Shown here piece by piece: positions 1-64,000 of a stretch of DNA of 64,000 bases. The notes below the pieces were generated by a model. The model did no database searches, was not told the DNA's origin, and saw nothing but the letters and a program-made list of their open reading frames with translations. How positions within the stretch are numbered: the stretch's first letter is position 1; every line of letters begins with the position of its first letter. The stretch spans positions 7,606 to 71,605 of the forward strand of contig JALVYB010000098.1 of NCBI GenBank assembly GCA_027038175.1. The letters run 5' to 3'. This DNA is from a candidate division WOR-3 bacterium (GTDB lineage Bacteria > Hydrothermota > Hydrothermia > UBA1063 > CAJXJZ01). The translations under genes and the position numbers were made by a program.

Positions 1-396
1 GACGTTGAGAAAGTCCTTGTGATGGCTGTTTTGCATGAACTTGGGGAGGTTATGATTGGTGACTTGCACAGAATGACAAGAAAATACGTGGGCAACGAAT
101 ACGTGGAAAAGGGAGAGGTGAAGGCTGCTAAGGACCTTTTGTCTCTTCTGCCGGATAAGATAAAAGAAGAACTTGAGGGAGCCTATACTGAATTTATGGA
201 AAGAAGGAGTAAGGAGGCAGAGATAGTACTTTCTGCTGACAAACTGGAACTTTTGCTCTATGTGTATCTTCTTGAAAAATGGGGGCACGGAAATCTTGAT
301 GCCTTTTTCACTCACCCGGGTAACAGAGAACTTATTAAGAATGAACCTGCACGTAAGTTGTTAGAGATTATAATGGAAAGGAGGCAAAAAAAGTGA
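1..396 (+). CDS. HD-domain phosphohydrolase (YfbR-like 5'-deoxynucleotidase family), 5'-partial
   Basis: Reading frame is open from base 1 (D-V-E-K-V-L-V-M...), so the gene starts upstream of the window. Contains an HD-type motif (HELGEVMIGD). It lies immediately upstream of rpe. Confidence 0.55.
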   Translation, partial: DVEKVLVMAVLHELGEVMIGDLHRMTRKYVGNEYVEKGEVKAAKDLLSLLPDKIKEELEGAYTEFMERRSKEAEIVLSADKLELLLYVYLLEKWGHGNLDAFFTHPGNRELIKNEPARKLLEIIMERRQKK

Positions 397-1034
397 AAGT
401 GTCACCTTCAATAATCGCAGCATCCTTTCTGGATATCAGAAAAGTCGTAACTGAACTTGAAAAAAGTGAGGCAGATTTCATACATCTTGATGTAATGGAT
501 GGTGTATTTGTGGATAATTTAACCTTTGGGCCGGATATAGCAGGGGAGATTTTATCTGTTACCGGTCTTAAGGGGGACACACATCTTATGATAAAGAACC
601 CGGAGAAATACATAGATAGGTTCCTTGACACAGGAACTGAAATACTAACATTTCATATAGAGTCAGAAGGGAACAAAAGAAGCATGATACGAAAAATAAA
701 GGAAAGGGGGAAAAAGGCTGGCATTACCTTAAATCCTTCAACTCCGCTTATTGAAATTGAACCGTATCTTCCAGAGGTTGATCTTGTACTTGTAATGACA
801 GTGCACCCTGGTTTCTATGGGCAAAAGTTTAAGTCTGAGATGGTGGAGAGGCTCAAAGACCTTAATAGAATGAGAGAGGAAAGGCACCTTAATTTTTTAA
901 TAGAAGTCGATGGGGGAATAAACAGGAATACAGCCCCTCAGGTGGCTCCGTATGTAGATATTATAGTTTCAGGTTCTTTTATTTTCAAAGGCGGTAACGT
1001 TGAGGACAACATTGCGTTCTTGAAGAGACTTTGA
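393..1034 (+). CDS. rpe: ribulose-phosphate 3-epimerase
   Basis: 213 aa. The N-terminus (SPSIIAASFLDI...IHLDVMDGVFVDNLTFGP) and the C-terminal EVDGGIN motif are typical of Rpe. GTG start preceded by GGAAAGGAGG. Confidence 0.9.
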   Translation: MKVSPSIIAASFLDIRKVVTELEKSEADFIHLDVMDGVFVDNLTFGPDIAGEILSVTGLKGDTHLMIKNPEKYIDRFLDTGTEILTFHIESEGNKRSMIRKIKERGKKAGITLNPSTPLIEIEPYLPEVDLVLVMTVHPGFYGQKFKSEMVERLKDLNRMREERHLNFLIEVDGGINRNTAPQVAPYVDIIVSGSFIFKGGNVEDNIAFLKRL

Positions 1035-1048
1035 ACATGGTTTATAAT
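1020..1048 (+). promoter_or_regulatory. sigma-70-like promoter (TTGAAG-17-TATAAT) inside the rpe 3' end, upstream of rpsP
   Basis: TTGAAG at 1020-1025, a 17-nt spacer, TATAAT at 1043-1048. An RBS (AGAGGAGG) and the rpsP GTG start follow at 1082. Confidence 0.4.
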
Positions 1049-1081
1049 TTTATCACTATCAGAAGAGGAGGTTAAGGTTAA

Positions 1082-1333
1082 GTGGTTAAAATTAGATTGC
1101 AGCGAGTTGGAAAGAGAAATAGACCGCACTACAGATTGGTGGTAATTGATTCAAGAGAAGCAGTGGGCGGTAAAATTTTGGCTAATGTGGGTTCATATGA
1201 TCCATTGAAAGAGGTGATACAGATAAATATGCCAGAGGTAGAAAGATGGATATCTCTCGGAGCCCAGCTTACTCCGAGAGCCAAGGCACTCATAAAACTA
1301 TACACCAAATCCACTGAAGTGGTAAAATCCTAA
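1082..1333 (+). CDS. rpsP: 30S ribosomal protein S16
   Basis: 83 aa, [21 protein letters not shown]... matches canonical S16. GTG start with a strong SD. Confidence 0.9.
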
Positions 1334-1347
1334 AAGGAGGTAGTAAC

Positions 1348-1587
1348 ATGGGAGAGATTAAAGATCTCATAGAGTACATCGCAAAGGAACTCGTAGACCA
1401 TCCTGATCTTGTGTCTGTAAAGGAAATACCTGGCGAAAAGACAGTCATATATGAACTCAAGGTTGGTGAAGGTGACCTCGGAAAGGTAATCGGAAAAGAG
1501 GGAAGAACAGCAAAGGCCATCAGAGCCATCATTGCAGCCGCTGCAATGAAGAAAGGCAAGAGGGCCGTCCTGGAGATACTTGAATAG
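1348..1587 (+). CDS. KH-domain RNA-binding protein (UPF0109/YlqC-like)
   Basis: 79 aa with a [17 protein letters not shown] motif. Sits in the conserved position between rpsP and rimM. Confidence 0.8.
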
Positions 1588-2086
1588 TGAAGTATCTCTT
1601 GTTGCAGTCGCCAGAATAATAAAACCTTTTGGGCTGAGAGGTGAGGTTAAGCTTCACCTCTTAGCCGATTTAAATGACTTCCTGACTTATCCCGAATTTT
1701 TTATACGAGAGAAATTTTTCTACAAAAGGCTTGTCCTCGTTAACCTCCGTTCACGTGGCACGGTAGCACTTTTTGAAGGATATGCCTCAAGAGACGATGC
1801 AGAGTCTCTGAGGGGCAGAACTCTTTACGTGAAAGAGGAACACCTTGTTGAAAAAAACAGAGTGGATGAGTTCTACCCTTTTGAACTTGAGGGATTGGAG
1901 GTGGTTTTCAAAGAAAATATTCTGGGTATTGTGAGTAGAATGCTTGATTTTAATGGCAGATGGTACATAGAGGTTTCCGGGGAAAAGGATATACTTATAC
2001 CCTTTGTAAAACCTCTTGTAAACAGAGTTGACTGGGAAAACAAAAAAATATTTGTAGATTTACCAGAGGGCTATCTTGAATTATGA
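1580..2086 (+). CDS. rimM: 16S rRNA processing protein RimM
   Basis: 168 aa with an N-terminal [18 protein letters not shown] motif and a PRC barrel. The TTG start overlaps the stop of the KH gene. Matches the conserved rpsP-KH-rimM-trmD order. Confidence 0.85.
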
Positions 2087-2808
2087 AAATTACTGTTATC
2101 ACCCTGTTCCCGGAGATGTTTCGGGGCGTTTTTGAATTTGGGCCTGTAAAAATAGCGAGAGAGAAAGGGCTTGTTGATATAAATTTTTTAAATCTCAAGG
2201 ACTTTGCGGAAACTCCAAAGGACGTAGACGATTATCCCTATGGCGGTGGGGCAGGAATGGTTATTAAGCCAGAGCCTATAAAAAAATCTCTTGTGGCTGC
2301 CGGGGAGGGTGTTAGAGTACTTACAACTCCGAAAGGCCGGCCGTTTACTCAGGAGATAGCCAACACCTTATCTAAAGAAGATCATCTCATCATATTCTGT
2401 GGCAGGTATAAGGGTATTGACGAGAGAGTGAGAGATATGTTCGATTATGAGATTTCAATAGGCGATTATGTGCTATCTGGAGGGGAAATTCCAGCGATGG
2501 TTATTGTTGATTCTGTTGTAAGGCTCCTTCCCGGAGCGACTTCTGATGTAACCTCTGTGTTGACTGACTCTTATCAAAGCGGAATACTATCAGAACCTCA
2601 ATATACACGACCTCGTGTATTTGAGGGAAAAGAGGTTCCTGAGGTTTTATTATCCGGGAATCATAAGGCAATAGAGCGTTTTAGAAGAAAAGAGGCGCTT
2701 AGAACGACACTGTTAAAGCGACCGGACCTTTTGTTTAAAGTCAAACTTAGTAATGAAGATTTGCGTCTAATTGTTGAAATTTTGAAAGAGGGCGGTAAAG
2801 ATAGATAA
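2083..2808 (+). CDS. trmD: tRNA (guanine37-N1)-methyltransferase
   Basis: 241 aa. [13 protein letters not shown]..., a GGGAGMV motif and an SPOUT fold. 4-bp overlap with rimM. Confidence 0.9.
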   Translation: MKITVITLFPEMFRGVFEFGPVKIAREKGLVDINFLNLKDFAETPKDVDDYPYGGGAGMVIKPEPIKKSLVAAGEGVRVLTTPKGRPFTQEIANTLSKEDHLIIFCGRYKGIDERVRDMFDYEISIGDYVLSGGEIPAMVIVDSVVRLLPGATSDVTSVLTDSYQSGILSEPQYTRPRVFEGKEVPEVLLSGNHKAIERFRRKEALRTTLLKRPDLLFKVKLSNEDLRLIVEILKEGGKDR

Positions 2809-2841
2809 GAAGAATAGAAAAGTTACAATGGGGGATTTATA

Positions 2842-3581
2842 ATGATAGATTTGTTTTCAAGTGTTAATAATATGGTGGTAGTAGATAAAGAGAAAATTGA
2901 GAAATACGAAGTTAACGAAATTATAAACAAAGTGATTTTAGGCGATGCACTTCGAGTGCTAAAGAAGTTACCATCTAGTGTGGTAGATATGGTCTTTATG
3001 GTTCCACCCTATTTTCTACAACTTCCAAGTAAAAAACTGAGACGTTGGAAAGTCAAAACAGAAGTTGATGCCGTAAATGATGATTGGGATAAATTTGGTT
3101 CATTTGAAGAATATGACAATTTCATTAAAAATATCCTAACAGAGATTAAAAGAGTAATGAAACCCAATGCTACTATTTGGGTGATTGCGACATATCACAG
3201 TATTTTTAGGATTGGTAAAATTATGCAGGATTTAGGGTTTTGGATACTCAATGATGTTCATTGGGTAAAAACAAATCCAATGCTAAATTGGTTGGGAGTT
3301 AGATTTACAAATGCAACAGAGACTTTAATCTGGGCAGTAAAAGACAAAAAAGCGAAAAAATATACCTTCAATAAAGAATGGGCAAAGAAATTTGGTATAG
3401 GAAAAGTCGGAGCAAATTTTGGGTTCTGCCAATATGCAATGGTAAAGAGCGATTAAAAGATGAAAAAGGTAAAAAATTACACTCCACTCAGAAACCAATT
3501 GAGCTTTTGAAAAGAGTTATATTAACTTCTACAAAAGAGGAAGATGTTGTTTTGGATTTCGTAGCTGGCACTGGAGGTTAA
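2842..3581 (+). pseudogene. CcrM/HinfI-family beta-class N6-adenine DNA methyltransferase, disrupted by a frameshift and premature stop, with degenerate catalytic motifs
   Basis: Two overlapping ORFs (2842..3456 and 3378..3581) together align collinearly with CcrM-type MTases (DDWDKFGSFEEYDNF, KPNATIWVIATYHSIFRIG, DLGFWILNDVHWVKTNP, FTNATETLIWA, YTFN, then FWVLPICNGKERLKDEKGKKLHSTQKPIELL). A -1 shift maps to about 3414-3423 (AAATTTTGGG). Motif IV reads VPPY rather than DPPY. Motif I reads FVAGTGG rather than FxGSGTT, and TAA follows immediately, so motifs II and III are missing. Confidence 0.7.
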
Positions 3582-3584
3582 ACT

Positions 3585-4313
3585 ATGGTTACCAAGGTTG
3601 AAGCGATAAGAAAGGTGCTTGAAGAATTTGGTGGGAAGGCAACTTGGCAACAAATTTATGATAATATTGAGAAGTATTATCCTGCTGCTAAAGCAAGTAA
3701 AGCGTGGAAGGAGGGAATAAGAGGAGTATTATATAGAGAAATAAGAAAAGGAAAAAATTTTAAAAAAATTGGGATAGGAATTTTCGCATTAAAAGAATAC
3801 GAAGAAGAACCTATGCCTAAAAAAGAAGATAAGATTAGGATGCACCCATTTATGGAGGGTATTTGTATAGAATTAGGTAACCTGCACAATTTCTTAACAT
3901 ATACTCCTGATAAAACAAATATATTTAAAGAAGGAATACCACTAAATCAAATATCCACTCTAAATGAAATACCACCTTTCACATATCCTGAAATTATTAA
4001 AGATGTTAAAAGAATTGATGTTATTTGGTTTAACAAAGGAAAATTAATTTTTCCACAAAGAGTTTTTGAAGTTGTTCATAGTTTAAATACTTTGTCAGAG
4101 GCACTTAATAGGTGTTTGCAACTTCTTCCATTTAATGTAAAGTTTTATATAATAGCTCCAAAAGAATATTCAAAAAAGTATTATTCAAAAATAGAGAAAA
4201 AACCGTATGCAGAATTTAAAAATAGATTTTTCTTTATGGATTACGATAGGATAATTGCTTTTTATGAGTATGCGGTAAAGTATGATAAACTTAAAAGAGA
4301 GGTATTAGGATGA
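3585..4313 (+). CDS. hypothetical protein with HARE-HTH/Mrr_N-like winged-helix N-terminus; candidate restriction-endonuclease-like partner
   Basis: 242 aa. The N-terminal 70 aa (VEAIRKVLEEFGGKATWQQIYDNIEKYY...KKIGIGIFALKEY) resemble the wHTH domains found on restriction enzymes. The C-terminal region carries a possible degenerate nuclease core (RIDVIWF...FEVVHS). Start follows a GGAGG RBS. The 3' end overlaps the next ORF by ATGA. Confidence 0.4.
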   Translation: MVTKVEAIRKVLEEFGGKATWQQIYDNIEKYYPAAKASKAWKEGIRGVLYREIRKGKNFKKIGIGIFALKEYEEEPMPKKEDKIRMHPFMEGICIELGNLHNFLTYTPDKTNIFKEGIPLNQISTLNEIPPFTYPEIIKDVKRIDVIWFNKGKLIFPQRVFEVVHSLNTLSEALNRCLQLLPFNVKFYIIAPKEYSKKYYSKIEKKPYAEFKNRFFFMDYDRIIAFYEYAVKYDKLKREVLG

Positions 4314-5194
4314 TAGAATATAACAAAATTAAGGAAATTCTGAATAGGCATCATTGGAATATAAAATCTGATTTACTAAGAAAGATTTCAGAAATTGATT
4401 TCAAAGTTCCATATCGCTTTAGCACCCTATCTCAAAAAGAGGTCAAGTTATATAATAAAAATCAAATCCTCCAACATCTATTACAATCTCACGAGATAAG
4501 GTTTGGAGATGCAATGGAAGAACTAATCACAGAAATTATTGAAGATTTAGGATATAGGAATCTTCCTAAAAATATCAGAAATAGTGAGGGAGAAACACTT
4601 TCTATTGACCAGTATTTTACTAATGAAAACACATATTATTTCATTGAGCAAAAAGTAAGGGATGATCATGACTCTACAAAGAAAAGAGGTCAAATAAACA
4701 ATTTTGAGAAAAAATTAGAAGTCTTAAATAACTCCCATGGCGGGAATTTGATTGGTATTATGTATTTTATAGACCCAGATTTAAGGAAGAATCAGAATTT
4801 CTATGTTGAGAAACTTAGAGAATTTTCTGATTTTTATGGTGTGGAACTTCATCTATTTTATGGTCGTGAGTTGTTTGAGTATTTCGATAGCCCTCAAGTA
4901 TGGGACGATTTAATACAGTGGCTCAAAAGATGGAAAGATGAACTGCCGGAATTACCAGAAATAAATTTTGACGAAAATCCAGAAGAAAGCTTTGAAGAAA
5001 TTAAAGAATTAGAAATCAGATACTGGAGGAAAATCCTGCAAAACGAGAAGTTATGGGACGGAAATATAATGGAAATCTTGTTTAAAGAAGGTACTACTCT
5101 AACTTTAATGTTAGACTATTTCAGACAAAAAGAAGATAAACCACATGTTAATTTAGCAAGACTACTTGAGGATAAATTGAAGGAGTATTATTAG
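4310..5194 (+). CDS. PD-(D/E)xK nuclease, type II restriction-endonuclease-like
   Basis: 294 aa with a clear E...D-x13-E-Q-K arrangement (MEELITE ... SIDQYFTNENTYYFIEQK). Translationally coupled to the upstream ORF and adjacent to the dead MTase. Confidence 0.5.
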   Translation: MIEYNKIKEILNRHHWNIKSDLLRKISEIDFKVPYRFSTLSQKEVKLYNKNQILQHLLQSHEIRFGDAMEELITEIIEDLGYRNLPKNIRNSEGETLSIDQYFTNENTYYFIEQKVRDDHDSTKKRGQINNFEKKLEVLNNSHGGNLIGIMYFIDPDLRKNQNFYVEKLREFSDFYGVELHLFYGRELFEYFDSPQVWDDLIQWLKRWKDELPELPEINFDENPEESFEEIKELEIRYWRKILQNEKLWDGNIMEILFKEGTTLTLMLDYFRQKEDKPHVNLARLLEDKLKEYY

Positions 5195-5258
5195 TCTGGT
5201 GTGTAACTTTGCAGTACATCTATGATGGTATAAAATTTAAAACTAAAGGAGGCACAAA

Positions 5259-5633
5259 ATGAGCAACGTAATGAAGGAGATTGAAAAACAGTTTATGAGG
5301 GATGATATTCCGGATTTCGGGCCTGGTGATACCATAAAGGTGTGGCTCAGAATAAAGGAGCTGAAAGAAGATCCGAAAACGAGAAAAATAGTTGAGAAGG
5401 TGAGATTGCAGCCCTTCGAGGGTGTTGTCATAAGACGCAGGGGTGGAGGTTTAAACGAAACGTTTACGGTGAGAAAGGTGACACAGGGAATAGGTATTGA
5501 GAAGATTATCCCTATACATTCACAGGTTTATGAGAAGATTGACGTAATAAGAAGAGGTAAAGTCAGAAGAGCAAGGATATACTACCTCAGAGAGAGAAGG
5601 GGTAAGGCTGCAAGGATTAAAGAAAAAAGGTAA
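5259..5633 (+). CDS. rplS: 50S ribosomal protein L19
   Basis: 124 aa. The GDTIKVWLRIKE...RLQPFEGVVI...RKVTQGIGIEKIIPIHS sequence is canonical L19. An AAAGGAGG RBS precedes the start. Confidence 0.9.
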   Translation: MSNVMKEIEKQFMRDDIPDFGPGDTIKVWLRIKELKEDPKTRKIVEKVRLQPFEGVVIRRRGGGLNETFTVRKVTQGIGIEKIIPIHSQVYEKIDVIRRGKVRRARIYYLRERRGKAARIKEKR

Positions 5634-5658
5634 GCATATTCAGAAAAGATTTTTAAAA

Positions 5659-5686
5659 AAGCCCTGCATTTGCAGGGCTTTTTTAG
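5659..5686. terminator. bidirectional rho-independent terminator
   Basis: Stem GCCCTGC / GCAGGGC (5661-5678) with an ATTT loop, flanked by an A-run and a T6 run. Sits between convergent rplS (+) and the 5718..7241 (-) gene. Confidence 0.7.
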
Positions 5687-5717
5687 TTTTATAAGACCCC
5701 ACTTAGGGGCCTTGATT

Positions 5718-7241
5718 TTATCTTAGTTTTAAAAACTTACCCTTTAATGTTCCTTTTGCAGTATGTACCAGGGCAAAATAGAGTCCATTCTTTAAACCAT
5801 GTAGTTCTGTTCTCGCTTCCCCATTGTTAAATCTAACGACTTTGTGCATGATTTTTCTGCCGGATATATCCATAATATCAAGGTTGGCATATCCATTAAT
5901 AGTGCTGGAGACCATTCTCAAGATACCATGGTTCAAAGATAATGAAAGCGATGGTGTTATTTCTTCTGCTTTTTTGTTTTCTTTAACCTGTGTGTTGTAC
6001 ATATGATCTATGAAGAATTGAGTACTGTCATATATAAAGTATATGGTGACAAGATGGCTGAAATCGTTGTGCCACAGAACATATGGAATGGCATAGTCCT
6101 GCCAGTTTCTTATTTTGGGGTGGTAATAAGGGGACGTATTGAAAATGTATGTATAGGCACCGGAGTCAGAGACCTGGACAGGTGTGTTGTTACAGTAAAT
6201 ACTGTCTCCATCCGCAATCATCTCCTGATAGTATACGTTAACATATCCACCAACACTGGCTGTATATGCAATATTAAGTCCACCGTTTGAAATATAAGTA
6301 AACCATGGAACCATATCAACGTCGTAGATACCGTCGTAATCACCGTTATATGGGTAGTCTATGTGCTTTATTGTAACCCAGTTGTCTGAAGAATAATCAA
6401 TATACAGTCTGCCGCTGTCTATATATGCAATTGCCTCAAGGCCGTACAAACTGGCCGTCCTTACCTGTGCTTTCATACTTGTATTAATTGCCTGCAGTGA
6501 TACTGTCTCCACCAGGGTATCTCCCATTGTGTCTGTGAGAACGTTATAGTAGATTTTATTAACACCTGTAGATGTATCCTGATAGGTATATGCAAAGAGG
6601 AGTCTTACAGAATCTCCATAGTCATAGGAAGAGAGACTTTGAAGTTCCCTTATTTTAGGAGAGTTTGGTGAAAGAAGCCTTGAGTAGACTATTTTCCACG
6701 TGGAGCCAAAATCTGTAGAACGCAATACACTGTATCTCGCATCAGCACCATTTTTCCATCCAAGAGCAACCAGATAAAAATACGGTACATGGTTCCCATC
6801 TTTAGCAACTGTCATATAAGCGCATTGGACTGAATCAAGGTCATTAAAGGCATCTCCTCTATCTCCAACGCTATTAAATGGGTCATTAAGTGGTTTAACA
6901 ACGAATGAAAAATAATGACTACTTGTCCCAAGAGGGGTAAAGTAGTAGAGAGTATCAGCATAGTAAATGATGTTGATTGGTTGTGGATGGGAATTAAGAT
7001 TTGTGTCAAAAGTATTATCCAGATAATTCCAGGTTGTGCCATAGTCATTGGTATAAACCACACTTTTGTAGGCTACGTTATTATCATCGTAGTATTGCAT
7101 GACAACGTACATTTCTGAGTCGGATGGTACCACGAAGTCGTATGCTATTGGCAGTGAGTCGGGTCTGGTTATTACGTGTATGTCCCTGTTCCATGCCCAC
7201 AGCATCATGGGCAGGAGTACTCCCACGATCAGCCTCTTCAT
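5718..7241 (-). CDS. secreted protein with T9SS-type C-terminal sorting domain
   Basis: 507 aa with an N-terminal signal-like hydrophobic segment. The C-terminal ~75 aa (LDIMDISGRKI...LKNGLYFALVHTAKG...KFLKLR) match the Por-secretion-tail pattern shared with two other proteins in the window. Confidence 0.55.
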   Translation of the reverse strand: MKRLIVGVLLPMMLWAWNRDIHVITRPDSLPIAYDFVVPSDSEMYVVMQYYDDNNVAYKSVVYTNDYGTTWNYLDNTFDTNLNSHPQPINIIYYADTLYYFTPLGTSSHYFSFVVKPLNDPFNSVGDRGDAFNDLDSVQCAYMTVAKDGNHVPYFYLVALGWKNGADARYSVLRSTDFGSTWKIVYSRLLSPNSPKIRELQSLSSYDYGDSVRLLFAYTYQDTSTGVNKIYYNVLTDTMGDTLVETVSLQAINTSMKAQVRTASLYGLEAIAYIDSGRLYIDYSSDNWVTIKHIDYPYNGDYDGIYDVDMVPWFTYISNGGLNIAYTASVGGYVNVYYQEMIADGDSIYCNNTPVQVSDSGAYTYIFNTSPYYHPKIRNWQDYAIPYVLWHNDFSHLVTIYFIYDSTQFFIDHMYNTQVKENKKAEEITPSLSLSLNHGILRMVSSTINGYANLDIMDISGRKIMHKVVRFNNGEARTELHGLKNGLYFALVHTAKGTLKGKFLKLR

Positions 7242-7318
7242 AAAATACCTCCTTTGGTTTTATTTGTTTATGTAAATTATAATGCTTTTGCACAATAAGT
7301 CAAAAACAAAGTGATATT

Positions 7319-7347
7319 TTGCTGAAGCGGTTATGTAACTTTATAAT
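7319..7347 (+). promoter_or_regulatory. sigma-70-like promoter TTGCTG-17-TATAAT
   Basis: TTGCTG at 7319-7324, a 17-nt spacer, TATAAT at 7342-7347. About 24 nt upstream of the 7371 ATG, with a GGGGGA RBS between them. Confidence 0.4.
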
Positions 7348-7370
7348 AACAAAAAGTACAGGGGGAAAAT

Positions 7371-8549
7371 ATGAGAGCATGGGTCTTACCTGAGTATGGT
7401 TCACGGTCTATAGTAGAAATTCCGCATTTTATAACAGAATATTTTGGTGCGGAAAGACATCCGCTTTTGAAGAACCACTCTGATTCTAAAACCCTCGATT
7501 TTCTCGGGATCAAACCTGAAAAGGAATATCTCGTGCTTTTTATCATAGATGGTCTTGGTTACCAGCTCTATAAAAAACTTAAAGATGACAATGTTATTCC
7601 GTTCCTCGCATCTCTTAAGGATGCATATCTCACAAGCACCTTTCCTTCTACCACAGCAACGGCTCTTGTAAGTTTATCTACGGGACTTGTTCCTGCAAAA
7701 CACGGTATTCTGGGATTTAAGATGTTCCTTGAAAGGCCTTATACCACAATGAATACCATATTTTATACCATCCACGGTCTTGAGACTACAAAAGTGCCAC
7801 AAGAACCTCAGGAATTTATGGCTGATTATTATATATATGAGGCTCTTGCAAGGAGTGGTGTAAGAGTGTATTCTATTTTAAAGAAGGAATTTATTGGCTC
7901 ACCATTTTCTAAGATAGTTCATGGGTATATTGAAAATTCTCCACACGTTCATGAAATCGATCTTTTAACACAGGTACCCCGGATTTTACAAAAAGCCGCT
8001 ATGAGAACTTTCATTTCTCTTTATACATCCACCCTTGATTCCCTTTCACATACGTATGGTCCTTATTCAGAGGAGGTTTTTGAATTTATGCGTGTTCTGG
8101 ATGGTCTCCTTGAAAGACTTATAGGTCCTATTCTGGACAGAATTCAAATACTTGTTACTGCAGATCATGGCCATATTGATACCTCCGGGGGAAATGCTAT
8201 AAATATATGCAATTCTGCTTCTATTTACAGAAAAATAATAGGTTTCCCCGCAGGAGAGCCGAGGGCAGTTTATCTAAGAGTGAAACACAAAAAGGAATTT
8301 TTAAGGGAAATAAAAGAAGAGTATGGAGACCTTGTGAGTGTTATGGAGGTGGAAGATGCAGAGAAAGAGGGGCTGTGGGGAGGGAAACTTGAAAACGATT
8401 ATAGAGATAGGGTTGGAGACATTGTGCTAATTCCAAAAGAAGATGCGTATATACTCTGTAAGGATGAAGCACAAGAAGTTTTAAAGATGAAGGGTAGGCA
8501 TGGGGGACTTAGCATTGAAGAAATGCTTGTCCCCCTGATTTTTAATTAA
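7371..8549 (+). CDS. alkaline-phosphatase-superfamily protein (type I phosphodiesterase/nucleotide pyrophosphatase family)
   Basis: 392 aa. IIDGLGY, FPSTTATALVSLSTG...HGI and ILVTADHGH are metal-ligand motifs typical of the NPP/AlkP core. Confidence 0.65.
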   Translation: MRAWVLPEYGSRSIVEIPHFITEYFGAERHPLLKNHSDSKTLDFLGIKPEKEYLVLFIIDGLGYQLYKKLKDDNVIPFLASLKDAYLTSTFPSTTATALVSLSTGLVPAKHGILGFKMFLERPYTTMNTIFYTIHGLETTKVPQEPQEFMADYYIYEALARSGVRVYSILKKEFIGSPFSKIVHGYIENSPHVHEIDLLTQVPRILQKAAMRTFISLYTSTLDSLSHTYGPYSEEVFEFMRVLDGLLERLIGPILDRIQILVTADHGHIDTSGGNAINICNSASIYRKIIGFPAGEPRAVYLRVKHKKEFLREIKEEYGDLVSVMEVEDAEKEGLWGGKLENDYRDRVGDIVLIPKEDAYILCKDEAQEVLKMKGRHGGLSIEEMLVPLIFN

Positions 8550-10215
8550 ACTTACCTGCAAGTTCAAGTTCCTTTTTGAGTCTGAGTTTTATATCAGGGC
8601 TTTCTCCTATGTGAGAAAACACAATTCTTGCCTTTTTATCTAAAACAAAGTATGCAGGCACTCCTGAAACAGGGAAGTATTTTCTCAGTTTATTGCAGCT
8701 ATACGCATGAGTGAAGGAAAAAGGATTTGTTTTTAAAAATTTTTCCACCTCTTCCCTGGAGTTTGTGGAACATGCCAGAAGCCCTATATCATCCCTATTT
8801 TTAAGTTCCTCTGCCAGTTGATTTTCAAATGGTATTTCTTTTCTGCAATGTGGGCAATAGACTGACCAGAATTTGATAACCCATGTCTTGCCTTTGAGGT
8901 CCTCTACCTTCATTTTTCTACCATCAAGCATGGTAAACATAACCCTGTTATCTACAGGCGTGGGTTTTATAAGTTTAATGATAGAGTCCTCTATCTGATT
9001 TTCTTTAAGACCTGAAAGTACGTTGTACCCCACGGTATCGGATGGATTCAGCGTAAGGAGATGGAATGCCGTCCTTTTTGCTTCCTTTGAATTGTATTTG
9101 CCTTCTTTTTTGTATATATCTATAATCTGCCTGTCTTTTTCCTCTCTCAGGTAGTGTGGAAGTCCGTAGTTATCACACATGTTAAATTCATTTATGGCTT
9201 CATCGTATTTTTTCTGGTCTTTTAAAAAATACCCTCTGGCGAAGTGGTATGTAATAAGTTCGGATTTTGTCCACAGGTTTATAAGGTACGGGGGAGATGT
9301 GAAATCCTCCTCCAGATTCCTCCAGAAGATATTTATGGTGTCTTCTGGATCGATATATTTAAATAGTGTTGGAAAATAAAAGGACAATTGGAGTGTAAGA
9401 GAAGTTACAGGGAGAGCCCCCGCTTTTTCCAGAAATTTTTTAAAGTATGCTCTTTTTCTATTTCCTTTTATAGTGGTATCGGCTAATACAGGAATAAGTC
9501 TCTCAGCAAATGGGTCGTCTTTGTATTTTGAGATGAGGTCAACCAATTTTGCTGGTATGGTATCTTTCTTTATTTTGCCAGATGATATAAGGAAATAGTA
9601 TATTCTTGGGGCGTTTTTACCTTCTGGATAGGTTTTTAAGTACAGTATCAGTGATGAATCAAGCAAAGATGGATTTATAAGATTTCGGGAATTTAGCTCG
9701 TATAGTATCTTTACCATAAAGTATGCCTCATCATCAGTCATATTTTTGAAGTTTGAAATGTTTTTCATAGCGAAGTCGTAAAGCGAATCTGGAGGTAAGG
9801 AATCTAATTGATAGATAATATACCGGGCAATTGGTGAGTTACTGCTCTGAATTTTGCTTTTAAGATAATCGTCAAGAGTATAGAAATTTCTGTAATACTG
9901 TAAAGCTACCTGCAGGTATGCTTCTGGATTGGTCGTATCGACACCATAAAATTTCTCTACCATGCTCTCACCATTCCAGAGATAGCCTATGAAGCCATCA
10001 GCCTTTTCGGGCAGAGTAATCTTTTCTTCGGAGAGTATTGCAGGATGAGTGCTGTCTTCAAAAACTTCTTCTACAAATGCTGTATCACCGTTGAGATTTA
10101 TGGTAATGGTTTTGTCTTTCCCGAATAGGTATTTTTCTATCTTCTCTGTGTGACCATTTTTGCTGCATCCAGAGAAGAGTATTATTACACCCGTTATTAC
10201 AAGTAATTTTTTCAT
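8542..10215 (-). CDS. lipoprotein with C-terminal TlpA/ResA-like thioredoxin domain (CPHC active site)
   Basis: Start placed at 10215 (MKKLLVITGVIILFSGC lipobox), where an ATGA overlaps the cinA stop. The C-terminal ~130 aa (WVIKFWSVYCPHCRKE...GVPAYFVLD) form a thioredoxin-like fold. The N-terminal ~400 aa have no recognisable function. Confidence 0.65.
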   Translation of the reverse strand: MKKLLVITGVIILFSGCSKNGHTEKIEKYLFGKDKTITINLNGDTAFVEEVFEDSTHPAILSEEKITLPEKADGFIGYLWNGESMVEKFYGVDTTNPEAYLQVALQYYRNFYTLDDYLKSKIQSSNSPIARYIIYQLDSLPPDSLYDFAMKNISNFKNMTDDEAYFMVKILYELNSRNLINPSLLDSSLILYLKTYPEGKNAPRIYYFLISSGKIKKDTIPAKLVDLISKYKDDPFAERLIPVLADTTIKGNRKRAYFKKFLEKAGALPVTSLTLQLSFYFPTLFKYIDPEDTINIFWRNLEEDFTSPPYLINLWTKSELITYHFARGYFLKDQKKYDEAINEFNMCDNYGLPHYLREEKDRQIIDIYKKEGKYNSKEAKRTAFHLLTLNPSDTVGYNVLSGLKENQIEDSIIKLIKPTPVDNRVMFTMLDGRKMKVEDLKGKTWVIKFWSVYCPHCRKEIPFENQLAEELKNRDDIGLLACSTNSREEVEKFLKTNPFSFTHAYSCNKLRKYFPVSGVPAYFVLDKKARIVFSHIGESPDIKLRLKKELELAGKFN

Positions 10216-11414
10216 GTCAACATCCTCCTTGCAAGGTCTATAACCCATAATGCTGCCTGTTTTTTTATTTCCTCGCGCTTACCTTTAAAAATTTTTTTAA
10301 TAACCTTTTGCCTTTTACCATCGCTATAACCCATGTATACAAGGCCTACAGGTTTTTGAGGGGTGCCACCAGTAGGTCCAGCAATTCCCGTAGTTGAGAT
10401 ACCTATATCTGTTTTGATGTTTTTTCTTACTCCTTCTGCCATCTGGATGGCTATCTCACTTGATACTGCTCCAAATTTTTCAAGGTCTTCTCGATTACAG
10501 TCAAGCAGTCTAACTTTTACTTCGTTGGAATATGCGATTATACCTCCCATAAAATAAGCACTTGAGCCTGAGACACTTGTAATGAGATCCCCTACAAGTC
10601 CTCCTGTGCAAGATTCTGCTACAGAAATTGTGAGATTTTTTGATTTTAAAATCCTTCCCAGAACAGCAGGAAGTTCCTCATTATTGAGAGAGTATAAATC
10701 CGGGCCAATTTTTTGTAAAATAAGAGGCTCAATTTTCTCCTTAATCTCGTTATCAGGGTATCTTATTTTGAGTTTTACGCCATAGATAGATGGATAGTAT
10801 CCCACCTCTATATTATGAGAGTGTTCAATCTCTTCTACTATTTTCTGTAGGTCCACCTCTCTTGTACCAAAAGTCCTGTATATCTTCACTATACCTCTAC
10901 TTATTTTTTGTAGACCAATGAGAGAAAGACCATTCTGCAGAGTCGGCTCGAGTTCCCTTGGTGGGCCTGGCAAAAGCAGAATAAACTTCCCTTCCTCCTT
11001 GCAGAGAATACCCGGTGCAAGTCCTGTTGGATTTTCGACCGGTTTACAACCTTCCGGTATATATCCATATTTTTTATGAAGAGGATTATCAGGTATTTGC
11101 CAATCCTTCAATTTATTTTTTACGGTCTGTAGGAGTTCCTCTTTAAAGAGCAAATCTTTACCCAGAAAGGAGGATACAGCCTCTCTGGTGACATCATCCT
11201 GCGTGGGTCCAAGCCCTCCGGATACAAAAACAATGTCATAAAGTATGGCCTCTTTCAGTGCGTTTTTTATTTCATCTATATCATCCTTAACAGTTATCTC
11301 TTTCTGGATGTCTATGCCGTATTCTTTTGTAATGCTGGCAATAATTGCAAGGTCTTTATTTATTATGTCTCCACATAAAATCTCATTTCCAACGGTAATT
11401 ACAATGCCTTTCAT
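10212..11414 (-). CDS. cinA: competence/damage-inducible protein CinA (molybdopterin-binding domain + PncC nicotinamide-nucleotide amidase domain)
   Basis: 400 aa. N-terminal MKGIVITVGNEIL...VSGGLGPTQDDVT; C-terminal CinA/PncC domain (ESCTGGLVG). Confidence 0.85.
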   Translation of the reverse strand: MKGIVITVGNEILCGDIINKDLAIIASITKEYGIDIQKEITVKDDIDEIKNALKEAILYDIVFVSGGLGPTQDDVTREAVSSFLGKDLLFKEELLQTVKNKLKDWQIPDNPLHKKYGYIPEGCKPVENPTGLAPGILCKEEGKFILLLPGPPRELEPTLQNGLSLIGLQKISRGIVKIYRTFGTREVDLQKIVEEIEHSHNIEVGYYPSIYGVKLKIRYPDNEIKEKIEPLILQKIGPDLYSLNNEELPAVLGRILKSKNLTISVAESCTGGLVGDLITSVSGSSAYFMGGIIAYSNEVKVRLLDCNREDLEKFGAVSSEIAIQMAEGVRKNIKTDIGISTTGIAGPTGGTPQKPVGLVYMGYSDGKRQKVIKKIFKGKREEIKKQAALWVIDLARRMLT

Positions 11415-11459
11415 AGTATTTCAATTATACACCAACAATACGGGTTTTTAAAGCAGGAC

Positions 11460-11488
11460 TTGACATTACGGCATCGTAAATATACATT
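11460..11488 (+). promoter_or_regulatory. upstream promoter P1 (TTGACA-17-TACATT)
   Basis: TTGACA at 11460-11465, a 17-nt spacer, TACATT at 11483-11488. Confidence 0.3.
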
Positions 11489-11503
11489 TAACTAAAATAG
11501 TAC

Positions 11504-11540
11504 TTGACAATTCAGAGAAGGAGTATTATAATTATTACAA
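11504..11540 (+). promoter_or_regulatory. consensus sigma-70 promoter P2 (TTGACA-17-TATAAT) overlapped by a PerR/Fur-type 7-1-7 inverted repeat
   Basis: TTGACA at 11504-11509, an exactly 17-nt spacer, TATAAT at 11527-11532. TTATAATtATTAcAA at 11526-11540 matches the PerR box TTATAATnATTATAA at 14 of 15 positions. It lies upstream of the peroxiredoxin and the oxidative-stress genes. Confidence 0.5.
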
Positions 11541-11569
11541 ATCAAAAATTTTTAAAAAGGAGGTTGAAA

Positions 11570-12226
11570 ATGGAAGAAAGGATACCGGTGCTGGGAGAGA
11601 AATTCCCTGAGATGGAAGTAAATACCACCCATGGTAAGATGAAACTGCCTGATGCCTTTAAAGGCAAATGGTTTGTGCTCTTCAGCCATCCAGCAGATTT
11701 CACACCTGTTTGTACCACAGAGTTCTATGCTATGCAGATAAGGTTAAATAAGTTCAAAGAACTTGGAGCGGAAGTTATAGGGCTCAGTGTTGACCAGGTG
11801 TTCTCTCATCTCAAATGGATGGAGTGGATTAAAGACAATCTCAATGTTGAGATAGAATTCCCAATTATTGCAGATGACACGGGAGCTGTGGCAAAGAGAC
11901 TTGGTATGATACCAGAAGGTGCCACAGCCACGGCAAGGGCAGTATTTATTGTTGACCCAAAAGGAAAAATAAGGGCTATTATCTACTACCCGCCTGAGGT
12001 TGGAAGAGACTGGGATGAGGTCTTGAGGGCTCTAAAAGCGCTCCAGACTTCTGACAAGCATAAGGTTGCACTTCCACACAAATGGCCTGATAATGAACTT
12101 ATTAAGGATAGAGTGATTGTTCCACCAGCGGGAACAGTTGAAGCAATTAAGGAAAGAGAAGAAGCCAAGAAGAAGGGTGAAATTGAGTGCTACGATTGGT
12201 GGTTGTGCCATAAGGAACTTAAGTAA
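11570..12226 (+). CDS. peroxiredoxin (Prx6-like 2-Cys type with C-terminal Cys pair)
   Basis: Start re-placed at [15 protein letters not shown] after an AAAGGAGG RBS. Carries the peroxidatic FTPVCTTEF motif and a C-terminal ...ECYDWWLCH Cys pair, as in archaeal/thermophile-type Prx. Confidence 0.85.
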
Positions 12227-12230
12227 TATA

Positions 12231-12259
12231 AAAGGCGGGCAGTGTCCCGCCTTTTTATT
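12231..12259 (+). terminator. rho-independent terminator after the peroxiredoxin gene
   Basis: Stem GGCGGG / CCCGCC with a CAGTGT loop, followed by TTTTTATTT. Confidence 0.65.
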
Positions 12260-12288
12260 TGTGTAAATTTAAAAAAGGAGGTTGAACA

Positions 12289-12657
12289 ATGTTGAAGGAT
12301 ACAATACAGACTGGAGACTGGAAGGGAGAAAAACACGTGCCTGTAATAGATGCACCTGATAAAGTGAAGGAAGGTGAGGTTGTCAAAATAGAGGTAAGTG
12401 TAGGCAAAGAAATTCCCCATCCAAATACGATGGAACACCATATTTCCTGGATAGAGCTTTACTTCCAGCCGGAAGGTGGAAAATTCCCGATTATGATAGG
12501 GCGTTACGGATTTATGTCACATGGTGAGTCTGAGACCTTCTCAGAACCCCATGTGGTCTCGTTTATCAAATTCTCAACATCAGGTACTCTCCATGCTCTC
12601 TCCTATTGTAATATTCACGGACTCTGGAGCTCTGAAAAGAAAATAGAGGTTGAATAG
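12289..12657 (+). CDS. sor: superoxide reductase (neelaredoxin/1Fe-SOR type)
   Basis: 122 aa containing GEKHVPVI, HPNTMEHHISWIEL and a C-terminal ...YCNIHGLW with Cys/His Fe ligands. No N-terminal desulforedoxin domain. Confidence 0.8.
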   Translation: MLKDTIQTGDWKGEKHVPVIDAPDKVKEGEVVKIEVSVGKEIPHPNTMEHHISWIELYFQPEGGKFPIMIGRYGFMSHGESETFSEPHVVSFIKFSTSGTLHALSYCNIHGLWSSEKKIEVE

Positions 12658-12667
12658 TAAATATTTT

Positions 12668-12690
12668 GGGGGCTTTTGCCCCCTGTTTTA
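12668..12690 (+). terminator. putative terminator after sor
   Basis: GGGGGC TTTT GCCCCC hairpin followed by TGTTTTATT. Confidence 0.5.
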
Positions 12691-12709
12691 TTAAGAGGAG
12701 GTATTTATT

Positions 12710-13198
12710 ATGGACCTTTCAGAATTTACCCTGAAAGATTTACTCAGAATTGCCATGAGTTCTGAGGTAGAGAGCAGGAAGGTGTACCTTTCTCTCAAGG
12801 AAAGAGTGGATAACCTGCTTTTGAAAGATAGATTCCAGTTTCTTGCTGATGAGGAAGAGAAGCATAGAAAATATATTGAAAGGATTTTTAATAAGAAATT
12901 CCCGAAAGAGGAGCCAGAACTCTCTCCTGGAATTACCACACCATTACCTGAGATTAAAGCAGATGATAATATGCCTATAAGCGAGATCCTTCAGAGTGCA
13001 ATGGATGCAGAAATGGCAGCAAGAGAGTTTTATCTACAGCTCTCAGAGAAATTTGAGGATGAAGAAATAAACAAGATGCTGAAAATATTTGCGGATATGG
13101 AACTCGGTCATTACAGGCTGCTCGAAGTTGAAAAGAACCTCGCGGAAAAGTTTGAGGATTACGAGTCCATGTGGCCTGAGTTTCATGTGGGACCATAA
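12710..13198 (+). CDS. rubrerythrin-like ferritin-fold diiron protein (no rubredoxin domain, no Cys)
   Basis: 162 aa with two E...ExxH half-sites (EVESRK...EEEKH and DAEMAARE...ELGH) typical of a four-helix diiron carboxylate bundle. Lacks the C-terminal CxxC...CxxC of true rubrerythrin. Confidence 0.65.
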   Translation: MDLSEFTLKDLLRIAMSSEVESRKVYLSLKERVDNLLLKDRFQFLADEEEKHRKYIERIFNKKFPKEEPELSPGITTPLPEIKADDNMPISEILQSAMDAEMAAREFYLQLSEKFEDEEINKMLKIFADMELGHYRLLEVEKNLAEKFEDYESMWPEFHVGP

Positions 13199-13210
13199 AG
13201 GGAGGGGATT

Positions 13211-13900
13211 ATGAATAAGAAGGCTCTCCATAAAATAAGTTATGGGCTTTACATAGTATCTTCAGAAAAGGATAGAAAATATAACGGTCAGATAGCAAAC
13301 ACAGTCTTTCAAATAACATCAGACCCTGTTATGATTGCAGTCTCTTTAAATAAACAGAATTTAACACATGAATACGTAACGCATTCTGGCAAATTCTCTG
13401 TTTCGGTTCTTGCACAGAATACACCGCTCAAGTTTATCGGGAAATTTGGTTTCAAATCCGGGCGGGATATAGATAAGTTTGATGGTGTGAATTACAGAAA
13501 TGGTGTGACCGGAGTTCCTATTGTACTGGATTACGCTGTAGCCTATCTTGAAGCAGAGGTTGTTTCATCCATAGATGTGGAAACCCACACAGTTTTCATA
13601 GGTAAGGTTGTAGATGCAGATATACTTCTTGAGGAACCTCCCATGACGTATGATTATTATCACAAGGTTAAGAGAGGGACGGCTCCAAAGACAGCGCCTA
13701 CCTATATTGAAGAAGTAAAGAAAGATGAGAAAAAGACATATAAAAAATACAGATGTAAAATCTGTGGTTATGTCTATGACCCTGAACTGGGGGACGCTTC
13801 ACAGAATATTAAGGCTGGAACACCATTTGAAAAGCTTCCCGATGACTGGACCTGTCCTGTCTGTGGGGCATCTAAAGACGATTTTATAGAGATAGATTAA
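13211..13900 (+). CDS. flavin-reductase-like domain fused to rubredoxin (high-molecular-weight rubredoxin type)
   Basis: 229 aa. The N-terminal ~160 aa form a flavin reductase (FMN-binding split barrel). The C-terminal end carries CKICGY...CPVCG, a rubredoxin CxxCG/CPxCG pair. Confidence 0.8.
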
Positions 13901-13916
13901 AAACTGGAGGATTGAA

Positions 13917-14078
13917 ATGAAGAAGTATAGATGTACTGTGTGCGGGTATATATACGACCCTGAGGAAGGGGATCAGGAAAACGGAATTGAACCTGGCACA
14001 CCATTTGAGAAACTCCCTGATGACTGGACCTGTCCTCTCTGTGGAGCGGATAAATCCCAGTTTGAGGAAATAGATTAG
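13917..14078 (+). CDS. rub: rubredoxin (53 aa; not in the supplied ORF track)
   Basis: Hand-translated as [53 protein letters not shown]. Classic CxxCG...CPxCG. A GGAGG RBS lies 8 nt upstream. Confidence 0.85.
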
Positions 14079-14084
14079 AACAGA

Positions 14085-14112
14085 AAGGGGCGTATATCAC
14101 GCCCCTTTTATA
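14085..14112. terminator. bidirectional terminator between rubredoxin (+) and the EPS operon end (-)
   Basis: GGGGCGT-ATATC-ACGCCCC hairpin with AAA and TTTT flanks on both sides. Confidence 0.6.
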
Positions 14113-15293
14113 ATTTCAACGTATTTTTTCTGATACTCTGACCATGTGAACTTTTTTATACTCATTTGCACCGTCTCTGACATATGCTTTAAAAGTTTCC
14201 TGTCTCTTCGCAGTATTTCAATATAATGTATGGTATTGTCCACATCTTCGGGGCTGATTATAAAACCTGTTTTTCCATGTTTAATTATGTCGGGAGCAAT
14301 GGAATTAACGCTCGCAATTGGCACAAGACCATAATTCATTGCTTCCAGCAATGCAAGTCCGGAGGCATCATAGAGAGTGGGGAAGTAAAAAATATCCATT
14401 GTTGAGTAGTATTCAGAAAGGGTTTTATGGGAGACAAAACCATGGAAAAACACGTTGCCTGGTAGGTTTTTGAGAATCTTTCTGCTCACAGGATGACCAA
14501 ATACATGAAAATCCGCTATTTTCTCGGTGAGTTTTGCAACATGCTTTAATATATGAAATCCTTTTGAAGGAGACACGAGTCCTGTAAACGCAATCTGGAG
14601 TTTTGCTCTATCAAAGTTAAGTTTTCTGTCAGTTTTTTTGAGCGGATTAAATCCATAAAAGTTCATTATGATTTTCTTCTCGTCAACTCCATGTTTTGTG
14701 AGAGTTTTTTTAACAAAGGTGGAAGGTGCTATAATAATATCTGCGAATTTAAATTCATCTGAGTATTTTTTTATCATGGTATTCGTGTAATTAAGAGGCA
14801 TCTCATTTATGTATAGGGGATATTTTTCATAGAGTTCATTTATCCACCCTGGATGAGGCTGAGCAGCCTCAAGGATAAGTTTTATGTTAAGGTCTGTTTT
14901 TTCTTTAACCCATTCGTATAAAAAAAACGCATTTGTGTGAAAGGTTATTATATGGGATATCCCCGGGGTTATATGGTTAAGCAAACTTTTCTGAAATTTA
15001 AGTTGTTTTTTAAAGAGTAGTCTGTTTCTTTCTCTATAAAAAAGTCCCCATCTGCCCCATAGTGAGAATAAGAATTCTTCAAAGCGGTTAAGGCAAGTAA
15101 CTCTTTTTGAAGATACTTTGCTACTAAAACGGGATTTTCTAAGATAGTTTTTGAAAAAATTAAAGAGGATATGCTGATTATTGCATTTAAAATACATGCC
15201 TGTGTAAAATCTGTATGGGATTCGGTATTCCTCCAGTCCCTCTAACACTTTATATATGTGTTGCCTTGATGGGTGATATACAAGCACATTCAT
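14097..15293 (-). CDS. glycosyltransferase family 4
   Basis: 398 aa. The C-terminal GT4 signature (SPSKGFHIL...EASGLALLEAMNYGLVPIAS...GKTGFI) is present. Confidence 0.75.
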   Translation of the reverse strand: MNVLVYHPSRQHIYKVLEGLEEYRIPYRFYTGMYFKCNNQHILFNFFKNYLRKSRFSSKVSSKRVTCLNRFEEFLFSLWGRWGLFYRERNRLLFKKQLKFQKSLLNHITPGISHIITFHTNAFFLYEWVKEKTDLNIKLILEAAQPHPGWINELYEKYPLYINEMPLNYTNTMIKKYSDEFKFADIIIAPSTFVKKTLTKHGVDEKKIIMNFYGFNPLKKTDRKLNFDRAKLQIAFTGLVSPSKGFHILKHVAKLTEKIADFHVFGHPVSRKILKNLPGNVFFHGFVSHKTLSEYYSTMDIFYFPTLYDASGLALLEAMNYGLVPIASVNSIAPDIIKHGKTGFIISPEDVDNTIHYIEILRRDRKLLKHMSETVQMSIKKFTWSEYQKKYVEIIKGA

Positions 15294-16381
15294 GATTGCA
15301 TAATACTATAAAGGTTCTCTGCGTTCTTTTCCCACGTGAATTTTTTTATTCGTTCTCTGCCTTTCTGTATAAGACGGTTCCTGAGCGCATCATCATGCAA
15401 AACAAGAAGTAGTTTCTCTGCTATGTCCTCTGGATTTAAAGGGTCGATGTATAATGCTGCATCATGACAGATCTCAGGTAGAGAACTTGCCCTTGAAGAT
15501 ACCACCGGTGTTCCAAAATACATGGCCTCAAAAGGAGTGAGGGGAAAGGCTTCAAGCAAAGTTGTGGTAACGTATAATTCAGAGTTTTTATACAGTTTTG
15601 GCAATTTTTTATGCTCTACACCTCCAAGAAAATAAATGTTTTTCCATACCTCTTTATCCCTGTACGGAGCGGTTATTTCATCAAAATATTGCTCATCCAT
15701 TATTTTGCCCGCAATCACAAGATTGACATCAGGTCGTTTTTTGTACACTATCTCAAAAGCCTCTAAAAGAGCAGGGTAGTTTTTGTGATAGGTAATGTTA
15801 GATACGGCAAGAATGTAAGGTTTATACCTTGCAACCTCTATATCTTCCTCTTTTTCCTCAATGTTAACACCACTATAAAGCACATACACATTTTTCCTGC
15901 CGCCTTTCATGGCTCTTTGTTTTAAGTCTTTTGATATGAAAACCACTTTGTCTGCTCTCAACATGGACATACGAGCAATAAACCTCTGGAAAAAACGCTT
16001 TATAGCATAGGGAATACTTTTTCTTCCTCTGACCTTAAAGAAAAGGTTTGGATTTTGAAATACAAGGACCTGTTTCTTTAAAGTTAAGAAACAGGCCACA
16101 TTACCCGGCATGTATACAACATCAGCCCTGTAGTAGGAAGATAAGAGAGGACACAGTATCTGTTCCGCTATAAATCTGAGGTAATATGGTAAATAGGGAG
16201 TTTTGATGTATTTGATTCTTTTATTCCCGAGAAAGTCTTTGAAATCTTTGTGATTTTTTGGGTTTGTCCAGAGGATTATTTTCACGTCCTTTTTAGTCTC
16301 TTCAAGAGCCTTCAACTGATTTTTCAGGTACTCAAGACCACCGCCAAAATATGCACTTTGAGCATTCACAAAAACAATCAT
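15290..16381 (-). CDS. glycosyltransferase family 4
   Basis: 363 aa containing EAFPLTPFEAMYFGTPVVSS...ALYIDP. 4-bp overlaps with both neighbours. Confidence 0.8.
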   Translation of the reverse strand: MIVFVNAQSAYFGGGLEYLKNQLKALEETKKDVKIILWTNPKNHKDFKDFLGNKRIKYIKTPYLPYYLRFIAEQILCPLLSSYYRADVVYMPGNVACFLTLKKQVLVFQNPNLFFKVRGRKSIPYAIKRFFQRFIARMSMLRADKVVFISKDLKQRAMKGGRKNVYVLYSGVNIEEKEEDIEVARYKPYILAVSNITYHKNYPALLEAFEIVYKKRPDVNLVIAGKIMDEQYFDEITAPYRDKEVWKNIYFLGGVEHKKLPKLYKNSELYVTTTLLEAFPLTPFEAMYFGTPVVSSRASSLPEICHDAALYIDPLNPEDIAEKLLLVLHDDALRNRLIQKGRERIKKFTWEKNAENLYSIMQS

Positions 16382-17664
16382 GCTCTACTCCCATTGAGAT
16401 AAAGTTTATCTGATACGTAAAGGCTCATAATAGGTAGTACAAGATATAAAAACTGAACGAAAACCTGTGGAAAATAACCGCGTGAGATTATCTGAAAAAT
16501 AAAGAAATAGAATATGGAATAACTCATGAGTACGAGGATATTTTTGTCATTTTTTCTGTAAATATTGTAGATAACAGCAAAGAAAAGACCGAGTAAAAAC
16601 ATAAACACAACAACCCCGGGTATTCCGAAGTTTGCATAATACTCTCCTATATTTGGAACAGCGTATCCGAAGTACCTGCCACCAGTGATTTTCCAGAGAA
16701 CCTTAAGATATTGAGGATAGGGTTTTTGGTGCCACAAAAGTCTTGGAATGGGAAGAATAAAGACATACCAGAAACTTTCTCCTAAAAAGTAGGGATGAAA
16801 CCTGGGTATGTAGTATACGAAGGAGGCAGTAGGCTCGAACAGGGACACTGACGATACCAAGAAGGCAAGAATAAAGTCACTGTTAAAAGAAATATTTTTC
16901 AGGGAAGGCGCTCCTCTTAGATAGGCTATTAAAGCGAACAATATGAGGAAAGTAAGTAGTGATAGAAAAATGTAAGTCTTCTTAACTTTGATGTTTCTCC
17001 GTTTAATATAGTAAAATAGCAAACTGCCTCCTGCAATAAGAACTATATATCGTACTCCCCTTGTAAGGAAAAGTATAAAATTAACGAAAACAAGGAACAT
17101 AGCAGTTGTACGATATACTTTGCGTATTGCAAGTTCAGTTAACATTAAAGTGGCTGGGACTAAAAAGAGAATGCTAAGCGCAAGATACCCCGAAGCCTTT
17201 TTTGATGTTTCACCCAGTTTAAGATAATAGTTGCTGAGTTTTAGAGGATTTATCACAAACAAAGATACACCAAGTTGTCTTGTCCAGATAAAGTAGCCAA
17301 AAACTCCAATAAATTCCCATAAAAATGCGTTTATTAATAGTACTTTTAGGTGTGGTGCATTGGAGATTTTGTTTGACAACCCTTCTTTTCTCATGGTAAG
17401 CGTGTAACCTGTAATAAGGGAAACGACTCCGAGCAAGAATATAAACTCTGTCGTGAAATAGTAATTGTAAATATTGTGCACTGGAATCTGATGGATTTTC
17501 CATATTATATTTAGAGCAGGGCTTATTATAAAATACGTGAAGTATAGAAGGAAAGTAAAAACAATTGGTGATTCAATGCGTGGTCTTTTCTTTAAAATAT
17601 AGAATAACATTAAAATAGATGAAAATGCTGCTATAATCCAGAATAATCCGATGTTTTGGTACAT
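16378..17664 (-). CDS. polytopic membrane protein, O-antigen/EPS polymerase (Wzy-like)
   Basis: 428 aa with about 10-12 predicted TM helices. Sits between a GT4 gene and a Wzx gene in a polysaccharide operon. Confidence 0.5.
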   Translation of the reverse strand: MYQNIGLFWIIAAFSSILMLFYILKKRPRIESPIVFTFLLYFTYFIISPALNIIWKIHQIPVHNIYNYYFTTEFIFLLGVVSLITGYTLTMRKEGLSNKISNAPHLKVLLINAFLWEFIGVFGYFIWTRQLGVSLFVINPLKLSNYYLKLGETSKKASGYLALSILFLVPATLMLTELAIRKVYRTTAMFLVFVNFILFLTRGVRYIVLIAGGSLLFYYIKRRNIKVKKTYIFLSLLTFLILFALIAYLRGAPSLKNISFNSDFILAFLVSSVSLFEPTASFVYYIPRFHPYFLGESFWYVFILPIPRLLWHQKPYPQYLKVLWKITGGRYFGYAVPNIGEYYANFGIPGVVVFMFLLGLFFAVIYNIYRKNDKNILVLMSYSIFYFFIFQIISRGYFPQVFVQFLYLVLPIMSLYVSDKLYLNGSRA

Positions 17665-18849
17665 TTATGTTTCCTCTCTGTTCCTAAAAACATAAAGGTA
17701 ATAAAGTGCTCCAAGAAGGTAACTTGTAATTATAGCAAGTGCTATTCCCTTCAGGTTTAAAACGTTATAGCCTATTGGTGCAAAGATTAAAATGCCTGCC
17801 AATATTATGAACTGTGCTTTGGTTGTTACGAGAGGTTTCCCTTTCGCTTTAAAGTGCGCCACGGCAACATTTATAAGGGATATGGGAAATGCCGCAAGAA
17901 ACAGGATGAGGGATAGTCCTGCAGAGGGTGCAAAAGGTTTTCCGAAAAGTAGAAGGACGAGTGGTTTTATAGTAACAATCAGGGCCCCAAAGAGTGTTGC
18001 GTTCAGTAAAGAAAGGTATAAAAAGTATTTTTTCCAGCCTGTTACTTTACCTTTTGAAAAAAGTGGATAAAGCACTATTTGAGCAGCGTTTGGTGCGAGA
18101 AAACCTATTTTACCAATTGATGCCGCAACCGAGTATATTCCAAGCGCAGAGGAAGGTGCTATTACCGAAAGTATTGCCTGATCCACCTGTTGAGAAAAAG
18201 AACTCATGATATTTGTTAATTGGGTTTTTATACCAAAGTTGAGGATTTTTCTTATGATAGAACGTTTCACATTGAAGAATGATATGTTCTGGAAGGTGTT
18301 ATACGAGAGCAAAAGGAGCGCAGCATTGCTGAGTATTAGATAAAAGAAGCATCTTTGTGGAGTAAGATGCCTTAAATCGGAGAGGAGGAGAACAAGGTAT
18401 ATCGCAGGTAGGGACAGGCGCAGTAAATTGTATTTAATAAAGTTAAGTTCTTCCTGCATTATTGAAAGAGCAGTTTGAACGAGGTTGGCAACAGGTAAAT
18501 ATAGCATTGACAAAAGTGGGATTAACATAGTGTATGCATATTTACCGTGTGCCACTAAATAAATTACTATAAGCGTTACAAAGCCAAATATAAAAGACGA
18601 TGTAATCACAGTAAAGAAAACTGAACTTTCAAGCTCTTTTCTTGGAATATCGGTGTTCTTAAGATAAATGTATGCTTCATTTGCGCCTAAAATTGCAATT
18701 TGAGAGAATAAAGTTGGCCAGACTATGAGGGTGCGAAGTATGCCCTTACCTTCGGGTCCAAGTACCCTTGCTGTAATTATGCCAGTGCCTAAGTTTAGAA
18801 TCAGCATGAATACACTTGTAAATGTGGTGATAAGGAAAGAGCGTTTCAT
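17665..18849 (-). CDS. oligosaccharide flippase (Wzx/MOP-superfamily)
   Basis: 394 aa with about 12 TM helices. The N-terminal region (ITARVLGPEGKGIL...) is typical of polysaccharide-biosynthesis Wzx proteins. Confidence 0.65.
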   Translation of the reverse strand: MKRSFLITTFTSVFMLILNLGTGIITARVLGPEGKGILRTLIVWPTLFSQIAILGANEAYIYLKNTDIPRKELESSVFFTVITSSFIFGFVTLIVIYLVAHGKYAYTMLIPLLSMLYLPVANLVQTALSIMQEELNFIKYNLLRLSLPAIYLVLLLSDLRHLTPQRCFFYLILSNAALLLLSYNTFQNISFFNVKRSIIRKILNFGIKTQLTNIMSSFSQQVDQAILSVIAPSSALGIYSVAASIGKIGFLAPNAAQIVLYPLFSKGKVTGWKKYFLYLSLLNATLFGALIVTIKPLVLLLFGKPFAPSAGLSLILFLAAFPISLINVAVAHFKAKGKPLVTTKAQFIILAGILIFAPIGYNVLNLKGIALAIITSYLLGALYYLYVFRNREET

Positions 18850-19475
18850 TCAATTTTGACACCCTTTAGTAGTTCTTTTACAGATAAAACAGAGATTACA
18901 ATAGCAAGGTATAGAAATAGGCCAAGTATGAGATTGTAGGAAAGATGAGGTCTATACTTGTGTTGTGGAACATTGGGATAATCAATGATCTTTACAACGG
19001 GTTTTCTTGATGTGAGTTTTAGTTCTGTGTTAAGGGAATCAAGTTGAGTTAGCATGTACTCCACAATGTCTTTCGATAAAAAGGGTTTTGTAGAAATAAA
19101 TCCTACAACAATTGTGCCTCTATCAGGATCGTAGTCTACCATAAGGTTTTTAAAATATTTTTTAAGAACCTGCGCGTTGTTATTAGCCCTGTATAACTTC
19201 AAGAGATTAAATTTTTTTATAACCCTGTTTGCAAGCCTTCTACTCTGAAGAAGTGCAAGGATAGCCTGTGACGATATTGCCGCTTTGGAGAGTTCAGGAT
19301 TTTGAAGTTCCCCGTAGGGTGTATTCAATACTACCCCTGGGCTTTCTGATTCAGGAGCAAGTAGTGTGGAGGTTGAAAGGTATTCCTTTGGTAGAGAAAC
19401 AGTATAAATGGTGACTATAATTTCAAAAAGTATAAAACCCAGTACGATTATAGCAAGCGTTTTCTTCTTTATCAT
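18846..19475 (-). CDS. chain-length-determinant (Wzz/PCP-like) protein
   Basis: 209 aa with an N-terminal and a C-terminal TM helix flanking a periplasmic coiled region. Follows the Wza-like gene. Confidence 0.5.
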   Translation of the reverse strand: MIKKKTLAIIVLGFILFEIIVTIYTVSLPKEYLSTSTLLAPESESPGVVLNTPYGELQNPELSKAAISSQAILALLQSRRLANRVIKKFNLLKLYRANNNAQVLKKYFKNLMVDYDPDRGTIVVGFISTKPFLSKDIVEYMLTQLDSLNTELKLTSRKPVVKIIDYPNVPQHKYRPHLSYNLILGLFLYLAIVISVLSVKELLKGVKIE

Positions 19476-21571
19476 TTCTTAATCTGATATATAATAAACA
19501 GCGTCGTTACAATCTGGTATACAATACCTGATATGTAAGACAGATTTTTGAGAGTTGGGGTAGGTTTCTCAGTCTTAAACGGTATATAAACTATGTCTCC
19601 CGGGTAAAGCCTGCCTTTATGGATTTTCCCGTTTACTCCTATGGCAAATGCATGTTTTTTATCTGCCATGCGGAGAAGAGGTTCTCTATGTAGGATATCG
19701 ATTAGTTTTAATCCGTGAGTGTATGGGACGTAATGAGGTTGTACTGTAGCGCCTGCGACATACACAAAAGAGGTGTTTTGGGGGATGAAAATAGAATCAC
19801 CATTTTGAAGTTGTGTATTGTAGGTGGCAGGTAAAACGTGCAAAATTCGTTGCTTGAGCAGTGAGAAAAGACTATCCGGCATGTATCTCGCGGATGAATC
19901 GAGTATGTACAGGTTAAACTCGGAAAGTCTTTCGTACGTAGTTTGTCTGTCTGTTTTTCTCTTTATGTACATACCATCAGTATAAGCGTTTTGAGTGGCA
20001 CCTCCAGATAAATTCAGGATATAATTTACAGAGCTTCCTTTGGGTATGGTGTACATGCCTGGGAATCTCACCTCACCACCAACATATACGCGGATATACG
20101 AGGTTTTAAAGGTGTCTGGAGGAACGAAAACAATATCTCCAGGTTCTAAAAATATAGAATCAAGGAGATCTTCCCTTATCACTTTTGATTTTTTCTCACG
20201 TTTCTTGAAAACAATTACATGATTCAAAGAGGCATCTGGTCTGGGTTTCGCAAGAAGAATAAGGCTTTTTAAAGAGAGTTTATCATGCCATTTGAAGATA
20301 CCGGGATGTTCAACGTAGCCATTTATACTTACCGGCTCTTTCTGTGTAAGAATGTCTTCTCTAAATAGAAAAATGGAATCACGGTCCTGCAACCTGAAAG
20401 TATCCATGTCCTTCAAGGTAACCTCAATGCTGGTTGTATGGAGCGCTTTTTGTCGAACTATCAAAATCTCATTGTAAGGAGAATATAAGAATCCTCCTGC
20501 TCTTTGAATGGCCTCTTTTAAAATGAGCCCCGGTTTGAATGTATAATATCCAGGTTTTTTTATGTTCCCCTCTACATAAATGTAGCCACTTTTAATATAG
20601 CGTGATATGGGAATGGTTATGTAATCACCGTTTTTTAGTTTAAAAGAATGCCATCTGTCACGTGGCACATCAAATATGTGGATGCTGTCACCTTCCAACC
20701 TTTTTATAATTGCCCTTTTCTGATTGAAGGGCATTATGCCAGACCATTTCGTAAGTTCTCTAAGTGTCGTTGTGGGTTTTATTTCATATATTCCGGGCTT
20801 GTAAAGGCTTCCCTCTATTGCGATTACATTTTTTATTGGAGGAATGACCACCACATCGCCATCCATCAATTCTGCGTTTTCTGGTGTACCCCCGAAAATA
20901 AAAGGGTATAGATCAATGAGGACTTTGCTGCCGTTTTGGTGTATAATTTCAATATTGCGTAAGGTTCCGGTTTTCAAAACTCCTCTTGCAAGGAAAAGCA
21001 AATCCAGTACAGTGCTTTTTGATTTGAGAATATAAGCCCCGGGGTTGGGTGTTTCCCCTGTTAGGAATACCTTTATACCACGAATTCTTCCCGGAGATAT
21101 AAATATTTTTACGTTGCTCCACTTTTCACTTGCAACTTTGTTTAGAAACTTCTCCGCTTTATCAATGCTCATCCCGGAGATTTTTACAGGACCCAAACCA
21201 GGAATAAATATTGTTCCACGTTTGTCGATTACAGAGGTAAATGTATTTTCAATACTCCCTGAAATGTAAACGGTTATTTCATCACCAGGTCCCAGTGTGT
21301 AGGCAGGGGAGAGATTCTGCGAGTTTATATATCTCCCTCCATAGACTCTAAAATGCCTGTAGCCAACCTGTTTTAATTCCTTTTTGCCTGTTATTTTCAT
21401 AAAGAGTGATTCTATTGGGGAAAGGAGTGTGTCGTAATAGTTTACTTGTGGAACAGGCTGAATGGATGGAGTATTCTGCACAGGCGATTGAGTGTCTTTA
21501 AGTGCGCCTTTAGGTAGTATCAGGTTCTGTGCTGATAGGTATGCAACAAAGAGAAGCGTAAACTTAAACAT
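19472..21571 (-). CDS. polysaccharide export protein (Poly_export + multiple SLBB domains; Wza-like)
   Basis: 699 aa with a signal peptide. Contains YTLGPGDEITVYISGS...IFIPGLGPVKISGMSIDKAEK (Poly_export) and repeated SLBB-like units (GDVVVIPP..., GDYITIP..., GDIVFVPP..., GDSIFIPQ..., GDIVYIP). Confidence 0.7.
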   Translation of the reverse strand: MFKFTLLFVAYLSAQNLILPKGALKDTQSPVQNTPSIQPVPQVNYYDTLLSPIESLFMKITGKKELKQVGYRHFRVYGGRYINSQNLSPAYTLGPGDEITVYISGSIENTFTSVIDKRGTIFIPGLGPVKISGMSIDKAEKFLNKVASEKWSNVKIFISPGRIRGIKVFLTGETPNPGAYILKSKSTVLDLLFLARGVLKTGTLRNIEIIHQNGSKVLIDLYPFIFGGTPENAELMDGDVVVIPPIKNVIAIEGSLYKPGIYEIKPTTTLRELTKWSGIMPFNQKRAIIKRLEGDSIHIFDVPRDRWHSFKLKNGDYITIPISRYIKSGYIYVEGNIKKPGYYTFKPGLILKEAIQRAGGFLYSPYNEILIVRQKALHTTSIEVTLKDMDTFRLQDRDSIFLFREDILTQKEPVSINGYVEHPGIFKWHDKLSLKSLILLAKPRPDASLNHVIVFKKREKKSKVIREDLLDSIFLEPGDIVFVPPDTFKTSYIRVYVGGEVRFPGMYTIPKGSSVNYILNLSGGATQNAYTDGMYIKRKTDRQTTYERLSEFNLYILDSSARYMPDSLFSLLKQRILHVLPATYNTQLQNGDSIFIPQNTSFVYVAGATVQPHYVPYTHGLKLIDILHREPLLRMADKKHAFAIGVNGKIHKGRLYPGDIVYIPFKTEKPTPTLKNLSYISGIVYQIVTTLFIIYQIKK

Positions 21572-22878
21572 TACAGGGTTACAATTTTGTGCTGATTATC
21601 CTGTATTCCACTATTTCTGAAGGCGTTTCTGGTATCGAAGATGTACGGTGCTTTTTCATAAATTTCCCTATAATCAAATGAAGAGTGATCCGTGCCAAGA
21701 ACAACCAAGTTGTAGTCCTCGTACTTTGGGTCTTTAATTGATTCCATGAGTTTCCCGCTAATCTCAACCCATGGCACGTGTGGGTCGTAATACTCTACAT
21801 TGGCACCTTTTTGTTCAAGAAGGTCTATTATATCAAGAATAGGCGATTCTCTCACGTCATCTATATCCCTCTTGTATGCAATGCCAAGAACAAGTATACG
21901 GGAACCTTTTATACTGCGCTCTTTTTCGTTGAGGGCATCCTGTATTCTGCCAACCACGTATCTTGGCATGTTTGAATTTATATCTGTTGCGGTTTCTATA
22001 AATCTTGCTGTGTAGTTAAATGTTTTAAGTTTCCATGAAAGGTAAATGGGGTCTATAGGTATGCAGTGGCCACCTATACCGGGTCCGGGATAGAATTTCA
22101 TAAAACCAAATGGCTTGGTGCCTGCTGCCTCTATCACTTCCCAAACGTCTATACCCAGTATATTACACATTATAGCCATCTCATTGGCAAGACCTATATT
22201 GATGCTTCTGAATGTATTCTCAAGTAGTTTGGCTGCTTCAGCCACACGTGATGATGAAACAGGAACCACATTTAAAAGTGCAAGAGAATAGAGTGCAGAT
22301 ACAACCTCTGTGGAGTTAGGCTCCACTCCACCAACGAGTTTAGGTGTATTTTTAACAGTGTATTTTGTATTCCCGGGGTCTATTCTTTCAGGAGAGAAAG
22401 CGAGGAAAAAGTCCTTTCCCACAACGAGACCTGTTTCTTCGAGAAGGGGCAAAATAATTTCGTCAGTTGTCCCCGGGTATGTTGTGCTCTCAAAGGATAT
22501 TATGTGTCCCTTCTTAAGGTTCTTCTTTACGTCGTGGGCGGCCTTTATAACGTAACTTAAATCAGGATCCTTCGTTTTTGATAGGGGAGTGGGAACGGCT
22601 ATAATTATTCCATCAACTTCTGATAATACGGAGCTCTCAGATGTTGCAGTGATAAGGCCCTTTTCAACAAGAGGTGCAAGTTCCTCTGAACTTACGTCTT
22701 TAACATAAGATATACCTTTATTTATCTTTTCGGTTTTCTTCTCATCAACATCATATCCATGTACCTTAACGCCAGCTTTTGCAAATTCTATGGCAAGTGG
22801 AAGTCCAACGTATCCAAGGCCAACTACCGCAATTTTAATATCTCTTTTCTCGATTTTTTTAAGAATCTCTTCTTTCAT
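21571..22878 (-). CDS. nucleotide-sugar dehydrogenase (UDP-N-acetyl-D-mannosamine/UDP-GlcNAc 6-dehydrogenase family)
   Basis: 435 aa with an N-terminal Rossmann motif ([14 protein letters not shown]) and a catalytic [11 protein letters not shown] region typical of the UDP-glucose/GDP-mannose dehydrogenase family. Confidence 0.8.
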
Positions 22879-24352
22879 TTTTATCCTCTATCTCTTCATA
22901 CTTTACTTTTAGATTTTTCACAGCATACACATCGTCAAGCCTTTTTACCGGAGTGTTGTGAGGGGCAGTTTTAACTATTTCGGGGGTATGTTCTGCCTCC
23001 TTGAGGATTTTTTTCATAACCTCTGCGAAGTATTCAAGGGTTTCCACTGATTCTGTTTCCGTGGGCTCTATCATAAGTGCCTCTGATACTATAAGCGGGA
23101 AGTAAACAGTTGGGGCATGGACTCCATAGTCAAGTAGCCTTTTTGCTATATCCAGAGTCCTTATACCATATTTCTTCTTAATTGGTGCACCTGTTGCAAC
23201 AAATTCGTGCATTGGAATTGAATCATAGGGGATTTCATATCCTGCCACTTTGAGCAGTTGTTTGAGATAGTTTGCATTTAAAACGGCATTTTCTGATATT
23301 GACTTCAGGTGCTCTTTCCCTATCATTCTAATATAGGTATAAGCCCGCACCATGACCGCAAAATGGCCGAAGAAAGCAAGAAGTTTTCCTATAGATTTGT
23401 CACCCGTTTCTTTACGTTGATACCCGGAGTCGTTCTTTATAACCTGCACTCCAGGCAGGAAATCTTTTAAAAAGGCTTTCACTCCCACAGGTCCACTGCC
23501 TGGGCCTCCTCCACCGTGGGGTGTTGAAAATGTTTTGTGAAGGTTGAAATGTATAACGTCAAACCCTATATCACCCGGGCGGATATATCCGAGGAGGGCG
23601 TTGAGATTGGCTCCGTCCATGTACATAAGTCCACCTGCTTTATGCACGAGTTCTGCAATTTCCTTTATCTCTCTTTCGAATATTCCCAGTGTGTTGGGAT
23701 TGGTCACCATGAGCCCTGCTACCTCATCGTTCAGGTTTTTTCTGAGTTCTTCAATGTCAATCATTCCGAGTTTGTTGGATTTTATAGTTTTTGCCGTATA
23801 GCCAGCAAGTGTTGTTGAGGCAGGATTGGTGCCATGGGCAGAGTCAGGTACAAGAATGTACTTCCTCTTTTCTCCTTTTGACTCAAGGTATTTTTTTATT
23901 ATCTTTATTCCAGTTAATTCTCCATGTGCTCCTGCCGCAGGTTCAAGGGTTATAGCATCCATTCCGCTTATCTCAGCAAGGTATTCTGAGAGTTCATACA
24001 TTATTCTAAGTGCGCCCTGAACTGTATAGTCAGGTTGAAGAGGGTGAATATTACGGAAACCCGAAAATGCGGATACGGTTTCATTTATTTTGGGATTATA
24101 TTTCATGGTGCATGATCCCAGCGGGTAGAAACCGAGGTCTACATTGTAGTTCATGTTTGATAGTCTGATAAAATGTCGTATGATATCAACCTCAGAGAGT
24201 TCTGGTAGGTTAGGGAAGTCTTCGGATGTATATTCCCTTATATCGTCTTTATATTTTTCAAACAGCGTTTTGATGTCGTCCTTTTGTGGAAGGTTAAATG
24301 CTTTTTTACCCTTTTTTGAGCGTTTGAAAATAATATCTTCCTTAATTACCAT
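22859..24352 (-). CDS. gcvPB: glycine dehydrogenase (decarboxylating) subunit 2
   Basis: 497 aa with the PLP-lysine region [24 protein letters not shown]. No gcvPA, gcvT or gcvH is adjacent. Confidence 0.85.
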
Positions 24353-24366
24353 AAATGCCTCCTTAA

Positions 24367-25194
24367 TCAGCCTTTAAGACCACTTTTTGCATAACTTGCG
24401 ACGATTTGTTTTTGAGCCAGGAAGAAGAGAATTACAAGAGGCAGTATCGCTATAAACGATGCTGCCATTAGTGCTGGATAATTTGTACTTTCTCCCTGGG
24501 AGAAGTAGGCAAGTCCTACCTGTATTGGACGCATATTATTGCTGTTTACAACCATTAATGGCCACATAAATGCGTTCCATGATCCTATTATGTTAAAAAT
24601 GGATATGGTAACTACTGCAGGTTTGATAAGTGGCAGGATAATGCGGAACAAAAAGCACAATCTGCCACATCCATCAATAACCGCGGCCTCATATAGGTCT
24701 TTAGGTATTCCGCGCATGTGTTGACGCAGGAGGAAGATAGCAAAAATGTTTACTGACCATGGGATGATAAGTGCGTAATAGGTGTCAATCCATCCAAGAT
24801 ACTGAACGAGAATAAAAAGCGGAATAACATAAACAGGAACAGGTACCATCATGAGGGCAAGTAGTGACATAAAAATGGTTTCACGCCCTTTAAATTTAAA
24901 CCATGAAAAGGCATACGCTGCAAGGAGTGCTGTAAGGACAACACCTATCAGAGTAAATGTTGCAACAATAAAGGACACGTATATGTAACGCGGGAATGCA
25001 ATTTTTGTCCAGACCATTTTGTACGCATCAAGTGTAAATACCTTTGGTATCCATGTGGGAGGAATCTGAATTGCTTCTCTTTGAGTCTTGAATGAGGTGG
25101 ATATCATCCAGAGGAATGGAAGAAGTGAGAAAAGAGCGCCTGCAGTGACAATGGTATATATAACGATTTTCCCTATTATTTTCTTAAACCTCAT
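24367..25194 (-). CDS. carbohydrate ABC transporter permease (MalG-like)
   Basis: Start re-placed at MRFKKIIG. 6 TM helices with an EAA-like loop ([20 protein letters not shown]). Confidence 0.75.
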
Positions 25195-26125
25195 AATACA
25201 CCCTCTTTTCAAGAACGGTTTTCTGGAAAATTGTAATAGCAAGTACAAACAGGAAGAACGCAAATGCTATTGCTGTTCCATATCCCACCTGATACTCTTC
25301 ATAACCTTTTTGATAAAGATAGTATATGACCACCGATGTTCTGCCGAGTGGACCGCCCGGGGGAGGACCTGTCATAAGCCATATGGGAGCAAATATCTGT
25401 AGTGATGCAATGGTAGTCATGATAGCCACGTAAAAAGTAGTGGGGGATAGAAGTGGAAGAGTCACGTTTTTTATGGTTTGCCATGGTCCTGCACCGTCGA
25501 TTTTGGCTGCCTCATAATACACATCTGGAATATTTTTCAGACCCGCAAGAAAGATTACTATGTTGTAACCCATTGATTTCCAAACACTCATAAAGGCTAT
25601 TGAAACCAGTGCAAGGGAAGGACCTTTTAAAAGATAAGGAAGTTCTTTCCCCACCATGAGTTCAATAATGCCCCTTGGTTCTTCGAGCCATTTTAAAGGT
25701 GAAAGCCCCAATGTGGTCAAAAAGTAATTAAAAACACCACGTTGAGGGTCATATAACCATTTCCACACGATAGAGACAGCCACCATTGATGTGATAACAG
25801 GTAAAAAGTATATGGTTCTATAAAGTCCAAGCGCTTTGAGACCTTTATTCAGCAGGGCGGCTATGAACAGTGAAACGATGAGACTAAGAGGTACCGCAAT
25901 AATCGCATAGTTGATTGTGTTCCAGAAAGATTGCCAGAAGAAGGGGTCCTGAAGAAGCCATTTGTAATTGGATAGTCCTATAAAGCCCTTTGAACCACCT
26001 ATTCCCCAGTCCTGAAAACTCAGTAAAAACGCATAGGCTATGGGGAAGAATCTGAATACAAGGAGAAGAACAAGGGCTGGACTCAGAAGAGCCAGAGGCC
26101 ACAAATAATTCTTTATTCCTTTCAT
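25184..26125 (-). CDS. carbohydrate ABC transporter permease (MalF-like)
   Basis: 313 aa with an EAA loop (YEAAKIDGAGPWQTIKNVTLP). Confidence 0.75.
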   Translation of the reverse strand: MKGIKNYLWPLALLSPALVLLLVFRFFPIAYAFLLSFQDWGIGGSKGFIGLSNYKWLLQDPFFWQSFWNTINYAIIAVPLSLIVSLFIAALLNKGLKALGLYRTIYFLPVITSMVAVSIVWKWLYDPQRGVFNYFLTTLGLSPLKWLEEPRGIIELMVGKELPYLLKGPSLALVSIAFMSVWKSMGYNIVIFLAGLKNIPDVYYEAAKIDGAGPWQTIKNVTLPLLSPTTFYVAIMTTIASLQIFAPIWLMTGPPPGGPLGRTSVVIYYLYQKGYEEYQVGYGTAIAFAFFLFVLAITIFQKTVLEKRVYYEV

Positions 26126-26167
26126 GTCCTTTATTTTAATTTAAACTTGTAGGTTGGTAAAGTAACC

Positions 26168-28792
26168 TCACCTGATTTTAATCATTTTTCTTTCAGCCAA
26201 CTTATTCCCATTTTTGTCCTTTACGATTATGAAGTATACGCCCTTTCTCAGTTTGGATACCGATATATGCATGTTGTCTTTCCTATCGGTATTATATTCA
26301 TTTAAGAGTTCTCTTCCGGATATATCAAATATCTGTATTTCTCCAACATTTCGGGTACCTCTCACCATGAGGACGTTTCCAGAAAGCAATGTGGGAAGAT
26401 TCAGGGTTTGGAAGGAATTTTTTGCGTGTTCTTTTATCCGGGTGATGTCAAAGTTTATACCTGTAACTGTTGAACTACCCACAGAGACCATCTGAGCATT
26501 TGAGGGTATGTTATATGGAACCCTCTCAACGTCTATTGGTGAGTAAACCTGGTTGTACCATAGTCCATATGGCCAGAGGTATAGATAATAGTTCCCGGGC
26601 AATAATCCGCCTACATGGTAGTTTGATGTATCCGATGTGTAAAATACTGACACGGGATAACCCTCAGTGTTTACAACAATTACCTCGTAATATGAGTTCG
26701 TTACAGGGAGTGTATCATTCATTACACTTCCCTCAATAGCACCCCCAACTTTAGTGGTATTGAAGTCCTTTATTACCACTGTGTCTGCTATTATTGTAAC
26801 AGAACTTGCATTCTGGTGGGATGAAGCGTTTTCATAGAATTCAAAATGGTATGGATTATATACAAGTGGAGGAATAGAGGTGGTATCGTAATAAGATACA
26901 GTAAGAAGCATCATTCTATAATCTCCGGGTGTTAAATTATAGGAAGAGTATGTGCCGAAATCGGTTATATCCATATCTTCCAGTTTCCCGGTGCTTACAT
27001 CTTCAAGAAGGATGGCAAATGGATAAGCGTTTGTTGAAATATTATTCCCGCTTATAGAATCTTTTATGCTACCCGCAACTTTTCCACCCTTTGAGAGTGT
27101 GACAGTTAAGAAAATACTGTCATCCTGTTGTAGAGTTATTACTGTAGCATTGTCCCATGAACTCTGATGGTTATACCATTCTGGCATATAGAAGAAATAG
27201 AGAGAATCTCCTCCTTCAGGCTGTATATATAATTTATAATCGCCTGCTGGCAGGTTATGTATGCAAAATATTCCTGTATCAGCATAGGCAGATGTGACGT
27301 ATTCGTTGGTATATGCATAGTAGAGGTCAACAGATCCCGCTCTTGGATTGCCACTATCATCCTGTATTACTCCAGATATAATCCCCGTCCATCCATAGAA
27401 GTCGAAGTTTATGCCGTATGTTGTATCAGGTGCTGTAACATCTATTGTGTCTGCATTGTCGTAGTTTGTGGCATCTTTATACCACTGACCTGTGCCTATA
27501 TCAGTAGGATAGAGATAGGCTTTGTAAGCACCTGTAGGGAGGTCCGTCCCTGTTGAGAATTTTCCATCATACAATGTACTTCCGAACATACTGTACACGA
27601 GGTCACCTGTATTACAATCGTAAACATCAAGATAGAAGGCGCCACCGTACCCATAGCCGTCCAGCCCTGTAATTGTGCCTGCAATAGCACCACCCCTGTG
27701 GAAATTAAAGTCAATATTGAAAGTGGTATCAGGTGATGTAACAGACACAGGGTCTGCGCTGGCAAAGTCGGTTTTGTCGTTGTAGTATTGGGGCATGTAA
27801 TTATCAGGGTCAATGAGTATCTTGTAAGTACCTGTTGGCAGGTTCGAGAAAGTATAAACGCCCGTGGTGGTATCGTATTCAAATGTTGAGAAAAGATATG
27901 CTCCTGTGTTGGCATCCATTATGGTGGCATATGGATAAGGGTCTTTTATCGTATCCCCTGTATCACTGAGCAGCATACCGGTTATAACTCCAGTTCCACT
28001 CTGAGGACCAGATGAAGTAGGTGGTAAGTTGACGTCCATACCAGTGATGGTATCGCTCCATCCAGTTAGTGTGACCACCTGTGCATAAAACCAGTTGTAT
28101 GTATCTCCGTAGTAAGTCTGTCTGTAATTACTCAGATAGTATCTTATTTTAAATACCCCTGAATTTACGCCCTCTATGGTATAGTTTCCGGCAGAGTCAG
28201 TTGATAGGGGTTTCCATATTGCTGTTTTTAGAACAGTATCAATTAATGTGACTGAACCATAAGCGTTGGAAATAGGCGATGCTGTGGAATCATTGTAAAG
28301 CCTTCCCTTTATAACATTACCAGGAGGTGTTATTATATTTATACTGTCTGTGTCTGAAGTTAGCCATACGATATCAGCACTATCTATTCTACCTGTCCCC
28401 CCCAGCGAATTGTAATACATTGTAGGATACATGTCTCCTTTTGCCTGTATAATATAGGCACCCATGGGAAGAGTGTCCATATACTCACCGTTTATGTCAG
28501 GATAAATATAGTTCACCAGATCACCTGTGTAGGCATTAAATATATAGACATAGTATCCTGCTATTATTGGATTGTGGCCCTGATCGTAGACTTTGCCCTC
28601 GATGGTATAATAAGGAATGTTTTTAGTGTCTATATGCTTTATCAGGCTATTTATTTTATCCGTTTCCCTGTTTATCCTATATTGGTCTATTTTCGATGAA
28701 ATTGTCTGTATTTTGTATTTTACTTTTTCAGTTAGCCTGAATTTATAACTATTTGGTGACAGCATTACCAGCAACATAATAATATTTAGCAT
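26168..28792 (-). CDS. large secreted repeat protein (carboxypeptidase-regulatory-like beta-sandwich repeats) with T9SS-type C-terminal sorting domain
   Basis: 874 aa. At least six degenerate ~80-aa units built on GxY(K/R)...D.Y...YYN. C-terminus: IQIFDISGREL...LRKGVYFIIVKDKNG...KMIKIR. Confidence 0.55.
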   Translation of the reverse strand: MLNIIMLLVMLSPNSYKFRLTEKVKYKIQTISSKIDQYRINRETDKINSLIKHIDTKNIPYYTIEGKVYDQGHNPIIAGYYVYIFNAYTGDLVNYIYPDINGEYMDTLPMGAYIIQAKGDMYPTMYYNSLGGTGRIDSADIVWLTSDTDSINIITPPGNVIKGRLYNDSTASPISNAYGSVTLIDTVLKTAIWKPLSTDSAGNYTIEGVNSGVFKIRYYLSNYRQTYYGDTYNWFYAQVVTLTGWSDTITGMDVNLPPTSSGPQSGTGVITGMLLSDTGDTIKDPYPYATIMDANTGAYLFSTFEYDTTTGVYTFSNLPTGTYKILIDPDNYMPQYYNDKTDFASADPVSVTSPDTTFNIDFNFHRGGAIAGTITGLDGYGYGGAFYLDVYDCNTGDLVYSMFGSTLYDGKFSTGTDLPTGAYKAYLYPTDIGTGQWYKDATNYDNADTIDVTAPDTTYGINFDFYGWTGIISGVIQDDSGNPRAGSVDLYYAYTNEYVTSAYADTGIFCIHNLPAGDYKLYIQPEGGDSLYFFYMPEWYNHQSSWDNATVITLQQDDSIFLTVTLSKGGKVAGSIKDSISGNNISTNAYPFAILLEDVSTGKLEDMDITDFGTYSSYNLTPGDYRMMLLTVSYYDTTSIPPLVYNPYHFEFYENASSHQNASSVTIIADTVVIKDFNTTKVGGAIEGSVMNDTLPVTNSYYEVIVVNTEGYPVSVFYTSDTSNYHVGGLLPGNYYLYLWPYGLWYNQVYSPIDVERVPYNIPSNAQMVSVGSSTVTGINFDITRIKEHAKNSFQTLNLPTLLSGNVLMVRGTRNVGEIQIFDISGRELLNEYNTDRKDNMHISVSKLRKGVYFIIVKDKNGNKLAERKMIKIR

Positions 28793-28795
28793 AAT

Positions 28796-30517
28796 TCACC
28801 TCCTGTTTCCCAGTACTTTTAAAAGTTTTTTAAGTCCCAATGTGTTTAAAACGTTGTCTTTTTCAAGCCATCCCCTTCTTGCCACATAGACGCCCAGTTC
28901 AATCATCCACATCTGGCCTATTTGATGGGCGTCAGTGCCTATTGTTAAAGGCACTCCAATTTCTTTTGCTCTCTTACTCCATGTATCGTTAAGGTCAAGC
29001 CGTTCATAATTTGCATTTATCTCAAGGTATTTACCTTCCTCCTTTGCAACGTATAAGACCTTTTCAAGATTAACATTATAGGGTTCTCTTTTCCCTATTA
29101 ACCTGCCTGTGGGATGGGCAATAGAGTGTACGTATGGATTTTTAAGTGCTTTAATAATTCTTTCTGTAACATCCTCGTATTTGGACCATACATGTACAGC
29201 AGCAACAACGAAATCAAGTTCTTTTAATATTTCATTCGGGTAATCAAGGGTTCCATCCTGAAGTATGTCAACCTCTGCACCTTTCAAAAGAATCTGTTTG
29301 CCATATTTTTCATTAATTCTCTCTATTTCTCTGTTTTTCTCCCTGAGTTTTTCTATACTCAGTCCTCCGGCGTATTTTGCACTCTGTGAATGGTCACATA
29401 CTGCAACATATTCGTAACCCATTTCAATTGCCTTCTCTGCTATTTCCTCTAAAGAGGCTGTTCCATCGGAATATTTTGAATGTACATGCAGGTCTCCTTT
29501 TATATCTTTCATCTCTATAAGTACGGGCAATTTATGCTCCATTGCTGCTTCAATTTCTCCTCTATCTTCCCTGAGTTCAGGTGGGATGAAATCAAGTCCT
29601 AAAATTCCATAAATCTCTTCCTCTTTTTCACCTGCCACCTTTACATTGTCTTTAAATACCCCATATTCCGATATTTTGAACCCTTTTTGTTTTGCAAAGG
29701 TTCTGAGGTGAACATTGTGTTGTTTTGACCCTGTGAAATACTGGAGCGCTGCGCCAAATGACTCACTTGGTACCACCCTAAGGTCAACCTGTATTCTGTC
29801 ATTGAAAATACATGAACCTTTTGTGTCTCCATGGGCGAGTACTCTTGTGACGTCCGGATGATTGACAAATCTATCAATGATTTTTCTGCCATGAGTGCTT
29901 ATACAGAGAATATCAATATCTCCCACTGTTTCTTTCCTTCGTCTGTAGGAGCCACAAACCTCAATATCCTCAACATATTCTGATTCAGACAGCCATTTTT
30001 TCAGGTTCTCTACAAAGGGGTAAATCTCCCCCAGGGGTATCCTGTCCTGCATTTTGAAGTACAATTCAATTGATTTTTTTATGTTTTCAACTTTTTTAGG
30101 CCCCATTCCTCGAAGTTTGGCGAGTTCTCCATTTTCAATAACCTTCTTCAGGTCTTCAAGGTTTTTCACGCCTAATTCATCGTACGCGTGTTTTATAGTT
30201 TTTGGGCCAATACCCGGAATCTGGAGTAACTCAAGTATACCATCAGGTACCTGCGATTTTACCTCTTCGTACTTCTTAAATGTACCTGTTTTAAGGTACT
30301 CTTCTATTTTTACTGCTATTTTTTCTCCAACACCTGGAAGTGATTTTAGCCCGTCAACTCCGTGTTCTTTATAAAATTCCTGTATGTCTTCCGGGAAGTT
30401 TTCAAGAAAGCGTGCGACTTTTCTATACGCTCGAATCTTAAAAGCATTTTCTCCAAGAAATTCCAGGGCATCTGCAAGCGTATCAAACATACGTGCAAGC
30501 TTTTTGTTGTGGTTCAT
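28796..30517 (-). CDS. polX: DNA polymerase X family protein with PHP phosphoesterase domain
   Basis: 573 aa. N-terminal Pol-beta-like HhH/palm region (LPGVGEKIA...GSYRRRKETVGDIDIL) plus a C-terminal PHP domain (DLHVHSKYSDG...). Confidence 0.85.
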   Translation of the reverse strand: MNHNKKLARMFDTLADALEFLGENAFKIRAYRKVARFLENFPEDIQEFYKEHGVDGLKSLPGVGEKIAVKIEEYLKTGTFKKYEEVKSQVPDGILELLQIPGIGPKTIKHAYDELGVKNLEDLKKVIENGELAKLRGMGPKKVENIKKSIELYFKMQDRIPLGEIYPFVENLKKWLSESEYVEDIEVCGSYRRRKETVGDIDILCISTHGRKIIDRFVNHPDVTRVLAHGDTKGSCIFNDRIQVDLRVVPSESFGAALQYFTGSKQHNVHLRTFAKQKGFKISEYGVFKDNVKVAGEKEEEIYGILGLDFIPPELREDRGEIEAAMEHKLPVLIEMKDIKGDLHVHSKYSDGTASLEEIAEKAIEMGYEYVAVCDHSQSAKYAGGLSIEKLREKNREIERINEKYGKQILLKGAEVDILQDGTLDYPNEILKELDFVVAAVHVWSKYEDVTERIIKALKNPYVHSIAHPTGRLIGKREPYNVNLEKVLYVAKEEGKYLEINANYERLDLNDTWSKRAKEIGVPLTIGTDAHQIGQMWMIELGVYVARRGWLEKDNVLNTLGLKKLLKVLGNRR

Positions 30518-30569
30518 TGTAATTATATGTTATTTCAACTTTTATGTATGGTCAAACTGCTCTGTATCT

Positions 30570-31325
30570 TTATATATCGAGTTTTTTAGAAATCAATTTA
30601 CATGTTTCCACTATATCTTCCTCTATTTTAAGTGTAGCGTAATTATCTAAAGCTGTTTTTCCCTTTGTTATTATAACAAGTGGAGTGCCCCTTGTTACTC
30701 CATACATTGGTATATAACCTGCTGGAAACACGGCGAGTGTTGAGCCAATAACAATGATAAGGTCAGCTTCCTTTGCTGCCTTTTGTGCCCTTAAAAGAGC
30801 ATCCTCTGGTAAGGGTTCTTTAAAGAATACGAAATCCGGTCTCAATACTCCTCCACATTCACATTTTGCTATTTCTTTTTTCTTAATGAATTCCATTGCA
30901 TACTCAAGTGGATATTTTTTATTACACCTTATACATGTAAATGTTTTCATGGAACCATGAAGGTTGGCTACTCTGGTAGAACCTGCTTTTTCATGGAGCA
31001 TGTCGATGTTTTGTGTGGCAATAAGATTGATTTTACCCATGTCTTCAAGTTTCTTTAAACAGAGATGAGCATCGTTGGGCTTTGCGTTTACGAGGATAGG
31101 AGCGAGTTCAAACATCAAATTGTAAAGAATGGAGGGGTCTTTGTAGAATACGTCTATATCAAACACTATTTCCGGATATTTTGAGTATATTCCAGTTCCA
31201 CTTCTGAAATCAGGTATACCACTTTTGGTGCTTATGCCAGCACCTGTGAGTACGAATATTTTTCTGGATTTTTTTATGAGGTCTACAAGTTGTGCTATTT
31301 TTAGTTCGAACTGGGAATTATTCAT
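30570..31325 (-). CDS. cobB: NAD-dependent protein deacylase (Sir2 family)
   Basis: 251 aa containing GAGISTKSGIPDFRS, a Zn ribbon (CIRC...CECGG) and a GSTLAVFPA motif. Confidence 0.85.
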   Translation of the reverse strand: MNNSQFELKIAQLVDLIKKSRKIFVLTGAGISTKSGIPDFRSGTGIYSKYPEIVFDIDVFYKDPSILYNLMFELAPILVNAKPNDAHLCLKKLEDMGKINLIATQNIDMLHEKAGSTRVANLHGSMKTFTCIRCNKKYPLEYAMEFIKKKEIAKCECGGVLRPDFVFFKEPLPEDALLRAQKAAKEADLIIVIGSTLAVFPAGYIPMYGVTRGTPLVIITKGKTALDNYATLKIEEDIVETCKLISKKLDI

Positions 31326-31340
31326 GCTTAATATTATATT

Positions 31341-31373
31341 ACTGGTTTATAAAACCAGCAAATTGTGTTATAA
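31341..31373 (+). promoter_or_regulatory. inverted repeat (CTGGTTT-ATAA-AACCAG) plus extended -10 (TGtTATAAT) in the cobB/LKR divergent intergenic region
   Basis: The palindrome spans 31341-31357. The TGTTATAAT element spans 31365-31373 and ends 8 nt before the LKR ATG, with no SD sequence in between, so the transcript may be leaderless. Confidence 0.3.
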
Positions 31374-31380
31374 TAATAGA

Positions 31381-32679
31381 ATGAGGCTTTTAGGTATAAG
31401 GAGGGAGACAAAAAATAAATGGGAGAGGCGAGTACCACTTGTGCCTCATGATGTGCATGAATTACGTAAGAGGCACAGAATAATGACTCTTATCGAGCCG
31501 TCAGAACTGAGAATTTTCCCGGAGGAAGAGTATGTAAAAAACGGAGCCAATGTGGTGGACAATCTGAGGGAGGCTCATTACATCTTTGGAGTGAAAGAAA
31601 TACCGCCGTCTTATTTCGAAGAAGGGAAAGTATACATGTTTTTCTCTCATACGATTAAGGGCCAGAAATACAATATGCCTATGCTCAAGAGAATGCTGGA
31701 ATTAAAAGATACTCTGATTGACTATGAACTTATCAAGGATGAAAATGGAAAGAGGCTTATTTTCTTCGGTTATCACGCAGGTCTTGCTGGTGCCATAGAT
31801 ACTCTCTGGGCATTTGGTCAGAGGCTTTTGAAGGAGGGGATAAAAACACCTTTTGCCCGTATTAAAAGGGCTTATGAGTATGGTAGAATGGATAAGGTAG
31901 AGATGCATCTTAAAGATATAGGGGAGCAGATAGAGGAAGAGGGCCTCCCTCCAGAGATATCTCCCCTTATAGTTGGCATTACCGGAAGGGGTAATGTTTC
32001 TCATGGCGTTCAAGATATAATAAAATTTTTCCCATATGAAGAGGTTGGTGCAAGGTGTATACCTGAGGTGCTAAAAGAAAAGAAGAACGATAGAATTTTT
32101 ATGGTGGTTTTTAAGCCCGAGGAGAGGGTCAAACACAGGTTTGGGGAAATATTTTCGAGAGAGGATTATTATGCCCATCCAGAGCAATATGTTTCAAGAA
32201 TGCCTGAGTATCTGCCACATCTAAACATACTGTTTAATGCCATTTACTGGGAGGAGCGTTTCCCCAAACTGGTAACTAAAGACCATATAAAGGAGCTCTT
32301 TGAAAAAGACAAGAATCCAAGGTTAAAGGTAATAGGGGATATAACCTGTGATATTGGAGGCTCAATAGAAATTACGGTGAAAGCAACAGACCCCGGAAAT
32401 CCATGTTTCGTATATAATCCTTACACAGACTCGATTGTTGATGGTGTTGAGGGTAATGGTGTTGTGGTTATGGCTGTGGATAATCTCCCGGCAGAATTAG
32501 CATACGATGCCTCAATATTTTTCAGTCATCAATTAAAGCCTTTTGTGCCATATATAGTAAGGGCAAACTATGATGTAAAGTTTAAAAGGCTCAACTTGCC
32601 CGATGAAATTAAAAATGCGGTGATAGTTTACAATGGCGAACTTACGCCGAATTATAAATATCTTGAAAAATACTTGTGA
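31381..32679 (+). CDS. lysine-ketoglutarate reductase-like / saccharopine dehydrogenase (L-lysine-forming), AlaDH-PNT fold
   Basis: Start re-placed at MRLLGIRRETKNKWERRVPLVPHDV, matching the conserved LKR N-terminus (human AASS begins ...VLAVRREDVNAWERRAPL). The supplied ORF began 52 codons upstream, inside the divergent region. Confidence 0.6.
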   Translation: MRLLGIRRETKNKWERRVPLVPHDVHELRKRHRIMTLIEPSELRIFPEEEYVKNGANVVDNLREAHYIFGVKEIPPSYFEEGKVYMFFSHTIKGQKYNMPMLKRMLELKDTLIDYELIKDENGKRLIFFGYHAGLAGAIDTLWAFGQRLLKEGIKTPFARIKRAYEYGRMDKVEMHLKDIGEQIEEEGLPPEISPLIVGITGRGNVSHGVQDIIKFFPYEEVGARCIPEVLKEKKNDRIFMVVFKPEERVKHRFGEIFSREDYYAHPEQYVSRMPEYLPHLNILFNAIYWEERFPKLVTKDHIKELFEKDKNPRLKVIGDITCDIGGSIEITVKATDPGNPCFVYNPYTDSIVDGVEGNGVVVMAVDNLPAELAYDASIFFSHQLKPFVPYIVRANYDVKFKRLNLPDEIKNAVIVYNGELTPNYKYLEKYL

Positions 32680-32697
32680 AAATAGGAGGCATTAAAA

Positions 32698-34002
32698 ATG
32701 GCTAAAAAAGTCCTGGTGCTCGGCGCCGGGATGGTAACAAAGCCCATGATAAGGTATTTTGCGGAGAAGACCGACTACTCCGTAATAGTGGCATCCAGAA
32801 CTCGCAAACATATAGATGAACTGATAAGTGGCTATGATAGAATAAAGGGTATAACATGGGAAGCACACAACTTAGATGGGCTCCGTGATCTCGTTAAAGA
32901 GGCTGATATAGTTCTGAGTTTCCTGCCGTATATATATCATATGGAGGTTGCCAGGCTGTGTGTGGAATATTCAAAACCCCTTGTTACAACCTCCTATGTA
33001 AAAGAGGAGATGGCAGCCCTTGATGAAGAGGCAAAAAAGAAAGGTATATTGCTTCTTAATGAGACAGGCCTTGATCCTGGCATAGACCATATGACTGCTC
33101 AGATGGTAATAGATACGGCTCACGAAAAAGGTGCAGAAGTTACGGAGTTCTATTCCTATTGCGGCGCTCTTCCTGCACCACAGTATGCCAACAATCCGCT
33201 TCATTATAAATTCTCCTGGAGCCCGGAGGGGGTGTTGAGAGCGGGGAATAATAGTGCAAAATATTTAAAAGAAGGAAAAATAGTTGAAGTTCCAAGTAAT
33301 GAACTCTTTTCCCACCGCTGGAGTGAGTATGTGGAGGGAGTGGGAGAACTTGAAGTGTATCCTAACAGGAACTCTCTTGTGTATATAGAGAAATATGGGA
33401 TAAGTGAGGTGCATACCATAATAAGGGGAACCTTTAGATATCCAGGGTGGTGTGAAACGCAGATTTATCTTAAGAAGTTACATCTTACAGAAGAGGGCAT
33501 AAAAGTACCTTCTGGGGTAAGAACGTGGAAAGAACTGATGGATGTTAAACTGAAAGAGGTGAATGAAGAGATTCCTTCTCACATTATAGACAAATTGAGG
33601 TGGCTTGGGCTTTTTGAGGGTAGAGAACTTCCATGTGTGGAGTGTACAATATTTGAAAATTTTGTTACCTTGCTTAAAGAGAAACTCTCTTATAGGGAAG
33701 GTGAAAAAGACCTTATCATTCTCAAGCACAGAATAGTGATTGAAGAAAAAGGAAAAAGAAAAGTACATACTGTAAAATTGGTGTCAGAAGGAGTGATTGG
33801 CAAAGAAACGGCTGTGGCCAAAACAGTTTCTCTTCCTGCAGCCATTGCAGCAGATTTAATTCTGAAAGGGGAAATAACCCTGAGCGGCGTATGGATTCCA
33901 ACTCATCCTGATATTTATACAAAGGTTTTGAGGGAACTTGAAAACGAAGGAATTAAGCCTGAATTGAAGGAGGAGGTACTTGAGAAGATAGGGGAGAAAT
34001 AA
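32698..34002 (+). CDS. saccharopine dehydrogenase (NADP+, L-glutamate-forming) family
   Basis: 434 aa with an N-terminal Rossmann motif (VLVLGAGMVTKPMIRYFA) and the Sacchrp_dh architecture. Immediately follows the LKR-like gene. Confidence 0.7.
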   Translation: MAKKVLVLGAGMVTKPMIRYFAEKTDYSVIVASRTRKHIDELISGYDRIKGITWEAHNLDGLRDLVKEADIVLSFLPYIYHMEVARLCVEYSKPLVTTSYVKEEMAALDEEAKKKGILLLNETGLDPGIDHMTAQMVIDTAHEKGAEVTEFYSYCGALPAPQYANNPLHYKFSWSPEGVLRAGNNSAKYLKEGKIVEVPSNELFSHRWSEYVEGVGELEVYPNRNSLVYIEKYGISEVHTIIRGTFRYPGWCETQIYLKKLHLTEEGIKVPSGVRTWKELMDVKLKEVNEEIPSHIIDKLRWLGLFEGRELPCVECTIFENFVTLLKEKLSYREGEKDLIILKHRIVIEEKGKRKVHTVKLVSEGVIGKETAVAKTVSLPAAIAADLILKGEITLSGVWIPTHPDIYTKVLRELENEGIKPELKEEVLEKIGEK

Positions 34003-34011
34003 GGAGATTTT

Positions 34012-36072
34012 ATGGAGTTTAGAATAATTAAGCATCCCATACTTAAGGTAGAGGAGAGGAAGGATATTGCATTTTATTTTAATGGTAAGAAACTCTATGG
34101 TAAAGAGGGCGATACTATCGCAGCAGCACTCTTTGCAAACGGTATAAAGATATTTGGACATCATCCAAAAGATAACTCTCCTCAGGGGATTTTCTGTGCT
34201 AACGGACAGTGTGACCAGTGCCGGGTAATAGCCAACGGCAAGGTGGTAAAGTCATGTATGGTGCTTCTTGAAGATGGGATGGATATAAGAAGTCTCGATG
34301 GTTTGCCAGAGTTGCCGGAAACCGGTAAAATTGGAGAGTTCGAGCCTATAAAAGAGTACAAGTATACTGTCCTGATTGCAGGTGGTGGGCCAGCAGGACT
34401 TGCAGCGGCTAAAGAATTGGGAAAACGTGGGGTTAGAACGTTAATAGTGGACGATAAACATAAACTCGGTGGAAAGCTTGTATTGCAAACTCACAAATTC
34501 TTTGGTTCGGTTGAAGCATGTTATGCTGGTACAAGGGGTACAGAGATTGCAGAGATTATGGAGAAGGACATTAGGGAACTTGATAGTGTCGATGTCTGGC
34601 TTGGTTCCACTGTTATATGGCCTTTTTCGGATGGGAAAGTAGGGATTTTAAAAGACGGGAAGGAATACGTCCTTGTAGAACCGGATATTTTGCTTGTAGC
34701 AACAGGTGCGAGAGAGCGTTTCCTTGCTTTTCCAGGAAATACACTTCCAGGTGTGTATGGAGCAGGTGCACTTCAAACTCTTATAAATAGAGATCTTGTT
34801 CGGCCTTCAGAGAAAATTTTTATTATAGGTGGTGGAAATGTAGGACTTATTGCGGCCTATCACGCACTTCAGGCCGGGATTCAGGTTGTTGGGCTCTGCG
34901 AAATAATGCCTGAGGTCGGTGGATATGTAGTACATAAAGAAAAACTGCTGAAATTAGGTGTACCTGTGTATACCTCTCATACAGTACTCAAGGCAGAAGG
35001 CAAGGAGCATGTGGAGAGAGTCGTCATTGCACGGGTCGATGAGAATTTTAAACCCATAAAGGGTACAGAAAAGACCATTGAGTGTGACACAGTACTTGTG
35101 GCTGTGGGACTTGAGCCAATCAATGAATTTGCAGAAAGGGCAAAGGCCTTTGGGTATAAAGTTTTTGTTGCAGGTGACGCGGAAGAGATTGCAGAGGCAT
35201 CAAGTGCTATTTTCTCCGGACGTATTAGAGGTCTTGAGATACTAAAAGAACTTGGGCTTTATGAAGGTGAAATCCCCGAGGAGTTTTACAAAACTCAGGA
35301 AATTTTAAAATCAAGACCAGGTAAAAAATTCTATGAGGTTAAACTTCCTGAGAAGAAAGAGGGTGTTTACCCAGTTATTAACTGTGTTCAGGAAATTCCA
35401 TGTAATCCCTGTGAAGTTGTCTGTCCAAAAGATGCCATTAAAATAGGTGAGCCAATTACCAATGTTCCAGAGTATGTTGGTGGCTGCATAGGGTGTGAAA
35501 TCTGTGTTGCGAAATGTCCCGGCCTTGCCATCACTCTTGTTGACTGGAGAAAAGAAGACCCTATTGTCACTGTTCCCTTCGAGTTTGAGCCTGATGAGTA
35601 CTTCAAGGTAGGGGATATGGTGGAGGTTACAGATAGATTTGGTAACCTCCTTGGAAAGGCAGAGGTTATAAGGATAAGAAGAAGAACGGTTTCAAAGGGA
35701 ACACATATAGTAAAACTGAAAGCAAGCAGGGGTATAGCAGAAAAGATAGCGGGGATAAGGATTCAAACTCCACCGGAACCCATTGAGCTGCAATTTGATG
35801 AGAGTGAATATATTCCAGATGATGCAATTATATGCAGGTGTGAAAGAGTGAAGGCAGGAGAGATAAGAAAACTTATAAGAGAGGGTGTGAGGGACATGAA
35901 CGAAATCAAAGCCCTAACCCGTGCCGGTATGGGTGCCTGTGGTGGGAAAACCTGCACATCGTTAATAAAACGAATATTCCGTGAAGAGGGAGTTACTGAT
36001 TTTGAATCCTTTACTAAAAGACCTCTATTTATAGAAGTCCCTGTAAAAGACCTTTCCGGACTGAAGGAGTAA
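34012..36072 (+). CDS. opine/sarcosine-oxidase alpha-like (OoxA/HcnB/PDH-alpha-like) FAD/NAD(P)-binding oxidoreductase with 2Fe-2S, ferredoxin-like and BFD-like Cys motifs
   Basis: 686 aa. N-terminal 2Fe-2S-like domain (CANGQCDQCRV...KSC). FAD/NAD Rossmann motifs (VLIAGGGPAGLAAA; IIGGGNVGLIAA). Two 4Fe-4S-like CxxCxxCP motifs (CNPCEVVCP; CIGCEICVAKCPG). C-terminal BFD-like CRCERV...GACGGKTC. Confidence 0.6.
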   Translation: MEFRIIKHPILKVEERKDIAFYFNGKKLYGKEGDTIAAALFANGIKIFGHHPKDNSPQGIFCANGQCDQCRVIANGKVVKSCMVLLEDGMDIRSLDGLPELPETGKIGEFEPIKEYKYTVLIAGGGPAGLAAAKELGKRGVRTLIVDDKHKLGGKLVLQTHKFFGSVEACYAGTRGTEIAEIMEKDIRELDSVDVWLGSTVIWPFSDGKVGILKDGKEYVLVEPDILLVATGARERFLAFPGNTLPGVYGAGALQTLINRDLVRPSEKIFIIGGGNVGLIAAYHALQAGIQVVGLCEIMPEVGGYVVHKEKLLKLGVPVYTSHTVLKAEGKEHVERVVIARVDENFKPIKGTEKTIECDTVLVAVGLEPINEFAERAKAFGYKVFVAGDAEEIAEASSAIFSGRIRGLEILKELGLYEGEIPEEFYKTQEILKSRPGKKFYEVKLPEKKEGVYPVINCVQEIPCNPCEVVCPKDAIKIGEPITNVPEYVGGCIGCEICVAKCPGLAITLVDWRKEDPIVTVPFEFEPDEYFKVGDMVEVTDRFGNLLGKAEVIRIRRRTVSKGTHIVKLKASRGIAEKIAGIRIQTPPEPIELQFDESEYIPDDAIICRCERVKAGEIRKLIREGVRDMNEIKALTRAGMGACGGKTCTSLIKRIFREEGVTDFESFTKRPLFIEVPVKDLSGLKE

Positions 36073-36075
36073 AGG

Positions 36076-37221
36076 ATGAAGAAGTATGATTTTATAATTA
36101 TTGGAGCAGGGAGCGTAGGAGTGCCTCTCTCCTACTACCTTTCAAAGAGCGGTGCAAAGGTACTTGTGCTTGAAAGAAAAAAGAGTGTTGGTCAGGGGTC
36201 AAATAAGGCTGCAATCGGAGGAATAAGGGCTACCCACTCCAATCCTGCGAAAATAATTGTGGGTAAAAAGAGCCTTGAGATTTTTGAAAAATGGCAAAAA
36301 GAGCATGAGATAGAATGGTATAAGGGAGGGTACTCCTTTGTTGCCTATGATGAAGAGATTCACAAAAGCCTTAAAAACCTCGTGAGTTTTCAAAAGAGTC
36401 TCGGTCTTGATATAGAGTATCTTGAAAGGGATGCACTTGTGGAAAAAATACCTTCTATAAATCCTGAGGGTCTTCTGGGAGGCACCTATTCTCCCGGGGA
36501 TGGTTCTGCCTCTCCTCTTCTGACAGTTAACTCTTTTTACAGAGAAGCCGTTAAACTTGGTGCAGAGTTTGTCTTTGATAGCGAAGTTGAAGGATTTGAT
36601 ATATTTGATGGGAGTATAAAAGAGGTCAAAACTGCAGAAAATACGTATAGAGGGGATATAGTGGTTAATGCAGCAGGTGGATGGGCAAACAACTTGCAGA
36701 ATCTCGCAGGAGAAAGTATCCCTGTAAAACCAGATGTGCATGAGGCTGGTATCACAGAACCTGTGAAACATTTTATAAACCCCATGATAGTGGATATAAG
36801 GAAAACTTCAGATTCTGCCAATTTCTATTTTTATCAACACAAGACAGGTCAGGTAATTTTCTGTCTTACTCCAAAGGAACCAAGATGGGGATTTAACATA
36901 AATGAAACGTCAACATTTCTGCCAATAGCAACCAGAAGAATGATTGAACTTGTTCCAAGACTTAAGAACATCAGGGTAAGGAGAACGTGGGCTGGTATCT
37001 ATCCGATGACGCCGGATGGTAACCCTGTGGTGGGATTCAGTAAAAAAGTAAAAAATCTTTTTATACTTGGTGGTATGTGTGGACAGGGCTTTATGCTGGG
37101 ACCGGGCCTTGGATATTACCTCTCCTCTTATTTTGGAGGTGAAAAGAGCGAGGAGATAGATGTTATATTGAAAGAGTTTAATCCCTATCGTTCCTTTGAA
37201 AGCACGGAAGTACTCAAATAA
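36076..37221 (+). CDS. FAD-dependent oxidoreductase (DAO family; sarcosine-oxidase beta/OoxB/PDH-beta-like)
   Basis: 381 aa with an N-terminal DFIIIGAGSVG dinucleotide fold. DAO-family length and motifs. Confidence 0.7.
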   Translation: MKKYDFIIIGAGSVGVPLSYYLSKSGAKVLVLERKKSVGQGSNKAAIGGIRATHSNPAKIIVGKKSLEIFEKWQKEHEIEWYKGGYSFVAYDEEIHKSLKNLVSFQKSLGLDIEYLERDALVEKIPSINPEGLLGGTYSPGDGSASPLLTVNSFYREAVKLGAEFVFDSEVEGFDIFDGSIKEVKTAENTYRGDIVVNAAGGWANNLQNLAGESIPVKPDVHEAGITEPVKHFINPMIVDIRKTSDSANFYFYQHKTGQVIFCLTPKEPRWGFNINETSTFLPIATRRMIELVPRLKNIRVRRTWAGIYPMTPDGNPVVGFSKKVKNLFILGGMCGQGFMLGPGLGYYLSSYFGGEKSEEIDVILKEFNPYRSFESTEVLK

Positions 37222-38384
37222 TGAAGGTTCTTGTTGCTACTACCTCCTATCCCCGAAAGAAAGGGGATACAGCAGGAATATTTGTACACAAACTCGCTAA
37301 ATCCATTAAAGACAGAGGAGCCGAAGTTTTCGTTATGGCCCCCTCATGCGGAATGGATGATGAAGAAAGAGAGATTGAAGGCATAAAGGTCCACAGGTTC
37401 AGGTATTTTTTTATAAAAAAATGGGAAATACTGTTTTGCAGAGGTGGTGGAGCCGTTCCAGCACTCACAAAAAAACCATATTTACATTTGCTGCTCCCTT
37501 TCGCACTTTTGTCTTATACCATTTCTATTTTAAAAAGAGCAAAAGATGCAGATGTTATACAGGCTGAGTGGTCTATATCGGGATTTGCATCGATACCTTC
37601 AAAAATTTTACTCAGAAAAAAGGTTGTGGTGTCACTTCTTGGTAGTGATATGATGAAGGCGAAAGGTTCACCTGTTTATAGATGGATTACCAGAATTACT
37701 TTTAAATTCGCTGATGCTATAACTTCTGTAAGTAAAAGAATGGTTGATGAGGCAATTTCAATAGGCGCAGACCCTGAAAGGGTGAGGTTTATCCCCTATG
37801 GAACAGATGAAAAGTTTCTCAATATCACTCCAGCGGAGTTCAAAAAGCCTTACAACCTTTTGTATGTGGGTAATCTCATTCCTCTTAAAAGAGTTCATGT
37901 CGCAATTAAGGCTCTTTCAGAACTCCCTGAAGATTTCAGGTTATACATAGTGGGAGATGGACCACAGAGAAAAGAACTAAAAGTACTTGCAAACACTCTT
38001 GGGGTTGGGCACAGGGTTTATTTTGAGGGAAGGGTTCCTCATGAAGAAATTCCGTCATATCTTTCGAGGTCTCATGCTTTACTCCTTCTAAGTGAATCTG
38101 AAGGAAGACCCAATGTGGTGCTTGAGGCGCTTGCAGCAGGTGTTCCAGTTGTTGCCTCGGATATCCCGGGCAATAGAGAACTCGTTGTCAATTCAGAAAA
38201 TGGTATCCTTGTGCCTGTAGATGACCATAAGAGTGTCGTAGGGGCCATAATCTCTCTTTTTCAAGATGAAGAAAAATGGAAGGCAATGAGTAAGAGGGCC
38301 AAGGAATTCGTAAGAAGAGAGAGGCTTTTATGGAAATTTACAGCAGAGGACCACATAAACCTATATTCTGAACTTTTACGTTAA
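37221..38384 (+). CDS. glycosyltransferase family 4
   Basis: 387 aa. C-terminal GT4 signature (SESEGRPNVVLEALAAGVPVVASDIPGNRELV). Confidence 0.75.
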   Translation: MKVLVATTSYPRKKGDTAGIFVHKLAKSIKDRGAEVFVMAPSCGMDDEEREIEGIKVHRFRYFFIKKWEILFCRGGGAVPALTKKPYLHLLLPFALLSYTISILKRAKDADVIQAEWSISGFASIPSKILLRKKVVVSLLGSDMMKAKGSPVYRWITRITFKFADAITSVSKRMVDEAISIGADPERVRFIPYGTDEKFLNITPAEFKKPYNLLYVGNLIPLKRVHVAIKALSELPEDFRLYIVGDGPQRKELKVLANTLGVGHRVYFEGRVPHEEIPSYLSRSHALLLLSESEGRPNVVLEALAAGVPVVASDIPGNRELVVNSENGILVPVDDHKSVVGAIISLFQDEEKWKAMSKRAKEFVRRERLLWKFTAEDHINLYSELLR

Positions 38385-39373
38385 AAATCGTTTCCGTTTT
38401 CAGGAAGTTGCAATTCTTCCAGAACTTCTTCTTCCTCTTTTGATGGAAATAGATACCATTTTGAGCCCAAAATAAAGCCCACGAGACTGCCAAATATGTA
38501 TCTTAAGGCATGGGTTATAAAAGCATAGGTAAGTCCAAGTTCTTTTGGCAGTCCGTATGCGTAAAATGCAAGGAGTGTCGCATATTCAAATACGCCAAAA
38601 TACCCAGGACCAGAGGGTATGGAGACACCTATATTCACGGCTACCATTACAAATAAAGCAAGCGACATGGGGCCTCTATATCCTATCGCTTTAAGGAAAT
38701 AAAAATAACTGTAAAATTCTACTGTCCAGGATAAAATAGAGAGTCCAACAATGTAGACTGTGTTCTTAGCATCTCCAAGGAAATGGAGTGCGGAGATGAT
38801 TTTTCTAACCTGTTTTGCTATTTTTGAGTTACAGTTCTTGTATCTGTGCTCATGTACTATATAAATTACAAAAAATATAAGCACTGCTAAAAGAATTCCA
38901 CCTGTCAGGTACAGGATGGCTTCTTTCATGGACTCTGGAACTTCTTTAAATAACCATCTCCCGAGAAACGCCCCGAGTAGTATAACAAGACCATCAAGTA
39001 TTCTTTCTATAATAAGAGAACTAAGGGCTGTTGTTACAGGTACATTTTCTCTGTGCTTCATCGCCACAGAGCGCCAGAGGTCACCAAGCCTTGCAGGGAG
39101 AATATTGTTGCCAAGAATATCTACGAATAAAGCAGCAATGCATGACATCACGGATACTTTTTTCACAGGTTTTAGCATTAATTTCCATCTAAAACCTCTT
39201 ATAGCGTTGGCTACGAGAAATAAAAGCACACCCCAGAAGGTAAAGTATAGATTGAAGTTTTTTAAAGTGGCCCAGACGTCCTTAAAGTCAATTTCCTTAA
39301 AGGTGAAGTATAAAAACACGCCGCTTATCAGAAAACCACCTATCTTTATAATATTTTTCTTTTTTACCTTCAT
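38381..39373 (-). CDS. UPF0104 / lysylphosphatidylglycerol-synthase-TM-like flippase-family membrane protein
   Basis: 330 aa with about 8 TM helices. The N-terminal GFLISGVFLYFTFKEIDFKDV...RGFRWKLML pattern is typical of the family. Confidence 0.55.
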   Translation of the reverse strand: MKVKKKNIIKIGGFLISGVFLYFTFKEIDFKDVWATLKNFNLYFTFWGVLLFLVANAIRGFRWKLMLKPVKKVSVMSCIAALFVDILGNNILPARLGDLWRSVAMKHRENVPVTTALSSLIIERILDGLVILLGAFLGRWLFKEVPESMKEAILYLTGGILLAVLIFFVIYIVHEHRYKNCNSKIAKQVRKIISALHFLGDAKNTVYIVGLSILSWTVEFYSYFYFLKAIGYRGPMSLALFVMVAVNIGVSIPSGPGYFGVFEYATLLAFYAYGLPKELGLTYAFITHALRYIFGSLVGFILGSKWYLFPSKEEEEVLEELQLPENGNDF

Positions 39374-40251
39374 TATGCCCTCGGGTGAGTGTTTTTGTAT
39401 TTTTCTATTATGCTTTTGAATGATGTGTTGACGTATATGCTTGTGGTGCTTATGGATGAATGTCCCAGAAGTTCCTGAATGATACGAATGTCAGCACCGT
39501 TATTCAAAAGGTGTGTAGCGAAGGAATGTCTCAGCGTGTGAGGGTGTACTCCGTATTTCATGGCGATTTTTTCAAAGGTGGAGTTTATTATATACCATAC
39601 CTCTCTTCTTGAGAGTTTCCTCTTTCGGTTGGAAATAAAGAGGTATTTTAATGTGTCTTTTCTCGTTGAGAGGTAATCTTTTAGCGTTTTCTCAGTTTTT
39701 TCTCCAAAGATAACTATTCTTGTCTTTTTCCCTTTTCCCACTACTCTGATTGTTCGTTCACCGAAATCTATGTCCTCAAGGGTTATATTGGACAGTTCAG
39801 ATGCTCTGAGTCCTGTTGAATAGAAAAGGTCAATTATGGCTTTATTTCTTATCTCAAGTGGTTTTACCGGATGCCACTCATCGAGTATCTTTGCTAACTG
39901 GCGCTCTGAGAGAACGTCAGGAAGTCTTTCAGGAAGTTTTGGATTTTTAATGCCTTCTGGTGGGAATTCGTTTATCTTACCGCTATTTATACAGTATCTA
40001 TAAAAACTCCGTATGGCTGACAGTTTCCTTGATATTGAACGGGGATGCATTGAACCCCTAATAAGAAACTCAATAAAGTTACGTATATCGTTGCGTTTTA
40101 CTTTTAGTAGGTTACTTTTTCCAAATGTGTATTTTATAAATTCTTTAAATTGAATGAGGTCCTTTTTATAGGAGTTTATCGTATTTTCAGAATAGCCACG
40201 TTCACTTCTCAAGTGATTAAGAAAGTCATCTAAAGCATCGTCTCTTTCCAC
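39373..40251 (-). CDS. xerC: tyrosine recombinase XerC/XerD (CodV-like)
   Basis: 292 aa with an N-terminal SAM-like domain and the R...HxxR...Y catalytic set (LRHSFATHLL...LGHSSISTTSIY). Immediately downstream of trmFO, the order seen as gid-codV in Firmicutes. Confidence 0.85.
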   Translation of the reverse strand: MERDDALDDFLNHLRSERGYSENTINSYKKDLIQFKEFIKYTFGKSNLLKVKRNDIRNFIEFLIRGSMHPRSISRKLSAIRSFYRYCINSGKINEFPPEGIKNPKLPERLPDVLSERQLAKILDEWHPVKPLEIRNKAIIDLFYSTGLRASELSNITLEDIDFGERTIRVVGKGKKTRIVIFGEKTEKTLKDYLSTRKDTLKYLFISNRKRKLSRREVWYIINSTFEKIAMKYGVHPHTLRHSFATHLLNNGADIRIIQELLGHSSISTTSIYVNTSFKSIIEKYKNTHPRA

Positions 40252-41543
40252 CTGAGTATCTCCTTTATCGCCCGTTCTTTTTTAAATTCTCTTCTTCTCA
40301 TCCCTTTTAATCTTGAAGGGACACCTCCTAAAAGTCCCATATTTGCGTTCATGGGTTGAAATACTCCACCGCTGCCCTCTGAAATGTACTTAAGGAGTGC
40401 CCCGCTCATGGTGTGTTCTGGCAAAGGTATTTGCTTTTTGTCCTTTATCATGTTGTATACGAAAATTGAAGATATAAGTCCTCCCATAATGGCTTCAACA
40501 TATCCTTCTGTCCCGGAAAGTTGACCTGCGATAAATATATGAGGATACTTTTTTAAATTGAGGGTTCTTGATATAACGCCTGGAGCATTTATGAAGGTGT
40601 TCCTGTGTATTTGTCCATACCGTAAGACCTTCGCATTTTCAAGACCTGGTATGAGGTGTATAAGTTTCACTTGCTCGCTTCTTTTGAGCCTTGTCTGAAA
40701 TCCAACAAGAGAGTACATGGTTTTCTCTTTATTTTCTGCCCGAAGTTGGACTACAGCAAAAGGGGTTTTGCCTGTTTTAGGGTCTTTTAGACCCTTTGGA
40801 GAAAGTGGACCGTATACAAGAGTGAGCCTTCCTCGTTTTGCCATCTCCTCTATAGGAAGACACCCCTCGAAATAGGGTATCTCTTTATCAAAATCATGAA
40901 CTTTGAATGACTCTGCATTCACAATAAAGTTATAAAACCTATCGTACTCTTCCTCTGTCATAGGAGCGTTTAAATATGCATCATTATCAATACCGTGCCT
41001 ATCCTTAAAATACAGTTTTTCCATATTAAGCGATTCTGCATCCACTATTGGAGAGATAGCATCGTAGAAGTTCAAGAATTCTTCCCCAATGAGTTTTTTA
41101 AGATTTTCTGCGAATAAGCCATCGGTAAGCGGACCCGTTGCAATGATAACAGGAGTCAGGTTATCTTCAGGTATTTCCTCGACTCTCTCCCTTCTTACTT
41201 CTATGTAAGGGTGAGATTCTATTTCTCTGGTTACGGATTCTGCGAATTTTTCCCTGTCAACTACCAGGGCTTTCCCACCTGAAATTCTGCTTTTTTTTGC
41301 CATGTCGAGAAGGATTGAACCCAGTATTTCAATCTCTTTTTTCAAAAGCCCATGGGCATTGGTCTCTTCCTGTGATTTTAAAGAGTTGCTGCACACAAGT
41401 TCAGCCAATTTGTCGGTTGTATGAGCAGGGGTTGTATGTGCTGGCCTTTGTTCGTACAGAATGACCTTTATTTTCCTCTCTGCAAGTTGAAGAGCAGCCT
41501 CACTGCCAGCAAGTCCACCACCTACAATAATAACCTGTTCCAT
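40230..41543 (-). CDS. trmFO: methylenetetrahydrofolate--tRNA-(uracil54-C5)-methyltransferase
   Basis: 437 aa containing IIVGGGLAGSEAA...LVCSNS; TrmFO/Gid family. Confidence 0.9.
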   Translation of the reverse strand: MEQVIIVGGGLAGSEAALQLAERKIKVILYEQRPAHTTPAHTTDKLAELVCSNSLKSQEETNAHGLLKKEIEILGSILLDMAKKSRISGGKALVVDREKFAESVTREIESHPYIEVRRERVEEIPEDNLTPVIIATGPLTDGLFAENLKKLIGEEFLNFYDAISPIVDAESLNMEKLYFKDRHGIDNDAYLNAPMTEEEYDRFYNFIVNAESFKVHDFDKEIPYFEGCLPIEEMAKRGRLTLVYGPLSPKGLKDPKTGKTPFAVVQLRAENKEKTMYSLVGFQTRLKRSEQVKLIHLIPGLENAKVLRYGQIHRNTFINAPGVISRTLNLKKYPHIFIAGQLSGTEGYVEAIMGGLISSIFVYNMIKDKKQIPLPEHTMSGALLKYISEGSGGVFQPMNANMGLLGGVPSRLKGMRRREFKKERAIKEILRWKETML

Positions 41544-41595
41544 AGGAATTTAATTATACTCTAAAACTCCCGTCCCGCAATGGTGAATGTGTGAT

Positions 41596-41624
41596 GAAAA
41601 TGCGGGGCAATGCCCCGCATTTTG
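41596..41624. terminator. perfect hairpin (ATGCGGGG-caatg-CCCCGCAT) flanked by A4/T3
   Basis: Lies directly after the stop of the 41626..43875 (-) gene and upstream of trmFO. The U-tract is weak on the minus-strand transcript. Confidence 0.35.
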
Positions 41625-41625
41625 T

Positions 41626-43875
41626 TTATTTTACGACTATAATCTTTTGGATACTACGTGTATTCTCTTTGTTAACTACAAAGTATATCCCTCTTCTTAC
41701 TGTACTTTGCTCTGATAGTTTTTTGCCGGATATATCAAACACTGTGTACTCTTTATTGTCTCTCAAATAAATGTTGTGAAAGTCTTTTGCCCGCATTATC
41801 TTACCTCTATACGTTTTCTCTGAGTTTTCCTGAGTATGCTCTGTAATGATGGTAACCACATATACAGAGTTTGTATCTCCAGGCGTTCCATAATCAGGTA
41901 CCTTTCCTCCTGAACCTGATGCAGCCCAGTTTGTAGGGTCATTATTGTCAATATTTGGGTCTTTTAATTCCAATGATGGGCCTCCTCCGTCAGGAGTTGT
42001 GGGCCATGGTGATGCATCGTCGTACAACACACTGTCCACGGTATTTCCTGCCGCATCAACCAGTTTTACCCACTCACCACTGTTTGAAAGTTGAACACTG
42101 TCTGCAATGTTTATGAGTATCTCATCTCCGTCAGTAAGATATGGCTGATAATCCGGTTTTGAAAGAAGGGAGTTAGTATCGCGTGCGAAGACAACAAAAT
42201 AGTAAGGTGGTACTTTCGTTCCATTTGGCATGTGCGCTTCTCCTTCTCCATCGGTCAGATACCACCCGCTCATATCTACAGTATCAGGGGTCGCATTCCA
42301 TACTTCCGTATATTCGTATAAACTATCATCACCCCATGTGGTCGAGGGATTATACATTATTTCATTTATGATAACACCGGCGTTGAGTTGGTATTGAGAA
42401 CTTTTGACAGTGTATGAAATGGTATCTGACACACTCCTTGCTCCCGAATCGTCTATTGCTACAACAAAATATGAAATATTTGTGCCTGCAGAATAGGTAC
42501 CAATGTCGTAGTGAAAAGTGTCAGTAGAGATTGCAAAATGAAATGATGCCGTATACGTTCCACCATTAACTGATACATAAATAGAGTCGGTGACAAGTTC
42601 GTGGTCATCAGTAATTATGGCATGTGCTATTACAGAGTCTGTATCTGTAGGGAATGAAGGTTCATGCCAGACATTTGAAATTAAAGGTGGCTGGTTAGCG
42701 GTATGGTTGTATACTATATACGAGAAGGTATCTGATACGGTTCTTGCCCCCGAATCATCAATTGCTATTATATAGTAGTAAACTGTATCATCATAATTCT
42801 GTGGCATAATTTCAAAGTACGATGTGTCGTTACTCCTTGTGAGATGAAATATTGCTGTAAATGTTCCACTATTTATGGCATAGTAAAGAGAGTCTGTGGT
42901 TACTATATTGTCATCAGTTATTAAAGCAGATACTTTCACTGTATCTGTATCTGTTACCATAGTTGGGGTTTGTATTATGGTATCTATTAAAGGAGGAGTA
43001 TTGGTTACTTGCTTTTGGATAAGCCATAAACATATATTTAATGTAACGGTGGAGTCTTTGTACGTATACCACCCGTCATATAAATTATCGCCTGGATCCC
43101 CAGTACCGTCATCTACAGGGGAAGAATCACCAAATCCTGCTATTTTCCCGTTGCCATATGTTCCTGTAAAAACTATAACATTAGAATTGCTTCCTTGAGT
43201 TTCAGCGTTTTCCCATATATGTCCACGGAGAGATGGATTTGTGTTAGTATTTAAAGTAATTACTGTGCCTCCCCAATAACCGAAAGTATCCACTATTCCT
43301 GCTGGTCCATTAATGATTGAATCATTGGGATCGGTATTTACGTTGGTTATTGTCTCGCTTATGTAATTATTAGCATCTCCTGTCGTGTCAAAGTGTACTC
43401 CGAATATATCTTCAAATGCTGCGTTAAAAACGCGTGGAGAATCCCAGCCGTCATTGTCTCTGTCTGAAGCGTTGTGGTCAGAAATCATAAAAAATCCGCC
43501 CCCATTTTGTACAAAATCTGTGATTGCCTGAATTTCAGATGCGCTGAGTGGATTCTGTGGCTCTACCATCACAAATACATCAAAATTTGAAAGGTCCATG
43601 GGGCTGGATGTTCCATAGGTAATTGCACTATCCGGTGGAAGGGTTACAACCTCATGTCCTAACTTATACAAAGCGTAACCCCACGATGAAATCGCTCTGT
43701 CCCAGTCGGTTGCTGAGGTTGGATTTTGCGGTTGTGGATAAGGATAATCACTATCTATAATCCAGTCAGCATTTCCGGCTGTTTCATTTTTTGTATAATC
43801 AAACAAAAAACGTGCAGCCATAAGGCTTTGTGCTATTAGAGTGATTAGTATTATCTTGAATACATATTGCCTCAT
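41626..43875 (-). CDS. secreted multidomain protein: N-terminal hydrolase-like domain, two tandem ~97-aa repeats, lamin-tail domain (LTD), T9SS-type C-terminal sorting domain
   Basis: 749 aa with a signal peptide. The repeats (aa ~293-389 and ~395-491) are about 60% identical. The LTD-like segment reads GVIINEIMYNP...YEYTEVWNAT...VDMSGWYLTDGEG. C-terminus: VFDISGKKL...RGIYFVVNK...KIIVVK. Confidence 0.55.
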   Translation of the reverse strand: MRQYVFKIILITLIAQSLMAARFLFDYTKNETAGNADWIIDSDYPYPQPQNPTSATDWDRAISSWGYALYKLGHEVVTLPPDSAITYGTSSPMDLSNFDVFVMVEPQNPLSASEIQAITDFVQNGGGFFMISDHNASDRDNDGWDSPRVFNAAFEDIFGVHFDTTGDANNYISETITNVNTDPNDSIINGPAGIVDTFGYWGGTVITLNTNTNPSLRGHIWENAETQGSNSNVIVFTGTYGNGKIAGFGDSSPVDDGTGDPGDNLYDGWYTYKDSTVTLNICLWLIQKQVTNTPPLIDTIIQTPTMVTDTDTVKVSALITDDNIVTTDSLYYAINSGTFTAIFHLTRSNDTSYFEIMPQNYDDTVYYYIIAIDDSGARTVSDTFSYIVYNHTANQPPLISNVWHEPSFPTDTDSVIAHAIITDDHELVTDSIYVSVNGGTYTASFHFAISTDTFHYDIGTYSAGTNISYFVVAIDDSGARSVSDTISYTVKSSQYQLNAGVIINEIMYNPSTTWGDDSLYEYTEVWNATPDTVDMSGWYLTDGEGEAHMPNGTKVPPYYFVVFARDTNSLLSKPDYQPYLTDGDEILINIADSVQLSNSGEWVKLVDAAGNTVDSVLYDDASPWPTTPDGGGPSLELKDPNIDNNDPTNWAASGSGGKVPDYGTPGDTNSVYVVTIITEHTQENSEKTYRGKIMRAKDFHNIYLRDNKEYTVFDISGKKLSEQSTVRRGIYFVVNKENTRSIQKIIVVK
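42403..42999 (-). repeat. tandem intragenic duplication (2 x ~290 bp, ~16-bp spacer)
   Basis: The DNA is visibly similar between copies (for example GGTATCTGATACGGTTCTTGCCCCCGAATCATCAATTGCTAT versus GGTATCTGACACACTCCTTGCTCCCGAATCGTCTATTGCTAC). The protein repeats both end ...AIDDSGAR(T/S)VSDT(F/I)SY. Confidence 0.7.
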
Positions 43876-44086
43876 AATACCTCCTATTTTGTCAAAGCCT
43901 TTAATTATACTGTTTAGGATTGTCCTGTGTCAATAGTATTTTATAACTCCACTTTTCATGGGATTTTTGTAAAAGTATGTTCTCCAGATTGTGATAAAAT
44001 GTGACGGATTTTCGACACACTTTTGCAGGTTTATGCTGTTTTTATACTTTGATGTATAATCTCTTTATTCAAAGGAGGTTCCATAA

Positions 44087-44818
44087 ATGGAAAATACAGC
44101 AATAGTAACCGGTGCATCGAGAGGAATAGGGCTTAAAATAGCAGAATACCTTGCAAGAGATGGTTATAACGTATTACTTGTTGCAAGAAATGAGGAAAAG
44201 TTGAAAGAAAACGCTGATAAAATCGCATCCAGGTATGATGTGGAAACCATGTACTTTGCCATGGATCTTTCTCTAAAAGAGGATTTTGATAATCTCTCTC
44301 AGTTTATCAGGGAGAATATAAAGTCCATCAGTGTTCTTGTTAACAATGCAGGAATTACTAAAGATACCCTCTTTATGAGGATGAAAGAAAAAGACTACAG
44401 AAGTGTCATAGAGGTGAATCTTCTTGGTGTTTTTAATATGACTTCCATTGTTCTACCCTATATGCTTAAAGAAAGAAAGGGGGTTATCGTTAATATATCA
44501 TCTGTTGTGGGTATTACGGGAAATGCTGGACAAACAAACTATGCGGCTTCCAAAGCAGGTATTATTGGATTTACGAAATCTCTTGCGAAGGAGGTCGGAG
44601 CAAGGGGTATTAGAGTTGTTGCAGTAGCCCCGGGTTTTATTGAAACCGATATGACATCGTCTTTAAGTGACAGGATAAAAGAGGAGTATCTCTCGCGGAT
44701 TCCTTTAAGAAGGTTCGGCAAGCCAGAGGATGTGGCAGAAGTCGTGTCTTTTTTATGCAGAGATGCTGCCTCTTACATTACAGGACAGGTTATAGTCGTT
44801 GATGGCGGGATGATTTAA
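44087..44818 (+). CDS. fabG: 3-oxoacyl-[ACP] reductase
   Basis: 243 aa SDR containing [12 protein letters not shown] and YAASKAG, ending [10 protein letters not shown]. Confidence 0.85.
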
Positions 44819-47250
44819 AATTTCACTGTTGCTGTAAGTTGCCATCTTGCCGGTTGTTTTCGCAAAAATACCCCATTTAATGTGATGATGTTAAGAAGGG
44901 TGTTAACTTTGAACTTATATGAGATGCCTACATTGAGATAGGTGGAGAAGGGTATCTTTGTACTGCTTGTATATGAGGTGGTTACGTTCGCAGTGTATTT
45001 ACTTATGGATAGGTTGAAGCGATTTTTAAAGGTATAAAAGTTTTTTTCAAATGGCTGGAAACTCCCATACTGAATTTCTGTTGCGTTGTGCACTTTTTTT
45101 CTCTTAAGCAAAAGAGATATCCCGTATACTTTCTTTTCAAAACCTAATAGGTCATCTTTCTGATGTTCGTAACTTGCTCCTGGACTCATGATTTTGTCAG
45201 TGAATGTAAATAAGTGGAGTTGTACATGCCAGAGGCCAACTTTATTCATATCAGTTAATATATTCTGTGATGTGAAAGAGGAACCGAAACGAGTCCCATA
45301 TATAAATGGAGATGAAAAGGATGTACTCATGTTTAATCTCTTTTCGTTTTCTGTATTCTCGATTTTAAGATTTGCGGTGATGGAGTACCTTGCGTGAGTG
45401 AAATAAAATTCAGTTGATGTAATGTTTTTATAGGTTAAATCTCCTGAGATTGCCGGGATTATTATCCTTGTAAACTCACCAAATTCAGAAGGCAGCATTC
45501 TGCCAGATGCAGAGTCATACATAAAGGCCCCGGAGGGTGTTTTGATATAACGTTCTATATATAAGTTGTCCATATCAAGCATGCGCCCAAGTTGGAAATT
45601 TAAATGTCCCGCATTAAATCTCAGAGTGTTTAACATATTATAGGTAAAAAATGAAGGGGTTTTCATTATTTCAAAGTGGAAGTCACTTAATTTGCTATGA
45701 ACATTGTGCTTTATAAATATTCCATAGTTTATTTTCACAGAATCTTTGCCTGCGAAAGCGTATATATAAGGAAAATTGAACGAGTTTACCTCAAGGCCAA
45801 TAGTTTTTTCGTGAAACCTGTTATAATAAAGCGAAAGGGAAAGGTAAGCGTGTTTGTACAAAAGAATGGTCTCTTTAAGTTTTTTCTCCCCCGTTAATCT
45901 CAGTTTTATAGAGTTAAAACTTATGGTAGTATTCCAGTGAGGTAGACTGTCCATGGTGCTGTGCAAAGTAAGGTATTTTCTGTCGCTTCCTATGGTAAGG
46001 TCTGCGAACTTTTCATTCTCCAGTTTCTCTCTGTACGATTGTAGAGACTGATTATAGGTGGGGTAGGGTAGATACACGGTTCCATCTGTTTTTCTCATGC
46101 CAGCCTCAACTTGAAAGAGTTTTTTTCGTATTCCTGCAGAAATTTCTATCCCTTTTCCCCTTTCTGTTATCTCTGAATTGCCTTTTTCAGATTGAGTATA
46201 GGTTGTTTTCAGAAATATGTCCTTTCCCCCTTTTATCGAAATTTTATTGAAATTAATTGAAGGTGAAACATTTTCTCTCTCAGGTGTATAGTGTCCACTG
46301 CCTTTTCCTACAAAAACATAGTAATCACCCTCCTTTACATATTCATAGGCCCCATTTATTGTATCCAGTTGGAAATACACCATGTAATGCCCTTTCCCCT
46401 TTCCCACATACACAAAAATACTGTCCTGTTTCTCGTAATCTCCCCCGCCTTGCGGATAAAATACGCCTCCCAGTGAATCGGGTATCATCTGTTTTACTCT
46501 GTTTTCCCTGTAAACCATTGCATTTGCCTTTAAAAATTTCTTTGAGAGACCTCCCTCTAAATTATAAACCATTAAAGGGGAAAAAGGGGTGTGATACTGG
46601 TAGGTAACAAGGAGTCTGTGCTCTATTCCTGAATCTTTTATGTAAAGGAATAGTATACCACGAGTATAATCGAGCCTGTACTGGGTTTTGTCAAGGATTT
46701 TCCCGTCTATGAATACATTCTCGCTCCCTTCGATGATTGGGATCTCTTTCCGGGTTATTTTTATGGGAATAGAGTAAGGAGGTTTTACAATAGTATCAAA
46801 CGTTTCCATGACGCCATTTTTCTCACCAACTCCACCTCTTATTGTGAATGTGCTGTGTGTGAAACCGAAATACCCTCCATCGAGTTTATTACCATAAAGT
46901 GAATATCTTCCAAGTAAAAAGGAATCCCTTTTCCTTTTAATGGTCAAATAGGCTGTATTTGCGTCTTTTAAACTTATGGTGTAAACATCATTTAAAGGTG
47001 AGAATTTGTTATCGTAGAGAAAGCCGCTTATTACCCATCCTCCTTGAGTCCTGCCACTTATATGAATGTTTGTTGACTGAAATATATCACCGTTTTTGCC
47101 TGTTCCCTGTGCATAAAATGCTTTTTCTCCCTCTACCAGAATATCCGTGTTAAAATGTGCAGTGTCTGCTCTGAGCGTTTTCGAAGAATCTGGAGAATTT
47201 ACTATTCTCGGGTTCTCAAACCATATTCCAAAAAGCAACCATAAAATCAT
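44815..47250 (-). CDS. hypothetical large outer-membrane beta-barrel-like protein (C-terminal ...TATVKF)
   Basis: 811 aa, rich in alternating aromatic/hydrophilic beta-strand-like segments, with a terminal Phe. No recognisable catalytic motif. Confidence 0.3.
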
Positions 47251-48158
47251 TTTCTACGGAATCTAATAAGCAACATGGCTCCTAAAACACTTACCAGAAA
47301 TATAGAGACGAAGTATAAAAGTGAGGTTGCCATTGCTGCTTCTTTCCCAATGTACTTACTGAACAGGAATACGAATCCTCCTTCTCGCATTCCAAATCCA
47401 GATACTGTCACAGGAATCATGCTCAAAAAGTTAATGAAAGGTACAAATAGTATGGTCCTTATAAGTCCCGCATGTTCTCTTATGGAGATAGTTATGAAAT
47501 AAACATCCAGAGAGTATAAAAGCTGTATCAAAAAAGAATAAAACAGTGCCATGGTTATAATTTTCTTACTTCTGAATGAGTGTAGAAACTCATAGATATG
47601 GTAGAGATGTTCTCCCATTGGCAGTTTTTGCAGAATAGAAAAGACAAAGGCGGTTCTTTTTGAAAAGAGCATGAAAAAAAATAGTATTTGAAGTAAAAGT
47701 GCAACAATCACTATCTTTGCGTATTTTCCTGTATCCTGAAGGCTGTACAGGAGTCCTAAAAACACATAAATATTTATTGCAAGGAAACCAAACACCCTGT
47801 CCATAAAGGTGGATGAAAGTTTCTCTTTTATTTTGTCTTTCCCTAAGAACATAAGTCTTGCCACGTCAAGCCCACCAGAAGGGAGAAAATTCGCAAGAAA
47901 CAGGGATTTTAGGTAGTGTGAAAACAGAGTTAAAAGCGGTACATTAATACCAAGATTTGATAAAAATAGTCTCCATCTCATACTTGATAAGAATATACCT
48001 GCAAGATACATAAAAGATGCAAGAGCAAAATACCAGAGATTTACGCGAGAAAAGATAGTTATAAGTCCTTTAACATTGACTTTTTTAAACAGAATATAGA
48101 GTAGGATGATAGTAACGACAATTTTGCCAGTTTCAAGTAATATCTTTTTGGTCTTCAT
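47247..48158 (-). CDS. UPF0104 / LPG-synthase-TM-like flippase-family membrane protein (paralogue of 38381..39373)
   Basis: 303 aa. Same N-terminal pattern as its paralogue (...LLYILFKKVNVKGL...MRWRLFL) and about 8 TM helices. Confidence 0.5.
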   Translation of the reverse strand: MKTKKILLETGKIVVTIILLYILFKKVNVKGLITIFSRVNLWYFALASFMYLAGIFLSSMRWRLFLSNLGINVPLLTLFSHYLKSLFLANFLPSGGLDVARLMFLGKDKIKEKLSSTFMDRVFGFLAINIYVFLGLLYSLQDTGKYAKIVIVALLLQILFFFMLFSKRTAFVFSILQKLPMGEHLYHIYEFLHSFRSKKIITMALFYSFLIQLLYSLDVYFITISIREHAGLIRTILFVPFINFLSMIPVTVSGFGMREGGFVFLFSKYIGKEAAMATSLLYFVSIFLVSVLGAMLLIRFRRK

Positions 48159-48846
48159 ATAAATGCTCCTTTGTAAGTGAAGTAATAATGTCCACTGTCT
48201 TTTTGCCTATTTTGAATGTTGCTATACTCTCAAAATCTCTGACAGTAAGAAAGAAAAGTTCTTTTATTACTCCACTCTCAACTTTTATACTATCTGAATA
48301 CAGAGGGGCACATTTGTCACACAGAGGACCTCCAGCCTCCGGGCTTATATATTTTACTGTTTTACTTCCGCATTTTACACAGGTGGTAATTCTCGGTAAA
48401 ACTCCTTCAAGGTGAAGGATTTTAAGCAGCGCTCCATAGTAAAGTTCTCTATTACACTGTTCTTTTTTATGAGATACTCTCAATAGTCCCTCATATAGAG
48501 CAAATATTGATTTTGCAGTGTCAAGGGTTGCCATTTTAAATATGATTTTTCCCAATTCAGCACACCTTCTTACACTTTCGTAGTCTTTTATAAAACCCGA
48601 GTAACTCGCTATGAGCCGTGCATCCCTTATTGTATGTACCTCCCTTGTGTCTTTAAGAAAGAACTGAACAAGAGAAACGGAAAAAATATCTATTTCCCCG
48701 CGTATTTTCGATTTGGGTCTTTTATATCCTTTGGCAAGAAGAGAGACCGCTCCTATATCCTCTGATATACCTTGAAAGATAATGGAGGAGTCCATAAAGG
48801 GAATGGATTTTGTTGGAATAAAACGTGTCTTTATAAGTCCTCTCAA
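48133..48846 (-). CDS. recO: DNA repair protein RecO
   Basis: 237 aa with an OB-fold N-terminus and a Zn-finger (CVKCGSK...CDKC). The true start may be the internal MDSSIIFQG. Confidence 0.7.
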   Translation of the reverse strand: MRGLIKTRFIPTKSIPFMDSSIIFQGISEDIGAVSLLAKGYKRPKSKIRGEIDIFSVSLVQFFLKDTREVHTIRDARLIASYSGFIKDYESVRRCAELGKIIFKMATLDTAKSIFALYEGLLRVSHKKEQCNRELYYGALLKILHLEGVLPRITTCVKCGSKTVKYISPEAGGPLCDKCAPLYSDSIKVESGVIKELFFLTVRDFESIATFKIGKKTVDIITSLTKEHLYEDQKDIT

Positions 48847-50135
48847 TAAGATAACCTCCCCTGGATTCTAAGGCGGAGAAGATTCTGGTCAGCGTTTTTT
48901 ATGTAGTATGTAGCAATTCTAAAGCCTTTATAGGAAAATCTATATCCTATTTTTAATCGGTTTTTAATTGATCCAAGAAAATATCCGTCTTTTACATCGT
49001 CAAGGAAAATATACTCCTCATCTCCCTGGGAAATAATGTAACTTATGGATAAACCATAGATTCCCATAGAATATCTGAGAAGGTAAGAAGGAGACCCTAT
49101 TGTTTTTACAATAGAAAAATAGGTGTAGTTTCTGCCGTATTTACCTGTACTCAGATATATTCTGGTCTTGTCATAGTAAGTTTTTTTGAGACCTATATTG
49201 AAGAAAGCATGTTTCTGTAAGAGGTGAAAATGGAGCGTTGTTGAAAGACGCATGAATCCCCTGTAAGTGTGTTTGTATGAAGCGTATGTTTTGATGGATG
49301 TATATTTACTGATTGTGTATCTTGAGTATATATGCCCCCCATAGATTCTGTAATCAGTGTATTTTGAGTAAATATCGAAGAAGGTGGTGTTTCTGCCCCT
49401 GTTTTCACCGGTTGAAAAGTAGAATACAGGGTTATTGTTAAATTGACCTGCCTCAATGTATAATCCTTTATGGACTAAAGAGAAGGTATATGCACTTTTT
49501 ATTGATGATGTTCCATTTATGAACATGAGAGCAAACGGACCATAGTAAATTTTAAACAGGTTTTTATGAGGGGTGTGGAAAAGGAGAATGTGTTTTGCAG
49601 TAAGGCCAAAATTATAGGTCGTATCCCTTTTTAGGCCGTCCTTTCTACGTATCACTCCATAATATTCAGTAAGTCCACCCCTGAAGACAGGGAATATATA
49701 TCCCTGGTAGATAGAGAAGTAACGGGTATGGACCGCATTCATGAAAAGGGTTTTATTTTCGTACTTCCATATAGAAGCCACAGGCATGTCTTTTAAAAAC
49801 ACGCTTACTCTGTAAGACACTGATGTATCCATGGTTAGCGATGCGTATAGAGTATGCGTGTGGTTAAAGTAAAAAACGTTGCCTAAATAGGCAGTCTCAA
49901 AGGGGAGAAGGCCTATTCTGTTTGACAGATCCTCTATAGATTTAAAGGGCTTTTTTTTACGTTCTATCATGATTAAACCAATTTCCCTGTCTGAAAGGAA
50001 TGGTATCTGGGAAAGAGCCTCATAGGATGCCGTGTTGGGATTTAAAATTCGAATAAAATCAAAGGAGATATCAAGAGAGTCTGTTATGTAGCCTGAGTGA
50101 GAAAAAATAGAATAAGCCAATAATAGTCTTAGCAT
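48843..50135 (-). CDS. hypothetical outer-membrane beta-barrel-like protein (C-terminal ...GRLSY)
   Basis: 430 aa, Tyr/Thr/Ser-rich alternating pattern with a terminal aromatic residue. Overlaps the Nudix gene by 65 nt, so the true start may be internal. Confidence 0.3.
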   Translation of the reverse strand: MLRLLLAYSIFSHSGYITDSLDISFDFIRILNPNTASYEALSQIPFLSDREIGLIMIERKKKPFKSIEDLSNRIGLLPFETAYLGNVFYFNHTHTLYASLTMDTSVSYRVSVFLKDMPVASIWKYENKTLFMNAVHTRYFSIYQGYIFPVFRGGLTEYYGVIRRKDGLKRDTTYNFGLTAKHILLFHTPHKNLFKIYYGPFALMFINGTSSIKSAYTFSLVHKGLYIEAGQFNNNPVFYFSTGENRGRNTTFFDIYSKYTDYRIYGGHIYSRYTISKYTSIKTYASYKHTYRGFMRLSTTLHFHLLQKHAFFNIGLKKTYYDKTRIYLSTGKYGRNYTYFSIVKTIGSPSYLLRYSMGIYGLSISYIISQGDEEYIFLDDVKDGYFLGSIKNRLKIGYRFSYKGFRIATYYIKNADQNLLRLRIQGRLSY

Positions 50136-50601
50136 CTTCTATGTTCCCCTCTTTGAGCATCTTATATGCATCATCCACTGTAAGTTTAACCACCTTTAAA
50201 AATTCGTCTTTATCCTCCGGTAATTTTGATCGTCGCAGGTTCTCGGCAATGTAAAGGTACATGTATTCGGTGGAGTAACCCGGCACTGTGTAAAATCTTG
50301 CCACAGGAATTAGCGTTTCTGGGAAAAAGCCCACCTCCTCCTGGAGTTCTCTTCTTGCGCATTCTGCAGGGTCTTCATTTTTCTCAAGTTTCCCTGCTGG
50401 CAATTCAAGTAACTCTTTACCGGCAGGATGTCTGTACTGTTCTACAAAATATATGTGTTCACCATCAAATGGAAGTATAGTCACAGCCCCGGGATAAGAG
50501 ACATACTCTCTTACGAAATTGTGGCTGTTATGCTGTAGAGTATCTTTTATTAGATCAAATATTTTGCCTTTATAAAGTATTTCGCTTTTTATAATTTTCA
50601 T
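50071..50601 (-). CDS. NUDIX hydrolase (ADP-ribose pyrophosphatase-like)
   Basis: 176 aa with the Nudix box GKLEKNEDPAECARRELQEEVG. Confidence 0.8.
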   Translation of the reverse strand: MKIIKSEILYKGKIFDLIKDTLQHNSHNFVREYVSYPGAVTILPFDGEHIYFVEQYRHPAGKELLELPAGKLEKNEDPAECARRELQEEVGFFPETLIPVARFYTVPGYSTEYMYLYIAENLRRSKLPEDKDEFLKVVKLTVDDAYKMLKEGNIEDAKTIIGLFYFFSLRLHNRLS

Positions 50602-51521
50602 GGAAGCTCAAAGTTCTCTATATCCTGGAGGGTGTCAACGTTCACGACAGTTACATCACGGTTAATCCTTTTTATAAGGCCTGATAGAACCCTTTTAGGA
50701 CCTATCTCCACAAATGTGTCAATTTTGAGTTTCTCTATGGCGTACTGTATGGAGTCTACCCACCTTACGGGACCTGTAAGTTGCTTTACAAGGTCCTCTT
50801 TTAATTTATCACCAAACAGAACACTTCTTGCCTCAATGTTGGGTATTACAGGAACAGTGGGATCGTGAAAGGTAAAGTTATCAAGATAGGCTTTAAATTC
50901 CTGCTGTGCCTCAAACATGAATTTGGAATGAAACGCACCAGAGACATTTAATCTTATAACCTTTCTTGCACCGAGTTCCTTGAAATGTTTCTCAGCCTTT
51001 TCGAGGGCCCATAGGCTTCCTGATACCACTATCTGTTTGGGTTCATTGTAATTAGCAATGGTCAATTCACCCATATAATTTTTAATTACTTCATCTATTT
51101 TTTCTTTTTCAAGCCCAATTACGGCTGTCATACCACCGTTTTTAGCCTGGGACATTAAATCTGCCCTTTTGTTTACAATGCTTATTCCATCTCTGAATGA
51201 GTAAACGTCTGCTGCTGCAAGGGCAGTAAGTTCGCCAAGGCTGTGCCCTGCCACAGCATGATATTTGAGATGATTGTGCTCATTAAGCAGTTTAAAAACC
51301 ACGTATGAGTGAACAAATATTGCAGGCTGTGTAAAGGTTGTATCATTGAGTTTCTCTTCTGGTCCATTTTCCATTACGTATCTTAAGGGTTTGCCTGTTA
51401 TTTCCTCTGCCTCTTTGACAAGTTCTATTGCCTCATAGCTTTCCTTTAGAATATCTTTCATCATTCCTACATATTGTGACCCCTGCCCGGGGAAGACCAG
51501 CATTATTTTTTTCATAGCCAT
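50598..51521 (-). CDS. fabD: malonyl-CoA:ACP transacylase
   Basis: 307 aa containing FPGQGSQYVGM and the active-site motif GHSLGE. Confidence 0.9.
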   Translation of the reverse strand: MAMKKIMLVFPGQGSQYVGMMKDILKESYEAIELVKEAEEITGKPLRYVMENGPEEKLNDTTFTQPAIFVHSYVVFKLLNEHNHLKYHAVAGHSLGELTALAAADVYSFRDGISIVNKRADLMSQAKNGGMTAVIGLEKEKIDEVIKNYMGELTIANYNEPKQIVVSGSLWALEKAEKHFKELGARKVIRLNVSGAFHSKFMFEAQQEFKAYLDNFTFHDPTVPVIPNIEARSVLFGDKLKEDLVKQLTGPVRWVDSIQYAIEKLKIDTFVEIGPKRVLSGLIKRINRDVTVVNVDTLQDIENFELP

Positions 51522-52684
51522 TCCTCCATCAAAAAACCGTTTAAATATCTACTCTCCGGAAAGGAGAGGATTTCAGGATGGTCATAATCCTGGGTAAACT
51601 CTTTAAGCAGTCTAAACTGTCTGGCATTTAAATCAAAAACGCTTTTTAGCACTTCCAAAAGGTCGTCCCTTTTTATATACGAAGAGCAGGAAAAAATTGC
51701 AATTTTTCCACCAGTTTTGAGGTATTTAAGAGCCATATCAACGAGGTTATAGTATGCTTTAAGGCCTTTTTCTCTGGTTTTTCTTGAACGAGCAAAGGAC
51801 GGTGGGTCTAAAATAATCAGGTCAAACTTTATCTGGGATGAGGCGAACTCGTCAAGGAATTTAAAAGCATCTTCTTCAAACGGCACAACCCGTTTCTCCT
51901 TAAATCCATTCAATTTGAGATTTTCAAAAAGTATGCTAAGGGCATTTTTCTGTGAGTCCACCACATAAACTCTTTTTGCCCTTCCTCTCAAAAGGTGCAT
52001 GGTAAACCCACCCTGATAGGAGAAAAGTTCAAGTACATCTTTCTCCTTTGCAAATGGTTCCATGAGGAGCCAGTTTTGTTTCTGGTCAAGGAAGAGTCCG
52101 GTTTTCTGCCCTCCCTCAACGTCAACCATGAAAGAAAGCCCATTTATATTGACAACAAGATTCTCCGGGAGTTCTCCTAATAGTATACCTTTTTCCTCAG
52201 GTATTCCCTCTTCTCTTGCTGAGTGTTTTGTATTCTTCTCATATATGAATTCTGGGTCAAACAGGTCATAAAGAGCATCTGTGACGAGTTTTTTTCTTTT
52301 ATACATACCAAAGGAGGAAAACTGAATCACAAATCCCTTGGCGTATTTGTCCACGATAAGACCCGGCAACATATCACTTTCTCCAAAAACGAGCCTGTAT
52401 GCGTCTTCTTCAAATCCTTTTGTTTTTATTCTCTTTTCATGTGCTTTAAATATTCTTTCTTTTATTTCGGCATAACCGAGTGGTTCTTTTTTACGGGAGT
52501 AGAAACGAAGCACAATGTCCGAATCAGGATTGTAAAGAGCAGAACCTAAAAACTTTCCTCTTCTATTGTAAACAAGGACATTATCACCCTTTTCCGCATC
52601 AGATGTATCCAGTATATTGCCAGAAAATATCCATGGGTGATTACCATATCTTGAAACAGGTCCCTTTACCTTTACCCTTTTCAT
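51512..52684 (-). CDS. 23S rRNA m5C methyltransferase RlmI-like (PUA + class I SAM MTase)
   Basis: 390 aa with an N-terminal PUA-like region and the LIILDPPSFARS (DPPxF) motif. Confidence 0.7.
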   Translation of the reverse strand: MKRVKVKGPVSRYGNHPWIFSGNILDTSDAEKGDNVLVYNRRGKFLGSALYNPDSDIVLRFYSRKKEPLGYAEIKERIFKAHEKRIKTKGFEEDAYRLVFGESDMLPGLIVDKYAKGFVIQFSSFGMYKRKKLVTDALYDLFDPEFIYEKNTKHSAREEGIPEEKGILLGELPENLVVNINGLSFMVDVEGGQKTGLFLDQKQNWLLMEPFAKEKDVLELFSYQGGFTMHLLRGRAKRVYVVDSQKNALSILFENLKLNGFKEKRVVPFEEDAFKFLDEFASSQIKFDLIILDPPSFARSRKTREKGLKAYYNLVDMALKYLKTGGKIAIFSCSSYIKRDDLLEVLKSVFDLNARQFRLLKEFTQDYDHPEILSFPESRYLNGFLMEEWL

Positions 52685-52704
52685 ATTAAAATTTTACTCC
52701 AATC

Positions 52705-53799
52705 TCATAAGACCTGCAAGCAATGTTCCATACATTGAGGCTCGTATGAACAGTTGGTGATACAATTAATTATAGAGCGAATTCTGGAGTGATCTATCCC
52801 CTGGGTATTTACTATCTTTTTGAGTCTTGCAACATACCTCAGTTTTAAATTGTCTTTTATTATTGACAGTGCAAGTATCTCTTTTTCCTGAAATTCTTTA
52901 AGTATTCTCTGATAGAGCGCGGAGTCCTCTCTTTTCTCAAGGGCAATGGAAAGAATTTTTTTCTCTTTTCTTGTGAGTGGCCAGGTTACAAGGCGGTCTT
53001 TCATAAGAGGGATGAAGAAGAAAATCCATATGTCTTTATTGTGAGGGAGGATACCATCAAGGTTGCTAAAAGCTGTGTAGTGTCTGTTTGTGAGAGATAT
53101 ATCCAGGATAGAAAACCTTGCCATTTCCTTTATTATTTCTGTTCGAGTATATTCCTCCGCTATTTTTTTGAGTTCATTAATTATCCTCTGTTTTGAGAGT
53201 AATTCCACAAACTTAAGGCTTTTTTCGATTTCTTTTAACGTAAGGGCATCATAGTTTAACCCCATTCTGGCTTTGTATCTTATACCTCTGAATATACGCG
53301 TGGGGTCATCCCTAAAACTTCCTTTATAGTTTACTCTCAAAACCCTGTTTTTTAAATCCCAGAGGCCATTTTTGGGGTCAATAATTTGTAGTGTTTTGGG
53401 GTCAAGGTAGAGGCTGTTTATTGTAAAGTCTCTTCTATGAATGTCTTCCTCTATTGAGAAGGCAGGGCTGACATGTGGAAGTGTGGCAGGTTCAGGATAA
53501 CGTTCTCTTCTGAAATGGGCAAGGTTTATGACAAAACCGGTTTCCGTGACATAATTGATTGTAAAAAAGCGCGTTGTCTGGAAGTTTTTTATACTGTATG
53601 TGTTTTCAATGAGTCTCTGGACAGAGTGAATAGGTCCACAGAATGCTATATCAGCGTCTTTTGGATGTTCACCCAGAATTATATCTCTGGGTATTCCTCC
53701 CACAAAAAACGTGTTTTCAGGAAGGTCTTTAAGTCCATAAAATAGAGGGTGAATGTAGGATGGCAGGCTCAAATAGAGCCTGCCAGAGGAGATTCTCAC
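52705..53799 (-). CDS. CCA-adding enzyme / poly(A) polymerase family nucleotidyltransferase
   Basis: 364 aa with the head-domain motif FFVGGIPRDIILGEHPKDADIAF. Confidence 0.6.
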   Translation of the reverse strand: MRISSGRLYLSLPSYIHPLFYGLKDLPENTFFVGGIPRDIILGEHPKDADIAFCGPIHSVQRLIENTYSIKNFQTTRFFTINYVTETGFVINLAHFRRERYPEPATLPHVSPAFSIEEDIHRRDFTINSLYLDPKTLQIIDPKNGLWDLKNRVLRVNYKGSFRDDPTRIFRGIRYKARMGLNYDALTLKEIEKSLKFVELLSKQRIINELKKIAEEYTRTEIIKEMARFSILDISLTNRHYTAFSNLDGILPHNKDIWIFFFIPLMKDRLVTWPLTRKEKKILSIALEKREDSALYQRILKEFQEKEILALSIIKDNLKLRYVARLKKIVNTQGIDHSRIRSIINCITNCSYEPQCMEHCLQVL

Positions 53800-53801
53800 A
53801 T

Positions 53802-54272
53802 TCAGGATTCTGTATCAATTAAAAATAAAACCTGATTGTATTCAACTGGCTGTGCATTCTCCACGAGTATGTCAACCACCTTACCATCCACATCTGACTC
53901 AATTTCATTCATAACTTTCATGGCTTCAACAATGCAAAGCACCTGCCCTTTCTTTACATGGTCACCTTTCTCAACAAAGGGTGGGGCTCCAGGTGAGGGG
54001 GCTCTATAGAATGTGCCAACTATGGGAGAACGGATTTCATGATATTTTTTTCCACTTTGCTGTGTTTTCTTCTCAGTTGTATCTTTTTGGGTTTCCTCAA
54101 CTTTTGAAGGCCCCGTAACCGGTTCACGGGTAACATATTCATACTGTCCAAGGGGAATAGGTGCATGTTTGAATACTATTCTTATCCGGGAAAACAGGGA
54201 GCGGTATTCTATTTCATCTACCCCGTTTTCCTTTCCTATTTTCACAAGTTCTTTTATCTTTTTGAGATTCAT
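53802..54272 (-). CDS. accB: biotin carboxyl carrier protein of acetyl-CoA carboxylase
   Basis: 156 aa with the C-terminal biotinyl domain ...[15 protein letters not shown]. Confidence 0.85.
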
Positions 54273-54274
54273 AA

Positions 54275-54826
54275 CTATTTAACCCTTTCTATATATTTGT
54301 CTGACCGGGTGTCTATTTTGATCTTGTCCCCAACCTGAATAAAAAGAGGTACCTGTATTACTTTGCCCGTTTCCAGTTTGGCCGGTTTTGAACCTCCTGA
54401 GGCAGTATCCCCTTTAAGACCCGGGTCTGTTTCCACTACCTCAAGTTCCACAAATGTTGGAGGTTCAACATTGATTGGCATACCTTCTGCGTAAAGAATC
54501 ATAACTTCCATACCTTCTTTGATATAGCCTAAGATATGGTCGATCTGGTTTTTCTTAAAGAGTATATCCTCATAGGTCTCTGAATCGAGAAAATGGTAGT
54601 TGTCCCCCTCTATGTAAGAAAATGTTGCTGGTCTTCTTTCAATATGCACCTCTTCTATCTCTGAGTCGTCTTTAAAACTTACGTCTTTAGTCAGTCCAGT
54701 AGTTGCATTTTTGAGTTTAAGTCTGAGAGTGGCTCCACCACGACCCATATGTGTATGGGAAAAATCAACGATAAAGTAGATTTCACCATTGTAGCGTATG
54801 GCCATTCCTTTTCTTACATCAGGCAT
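54275..54826 (-). CDS. efp: elongation factor P
   Basis: 183 aa. The sequence ...[27 protein letters not shown]... is canonical EF-P. Confidence 0.9.
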
Positions 54827-54843
54827 ACATACCTCCTTGTTTG

Positions 54844-55911
54844 TTAAAGTTCAATAAGTTCTTTAGGACTATTTGTAATAATTTCGTATCCATCTTTCTT
54901 TACGAGGACCATGTCCTCTATTCTAACTCCAAATCTGTCTTTTAGATATATACCCGGTTCAATGGTTATCACCATTCCTTCTTTGAGGATTATTTCTGAT
55001 TTTGAGTTAACAGGAGGTGATTCATGAACATCAATGCCCACACCATGTCCAAGTCCATGTGTGAAGAACTCACCATATCCTGCCTCTTTAATAATATCCC
55101 TTGCTATTTTGTCAATATCCTTTGCTTTTTCCCCCTCTTTAACATTTTCTTCCGCTTTTTTCTGGGCATTGAGCACAGTGGTATATACCTTTTTAAATTC
55201 ATCGTCTGCCTTTCCAATAAAAATTGTTCTCGTCATATCTGAGGCATATCCGTTGTAATATACGCCAAAATCCATAAGGAGATTTGAATTGTTTCTGATT
55301 AAAACATTTCTTGGCCTGGCGTGTGGAATGGCTGAATTCTCCCTTGTGGCAACGATAGTTTTAAAAGAATAGCCCTCAGCACCCATCTTTTTCATCTGAT
55401 ACTCCATTTCCGCAGCAAGGTCCAGTTCTGTTAGTCTATCAGGTTTCAGATTGTCCAGAACATACTGGAATATGTCATCAGTGATTTTCTGTGCTTTCTT
55501 AATGAAATCGAGCTCAGACTCATCCTTTTGTGCTCTCAGTCTCTCTACAAGATTGGTTATCTGCCGTATTCTGGAGTTGTTCTTACAATAAAGCAGGTTA
55601 AACATGTGTAGGGATATGCTCTCTTCTATGCCCATGCTTTTTGAATTTTTTAAATCTTGTGCGACTAAGGAAGCAAGGTCTTTCCCTTCAAGTATTTTTA
55701 CCTCGACGCTCTTATGGATTTGAGTTTCTGCTTCTATTTTAAAGAGTGGGTATGTATAAAGGAAAGCATTACTCTCTGTAATGAGTAAATATGCTGAATC
55801 TCCTCTATAGCCTGTGAGATAGTAAATGTTGGAGGGGTTCAATGTGAAATACGCATCAAGCCTCTCCTCTTTCATTATGTCCCTGAATTTATTTAATCTA
55901 ATCTCATACAT
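54844..55911 (-). CDS. pepP: Xaa-Pro aminopeptidase (M24B)
   Basis: 355 aa with a creatinase N-terminal domain and the M24 metal ligands (HGLGHGVGIDVHE...). Confidence 0.85.
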   Translation of the reverse strand: MYEIRLNKFRDIMKEERLDAYFTLNPSNIYYLTGYRGDSAYLLITESNAFLYTYPLFKIEAETQIHKSVEVKILEGKDLASLVAQDLKNSKSMGIEESISLHMFNLLYCKNNSRIRQITNLVERLRAQKDESELDFIKKAQKITDDIFQYVLDNLKPDRLTELDLAAEMEYQMKKMGAEGYSFKTIVATRENSAIPHARPRNVLIRNNSNLLMDFGVYYNGYASDMTRTIFIGKADDEFKKVYTTVLNAQKKAEENVKEGEKAKDIDKIARDIIKEAGYGEFFTHGLGHGVGIDVHESPPVNSKSEIILKEGMVITIEPGIYLKDRFGVRIEDMVLVKKDGYEIITNSPKELIEL

Positions 55912-55914
55912 GTT

Positions 55915-56184
55915 TTAAAGTCCCTCCATTTCCTTTGAAAGTTTAGAAAGGTTCTGCTTTCGTGGTTTATCTTTAAAAATCTCTCTTTTGAGTTTCATGT
56001 ATTCTTCCCATAATTCAGGTTTTAAAGGAAAAAGAAGAAGGGCCGCTCTTCTTAAGTAGGGAAGTGCTGCTTTCTTATTACGGGATAAAAATTCCTTATA
56101 TCGCGCCTCAAATATCGGTCCAATGAAATCGCTGTTTATTTCATTATCTTTACCTTTCTTCCACATATTTTTTCCTGAGTGCAT
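55915..56184 (-). CDS. small basic hypothetical protein
   Basis: 89 aa ORF wedged between pepP and pth, overlapping the pth start by 35 nt. No recognisable domain. Confidence 0.3.
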   Translation of the reverse strand: MHSGKNMWKKGKDNEINSDFIGPIFEARYKEFLSRNKKAALPYLRRAALLLFPLKPELWEEYMKLKREIFKDKPRKQNLSKLSKEMEGL

Positions 56185-56743
56185 TAATTTCGCCCTGTAT
56201 TATATGAAAATCTTTAACTTCTATATTCTGAAGGATATTGCTCATATCTTCAAATAATTGTAGGTATACTTTGAGTTCATCTTCAGGGATATGGGAAAGC
56301 ACATAGTCTCGTGGAGTCATATTTTGAGGTTTCCCTATCCCTATTTTCAATCTCCAGAACTCCTCACTCTCTATGTTATAGATAATTGATTCTATTCCTC
56401 TGTGTCCTCCACTTGAGCCTCCAAATTTCATTTTTACGGAAAATTTGGGCATATCAAGGTCATCATGAACCACAATAAGATTTTCGTAGGGTACCTCTAA
56501 GTATTTCTCGTAAAACTCCTTTATGGCTATTCCTGAGAGATTCATAAATGTGGTTGGTTTTAAAAAATAGATTTCGTTATATGAAGCGATATAGAATTTA
56601 CCCCTTCCTGGTAAAAAGTTGACCCCAAGTCTTCTGGTATGAAAATCTAAAAATAAAAAGCCGAGATTGTGAAATGTATGGGAATAAGCGGGACCCGGAT
56701 TCCCGAGTCCCACAATGAGAAAATTATTCTGTTTCTTTTTCAC
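56150..56743 (-). CDS. pth: peptidyl-tRNA hydrolase
   Basis: 197 aa containing FLIVGLGNPGPAYSHTFHNLGF, the canonical Pth motif. Confidence 0.85.
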   Translation of the reverse strand: MKKKQNNFLIVGLGNPGPAYSHTFHNLGFLFLDFHTRRLGVNFLPGRGKFYIASYNEIYFLKPTTFMNLSGIAIKEFYEKYLEVPYENLIVVHDDLDMPKFSVKMKFGGSSGGHRGIESIIYNIESEEFWRLKIGIGKPQNMTPRDYVLSHIPEDELKVYLQLFEDMSNILQNIEVKDFHIIQGEINALRKKYVEER

Positions 56744-57347
56744 CCTCTTCCTGTTCAGGGGCTTCTTCTGTACCTTCCTCTGGTGTTACCTCTTCTTTCC
56801 TGCCGTGGTGAATTACACAGATAATTTCTTCAGGGTCTTCAAGGACTTCAACATCTTCTATCTTAATGTCTTCGACCTTTATCATATCTCCTATACCAAG
56901 GGACTCAATGTTAAATTCAATATGTGGCGGTAATTTGGAGGGAACTGCTCTCACCTGAACCTCTTTCAGATTTTGCTCAAGTACTCCACCTTCTTTCACG
57001 CCCTTTGGTGTTCCAATAAGAACAAGCGGAACGCTTGCAACGATTTTTTCACCTTCGTGTACTATCTGGAAGTCTATGTGCTCAAGTTTTCCGTAAACAG
57101 GGTCTCTTTGTACATCCTTTACGATAACTTTTTTATCTTTGTTCCCCTCTATTTTCAGAGTTAATATGACATTTTCGCCGTGTGATTTTCTGAAAAACGT
57201 TTCAAATGCATGTGCCTCTACCATGAGCATGGTGTTTGCCTCTCCCTTCCCATACATAATTGCCGGGACCCAGCCGTCTCTTCTTAATTTTTTTGCATAC
57301 TCCTTTCCCTTTTTCTCACGCGGTTTTGCAGTTAAAATGTATTCCAT
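56724..57347 (-). CDS. rplY: 50S ribosomal protein L25 / general stress protein Ctc
   Basis: 207 aa with a ribosomal L25 beta-barrel N-terminus and an acidic C-terminal tail. Confidence 0.85.
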   Translation of the reverse strand: MEYILTAKPREKKGKEYAKKLRRDGWVPAIMYGKGEANTMLMVEAHAFETFFRKSHGENVILTLKIEGNKDKKVIVKDVQRDPVYGKLEHIDFQIVHEGEKIVASVPLVLIGTPKGVKEGGVLEQNLKEVQVRAVPSKLPPHIEFNIESLGIGDMIKVEDIKIEDVEVLEDPEEIICVIHHGRKEEVTPEEGTEEAPEQEEGEKETE

Positions 57348-57480
57348 GAGAATATACCTCCTCTCTCAAATCTTTAAGTTGTAATATTTTAAGTGCTTTA
57401 TTTCAGTCGGTCAAACTATTTCCTCCAAAATGCGTGCTCTTTTTGAATATCGTTACCTCTCCAGTATAATAGATAAGGCT

Positions 57481-58740
57481 ATGAATAGAGGATATGTAGA
57501 TATTGTGCTTGGACTTCAGTGGGGAGATGAGGGGAAGGGGCGAGTTGTTCACTATCTTTCCAGAGACTACGAACTTGTGGTTAGATTTCAGGGTGGAGCG
57601 AATGCAGGACATACGGTCTATATAAACGGAGAAAAATATGTTCTTCACCTTGTTCCAACGGGAATATTGCATAATGGCGTAAAGGTAGCAATAGGACCTG
57701 GAGTTGTTCTTGACCCGGAGGTTTTGAGCGAAGAGATACAGTTTTTAAGGGGAGCAGGGATTGATGTGGATGGCAGGCTATTTATTGACCCCAGGACCCC
57801 TATTGTGTTTCCCTTTCACAAAAGGGAAGATGCACTTTTTGAGGAAAAAGGTGGCATAGGAAGTACAAAGAGGGGCATAGCACCTGCTTACAGGGACCTT
57901 TATCAGAGATTTGCTGTTCGGGTGGGTGATATTCTGGACGAAAGTCAACTTGATAAGATGGTTAGAAAGCAACTGGAATTCAATAATATAATTCTGAGGC
58001 ACTTTGGCGAGAGGGAATTGAATGTAAGCGATGTAAAAGATTGGGTTTTAAGTTATAAAAATATCATTGAGCCCGCTATTTTGGATGTCTCGTTGCTAAT
58101 AAGGGAGCATGTGCTTCAGGGTAAAAGGGTCCTTCTTGAAGGAGCACAGGGAACACTGCTTGATATATTTTTTGGTAACTACCCATATGTCACATCTTCT
58201 CATACAATAGCCGGCGGGGCGCTTGTAGGAGCAGGTTTCGGAAAAGATGTTATAAGAAGAGTGTATGGAGTGTTTAAGGCCTATGTTACCAGAGTCGGCA
58301 AGGGACCTTTCCCAACTGAATTAAAAGATGATACAGGAGAGGAAATAGCAAGTAAAGGAGAGGAGTTTGGCGCAACCACGGGAAGAAAGAGGAGGGTAGG
58401 CTGGCTTGATATACCATTATTGAAATACGCTATCTGGATTTCAGGAGTAACCCATCCTGTTATGACCAAACTGGATGTACTTGAAGGCTTTAGAGAAGTC
58501 AAACTTGCGGTCTCTTACAGACTGGATGGTGAGTTTTATGACATGATTACTCCTGCCAGCTTGAGTCTTGAACGGGTAGAGCCGGTTTATGAGAGTTATG
58601 GGCCTTTTGAGGGTATTAAGAATGCAGAAAGTCGTGATGCTTTTGGAGAAGGGGTAAAGGAGTATATCAAAAGGATAGAAAATTTAATTGAGATGCCTAT
58701 AAGCAGCATATCAAAGGGGAAAGAAAACGATTTAATTTAA
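57481..58740 (+). CDS. purA: adenylosuccinate synthetase
   Basis: Start re-placed at MNRGYVDIVLGLQWGDEGKGR. Contains the GDEGKGK and GGANAGHTV motifs. Confidence 0.9.
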   Translation: MNRGYVDIVLGLQWGDEGKGRVVHYLSRDYELVVRFQGGANAGHTVYINGEKYVLHLVPTGILHNGVKVAIGPGVVLDPEVLSEEIQFLRGAGIDVDGRLFIDPRTPIVFPFHKREDALFEEKGGIGSTKRGIAPAYRDLYQRFAVRVGDILDESQLDKMVRKQLEFNNIILRHFGERELNVSDVKDWVLSYKNIIEPAILDVSLLIREHVLQGKRVLLEGAQGTLLDIFFGNYPYVTSSHTIAGGALVGAGFGKDVIRRVYGVFKAYVTRVGKGPFPTELKDDTGEEIASKGEEFGATTGRKRRVGWLDIPLLKYAIWISGVTHPVMTKLDVLEGFREVKLAVSYRLDGEFYDMITPASLSLERVEPVYESYGPFEGIKNAESRDAFGEGVKEYIKRIENLIEMPISSISKGKENDLI

Positions 58741-58741
58741 A

Positions 58742-59734
58742 ATGCCTGCCAATTTAACACCACAATATCTCGCCGCTGAAGAGGAGTATAGAAAAGCACG
58801 GACAATAGAAGAAAAAATTGCTGCCCTGCGGAAGATGTGGGCATATTTGCCCAAACATAAGGGGACTGACAAACTTCAGGCAGATATAAAGGCAAAACTA
58901 TCAAGGCTAAAAAAGGAACTTGAGCAGGAGAAGAAGTCCGGCAAAAAGCGAACAGGCTTTTATGTTAGAAAAGAGGGAGCAGGCCAGGTTGTACTTGTAG
59001 GACCACCTAATACAGGCAAATCATCTCTTTTAAAATCCCTCACAGGTAAGGAAGTTCAAATTGCAGAATATCCATTTACCACGCAGATGCCGGATGTTGC
59101 CATGATGCCCTATGAGGATATTCAGATACAGATTGTAGACCTACCACCTATTACAAAAGAGAGGTTTGTTTACTGGCAGATTGATATAATAAGAGGTGCA
59201 GACCTTGTCCTTATTGTTCTTGCACTGGATGATGGGGATTCTGTTTTTGTATTTGATGACCTTTTAGAACTTCTTAGAGAAAAAAACATAATTCCTATTG
59301 GTGAGGGAGAGGGAGGAATGGAGTTGTTCGGCCCTGTCAAAAAGAGAACGCTTGTTGTGGCCAACAAAAGTGACCTTCCGGAGTCTGATGAAATACTTAA
59401 GTTTCTTAAAGAAGATGTGGTGAAAGGGAGATACCCGGTATATGCTGTGAGTTCTGCTAAAGGAAAAGGGATTGAGAATATAAAAAACGTTATATTCGAT
59501 TCGCTTGACATTATAAGAGTGTATACAAAGGAACCAGGGAAACCACCTTCCATGGAAGACCCGCTTATTTTAAAGAAGGGTAGTAATGTTAAAGATGCCG
59601 CAGCCAGAATACACAAGGATTTCGCCAGGAATCTTAAGTACGCAAAGGTGTGGGGTTCCTCAAAGTTTCCGGGTCAAAGAGTAGAGCAGGACTACGTATT
59701 GAAGGATAAAGATATTGTTGAGTTCCACATATGA
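58742..59734 (+). CDS. DRG/Rbg-type GTPase with C-terminal TGS domain (Obg-HflX superfamily)
   Basis: 330 aa with G1 (GPPNTGKSSLL) and G2-region (YPFTT) motifs, and a C-terminal TGS-like ...IRVYTKEPGKP...VGSSKFPGQRV. Confidence 0.7.
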   Translation: MPANLTPQYLAAEEEYRKARTIEEKIAALRKMWAYLPKHKGTDKLQADIKAKLSRLKKELEQEKKSGKKRTGFYVRKEGAGQVVLVGPPNTGKSSLLKSLTGKEVQIAEYPFTTQMPDVAMMPYEDIQIQIVDLPPITKERFVYWQIDIIRGADLVLIVLALDDGDSVFVFDDLLELLREKNIIPIGEGEGGMELFGPVKKRTLVVANKSDLPESDEILKFLKEDVVKGRYPVYAVSSAKGKGIENIKNVIFDSLDIIRVYTKEPGKPPSMEDPLILKKGSNVKDAAARIHKDFARNLKYAKVWGSSKFPGQRVEQDYVLKDKDIVEFHI

Positions 59735-59803
59735 GGTTTGCATTATGATTAAAAGGCTTTATAATAAGAACAAAATGCAATTAAAAACGAATGGAGGGAT
59801 AAA

Positions 59804-60769
59804 GTGATAAGTTTTTTGTTAGTAATGCTAACAGTTGTCCCGGTGTTAGATATAAATTATGGAGATACGCTTACCCAGGGCGAAGTTGACACTATCTACA
59901 TAAGAGCAACTGACTCCCAGGGAATTGCTCTTCAAAATGTTGAGGTTACCTTTCATATGTCGCAGGCAGGAATTGTCACACTTGCAGATTCTGTCGTTTT
60001 TACGGATACCAGTGGTAGTGCAGAAAATGTTATGCAGGCACGTTCTCCCGGAAATGTTGATATATATGTGAGAGGCGTTCATGAGGTGGACACCACGTAT
60101 GATACCCTTACGGTCTTTGTGCTCGATAGTTCACTTCATTTTTACATTTCTGTGTATCCGGGTAAGGACAGAATTTATTCCAATGAGCAGGATACGGTAT
60201 ATGCACATCTTTCATCCCCGGATTCTCTTGTTGCAGGTAGAACCATATATTTTGATGTGATAAAGGGGAGTGGAAGTGTGTTCCCACAGTCCACAAATAC
60301 GGATATAAATGGTTATGCCCAGACGGTTTTTTCTCCGTACGTCGGAGATACCGTATTTGTTGAAGGTTATTTCCTGGATTACAATAACCGCAAAATAGCG
60401 GATACCACGAGGATTATTGTGCTTCCGAGTGAGGTGGATACACAGCGTGCATTCAGTGATAGTTTGTTTTTCTATCCTTCTCCCATTGGACATGGCACTG
60501 ACCATGCCAGTATAGAGTATCTTGTTCCGAACAATATTTCCATGGTTGAGGTAAGAATCCTTGACCCCTTTGGCAACACCGTGTATTTAAAAAAGATAAA
60601 TTCGGGGGAGAGTGGCGCTATTGCGGGTTCGTGGAATAGAATAGAGTGGGATGGTAAAAACAACCACGGGAAAAAGGTTGCATCAGGGATGTACATACTG
60701 GTTGTGAGGATTTATAGAAATACTGCTTTGTTACATGAGTTAATTAAAAGGGTAGGTGTGGAATGGTAG
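59804..60769 (+). CDS. surface protein with Big_1-like Ig domains and C-terminal FlgD-like Ig domain
   Basis: 321 aa from a GTG start. Two ...TDSQG/TDTSG...NV... invasin-type Ig repeats. C-terminus: VEVRILDPFGNTVY...WDGKNNHGKKVASGMYILVVR. Confidence 0.5.
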   Translation: MISFLLVMLTVVPVLDINYGDTLTQGEVDTIYIRATDSQGIALQNVEVTFHMSQAGIVTLADSVVFTDTSGSAENVMQARSPGNVDIYVRGVHEVDTTYDTLTVFVLDSSLHFYISVYPGKDRIYSNEQDTVYAHLSSPDSLVAGRTIYFDVIKGSGSVFPQSTNTDINGYAQTVFSPYVGDTVFVEGYFLDYNNRKIADTTRIIVLPSEVDTQRAFSDSLFFYPSPIGHGTDHASIEYLVPNNISMVEVRILDPFGNTVYLKKINSGESGAIAGSWNRIEWDGKNNHGKKVASGMYILVVRIYRNTALLHELIKRVGVEW

Positions 60770-61950
60770 GCACAATATTATATATGTTCATATCTTTTGT
60801 CGGTGGATATACAGGGTATGTGCTTGATTATGGATATGGAGCCAGAGCCTTTGCTATGGGTTCCTCTTATTATGGTATGAGCGGTGATGTTATTTCCGGT
60901 GCGTATAATCCTGCGTCACTTGGATTCCTTATGGAAAATGGACTGAGCGTAACTTATGCACCCCTTGAGTTTGATGAAACTTTTACCTCTCTTGTGTTTT
61001 CCAAGGTTGTAAGTGGCAATTTGAACTATGCTGTGTTTATGGCCGGGCTTAATACCCCTGGATTTGAAGGCAGAGACCTGAACAACTATCATACGGGAAC
61101 ATACTGGTTTGTTCAGTATGGTGGTGGTGTATCTGTGGGAAGAAGGTTGAGTGACCCCATAGCTCTTGGCATAAAAATAAAGTTTCTATACTCCAGGATA
61201 AGGACCGATGTGGGAGCCGGTTTTGGAGCAGATGCAGGCATGTACTACGTTTTCAATGATTACTTAAGGGGCGGGCTTGTGTTAAAAAATATTATTCCTA
61301 TGAGTGTTTCCTATCTTGGAGAAAGAGAGAGGGCCCCAATTGGGTTAATAAGTGGATGGGATATAAGACCAACCTCTTTCCTGCATTTTACAGTGGATTT
61401 TGCTTATTCACCATTTTACGGTTTTCAAACCTCATTTGGTGGTGAAGGGAATTTTCTTGATATATTCAGTGTGAGGGGAGGTATTAATTCACGGGAAATA
61501 ACAGGAGGGATAGGAGTATCCAGGGATTATAAGAATTATACAGTGAAACTGGATTATTCCTATGCCATGCCGCGGGGGATTACGGTTTTTCATGATATGC
61601 ATAGACTCTCTTTAACATTTAATTTCGGAGGTTATCGTGTTTATGCCGTTTCAGAACCCTCAGTTTTGAGCATAACCGATGAAAACGCAGTGGCGAAAAT
61701 AAGGTTGCATATCAATCTTCCCTACAGAGTAAACCAGTGGTCTTTGACTATAAAGACTCGTGGCGGGGAGTTTGTCAGGAAGTTTGAAGGAAAGAATACT
61801 CCTCCGCTTGTTCTTATGTGGGACGCAAGGGATATAAACGGTATGATAGTGCCCGACGGAACCTATATGTACGAACTCAGGGTTGTAGATGAGTACGGTA
61901 ACGAGTATGTAAAAACGGGAAAACTTGTTAAAGTAAGGCTTGCGTTATGA
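60763..61950 (+). CDS. predicted outer-membrane beta-barrel (FadL/PorV-like N-terminal signature) with C-terminal FlgD-like Ig domain
   Basis: 395 aa. GARAFAMGSSYYGMSGDVISGAYNPASLGF resembles FadL/PorV-family N-termini. C-terminus: ...LMWDARDINGMIVPDGTYMYELRV. Confidence 0.4.
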   Translation: MVGTILYMFISFVGGYTGYVLDYGYGARAFAMGSSYYGMSGDVISGAYNPASLGFLMENGLSVTYAPLEFDETFTSLVFSKVVSGNLNYAVFMAGLNTPGFEGRDLNNYHTGTYWFVQYGGGVSVGRRLSDPIALGIKIKFLYSRIRTDVGAGFGADAGMYYVFNDYLRGGLVLKNIIPMSVSYLGERERAPIGLISGWDIRPTSFLHFTVDFAYSPFYGFQTSFGGEGNFLDIFSVRGGINSREITGGIGVSRDYKNYTVKLDYSYAMPRGITVFHDMHRLSLTFNFGGYRVYAVSEPSVLSITDENAVAKIRLHINLPYRVNQWSLTIKTRGGEFVRKFEGKNTPPLVLMWDARDINGMIVPDGTYMYELRVVDEYGNEYVKTGKLVKVRLAL

Positions 61951-64000
61951 TTGCTTTTTTACTTGGACTTTTTCTGGTTGGACGTGGTGCTGTATCGCAT
62001 GATACCACCTCCTTAAGGGAGCGGTATCTGTATATAGAACATCTGCTGGATGCCGGAAAATACGAAGAGGCACTCTCTGTATTTAAGAAGAGTTTTCATG
62101 TATTTAGCGGCTCTCCGTACGAAACAGAGGCTGCTTTTCTGTATTCAGAGCTGTATTACAATGCGGGGTATAAAGATGAATTCCTCAAACTCGCCAGGAA
62201 AATGGAGAAGAAGGTTAAAGGTACTTATCTTGAGCCAGAACTCTATTACAATCTTGCTGTGTATTATCTTGTTAACGGTTTTACCGATAGGGCTTTTGAA
62301 TACATAAGCAAACTTGAAGGTTTTGCAGACTACAAAAACTCAAGCAGAGACTACTTTTTGAGAGGGCTTTTGCAGTATATAAAAGGAAACTACCTGGAAT
62401 CTATAAAGTTCTTTGAGAAAACCAATGTTCCATGGGGTAAACTCTTTGAGGGCAGGGCGTACGCATTTACCGGAAATCCGAAAGAGGCCATATACCTTTA
62501 TAGAGCCATGTTGGATAGTTTTCAGAACACAAAACTTGAGGGGGCTATAAAATATGGAATAGTGGAGGCGCTGTTTATTTACAGTGACTATCAGGGTGTT
62601 GTGTTAAAAGGAGAGGAGTTTCTAAAAGATTTCCCGGACCATGCCCTTTTCGATTACGTTAAATATCTTGTGGGAGTGTCTTATTACAAACTTGGTAAAT
62701 ACGAGGAGTCTATAAAACAACTTTTACCGCTTGCCCAGAAAGTTTCATTTGAGTATGCTCCCCTCTCAGCGTATTTTGTGGGAAACGCAAAGATGAGAGA
62801 GGGTAAATATGAAGATGCTATTAAATACTTCCAGAGAGCGAGGTCTCAGGTTTTGAATAGTGACCTTCAGGTTCTATCCTTTTTCAGAATAGCCCAGTGT
62901 TACTATCTTGCTGGAGATACCTCGAATCTGAAACTGGCGGTTATTCAACTTAAAACCCTTCTTCCCGGTGGAATTTTAGGTGGAATGGGCCCGTATTTCG
63001 CAGGAGCTGTTGACTTTGAAAAGGGGTTATATGCGCTTTCAGAGTCAGAATTTAAAGACCTTGTGGAAAACAACTTTGTCACTGCTCTCCGTTATCCTGC
63101 TATAACTTACTATTTTGCGTCTTTACTTCGTGAAAAGAGGGCCGATAAACTTGCCACCATAAGTGCTGTGTTTGCTGAAGAACTCAATAAGAGTAATGAC
63201 CTCTGGGCGGGTTGGGCAAATCTCCTGCGGGCTGAAGCTCTTTATAGAACGTCCAGATATGAAGAGGCTGAAAAGGTGTATCTTTCCATTATATCAAAAT
63301 ATAGGGCGAGGAATCTTGTGGGAAATGCCAAGGTATCCCTTGGATGGACATATATTGCTGAGGGTCGTTACAACAATGCAGAAGAAGTACTCAATGAGGT
63401 TGCGGAAATATATACGGATACTCTTTTTGTGATTCAGGCGCATATGGGACTTGGAGTTGTATATTTTAACAATGGGGATTATAAGGATGCCTACAAAGAG
63501 TTTGCAGCAATAAGCAACACGTTCACGGATATGGACTGGATAACACCGTATGCTCTGTATTATAAGGGATTTGCACTTTATGCGATGAAGGCTTATGGGG
63601 ATGCAGTGAGTGTGTGGGAGAATCTCATAAAGAGATTCGGTTCATCTCCTATATGCGAGGAGGCTGCTTACAGACTTGCAGATACCTATAGCAAGGCAGG
63701 GGAGTATACGAAATCCAACATTTATATAGACTGGTTACTCAAGAGTTTCCCTGATGGGAAAAGGGCTCCACGCGCCCAGCTCCTGAAGGCACAGAATTAC
63801 TTCAATATGAAGAACTTTGAAAAAGCAATAGAAGAATATCAGAAGTTCCTCAAATTATATCCAGATGATGAACTAAGAAGTGCAGCACAAACAGGTATGT
63901 CGCAGGCCTTTTACTACCAGAGTCAGAATGATCCGGATGCTCTTAAAAAGTTTACTAAAAAGTTCCCGACAAGTGAATATGCTGCACAGGCTATTTATGA
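61947..64000 (+). CDS. TPR-repeat protein, 3'-partial (not in the supplied ORF track)
   Basis: Hand-translated frame with no stop from the ATG at 61947 (overlapping the previous stop, ATGA) to the window end, over 684 codons. Contains many 34-aa TPR-like units (...EEALSVFKK..., ...YEESIKQL..., ...YEEAEKVY..., ...FEKAIEEYQKFLKLYP...). Confidence 0.6.
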   Translation, partial: MIAFLLGLFLVGRGAVSHDTTSLRERYLYIEHLLDAGKYEEALSVFKKSFHVFSGSPYETEAAFLYSELYYNAGYKDEFLKLARKMEKKVKGTYLEPELYYNLAVYYLVNGFTDRAFEYISKLEGFADYKNSSRDYFLRGLLQYIKGNYLESIKFFEKTNVPWGKLFEGRAYAFTGNPKEAIYLYRAMLDSFQNTKLEGAIKYGIVEALFIYSDYQGVVLKGEEFLKDFPDHALFDYVKYLVGVSYYKLGKYEESIKQLLPLAQKVSFEYAPLSAYFVGNAKMREGKYEDAIKYFQRARSQVLNSDLQVLSFFRIAQCYYLAGDTSNLKLAVIQLKTLLPGGILGGMGPYFAGAVDFEKGLYALSESEFKDLVENNFVTALRYPAITYYFASLLREKRADKLATISAVFAEELNKSNDLWAGWANLLRAEALYRTSRYEEAEKVYLSIISKYRARNLVGNAKVSLGWTYIAEGRYNNAEEVLNEVAEIYTDTLFVIQAHMGLGVVYFNNGDYKDAYKEFAAISNTFTDMDWITPYALYYKGFALYAMKAYGDAVSVWENLIKRFGSSPICEEAAYRLADTYSKAGEYTKSNIYIDWLLKSFPDGKRAPRAQLLKAQNYFNMKNFEKAIEEYQKFLKLYPDDELRSAAQTGMSQAFYYQSQNDPDALKKFTKKFPTSEYAAQAIY

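Follow-up and report, generated by a model that had tools for sequence, protein, structure and literature searches.

In the genome of a candidate division WOR-3 bacterium, the trmD and rplS genes are separated by 2452 bp of AT-rich DNA that, to judge from its sequence, is a horizontally acquired and partly decayed type II restriction-modification (R-M) cassette of the HinfI/HpyAIV (GANTC) type, with a third gene, here called X, between methylase and endonuclease. Taken as a whole, the block is probably best explained as a decayed GANTC R-M cassette, recombinant for an X module and inserted in the trmD/rplS overlap. Restriction cassettes are known to land in operons; in this one the protective methylase appears to be gone and the cutting enzymes remain.

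Insertion into the trmD/rplS overlap

We analysed a window of 64,000 nt (assembly GCA_027038175.1, contig JALVYB010000098.1, positions 7,606–71,605), to which all coordinates refer. As originally predicted, trmD (2083–2808, + strand; 241 amino acids; Pfam tRNA_m1G_MT, 8.6e-54) and an intact rplS (5259–5633, + strand; 124 amino acids; Pfam Ribosomal_L19, 1.3e-40) lie about 2.45 kb apart, and the idea that foreign DNA had split them was borne out both by its composition and by the closest relatives, in which the two genes are uninterrupted and overlap. The inserted DNA (2792–5243, + strand) has the orientation of the operon and a GC content of about 0.31. Windowed GC upheld the claim of an AT-richer block, 2809–5258 (GC 0.311) being the lowest-GC 2450-bp stretch in the 64 kb (mean 0.390, s.d. 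0.020; about −3.9 s.d.), as compared with 0.391 for the whole window, 0.419 for trmD and 0.416 for rplS, but the figure of about 45% given for trmD was slightly high (42%). GC3 is 0.20–0.29 in the three inserted genes, against 0.36–0.46 in their neighbours. The insertion itself stands, but its description as three genes does not, since one of them is a pseudogene split into two ORFs; overall, the earlier interpretation was partly supported. That the inserted genes represent a decayed GANTC-type R-M cassette and an extra nuclease gene had gone unrecognised.

A comparison with relatives, proposed at the outset as a check, found the three genes at this position in none of four: the insert lacks a counterpart in three WOR-3 genomes (L002, L003 and L004; TrmD identity 85, 77 and 74%) and in a metagenome contig (L171), from sample ERZ23495249, that is 95.7% identical to the window across rimM–trmD. 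In these empty-site relatives trmD overlaps rplS by 26 nt, and the two BLAST segments of the empty site in L171 share 9 nt (L171 1263–1271). In the window, two copies of a purine-rich 9-bp target, identical at 7 of 9 positions, flank the insert. The left copy, TGAAAGAGG (2783–2791), has two mismatches to TAAAGGAGG, both synonymous in trmD; the right copy, TAAAGGAGG (5244–5252), serves rplS as its Shine-Dalgarno sequence, and next to it comes a relic of the old trmD tail (5253–5284), now no more than rplS 5′ sequence. The last five codons and stop of trmD (GGC GGT AAA GAT AGA TAA, 2791–2808) are derived from the insert and replace an ancestral 10-codon tail, AQNEQRNEGD, the TrmD of relatives having 246 amino acids and the C-terminus ...ILKEAQNEQRNEGD. 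The cassette entered the 26-nt overlap with a 9-bp duplication of TAAAGGAGG, which left the trmD ORF slightly shorter and preserved the Shine-Dalgarno sequence and start codon of rplS. An imperfect, purine-rich 9-bp repeat could, however, reflect microhomology rather than a staggered cut.

Profile searches identified no transposase, integrase or other mobility gene in the insert, and the best end-proximal pair of inverted repeats (20 nt, 75%) was one of 107 such pairs, which is the level expected by chance. A transposon or insertion sequence was not favoured by these results; a 9-bp duplication is present but imperfect. Mobile R-M gene complexes are known to duplicate their target on insertion and sometimes to enter operon-like clusters, where the repeats can cover start or stop sites (Furuta, Abe and Kobayashi 2010, PMC2853133). 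The window resembles these in having a foreign R-M unit in an operon without a mobility gene of its own, and in that a direct repeat across the translation start/stop region leaves both target genes intact; it differs in that the insertion lies where two essential genes of the translation apparatus overlap, that the repeat is an imperfect 9 bp, and that the cassette came, or ended up, without a working methylase. Its position between two essential genes may shelter the cassette from imprecise deletion.

The trmD–rplS linkage proved less universal than had been stated, with a gap of at most 130 nt in only 9 of 80 diverse genomes. The gap was 0.47–1 kb in about 35 of the 80 (fetched with TrmD), and in the one such locus inspected (L052) it holds an extra gene of about 190 amino acids; it exceeded 1.1 kb in 8, and rplS was not seen 3′ of trmD in 28, the sequence covering 7 kb in 13 of these and less than 500 nt in 4. 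Nor did the analysis favour a regained promoter and ribosome-binding site for rplS, or transcriptional insulation of the insert. The promoter-like hexamers TTTGCA-17-TAAAAT (5208–5236, + strand) match the consensus at 9 of 12 positions in AT-rich DNA, where such sites occur at chance frequency (19 in 4.9 kb, versus 14.7 ± 3.8 in shuffles); another apparent site (2815–2843) overlaps the methylase start codon. The ribosome-binding sequence AAGGAGG is ancestral, lying inside the trmD 3′ end in relatives, and was kept because the 9-bp target stands on both sides of the insert. The insert is co-oriented with the operon and contains no terminator-like site; the only strong one, a hairpin resembling an intrinsic terminator with a 15-pair stem and a T run, lies 3′ of rplS (5653–5686, + strand) and probably ends the rpsP...rplS transcription unit. 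With no terminator-like site in the way, the inserted genes and rplS are therefore most likely read through from the rpsP promoter region. A search of the 64 kb against Rfam, at gathering thresholds, gave no matches to a structured RNA or rplS leader.

The genes of the cassette and their mosaic origin

The first gene of the cassette is a pseudogene of a CcrM/HinfI-family, beta-class N6-adenine methylase. Fragment 1 (2842–3456, + strand; a 204-amino-acid ORF) matches the NCBIfam CcrM model (2.6e-61) over profile positions 3–155 of 350, with 207 bits against a cutoff of 830, and covers positions 1–119 of 221 of Pfam N6_N4_Mtase. Fragment 2 (3378–3581, + strand), in another frame, matches positions 163–217 of the same CcrM profile with 74 bits. 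Membership of the CcrM/HinfI methylases was therefore not supported, the match extending only over profile positions 3–217, in two frames and below the cutoff, with an incomplete motif set. Alignment to the intact genes of L094, L091 and L172 revealed a 1-nt deletion at about 3417/3418 (GTT to TT) that shifts the frame; a motif IV (3001–3012) that reads VPPY instead of DPPY, as a result of a D-to-V change relative to L172 and L175; and a 3′ deletion with its junction at about 3575/3576, so that the methylase ends at motif I (DFVAGTGG; stop at 3579–3581). About 80 codons are missing by comparison with the L172-type gene, or 57 codons (171 nt) by comparison with the short form in L094. With these three lesions the methylase is predicted to be dead. 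Its death appears to be recent, since two of the four replacements on the window branch (N/S 4/13) strike motifs IV (D to V) and I (P to F, adjoining the motif). This constraint until recently led us to reject a long-dead neutral pseudogene. The low pN/pS between methylase copies (0.05–0.1) reflects changes gathered while the ancestral genes were still intact, as well as the shuffling of modules. No other beta-class or D12-class methylase was found in the 64 kb, other classes being covered by a motif-pattern screen only.

Gene X (3585–4313, + strand; 242 amino acids), which has a Shine-Dalgarno sequence, GGAGG, at 3573–3577, combines an N-terminal winged helix of the HARE-HTH type with a C-terminal PD-(D/E)XK nuclease domain of the NmeDI_C type. 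It appears intact, keeping all the family-invariant residues (H87, E96, D145, E162, R176 and Q179), and its structure is predicted by AlphaFold with a pLDDT of 92. Precomputed annotation assigns its C-terminal domain, and that of most homologues, to PF27126, and residues 138–228 match positions 235–325 of the 351-position PADLOC profile PDLC03534 (1.6e-4). The best structural nuclease matches are the catalytic small subunit of BspD6I and FokI-type cleavage domains. The winged helix is of the HARE-HTH/H1/forkhead type rather than the DpnI type, DpnI-type winged helices being absent from the top structural matches of X. No sequence relatives of solved structure were found for X (in the PDB) or for the endonuclease. 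Both domains of X occur with other partner domains too, and proteins of 370–420 amino acids share only the C-terminal domain with it. X is under purifying selection (dN/dS 0.05–0.19), is 50–86% identical across bacteria and archaea and far more conserved than its flanks, and occurs by itself in about half of 80 loci, many of them among housekeeping genes. A search for a plasmid or phage vehicle gave no phage matches and a single match of 22% identity, on a Halobacterium megaplasmid.

Winged-helix fusion endonucleases, including DpnI, HhiV4I and FcyTI, are modification-dependent type IV enzymes (Helbrecht et al. 2024, PMC11037411). X is like these, and like the HARE-HTH predictions of Aravind and Iyer (2012), in joining a winged-helix reader to a nuclease domain and in often having no neighbouring methylase. 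It is unlike them in the type of its winged helix, in having no sequence relation to characterised members, and in often being embedded in R-M operons beside adenine methylases that are usually broken (apparently intact in L091/L094 and L142). Its C-terminal domain is homologous to the C-terminal (cleavage) domain of R.NmeDI (PMC2095814), but that protein has 351 amino acids and an N-terminal recognition part in place of the winged helix. The closest structural match of this domain is the R.BspD6I/BstNBI small subunit (PDB 2p14; PMC3017599), although X and 2p14 are only 8% identical in sequence and the neighbour of X in the window is of the HinfI family, not an AlwI-family nickase. In light of its fold, modularity and frequent solitary occurrence, X is most likely a nuclease that acts on its own and has no need of a methylase, and it appears to be the part that is really being kept and propagated. 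The winged helix would read DNA or its modification and the FokI/NmeDI-like domain would cut, as in a type IV-like or type IIS-like enzyme. A nuclease directed against methylated GANTC would conflict with the methylase, and this idea was weakened by the intact-looking methylases that coexist with X.

The start codon of the third gene, R (4310–5194, + strand), overlaps the X stop codon (ATGA). R encodes a full-length, 294-amino-acid type II restriction endonuclease of the HpyAIV/HinfI family, which passes NCBI's HpyAIV equivalog cutoff (NF045832; 8e-61, 205.8 bits against 160) and matches PADLOC REase_II (4.2e-69) and PF09520. The D...EQK motif and every conserved block are preserved in alignment, and the enzyme appears intact; a GANTC specificity is suggested by family membership. 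The core of R has the same N/S ratio on the window branch (5/8) as on the branch of canonical cassettes (7/11), and endonucleases linked to X have a dN/dS of about 0.1. The closest homologues belong to two-gene cassettes of the canonical kind, such as that of Thermosipho atlanticus, in which the methylase and endonuclease genes overlap. In this, and in the best match of the methylase fragments to the CcrM/HinfI family, the cassette resembles the HinfI and HpyAIV systems (M.HinfI, M.HpyAIV); it differs in its methylase, inactivated three times over, in the 242-amino-acid nuclease gene between, and in the replaced N-terminus of the endonuclease. The window lacks the linked functional cognate methylase that a type II R-M system would have. 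Solitary type II endonuclease genes have been explained by a distant methylase or as gene fragments, or have been left unexplained (Ershova et al. 2012, PMC3488263), and all of this applies to R, a full-length endonuclease without a linked functional methylase. Unlike those genes, R still has a dead methylase attached and is coupled to a second nuclease gene in an arrangement that recurs.

Avoidance of GANTC in the host was considered and rejected, the window having 180 such sites at an unremarkable observed/expected ratio of 0.92. In the accepted view, a type II endonuclease kills a cell that lacks its methylase, and the decay of R-M systems is expected to start with loss of the endonuclease. 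An intact GANTC endonuclease facing 180 sites, with no other beta-class or D12-class methylase in the 64 kb, would be expected to kill its host. This counts against a decayed recombinant cassette as the full account, and implies that something essential is still unseen. The endonuclease is probably tolerated in one of three ways: a gene elsewhere in the genome methylates GANTC, the chimera is held back from free activity, or the methylase was lost so recently that the endonuclease has had no time to decay.

Comparison with L172, a canonical two-gene cassette without X, revealed that the cassette is a mosaic. Positions 2992–3557 are 85–96% identical to the methylase gene of L172 and positions 4460–5059 are 88–95% identical to its endonuclease gene, whereas 3558–4459 have no L172 counterpart and match X-bearing cassettes. 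R codons 1 to about 50 are accordingly of the X-linked type and the core of R is of the L172 type. As to the order of events, an X module, made up of X with its Shine-Dalgarno sequence and about 50 codons from the start of the endonuclease gene, probably recombined into an L172-type two-gene cassette by crossovers in conserved coding blocks, and the same event would have deleted the methylase 3′ end. The trees of the methylase and of X are discordant, and both deletion junctions that were aligned keep the Shine-Dalgarno sequence of X. Simple insertion of X into the methylase gene was rejected; no methylase 3′ remnant lies downstream of X, which fits deletion or replacement.

X in other restriction-modification operons

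X recurs mid-operon in three kinds of R-M operon: beta-class GANTC methylase–X–HinfI-family endonuclease, D12 methylase–X–AlwI-family endonuclease, and TdeIII/HinfI-family endonuclease–X–beta-class methylase. Gene junctions around X are tight (−16 to +4 nt), the context of X in L120 is chimeric, and the adjoining genes are repeatedly truncated on the X-facing side, on both sides of X and in all three operon types, whichever gene lies upstream. A dead methylase accompanies a full-length endonuclease in the window and in L093, L098, L082/L117 and L138/L140, and in the D12-methylase–X–AlwI class all 11 methylases are truncated, at no fewer than six different end points, and eight endonucleases are full length. 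An apparently intact GANTC methylase lies alongside X in L091/L094 and L142, its stop codon overlapping the X start in L094 and L091. Among the X-bearing loci, a small sample selected by the presence of X, none has a methylase and endonuclease that are both verifiably intact. As a tentative proposal, X may be an undescribed mobile module that enters at least three kinds of R-M operon with its own endonuclease N-terminus, making two-nuclease units that lack a methylase. Such conversion would explain the reversed order of decay, in which the methylase is lost and the endonuclease kept.

Alternatives and wider meaning

It is possible, but far from established, that X and the endonuclease work as a two-nuclease unit that needs no methylase. 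The ~50-codon N-terminus supplied by the X module would alter control of the endonuclease, which would be held inactive, retargeted or made modification-dependent; cognate methylation would then be dispensable, and so the methylase would be lost. The dead methylases beside full-length endonucleases in the loci listed above, the 11 of 11 truncations and eight full-length endonucleases of the D12-methylase–X–AlwI class, and the want of any X-bearing locus with both genes verifiably intact would all be expected of such a unit. So would the joint movement of X and the endonuclease N-terminus in the window mosaic, the ATGA overlap of the two genes and the low dN/dS of X-linked endonucleases, and the best structural nuclease match of X is the small subunit of R.BspD6I, an enzyme whose large subunit belongs to the AlwI family. 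However, solitary X is strongly conserved with no endonuclease adjoining it, and X therefore does not need this partner; the locus sample is small and was picked by the presence of X; and, with methylase death in the window so recent, the intact endonuclease may only reflect too little time for decay.

We think it rather unlikely that X is a selfish, homing-endonuclease-like gene that spreads among R-M cassettes with no benefit to the host, damage to its neighbours being a side effect. In T-even phages, free-standing homing endonuclease genes lie between conserved genes. Like these, X is tightly wedged between conserved genes and appears to move among diverged alleles by recombination in flanking coding sequence, and the mosaic with co-transferred flanks and the discordant methylase and X trees fit the comparison; X differs in its fold family and in its setting, the R-M operons of cellular genomes. 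The X-facing truncations on both sides and in three operon types, the chimeric context of L120, the crossovers in conserved blocks, the tight junctions and an identity of 50–86% across bacteria and archaea, far above that of the flanks, would also suit a selfish gene. Against this, the intact operons L094 and L091, with their overlap of methylase stop and X start, look like products of co-adaptation, not parasitism, the long-lasting purifying selection on solitary X suggests a use for the host, and deletions that keep the Shine-Dalgarno sequence are equally explained by selection for X expression.

More doubtful is the view that the insert is dead cargo, in which missense changes or the chimeric N-terminus have silenced the endonuclease too, and that the three inert remnants persist only because deletions here risk damage to trmD or rplS. 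The methylase is clearly beyond function, its death is recent enough to have left little time for stop codons in the endonuclease, the latter is chimeric, and GANTC is not avoided in the host. Yet neither X nor the endonuclease has lost any family-invariant residue, their ORFs are full length (242 and 294 codons) in DNA of 29–31% GC, and the core of R is as constrained on the window branch (N/S 5/8) as on the canonical one (7/11). An assembly chimera, or an ancestral gene order lost by the relatives, is highly improbable even for a metagenome-assembled genome with the insert in one population only, given an independent Logan assembly that is 100% identical across 10.8 kb, methylase frameshift included, clean junctions with a 9-bp duplication and preserved reading frames, the foreign composition of the insert, and four relatives, one of them 95.7% identical, that share a precise empty site with overlapping genes, which independent losses could not have recreated.

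Under the preferred reading, that of a decayed GANTC cassette recombinant for an X module, the insertion shows cleanly, in a natural case, how a selfish defence cassette can land in a gene overlap of an essential, highly expressed operon, where it leaves both host genes intact and, if read-through occurs as expected, borrows their transcription. The wider pattern matters more: a conserved, horizontally spread nuclease gene recurs in R-M operons in which the methylase is destroyed and the endonuclease intact. If no methylase elsewhere in the genome explains this pattern, it would point to a new form of control or retargeting of restriction enzymes, and also to a new class of element that preys on R-M systems or reshapes them.

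An insertion between trmD and rplS

Gene calls on the forward strand placed rpsP (1082-1333), a KhpA-type KH gene (1348-1587), rimM (1580-2086) and trmD (2083-2808) ahead of an interval carrying four ORFs, with rplS (5259-5633, also forward) on its far side. The original prediction that low-GC DNA separates trmD from rplS was borne out. At 0.311, the GC content of 2809-5258 (whole window, 0.391; trmD, 0.419; rplS, 0.416) is the minimum for any 2450-bp stretch of the window (mean 0.390, s.d. 0.020), and third-position GC is also lower in the inserted genes (0.20-0.29) than in their neighbours (0.36-0.46). Over 10.8 kb the window matches a Logan assembly of run SRR18691003 with 100% identity. 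An Rfam scan of positions 1-64000 at gathering thresholds returned zero RNA families.

A TrmD-based genome scan assigned the window to candidate division WOR-3. Comparison with the closest relatives supports an insertion in the window, as three WOR-3 genomes and a metagenome contig from a close relative, L171, lack the insert. In the three closest genomes by TrmD (85, 77 and 74% identical), the trmD product is 246 aa long with the C-terminal end ...ILKEAQNEQRNEGD, and the final 26 nt of trmD overlap the rplS start with no intervening DNA. A 246-aa member of the window TrmD's 90%-identity cluster is encoded on L171, which matches the window at 1521-2791 (95.7% identity) and 5244-5449 (89.3%). 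Because the two segments share 9 nt of L171, TAAAGGAGG, the inserted DNA can be assigned to 2792-5243. To its left lies TGAAAGAGG, whose two differences from the other copy are both synonymous in trmD, and to its right TAAAGGAGG, which is the Shine-Dalgarno sequence of rplS. The trmD gene of the window now stops five insert-encoded codons past the left junction, while a relic of the old trmD tail persists 3' of the right copy, only because the same bases are rplS sequence.

Of the 71 nt leading up to the left junction (2721-2791), 19 are mismatched to L171, a cluster that may mark an imported recombination tract or else fast evolution of the TrmD tail. A second patch lies at 2321-2420 (14 mismatches per 100, with 0-5 per 100 in the rest of rimM-trmD), and together the patches suggest mosaic recombination tracts.

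The linkage itself had been described as near-universal and tight, which proved overstated: across 80 diverse loci the trmD-rplS gap is at most 130 nt in 9, 0.47-1 kb in about 35 and more than 1.1 kb in 8, and in 28 rplS is absent from the available 3' sequence, whose length is 7 kb for 13 loci and less than 500 nt for 4. In the one inspected locus with a 0.47-1 kb gap, from Desulfobacterales, a gene of ~190 aa lies between the two (L052:7871-8446). Gaps are similar in loci from Clostridia, Halanaerobiales and other Desulfobacterales, and in Selenomonas and Peptococcaceae loci rplS is not within 7 kb 3' of trmD (L005-L008 and L023 are among these loci).

Nor did a regained rplS promoter stand out from background, since the candidate at 5208-5236 is a 9/12 consensus match, and such matches number 19 over 4.9 kb, compared with 14.7 ± 3.8 after shuffling. 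A scan found no terminator-like sites within the insert; a terminator with a 15-bp stem lies 3' of rplS (5653-5686), a 10/12 promoter-like site lies upstream of rpsP, and every inserted gene is preceded by a Shine-Dalgarno sequence. From these signals we infer that transcription would read through from rpsP to trmD, the insert and rplS. Directly beyond the rplS terminator, the reverse strand (5718-7241) encodes a protein of 507 aa that shows a faint Por_Secre_tail (T9SS) signal and is conserved at this position in the relative L003.

A recombinant restriction-modification cassette

The first two inserted ORFs (2842-3456 and 3378-3581, forward strand) are pieces of a single beta-class N6-adenine methylase gene of the CcrM/HinfI family, covering positions 3-155 and 163-217 of a 350-position NCBIfam profile with scores of 207 and 74 bits, where the cutoff is 830. 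The gene carries a 1-nt deletion at about 3417, its catalytic DPPY is replaced by VPPY, and everything past motif I is missing, the C-terminus reading DFVAGTGG before a stop. The 294-aa endonuclease (4310-5194, forward), at 205.8 bits, exceeds the NCBI equivalog cutoff of 160 for type II restriction enzymes of the HpyAIV family; it is full length and retains the D...EQK motif and every conserved block.

Between them lies X (3585-4313, forward), a 242-aa protein with a weak HARE-HTH match that belongs to the precomputed Pfam family NmeDI_C. Its AlphaFold model (pLDDT 92) begins with a winged helix and carries a PD-(D/E)XK domain at the C-terminus. An exhaustive profile search found both domains with other partner domains too, and X is therefore predicted to be a reader-plus-cutter protein, a build that likens it to enzymes of types IIS and IV (PMC11037411). 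R.NmeDI cleaves at a distance from its site, on both sides (PMC2095814).

The closest homologues of the endonuclease (74% and 65% identity) belong to canonical X-less cassettes of two genes, exemplified by L172/L173 and Thermosipho atlanticus L175, in which the gene for a methylase of 325-326 aa overlaps the endonuclease gene. At the nucleotide level the window shares 85-96% identity with the methylase gene of L172 over 2992-3557 and 88-95% with its endonuclease gene over 4460-5059. The intervening 3558-4459, which takes in the junction, X and the opening ~50 codons of the endonuclease gene, has no L172 counterpart and matches X-bearing cassettes, with the right crossover falling within the conserved block ILQHLLQSHEIRFGDA. 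This mosaic of identities thus indicates that an "X module" recombined into an L172-type cassette, an event that appears to have removed the last ~80 methylase codons. In L173, the canonical cassette nearest to the window's, a 65-aa fragment that resembles phage integrase, by a weak Pfam hit, lies just 5' of the methylase gene (L173:59-256).

X in other loci

At least 396 X homologues of about 240 aa were found, and the best-scoring 120, which are 51-100% identical to X, come from bacteria and archaea. X was essentially absent from a plasmid collection and not found in a phage collection. Reading 80 metagenome loci, together with individual look-ups, revealed four contexts. The first is that of the window: beta-class methylase, X, HinfI-family endonuclease. 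In its intact versions (L094 and L091) the stop codon of the methylase gene and the start of X overlap, but the methylase is usually 3'-truncated, at residues about 44, 70, 80-86, 121, 157-162, 178, 234 or 245. The cut abuts the X start in the residue-245, -234 and -70 classes (junctions aligned or read), whereas in several others the last methylase match lies 30-185 nt from X; two aligned deletion junctions show microhomology at GGAG and keep the Shine-Dalgarno sequence for X. In the second context X lies between D12-class methylases, truncated in 11 of 11, and AlwI-family endonucleases, 8 of which are full length. The third joins a TdeIII/HinfI-family endonuclease, often 3'-truncated, to X and a beta-class methylase reduced to its C-terminal half, and the fourth is a solitary X amid housekeeping genes.

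The X and methylase trees are discordant, and X evolves under purifying selection (dN/dS 0.05-0.19). None of the X-bearing loci examined has a methylase and an endonuclease that are both verifiably intact. Where an intact-looking methylase accompanies a readable endonuclease, the latter is broken in both cases, by a nonsense codon (L091) or by a 1.4-kb insertion with loss of the start codon (L142), and L124 combines an in-frame methylase deletion with a stop in the endonuclease.

The L142 insertion, between X and the endonuclease (L142:1800-3280), contains two ORFs, one of which has an HTH-like N-terminus. A conserved ORF of 71-78 aa, with no match in Pfam, lies 24-41 nt 3' of X in nine loci (L108:2086-2322, L095-L097, L099-L102 and L112); in L095-L097 it takes the place of the endonuclease gene's 5' half. 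At L120 (Ga0209211_10015738, around 4488-5210), pieces of two R-M operon types meet around X, a chimeric context with a beta-class methylase fragment 5' and an AlwI-family endonuclease fragment 3'.

An endonuclease without an intact linked methylase

HinfI, HpyAIV and CcrM recognise GANTC, and an intact GANTC endonuclease without its methylase should be lethal to the cell. The window contains 180 GANTC sites (observed/expected 0.92), and a second beta-class or D12-class methylase was not found within its 64 kb. Protection might come from a methylase gene at another genomic location, the explanation put forward for 57 of 272 solitary endonucleases (PMC3488263). Alternatively, the chimeric endonuclease may be inactive or latent, or X may control or retarget it. 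The methylase may also have been lost very recently, in combination with one of these three. With L175 as outgroup, the methylase gene shows 4 replacement and 13 silent changes on the window branch (two of the four in motifs IV and I) against 1 and 15 on the L172 branch, and the endonuclease core 5 and 8 against 7 and 11; so the methylase seems to have been constrained until recently and the endonuclease not yet relaxed.

We hold the insertion and the gene identities with high confidence, and any present function of X and the endonuclease, as predicted from sequence, with low to moderate confidence. R-M cassettes are known to insert with target duplications across start or stop sites, at times into operon-like clusters (PMC2853133), and the insert resembles them in its target duplication spanning a start/stop region and its operon-like setting. 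Given that precedent, the R-M insertion as such is a further example of a known phenomenon. What is new is a recombinant cassette in which X and an intact endonuclease accompany a dead methylase, along with the repeated finding of X nested inside R-M operons and the reversed order of decay.

Follow-up and report, generated by a model that had tools for sequence, protein, structure and literature searches.

The locus lies in a 64-kb stretch of DNA (the window). It consists of three genes, M, X and R, which together form a cassette between trmD and rplS, as listed in Table 1. M is present as the remnant of a methyltransferase gene (psiM) split over two open reading frames, ORF1 and ORF2; X encodes a protein with a winged helix and an NmeDI_C domain; and R encodes a restriction endonuclease. 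X and R overlap as ATGA.

Table 1. Coordinates (window positions) of the cassette, its genes, the lesions of the methyltransferase remnant and the mosaic patches.
Feature	Position	Strand	Description
Inserted cassette psiM-X-R	~2792..5243	+	2.45 kb, between trmD (2083-2808) and rplS (5259-5633)
ORF1, 5' part of methyltransferase pseudogene	2842..3456	+	204 aa; out of frame after 3417, stop at 3454-3456
ORF2	3378..3581	+	67 aa; methylase-homologous part from ~3418 (WVLPICNGKERL...HSTQKP...LDFVAGTGG, then stop)
Motif IV lesion D54V (DPPY to VPPY)	3001..3003	+	GAT to GTT, A to T at 3002; from DNA alignment
P148L	3283..3285	+	in the otherwise invariant NPMPNW segment
One-base deletion site	3417..3418	+	G lost between AAT and TTT, -1 frameshift
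P240F in motif I	3558..3560	+	DPxAG to DFVAG; from alignment with relatives
Deletion junction	3566..3584	+	motif I codons (GGC ACT GGA) fused to the gene X ribosome-binding site GGAGGT, then TAA 3579-3581
Gene X, intact	3585..4313	+	242 aa; N-terminal winged helix (weak HARE-HTH) and NmeDI_C
Gene R	4310..5194	+	294 aa; HpyAIV/HinfI-family type II restriction endonuclease; full-length ORF, conserved core
Mosaic patch 1, M core	2921..3560	+	88-89% nucleotide identity to M of the X-less cassettes L004 and L007; ~75% to collinear L042/L043
Mosaic patch 2, R core	4464..5134	+	88-94% nucleotide identity to R of L004/L007; ~75% to collinear X-bearing relatives

The gene order rpsP-rimM-trmD-rplS is well conserved in bacteria. 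That the cassette is extra DNA within the rpsP-KH-rimM-trmD-rplS operon is concluded from a jump in the alignment with a close relative (L128, a 1.47-kb contig), which matches window positions 1521-2791 at 95.7% nucleotide identity and then continues directly at 5244-5449, at 89.3%. L128 lacks the cassette, and its trmD overlaps the start of rplS. An imperfect 9-nt direct repeat is found at the joints (AAAGAGGGC at 2785-2793 and AAAGGAGGC at 5245-5253) and includes the rplS ribosome-binding site. The only other transposon-type repeat is a 9-bp inverted pair (2819-2827 / 5202-5210); both short pairs may be due to chance, and typical transposon flanking repeats were rejected as a description of the boundaries. 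Restriction-modification (R-M) systems are known to decay or to become orphaned, and R-M cassettes to behave as mobile insertions; the empty site in a close relative and the short repeat at the joints are features that the locus shares with such insertions. A contig break in the ENA assembly lies 55 nt beyond the right-hand end of the insertion, as would be expected if the population were polymorphic for the cassette. We note that an initial annotation made from the sequence alone had contained neither this insertion nor the intact HpyAIV-family R, the intact third gene and the mosaic structure described below.

The two open reading frames match consecutive parts of the Pfam family PF01555 (N6_N4_Mtase), ORF1 with 91.1 bits over profile positions 1-119 of 221 and ORF2, collinear with it, with 51.6 bits over positions 138-193. 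The joined protein scores 141.9 bits, well above the cutoff of 26.7; its match ends at position 193 of 221, leaving the AdoMet-binding region (motifs I-III) incomplete. The order of motifs is that of the beta class, with VPPY at residues 54-57 followed by a motif I remnant (DFVAGTG) at residues 239-245, collinear with CcrM. A tblastn search with residues 210-267 of the homologue P0001 gave a match at 3402-3575 in frame 3. More than 7,800 homologues of the methylase were found, the nearest of which are intact proteins of 323-326 amino acids with 85-87% identity. The nearest solved structure is that of CcrM (PDB 6PBD, E=7e-64, residues 31-245 against 16-228), and yet the NCBIfam CcrM equivalog model NF050803 gives only 288.9 bits for the joined protein against a cutoff of 830 (model positions 3-217 of 350), and 207 bits for ORF1 alone. 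Because PF01555 is matched, the CcrM score lies far below 830 and 6PBD is the best structure, we assign the pseudogene, on sequence grounds, to the CcrM/HinfI-type beta-class adenine methyltransferases at the level of the family, and exclude it as a CcrM orthologue. This is the collinear relationship claimed by the initial annotation, and the HMM search that it had proposed as a check bears it out.

The closest known methylases are therefore the beta-class GANTC N6-adenine methyltransferases CcrM of Caulobacter, M.HinfI and M.HpyAIV. The pseudogene resembles CcrM in its order of motif IV, target-recognition segment, motif X and motif I, and in the shared blocks DDWD, FESF..YD, WILNDxxWxKxNPMPN and H(P/S)TQKP. 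It differs in that its intact relatives, which are 285-326 residues long, lack the C-terminal domain of about 80 residues found in CcrM and read HSTQKP where CcrM has HPTQKP. Furthermore, the window copy is truncated and predicted to be catalytically dead, and it sits within a restriction cassette, whereas CcrM is an orphan cell-cycle enzyme. Specificity for GANTC is probable at the level of the family, given the similarity to CcrM and the HpyAIV-family partner.

Lesions were examined by aligning 13 intact relatives at the protein level, together with DNA alignments. The catalytic motif (D/N/S)PP(Y/F/W) is replaced by VPPY, as initially annotated: all relatives have GAT where the window has GTT (ATG GAT CC to ATG GTT CC), and the Asp is invariant in all 13. 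The reading frame is interrupted by the deletion of a single base after 3417, where the relatives read GCAAATGTTTGGGTT and the window GCAAAT-TTTGGGTT; L004, L007, L020 and L021 all carry AATGT(T/G)TGGG at this site. The initial annotation had described a -1 frameshift in a T4G3 homopolymer, of which the sign and the place were right and the slippage was not: judging from the alignment, the lost G had a T on either side before the deletion (AAT-G-TTT), and the T4 run (3417-3420) was made by its deletion. The run is thus a consequence rather than a cause of the lesion, which also speaks against a homopolymer sequencing error. Two further residues or motifs had been listed as aberrant. The Ser of HSTQKP turns out to be no lesion, being invariant in the 13 intact relatives and normal for the subfamily. 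In motif I the change of Pro to Phe is real, while VAGTG is a normal variant (DPVAGTGTTGY in P0024 and P0047).

The TAA stop codon follows directly after AGTGG, whereas the intact relatives run for a further 55-80 residues or so (TTGY..., motifs II-III). The remnant consequently lacks about 55-60 codons from its 3' end, from the middle of motif I through motifs II-III (whose absence had been noted initially) and the C-terminal tail, and tblastn of the whole 64-kb window with the equivalent of P0001 residues 268-326 found no trace of them. In a leave-one-out test on invariant columns, the window methylase shows five radical departures (E46S, D54V, P148L, P240F and T246G), compared with none to two, all conservative, in close intact relatives. 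P148L, E46S and T246G are additions to the initial annotation. In the best-conserved part of the protein, the window copy has 10 lineage-specific novel amino acids to 10 synonymous-type changes, against ratios of 1:14 to 4:8 for the four nearest intact genes.

The 3' end of the remnant has a recognisable origin. Where a full-length M precedes X, it ends in ...YMKLEVD and a stop codon, and the ribosome-binding site of X lies inside the last codons of M (L044: AAATTGGAGGTTGATTGATG). In the window the sequence reads GGCACTGGAGGTTAAACTATG / GCTGGCACTGGAGGTTAAACTATG, with the Ala-Gly-Thr-Gly codons joined directly to GGAGGT and with TGGA as microhomology. We read the truncation, from these sequences, as a microhomology deletion joining motif I to the X ribosome-binding site. 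L043 and L042 have their junction at the same codon (GGAACTGAAGGGGGATAAATATG / GCTGGAACTGAAGGGGGATAAATATG), and the window is collinear with L043 over 2911-5071, across the psiM/X junction. For these two reasons the deletion is most simply taken as inherited, and as older than the divergence of the window, L042 and L043 cassettes, whose X proteins are 81% identical. The lesions had been described as multiple and independent; the decay that they were said to indicate is genuine, but the terminal TAA marks the end of this one inherited deletion.

The possibility was considered that the gene is functional and that errors of sequencing or assembly account for the frameshift and perhaps for other lesions, given that the sequence is assembled from a metagenome and that the frameshift lies beside a T4G3 run. 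We regard it as very improbable. The sequence is 100% identical in three assemblies, Logan SRR18691003, ENA ERZ23491667 and the 76.6-kb NCBI contig, and the contig breaks of the Logan assembly do not coincide with those of the ENA assembly; the lost G, between AAT and TTT, was no unit of a homopolymer; and restoring the frame would still leave a product with VPPY, P148L and P240F and without motifs II-III. Moreover, the same truncation junction is found in material from other samples, namely in L042 and L043. The claim of genuine decay in the initial annotation is thus sustained, on firmer grounds than it had at first. The population may be heterogeneous at 3417.

Homopolymer tracts are a well-known feature of phase-variable methyltransferases, and the T4G3 run at the shift might suggest that the broken frame is a regulatory switch, acting by phase variation or programmed frameshifting. 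The chance of this is negligible: runs of four and three bases are too short for slippage switching, the relatives have no tract at the position of the frameshift, and restoring the frame could restore neither the catalytic Asp nor the AdoMet-binding motifs, so that the idea is effectively refuted by the absence of the C-terminal third. With the distal half of motif I and motifs II-III missing, the catalytic Asp replaced by Val, the frame broken and two further invariant prolines replaced, M is predicted to be unable to methylate. We therefore consider it very probable that window positions 2842-3581 are a genuinely decayed, non-functional methyltransferase remnant of a type II R-M cassette.

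The cassette is a mosaic. Its M core and R core most resemble the corresponding genes of L004, an M-R cassette, and of L007, in which a 348-aa gene lies between M and R; neither contains X. Sequence of the X-bearing lineage makes up the start of M, the junction, X and the two ends of R. The change from L007-like to L043-like sequence falls at motif I, and R codons 52-245 are almost identical to those of the L007 R; no closer donor of R was found in the protein database. The mosaic and the switch at motif I together indicate that two related GANTC cassettes met and recombined. L042 and L043 are also discordant, their X genes being 99% identical and their psiM only 90-93%. With recombination in M on both counts, dating the pseudogene from substitution rates is unreliable, and any dating of the lesions is inferential. 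The dN/dS of M is 0.15-0.16 for the window against L004/L007 and 0.067 for an intact pair, but since the M regions are recombinant these ratios mostly reflect history inside intact genes, and dN/dS on the remnant was rejected as a clock of pseudogenisation.

Gene X is, as far as can be read from its sequence, intact and constrained. Its 396 homologues, each of about 240 amino acids, form a tight family with it, the window copy keeps all the invariant residues, and its dN/dS against relatives is 0.08-0.19. The NmeDI_C domain (PF27126) is present in the precomputed hits for the exact X protein (E<=1e-5), but was not returned by a local Pfam scan. HARE-HTH is matched with 19.9 bits, below the Pfam cutoff of 25.9, and the 351-position PADLOC REase_II profile is matched weakly (E=1.6e-4). 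In the AlphaFold model (pLDDT 78) a winged helix at the N-terminus, which has linker-histone-like matches, is followed by an alpha/beta domain at the C-terminus. A Foldseek search of the PDB with this model gave no hit at E<=0.001; weak matches were to NucS, Mus81 and Can2, all with E>0.003. A relationship of X to the 348-aa middle gene of L007-type cassettes was rejected, as there is no similarity between the two.

X resembles R.NmeDI, a 351-aa enzyme (PMC2095814), in its NmeDI_C domain, and DpnI or HhiV4I-type 6mA-dependent type IV enzymes in carrying a winged helix, an architecture described for modification-dependent enzymes (PMC11037411). Fusions of winged helix and nuclease are characterised type IV enzymes that depend on 6mA, and for HARE-HTH a function in reading modified DNA has been proposed (PMC11037411). 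Unlike R.NmeDI and these fusions, X has only 242 residues and no significant structural neighbour in the PDB.

R is apparently functional, as predicted from its sequence. It passes the HpyAIV-family equivalog model NF045832 with 205.8 bits (cutoff 160), residues 2-264 covering model positions 1-266 of 269, and matches PADLOC REase_II at 4e-69. It keeps 104 of the 107 columns that are conserved at >=90%, its three departures comparing with one to four in intact relatives, and the core IDQYF...FIEQKVRDDHD is unchanged. HpyAIV and HinfI cut GANTC. The nearest intact relatives are adjacent M-R pairs (L004, L123), as in the HpyAIV and HinfI systems, and Thermosipho atlanticus has a named M together with an 'HpyAIV family type II restriction enzyme'; other relatives have a different middle gene, for a 348-aa protein with a weak EVE-domain match. 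The window departs from such systems in that M is dead, R looks intact and X lies between them. The active cognate methyltransferase that defines a functional type II R-M system is not encoded with the endonuclease in the 64-kb window, where a search for copies of the family and for ORFs with a methylase motif found no other methylase candidate.

The window contains 180 GANTC sites, or one per ~355 bp, compared with 239+/-15 in dinucleotide shuffles and with a ratio of 0.93 to the third-order Markov expectation; depletion of GANTC was rejected as an uninformative proxy for restriction pressure. The likeliest explanation for the tolerance of an intact R is putative methylation of GANTC in trans by another methyltransferase of the genome. 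Two facts make this plausible: enzymes of this kind are very common, and a second cassette was once present, as the mosaic shows. The nearest intact homologues found in the search for a second GANTC methylase come from other samples or MAGs. Alternatively, R may be silent or inactive.

We then surveyed 80 loci around X homologues, scoring M and R on each side. A full-length M (with DPPY and motif I present) stands beside X in L044, L054 and L081. From these we conclude that the ancestral unit was M-X-R and that X is no absolute bar to M; strict incompatibility of X and M was accordingly rejected. In most of the remaining X loci M has been shortened or lost. The breakpoints differ (residues ~266, 257, 212, 200, 102 and 88-91, besides an internal deletion, loss of the 5' end and loss of the whole gene), which implies at least nine separate losses. 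Most of the deletions stop at most ~15 nt from the start of X, sparing its ribosome-binding site. By comparison, all 23 related loci without X that were taken from species-representative genomes have a full-length M; the association of X with loss of M has a Fisher p of 2e-5 to 2e-7, for two sets of loci that were ascertained differently.

R does not follow M in any simple way. It is full-length in four lineages in which M is dead (the window, L043, L048 and L012) and broken in the others of this kind, and it is also broken in two loci where M is intact as far as recovered, namely L054, with its full-length M, and L041, where M is cut by the start of the contig. The lineages thus show the patchwork of intact and broken M and R that is seen in decaying R-M systems. 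The usual order of decay is that R is lost first and M survives as an orphan, whereas here M was lost first in several lineages with R full-length, and a full-length R without M in cis, in four lineages, is commoner than a simple decay in which R dies first predicts.

One explanation for the loss of M is a conflict with X, which would be a type IV-like nuclease, dependent on modification and recognising adenine methylation in DNA by means of its winged helix; an m6A methyltransferase next to it would then be selected against. The contrast between loci with and without X is as such a conflict predicts, and in a second X subclade the X stop codon is directly followed by a 5'-truncated methylase of another, unrelated beta-class family, so that here the damage lies on the other side of X. 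About 15 X genes are solitary, as expected of an enzyme that needs no protective methylase, and the published winged-helix fusions and the proposed role of HARE-HTH fit the same idea. We nevertheless consider the conflict unlikely: full-length M and intact X coexist in three loci, a nuclease fold for X finds no significant structural match and its HARE-HTH score falls short of the cutoff, the two sets of loci differ in ascertainment, and the tolerance of an intact R is left unexplained. In a more general form, X might be a nuclease gene, selfish or modification-dependent, that establishes itself next to or within genes for beta-class m6A methyltransferases and renders these dispensable or harmful, which we likewise judge improbable. 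If X were the culprit in this way, it would explain why methylases are cut up to the X ribosome-binding site or from the X stop codon, why X itself is intact, and why a HinfI-type endonuclease survives without its own methylase.

A role in cis for the remnant, serving not as an enzyme but as a platform for the expression of X and R (promoter, 5' region and coupled translation), is possible, though on balance doubtful. At least six lineages retain the 5' part of M, and the deletions that end just short of the X start codon keep its purine-rich ribosome-binding site. In the window, the TAA lies close to the ATG of X, the overlap of X and R would allow coupling, a promoter-like site is found at 2815-2843, and no terminator was found inside the cassette, the strong operon terminator being at 5653-5686, after rplS. 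However, promoter matches are not above the expectation from shuffled sequences (18 against 14.4), the frameshift stops ribosomes at 3456, which is 129 nt before X and breaks the coupling, and transcription of the trmD operon may simply run on into the cassette.

The most economical reading is the ordinary decay of one part of a horizontally acquired, recombining R-M cassette. On this reading of decay, the ancestor would have been a GANTC-type operon of three genes, M, then X (winged helix plus NmeDI_C, nuclease-like), then R of the HpyAIV family. The 3' deletion would be the oldest lesion, its junction being shared by L042 and L043; recombination with a related second GANTC cassette would later have replaced the M core and the R core, and the point lesions would then have accumulated under relaxed selection. 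The remnant would persist mainly as the region upstream of X and R, on which selection would still act, carrying their transcription and translation entry. Methylation of GANTC would be supplied in trans, possibly by the methyltransferase of the recombination donor, unless R is silent or inactive.

A decayed type II methylase is of an ordinary and known kind, and the pseudogene taken alone would mean that the organism no longer uses this methylase; it is the context, an intact R together with X, that stands out. The locus is a clean example of a defence cassette inserted in the rpsP-rimM-trmD-rplS operon, with the empty site on record. It raises the questions of how a GANTC endonuclease is tolerated with so dense a distribution of sites and no linked methylase, and of why cassettes with the winged-helix/NmeDI_C gene so consistently lose theirs. 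Were X indeed a nuclease that reads methylation, a type II methylase would in these loci have been displaced by a type IV-like enzyme from the operon to which it belongs.

The whole cassette, made up of the methylase pseudogene psiM and genes X and R (window 2792-5243), is missing from the related locus L128 (positions 1-1469), which is 95.7% identical to the window across rimM-trmD. In L128 the start of rplS is overlapped by trmD, whereas the window trmD has a changed C-terminus, which now reads ..EILKEGGKDR followed by the stop codon. An imperfect 9-nt repeat, which includes the ribosome-binding site of rplS, is found at the joints of the cassette. The cassette is also flanked by a perfect inverted repeat, as listed in the table, whose arms lie 15 nt upstream of the start of M and 8 nt downstream of the stop of R; this could be a chance occurrence in AT-rich DNA. 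ENA scaffold_489 ends at window 5298, 55 nt past the right-hand joint of the cassette, and the remainder of the window is on scaffold_86, while a Logan contig spans the point of the break. The ENA break and its bridging by Logan are consistent with a population that is polymorphic for the cassette.

The 1.9 kb from 2663 to 4557, covering the methylase remnant and gene X, contains no GANTC sites, compared to approximately 5 expected from the window average. R itself contains three (4558, 4670 and 4789).

In three sister cassettes (L011, L041 and L042) R is disrupted, by a different lesion in each. The contig of L041 begins within M, which is apparently intact in the part recovered. In a separate subclade of X, the X stop codon is directly followed by a beta-class methylase gene that belongs to another family and is truncated at its 5' end. 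The fragment is 158-196 residues long, and lacks DPPY but retains HPTQKP and DPFMGVGST; at some loci it has decayed further, to remnants.

Features of the cassette and of related loci
Feature	Location	Description
Inverted repeat	window 2819-2827 and 5202-5210	perfect 9 bp (AAAGTTACA / TGTAACTTT)
L011 R	3276-3573	stop and large internal deletion
L041 R	1366-2280	single nonsense codon in LLQSHEIRF
L042 R	3237-3526	frameshift
Truncated methylase after X	L094, L098, L100, L103, L114, L115	5'-truncated
Truncated methylase after X	L097, L101, L102, L107, L109	decayed remnants
L007 middle gene	5267-6313	348-aa protein

In another GANTC cassette, L007, a different middle gene lies between intact M and R genes, and the same type occurs in the GANTC cassettes L008-L010 and L019-L021. 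Its protein has a weak match to the EVE domain (E=2e-4), and its C-terminal part was judged by eye to be nuclease-like. The gap between M and R appears to serve as a slot that genes of the reader-nuclease kind can occupy.

The idea that R is tolerated through trans-protection by another methylase requires redundant methylases in one genome. Calderihabitans maritimus has two homologues of the window methylase, P0042 and P0044 (301 and 289 residues respectively), and the longest recorded contig is 53,134 nt for each, which suggests that they may lie on one shared contig. If so, they would provide an example of redundant methylases of the M family within a single genome.

Follow-up and report, generated by a model that had tools for sequence, protein, structure and literature searches.

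Restriction endonucleases are held to be lethal in the absence of their methyltransferase, and intact orphans are thus expected to be rare. Among the described systems that come closest to the locus studied here, HpyAIV of Helicobacter pylori (HP1351/HP1352) contains an active GANTC endonuclease, HP1351 (PMC4917963). The HpyIII (GATC) locus of the same species can harbour HrgA/DUF511 (PF04373), described as the "restriction endonuclease-replacing gene", whose product combines an N-terminal winged helix like that of the RNA polymerase delta subunit (HARE type) with a PD-(D/E)XK domain (PMC3045609). [quoted passage not shown] R.NmeDI, whose partner methyltransferase is M.NmeDI, recognises RCCGGY and cleaves on both sides at a distance (PMC2095814), and the winged-helix fusion endonucleases DpnI, HhiV4I, and FcyTI are m6A-dependent type IV enzymes (PMC11037411).

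The window (the whole 64-kb stretch of DNA that was analysed) carries a small island composed of the remnant of an adenine methyltransferase gene (M) followed by two open reading frames, ORF1 (hereafter X) and ORF2 (the R gene). The island resembles HpyAIV/HinfI-type systems in that ORF2 passes the HpyAIV equivalog threshold and keeps the E...D-x12-EQK residues, and in that the M remnant is CcrM/HinfI-like. In contrast with those systems, M of the window is dead, M and R are separated by a third gene, and the N-terminal 55 aa of ORF2 are non-canonical, its score against the HpyAIV profile being about 60 bits lower than that of the canonical enzyme of the related operon L092 (206 versus 267 bits).

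As for X, its closest described analogue is hrgA of H. pylori, with which it has the residence in m6A RM loci and, as predicted, the domain architecture in common, X itself occupying the HpyAIV locus of H. pylori. No match to Pfam DUF511 (PF04373) was found in ORF1 at E<=1. Compared with HrgA, X is shorter (~242 versus ~315 aa), carries a domain of NmeDI_C type, does not simply replace R but is placed between M and R, and is spread over both Bacteria and Archaea, where at least four RM architectures contain it. With R.NmeDI, ORF1 shares the C-terminal NmeDI_C domain, and the PADLOC REase_II profile that it matches has 351 positions, which is the length of R.NmeDI; however, the N-terminal domain and the partner differ. 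Like the DpnI-type enzymes, X combines a winged helix with a nuclease-like domain, often stands alone, and is cellular and not viral, and the DpnI winged helix is among its fold matches, whereas its domain order and nuclease family are not among the characterised ones. The predicted domain order and logic are those of Mrr, in which a Mrr_N winged helix is joined to PD-(D/E)xK. The N-terminus of ORF1 had been described as Mrr_N-like in a first-pass annotation of this DNA; no sequence match to the Mrr families of Pfam and NCBIfam was found in ORF1. Finally, X recalls controller (C) proteins and two-subunit enzymes such as BspD6I (large and small subunits) in lying directly 5' of R and being translationally coupled to it; Nt.BspD6I is among the weak fold matches, and AlwI-family enzymes are frequent partners of X. 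Nevertheless, X is three times the size of C proteins and has a nuclease-like domain. Since X persists where R is gone or retained only as a fragment, a dedicated C-protein-like controller or an obligate subunit of R was rejected.

Organization of the locus

ORF1 (3585-4313, 242 aa) and ORF2 (4310-5194, 294 aa) are both intact reading frames. The M remnant ends with a TAA codon at 3579-3581, and a 3-nt spacer separates it from the start of ORF1 at 3585. An M terminus of the same kind precedes R in X-less operons and X in locus L009, in which the ATGA junction between X and R is also present. The two intact, coupled ORFs beside a dead methyltransferase that the first-pass annotation had described were confirmed in their coordinates, ATGA overlap, and GGAGG motif (Table 1). 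An independent Logan assembly (L089) shares 100% identity with this DNA over 6716 nt and has the same frameshift in M.

Table 1. Positions of the island features and of the adjoining host genes in the 64-kb window.
Feature	Position	Strand	Basis or remark
trmD, upstream host gene	2083..2808	+	ORF list; Pfam tRNA_m1G_MT on identical contig
Methyltransferase fragment A, N-terminal part, CcrM/HinfI-like beta-class m6A methyltransferase	2842..3456	+	PF01555 positions 1-119, E=1.3e-25
Methyltransferase fragment B, other frame	3378..3581	+	PF01555 positions 138-193; ends at motif I (FVAGTGG, then stop)
GGAGG ribosome-binding site of ORF1	3572..3576	+	8 nt 5' of ATG; from last methyltransferase codons (LEV)
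ORF1 N-terminal winged helix, aa 1-80, forkhead/HARE-like (predicted)	3585..3824	+	AF2, Foldseek, profile
ORF1 C-terminal NmeDI_C-type nuclease-like domain, aa 80-242 (predicted)	3822..4313	+	PF27126
ATGA overlap	4310..4313	+	ORF1 stop TGA 4311-4313 over ORF2 ATG 4310-4312; translational coupling
ORF2 alternative N-terminal module, aa 1-58, "type A"	4310..4483	+	origin differs from rest of ORF2; inherited with X
ORF2 catalytic core and C-terminal part	4484..5194	+	predicted HpyAIV-family type II restriction endonuclease
rplS and terminator-like hairpin (5653-5686), the first one past the island	5259..5686	+	

The island is inserted between trmD and rplS. No terminator was found between these two genes and the first terminator-like hairpin occurs only after the island, which therefore lies inside the rpsP-rimM-trmD-rplS transcription unit; hence, judging from the sequence of this interval, the island genes are probably transcribed. 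Rfam matches in 2500-5800 were all sub-threshold and located on the rplS terminator hairpin, and no convincing flanking repeats were found around the island.

The linked methyltransferase carries three lesions

The gene upstream of X is split between two frames, of which fragment A matches the CcrM-type family of NCBIfam and shares 89.5% nucleotide identity with the intact M of L092. The first lesion, D54V (3001-3003), turns the catalytic DPPY into VPPY. The second, mapped against L009 and L092, is a 1-nt deletion following 3417 that shifts the frame. The third, defined by comparison with the same two loci, is a 3' deletion of about 165 nt that extends from motif I to three codons before the stop, removing about 56 C-terminal residues past motif I and leaving the last codons with the encoded GGAGG. 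In total, 4 of the 85 invariant columns are lost (D54V, P148L, P238F, and T244G). The linked methyltransferase is thus dead through three separate lesions, which extends the earlier proposal of a dead CcrM/HinfI-like enzyme beyond mere fragmentation.

The canonical M protein ends in ...YMKLEVD(N), and this terminus carries the ribosome-binding site of the next gene. Because the last M codons and the ribosome-binding site have been kept, the truncation appears to be an internal deletion at a TGGA microhomology, and its interpretation as the scar of an illegitimate insertion of X was rejected. An assembly error as the origin of the frameshift was also rejected, given the identical independent assembly and the two further lesions.

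A functional linked cognate methyltransferase, by which a classical type II RM system is defined, is therefore absent from this locus. The paradox of a nuclease without a methyltransferase, already pointed out in the first-pass annotation, persists at the scale of the window, which contains 180 GANTC sites (observed/expected 0.93, that is, no avoidance) and in which no second beta-class methyltransferase was found.

ORF2 combines a conserved HpyAIV-type core with an alternative N-terminus

ORF2 matches the HpyAIV equivalog of NCBIfam (NF045832) with 205.8 bits (cut-off 160, E=8e-61) along profile positions 1-266 of 269, and the PADLOC REase_II profile with E=4e-69. The catalytic residues predicted from the family, E70/E71 (4517-4522), D100 (4607-4609), and E113-Q-K115 (4646-4654), all fall in invariant family columns. 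The PD-(D/E)xK core previously proposed for this protein therefore stands as regards its E, D, and EQK residues but not as regards their spacing, which is D100-x12-E113-Q-K115 and not x13. No invariant family column is lost between aa 53 and 250, and the core shares 88.2% nucleotide identity with the R gene of the X-less operon L092. These features identify ORF2 as an HpyAIV-family (GANTC-type) type II restriction endonuclease with an intact catalytic core; we infer GANTC as its cleavage specificity from family membership only. Sequence searches of the PDB with ORF1, ORF2, and both family profiles returned nothing meaningful.

The N-terminus of ORF2 is of a different kind. The near-invariant canonical motif P-E-R-F-[IT]-G-L-F-R-P-T-K-P is missing and VPYRFSTLSQKEVKLYNKNQ stands in its place, with a loss of 7 of the 89 invariant family columns and of 17 columns with at least 90% conservation, all of them within aa 2-52. 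In canonical R proteins this is the most conserved part, reaching 96% between L092 and L095 versus 82% in the core, whereas in this segment X-linked R genes share 29-57% identity with one another, and the R of the window shares 33-48% with any of the others. Of the 120 top homologues, 9 lack the canonical N-terminus; these 9 are of two types, and every one whose context is known is linked to X. Two origins of this segment were rejected: a compensated frameshift, as the canonical motif is not encoded in the other frames, and drift in situ, as its dS is about six times that of the core and its type is common to other loci.

ORF1 belongs to a family with a winged helix and a nuclease-like domain

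The AF2 model of the N-terminal domain of ORF1 shows three helices and a beta wing (pLDDT 91), for which Foldseek returned histone H1, FoxP3 (forkhead), and the DpnI winged-helix domain (probability 0.8-0.99). The putative recognition helix would lie around W41-G44-I-R46-G-V-L-Y-R-E, which a profile aligns to the forkhead recognition helix. The HARE-HTH-like character earlier attributed to this region is thus supported as a winged helix by the model, the fold matches, the forkhead profile, and the homologues, some of which carry PF05066 or the name "HTH HARE-type", but the match of ORF1 itself to Pfam HARE-HTH (PF05066) is sub-threshold (19.9 bits versus a cut-off of 25.9, E=1e-3). As modelled, the winged helix of X is presumably a DNA reader.

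The C-terminal domain was assigned through a precomputed Pfam match to NmeDI_C (PF27126, E<=1e-5) on a protein identical to ORF1, and aa 138-228 show a weak match to PADLOC REase_II (profile positions 235-325 of 351, E=1.6e-4). Both ORFs are thereby of nuclease type, as had been anticipated. The model of this domain has a pLDDT of 93, and its best PDB fold matches, namely BsaWI, Mus81, Can2, and Nt.BspD6I, are all weak (best E=0.018). Nothing significant was obtained with PHROGs profiles. Across 80 loci, the near-invariant residues of X are H87, E96 (3870-3872), K142, D145 (4017-4019), E162 (4068-4070), D/H165 (4077-4079), T169, R176, and Q179. The canonical D...(D/E)-x-K signature is not found in ORF1; the family displays instead E96, D145, and E162-V-[VI]-D/H165, with no lysine at the x-K position and with K142 as the nearest invariant basic residue, and a variant active site is possible.

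The EVVH sequence of ORF1 had been offered as a possible sign of a dead nuclease, an interpretation that was rejected. Indeed, the motif typical of the family, seen in 74 of 79 sequences, is E-V-[VI]-D, a histidine at position 165 recurs independently in L013 and L040 and is also present in L009, whose methyltransferase is intact, and none of the 40 invariant family columns deviates in ORF1. Profiles and structure models together suggest that X represents a large, uncharacterised family in which a forkhead/HARE-like winged helix is fused to a nuclease-like domain also present in R.NmeDI.

X recurs beside intact endonuclease genes that lack a methyltransferase

At 50% identity and E<=0.001, the X family amounts to about 640 clusters, which bear no annotation other than "hypothetical protein". 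Of 80 genome loci, 57 have X next to RM-family genes of the same orientation, usually between M and R of several kinds of adenine-methylating operons and translationally coupled; the HpyAIV locus of H. pylori is among these loci. The remaining 23 loci have X alone with no RM-family neighbour, and many others have M remnants only. Erosion of the neighbouring genes affects the side facing X in 50 cases and the opposite side in 1. The R partners of X form three groups, HpyAIV-like, TdeIII/HinfI-like, and AlwI-like, the last being unrelated to the others. Of the 22 loci in which an intact R is adjacent to X, 20 have no intact M in cis, including L023 (ANME-1) and ten X-AlwI-like pairs; a further locus of this kind, L096, falls outside the 22-locus set. 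In the eight of the ten AlwI-type loci that were checked, the annotated flanking genes are all of housekeeping type, with no methyltransferase among them.

Other arrangements are also found. An intact adenine methyltransferase lies directly beside an intact X in about nine loci, typically with a 4-nt overlap, which argues against X depending on the methylation written by its neighbour, and this dependence was rejected. In about seven loci X is beside an intact M without R, L009 and L045 have both M and R intact, and X is intact even where M and R are both fragments, for example in the HpyAIV locus of H. pylori (a cluster of 293 members). As X occurs alone, beside M without R, or with both intact, its function cannot depend on R. 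X is a cellular gene: none of 50,697 phage records and 2.9 million viral contigs contained it, and plasmids yielded a single match with 22% identity.

Mosaic origin and selection

The closest relatives of ORF2, P0123 (74% identical) and P0126 (70%), are encoded in M-R operons without X, and the X-less relatives L092-L095 retain M. The closest operons, L092 and L095, are canonical overlapping M-R pairs. Relative to L092, nucleotide identity of the window amounts to 89.5% for M and 88.2% for the R core, whereas X and R codons 1 to ~52 have no similarity, and blastn detected none in ORF2 before position 4464. Likewise, dS is 2.4 in the N-terminal segment of ORF2 versus 0.39 in the core. The breakpoint of the mosaic lies at a conserved LQHLLQSHEIR block, and the tree of the R N-terminal segment follows the X tree. 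These comparisons indicate that recombination brought X and the first ~55 codons of ORF2 into a canonical M-R operon, the rest of which is ~89% identical to L092. The presence/absence polymorphism with co-converted flanks that characterises homing genes is also found between the window and L092. The suggestion that ORF1 is a second restriction enzyme of a classical system does not agree with these data, which show it to be a third gene that has been inserted and that the closest M-R relatives lack.

The M core has a dN/dS of 0.095 versus 0.016 in the control, with about 21 nonsynonymous changes where about 4 were expected, while the R core has 0.101 versus 0.092, with 17 changes where about 16 were expected, and X ranges from 0.08 to 0.15; all these values are based on small counts. 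The estimates indicate that X and the R core are under purifying selection and that selection on M is relaxed. Along with the conserved invariant columns, they disfavour dead nucleases, one of the three options that had been put forward for this locus.

A methyltransferase-independent module as the preferred explanation

The presence of X and an intact R without a methyltransferase in 20 of 22 loci makes a non-canonical module the best supported of these three options, and the recurrence of the X-R pairing without M in related genomes favours it over a decaying restriction system. In the model that we prefer, and that we consider plausible as a whole although somewhat short of probable, the X-R pair would be a methyltransferase-independent module with R acting together with or under X. 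A canonical two-gene M-R operon, ~89% identical to L092, would have gained X by recombination. X would have brought new first ~55 codons for R, so that an X-linked N-terminus replaced its most conserved segment. We infer that R, tamed by this altered N-terminus, would then stop being an autonomous GANTC cutter and act only in concert with X or when controlled by it. Methylation would no longer be needed for self-protection and the methyltransferase would decay, whereas the X-R pair would be retained by selection, most likely for defence against foreign, possibly modified, DNA. The existence of three groups of R partners makes one specific protein-protein mechanism less likely.

The observations matter in that selection has preserved an endonuclease gene next to a methyltransferase that is dead, and about 20 distant genomes, with endonucleases of three groups, show the pairing with X. 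If X makes the methyltransferase dispensable, a new form of self/non-self discrimination or of toxic-nuclease control would be involved. The locus also offers a testable handle on the hrgA-type "endonuclease-replacing" genes of H. pylori, to which no function has been assigned for two decades. More tentatively, X could be a portable accessory nuclease that inserts between M and R, supplies R with a new N-terminus in the HpyAIV type, and turns classical type II restriction genes methyltransferase-independent, M then eroding and X-R working as a new two-component restriction or abortive-infection system. Such a role would explain why intact orphan endonucleases beside X are commoner than orphan methyltransferases.

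Alternative explanations

A rather unlikely alternative takes ORF2, and possibly ORF1 as well, for an ordinary methylation-sensitive endonuclease against which the host is protected by a methyltransferase encoded elsewhere, the linked M being redundant and decayed and X being unrelated. A GANTC methyltransferase elsewhere in the genome would explain the intact R conventionally, and redundancy would account for the decay of M. Solitary methyltransferases are common for both GANTC (CcrM-type) and GATC (Dam), and GATC methylation, which blocks AlwI, could cover the AlwI-type X loci as well. The purifying selection on the R core and its intact catalytic residues fit an active enzyme, in which case the genome, with 180 GANTC sites that are not avoided, must be protected. 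Nevertheless, the 64 kb inspected hold no other beta-class methyltransferase, and protection in trans would be needed again in each of about 20 diverse genomes with X and an intact R but no M in cis. Neither the link between the loss of M and X, given that the X-less L092-L095 keep M, nor the replaced N-terminus of R is explained in this way.

It is improbable that X parasitises RM operons as a selfish, free-standing endonuclease gene of the homing type, spreading via recombination between homologous M and R flanks. In alleles that carry X, the divergent 5' end of R would then be a co-converted, cleavage-resistant target, and M and R an eroding landing pad. This possibility is consistent with the polymorphic presence of X in otherwise ~89% identical operons, its precise insertion from the M stop to the R start, the breakpoint at the LQHLLQSHEIR block with an adjacent R segment that tracks the X phylogeny, the persistence of X in at least four RM architectures and beyond the erosion of its hosts, and the recombinational exchange of hrgA and hpyIIIR in H. 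pylori (PMC3045609). However, a gene of this type would be expected to decay once fixed or solitary, but X shows a dN/dS of about 0.1 and no loss in 40 invariant columns even there; the R core is still constrained, no target site was identified, and X is absent from phages and plasmids, apart from the one match of 22% identity. Should it be selfish after all, X would be the first described nuclease gene specialised for nesting in RM operons.

Lastly, it is very improbable that the whole island is dying, with ORF1 and ORF2 open by chance and inactive or unexpressed, as might be supposed from the three methyltransferase lesions, the 17 near-invariant N-terminal positions lost in ORF2, and the histidine in ORF1 where D165 is usual, because selection is relaxed on M but not on X or the R core, X and R aa 53-250 retain all their invariant residues, H165 also occurs beside an intact M and arose independently elsewhere, the N-terminal differences belong to an imported module (dS 2.4 versus 0.39, of a type present in other loci), and the same configuration recurs in distant taxa.

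Organization of the island

By comparison with homologous loci, the island was recognized as a three-gene derivative of a predicted GANTC restriction-modification (RM) system, into which ORF1 (hereafter X, also used for its whole family) was inserted and then conserved. It lies between trmD and rplS, with all genes on the forward strand, and consists of a methyltransferase (M) remnant whose stop codon, at 3581, is separated by three bases from the ATG of X, followed by ORF2, the endonuclease (R), which overlaps X by ATGA. The first-pass annotation had described two intact ORFs with this overlap beside a dead methyltransferase and behind a GGAGG ribosome-binding site, as was confirmed by the ORF list, the sequence and an independent second assembly from another run (100% match over 6716 nt).

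Features of the island and its flanking host genes
Feature	Coordinates	Strand	Length	Remarks
trmD	2083-2808	+		host gene upstream of island
GGAGG	3572-3576	+		ahead of ORF1 ATG
ORF1 (X)	3585-4313	+	242 aa	from ORF list, sequence
ORF2 (R)	4310-5194	+	294 aa	from ORF list, sequence
rplS	5259-5633	+		host gene downstream of island

The RM-derived island (2809-5258) sits same-strand within a conserved rpsP-KH-rimM-trmD-rplS ribosomal operon (context 1082-5686). A terminator scan of the locus found its first terminator-like site at 5653-5686, past rplS, and none earlier, which implies that transcription of rplS either runs through the island or starts at a weak promoter-like site (5208-5236). The island is bracketed by an 8-bp perfect inverted repeat (AAGTTACA at 2820-2827 and TGTAACTT at 5202-5209, just past the trmD and ORF2 stops, respectively), part of a 20-nt pair with 75% complementarity, which may be due to chance.

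Decay of the methyltransferase

The remnant is CcrM/HinfI-like according to Pfam and NCBIfam. Mapping against the intact genes of L009, the closest X locus, and L092, a canonical M-R operon without X, revealed three lesions: a GAT to GTT change in the DPPY motif (D54V, 3001-3003), a 1-nt deletion after 3417, and an internal deletion of approximately 165 nt that brings motif I up to the final three codons, with a TGGA microhomology at the junction. This deletion spares the GGAGG, which the methyltransferase's own C-terminal codons supply to the next gene. The lesions are independent of one another, and M is dead.

Selection estimates were compared among the three genes. For the M core, dN/dS was 0.095 between the window and L092, against 0.016 in the control pair of canonical operons (L092-L095), with about 21 nonsynonymous differences where about 4 were expected and deviations at 4 of 85 invariant columns. 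In contrast, the R core gave 0.101 (control, 0.092) and 17 differences where about 16 were expected, and X showed values of 0.08-0.15 against its relatives and deviated at none of 40 invariant columns. This suggests that constraint on M was lifted some time ago and that X and the R catalytic core have remained under it, a contrast that is supportive, not conclusive, because the counts are small. The paradox raised earlier, an intact nuclease without a functional methyltransferase, is real, since the window contains 180 GANTC sites (observed/expected 0.93) and its 64 kb revealed neither a second beta-class methyltransferase nor a convincing amino-methyltransferase motif.

An endonuclease with an imported N-terminus

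ORF2 scored 205.8 bits against the NCBIfam HpyAIV equivalog (cut-off 160) and matched the PADLOC type II REase model. The PD-(D/E)xK core proposed for it was upheld, with E70/E71, D100 and E113-Q-K115 occupying invariant family columns, and only the spacing had to be corrected, from D-x13-EQK to D-x12-EQK. Its closest relatives (74% and 70% identical) both belong to canonical overlapping M-R pairs without X. The local Pfam model PF09520.16 ("RE_TdeIII") gave no ORF2 match at E<=1 and the precomputed PF09520.17 ("HinfI") did; evidently, the model was rebuilt and given a new name from one release to the next.

DNA identity between the window and L092, one of these pairs, was 89.5% for the M remnant and 88.2% for the R core, and L092 has no counterpart of X or of the first ~52 ORF2 codons. 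Synonymous divergence reached 2.4 for ORF2 residues 1-58, compared with 0.39 for the core, and N-terminal segment identity groups the window with L009 and L023 with L096, an arrangement that matches the tree of X but not that of the R core. Therefore, X and the R 5' end arrived together by recombination. X was inserted at a precise point, with the M stop on one side and the R start on the other. Canonical enzymes are most conserved in this N-terminal segment (96% for L092 against L095, compared with 82% for the core), whereas in X-linked enzymes it is swapped for one of two alternative types. Nine of the 120 top homologues carry an alternative N-terminus, and each one whose context is known is X-linked. 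All 7 invariant columns lost by ORF2, and 17 of the 21 lost columns with at least 90% conservation, lie in residues 2-52; residues 53-250 contain no loss of either kind. R combines an alternative N-terminus of imported origin with a core under constraint.

ORF1 represents a family of hypothetical proteins

No curated family was assigned to ORF1 in the local libraries searched. A protein identical to it is annotated with Pfam PF27126 ("NmeDI_C"), and its residues 138-228 align to the 351-position PADLOC REase_II profile; R.NmeDI, 351 aa in length, is an enzyme that cleaves on either side of its site, at a distance from it (PMC2095814). AF2 gave confident models, with a pLDDT of 91 for the whole protein and 93 for its C-terminal domain. 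The best fold matches of the C-terminal domain, all weak, were the PD-(D/E)xK nucleases BsaWI, Mus81, Can2 and Nt.BspD6I. Of the HARE-HTH/Mrr_N-like N-terminus proposed earlier, the winged helix was recovered by model and fold matches (H1, FoxP3, the DpnI wH domain), with a predicted forkhead-like recognition helix, and the HARE-HTH match fell below the Pfam threshold.

A word-indexed search returned 396 homologues, and an exhaustive one 640 clusters at 50% identity. These proteins, 45-84% identical and spread over many bacterial and archaeal phyla, are all named "hypothetical", and share almost invariant H87, E96, K142, D145, E162, D165, T169, R176 and Q179. ORF1 had been suspected of being dead from its EVVH sequence. 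Nevertheless, H165 also occurs in L009, whose methyltransferase is intact, and independently in two other X loci (L013 and L040), and therefore is no mark of inactivation. X is intact in nearly all 80 loci compared and was not found in phage and viral collections. Its casting as a second, probably dead restriction enzyme was thus mistaken; the sequence data identify it instead as a conserved and mobile gene for a presumptive accessory nuclease, from a family not yet studied.

The C-terminal domain also ends ~300-420-aa proteins with unrelated N-termini, in an NmeDI-like architecture (P0300-P0424), and the winged helix is also joined to other C-terminal domains; therefore, both halves are shuffled modules. 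The window neighbors look bacterial (e.g., a Por_Secre_tail protein at 5718-7241), whereas L009 (DRIF01000087.1; X 80% identical in amino acids) is in a MAG labelled Thermoplasmatales archaeon, indicating either cross-domain cassette transfer or a binning error.

X in other genomes

In 57 of the 80 loci, RM-family genes lie no more than two genes from X and share its strand. At least four architectures place X between M and R: M(beta)-X-R(HpyAIV), R(PF09520, TdeIII/HinfI-like)-X-M(Dam family), M(Dam family, fragment)-X-R(AlwI-like) and R(PF09520)-X-M(beta). Every partner methyltransferase is adenine-specific. Erosion is polar, with genes flanking X truncated almost only on the X-facing side: 29 upstream neighbors lack the 3' part and one the 5' part (L009-L088), and 21 downstream neighbors lack the 5' part and none the 3' part. 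The upstream bias fits the need to keep a promoter and ribosome-binding site for X.

An intact R adjoins X in 22 loci, of which just two (L009 and L045) also have an intact M no more than two genes away. Among the other 20 are L023, which comes from an ANME-1 archaeon, and ten pairs of X with an AlwI-like gene. One more M-less X-R locus, L096, was retrieved on its own and does not count among the 80. Motif scanning of the fetched flanks detected no candidate methyltransferase ORF in 15 of these 20 loci and a possible one 2-4 kb away in three more, and the annotated flanking genes of 8 of the 10 AlwI-type loci were all housekeeping-type, with no methyltransferase. An intact M beside X without an intact R was rarer (about 7 loci). 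Ordinary RM decay predicts the opposite of this excess of M-less X-R pairs, orphan methyltransferases being common whereas orphan endonucleases are rare.

We tentatively favor, at somewhat short of an even chance, a methyltransferase-independent module in which R would lose its role as an autonomous GANTC cutter and X, a winged-helix-guided nuclease, would provide control or target discrimination, although X pairs with three R groups, of which the AlwI-like one is unrelated to the other two, and also occurs alone. The main rival, conventional protection by a methyltransferase elsewhere in the genome, is possible but rather unlikely, as it leaves unexplained both the link of X with loss of M and the N-terminal swap of R. 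A selfish, homing-like X would fit the mosaic structure and the precise insertion; its strong conservation where fixed and the constrained R core fit more poorly, making this improbable. Pure decay of the island is very improbable given the imported N-terminus, the selection results and the recurrence of M-less X-R pairs.

In the AlwI-type loci (L020, L021, L024, L025, L027, L029, L030, L033, L041 and L050), X lies -17 to +4 nt from an intact AlwI-family gene (521-534 aa), and the upstream Dam-family methyltransferase is reduced to a fragment in 7 of 10. In L021, L024 and L025, an N-terminal fragment of ~100-125 aa shares 4 nt with the start of X, just as a complete gene would; such a fragment and overlap also occur in L036, which has no AlwI gene. 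A Fic-family adenylyltransferase gene adjoins X in several loci, and five others have a Schlafen/AlbA_2 + HATPase_c_4 gene in the vicinity of X (for the two groups: L056, from 7575; L066; L057, 7324-8193; L072), which suggests defense-island surroundings. In L004, an archaeal contig, a 58-aa zinc-ribbon-like ORF with two CxxC pairs (5821-5997) ends 3 nt before X, the spacing between M remnant and ORF1 in the window. L056 is one of few loci with a broken X, split by a stop into 54 + 199 aa (5956-6717) downstream of an intact methyltransferase.

Relation to known systems

The closest described analogue of ORF1 is Helicobacter pylori hrgA (DUF511), which combines a delta-subunit-like (HARE) winged helix with a PD-(D/E)XK domain, takes the place of hpyIIIR next to an M.HpyIII that is often inactive, can be exchanged by recombination and is of no known function (PMC3045609). 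Unlike HrgA, ORF1 is not a DUF511 member according to Pfam. Characterized winged-helix nuclease fusions are m6A-dependent type IV enzymes (PMC11037411), with domain orders and nuclease families other than those of X, and the roughly 9 loci in which an intact adenine methyltransferase overlaps X speak against dependence of X on that methylation. Full-text literature searches on NmeDI, HARE-HTH with restriction, HpyAIV/GANTC and hrgA retrieved no account of the X family or of its nesting between M and R, which is no proof of novelty. The window locus adds a variant to the hrgA-like genes that reside in RM loci, and it offers a plausible path, open to testing, towards a greater novelty.

In H. 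pylori, X (a 293-member cluster, all annotated "hypothetical protein") stands in place of the 3' half of M.HpyAIV and the 5' half of R.HpyAIV, beside a C-terminal protease gene. The arrangement resembles an allelic replacement of the HpyAIV system, as with hrgA at HpyIII. In strain HUP-B14 (L082, 5376-7190), and likewise in L081, L085, L086 and L088, X lies between N-terminal CcrM/HinfI-type M and C-terminal HpyAIV-family R fragments, and the neighboring protease is a C-terminal processing protease.
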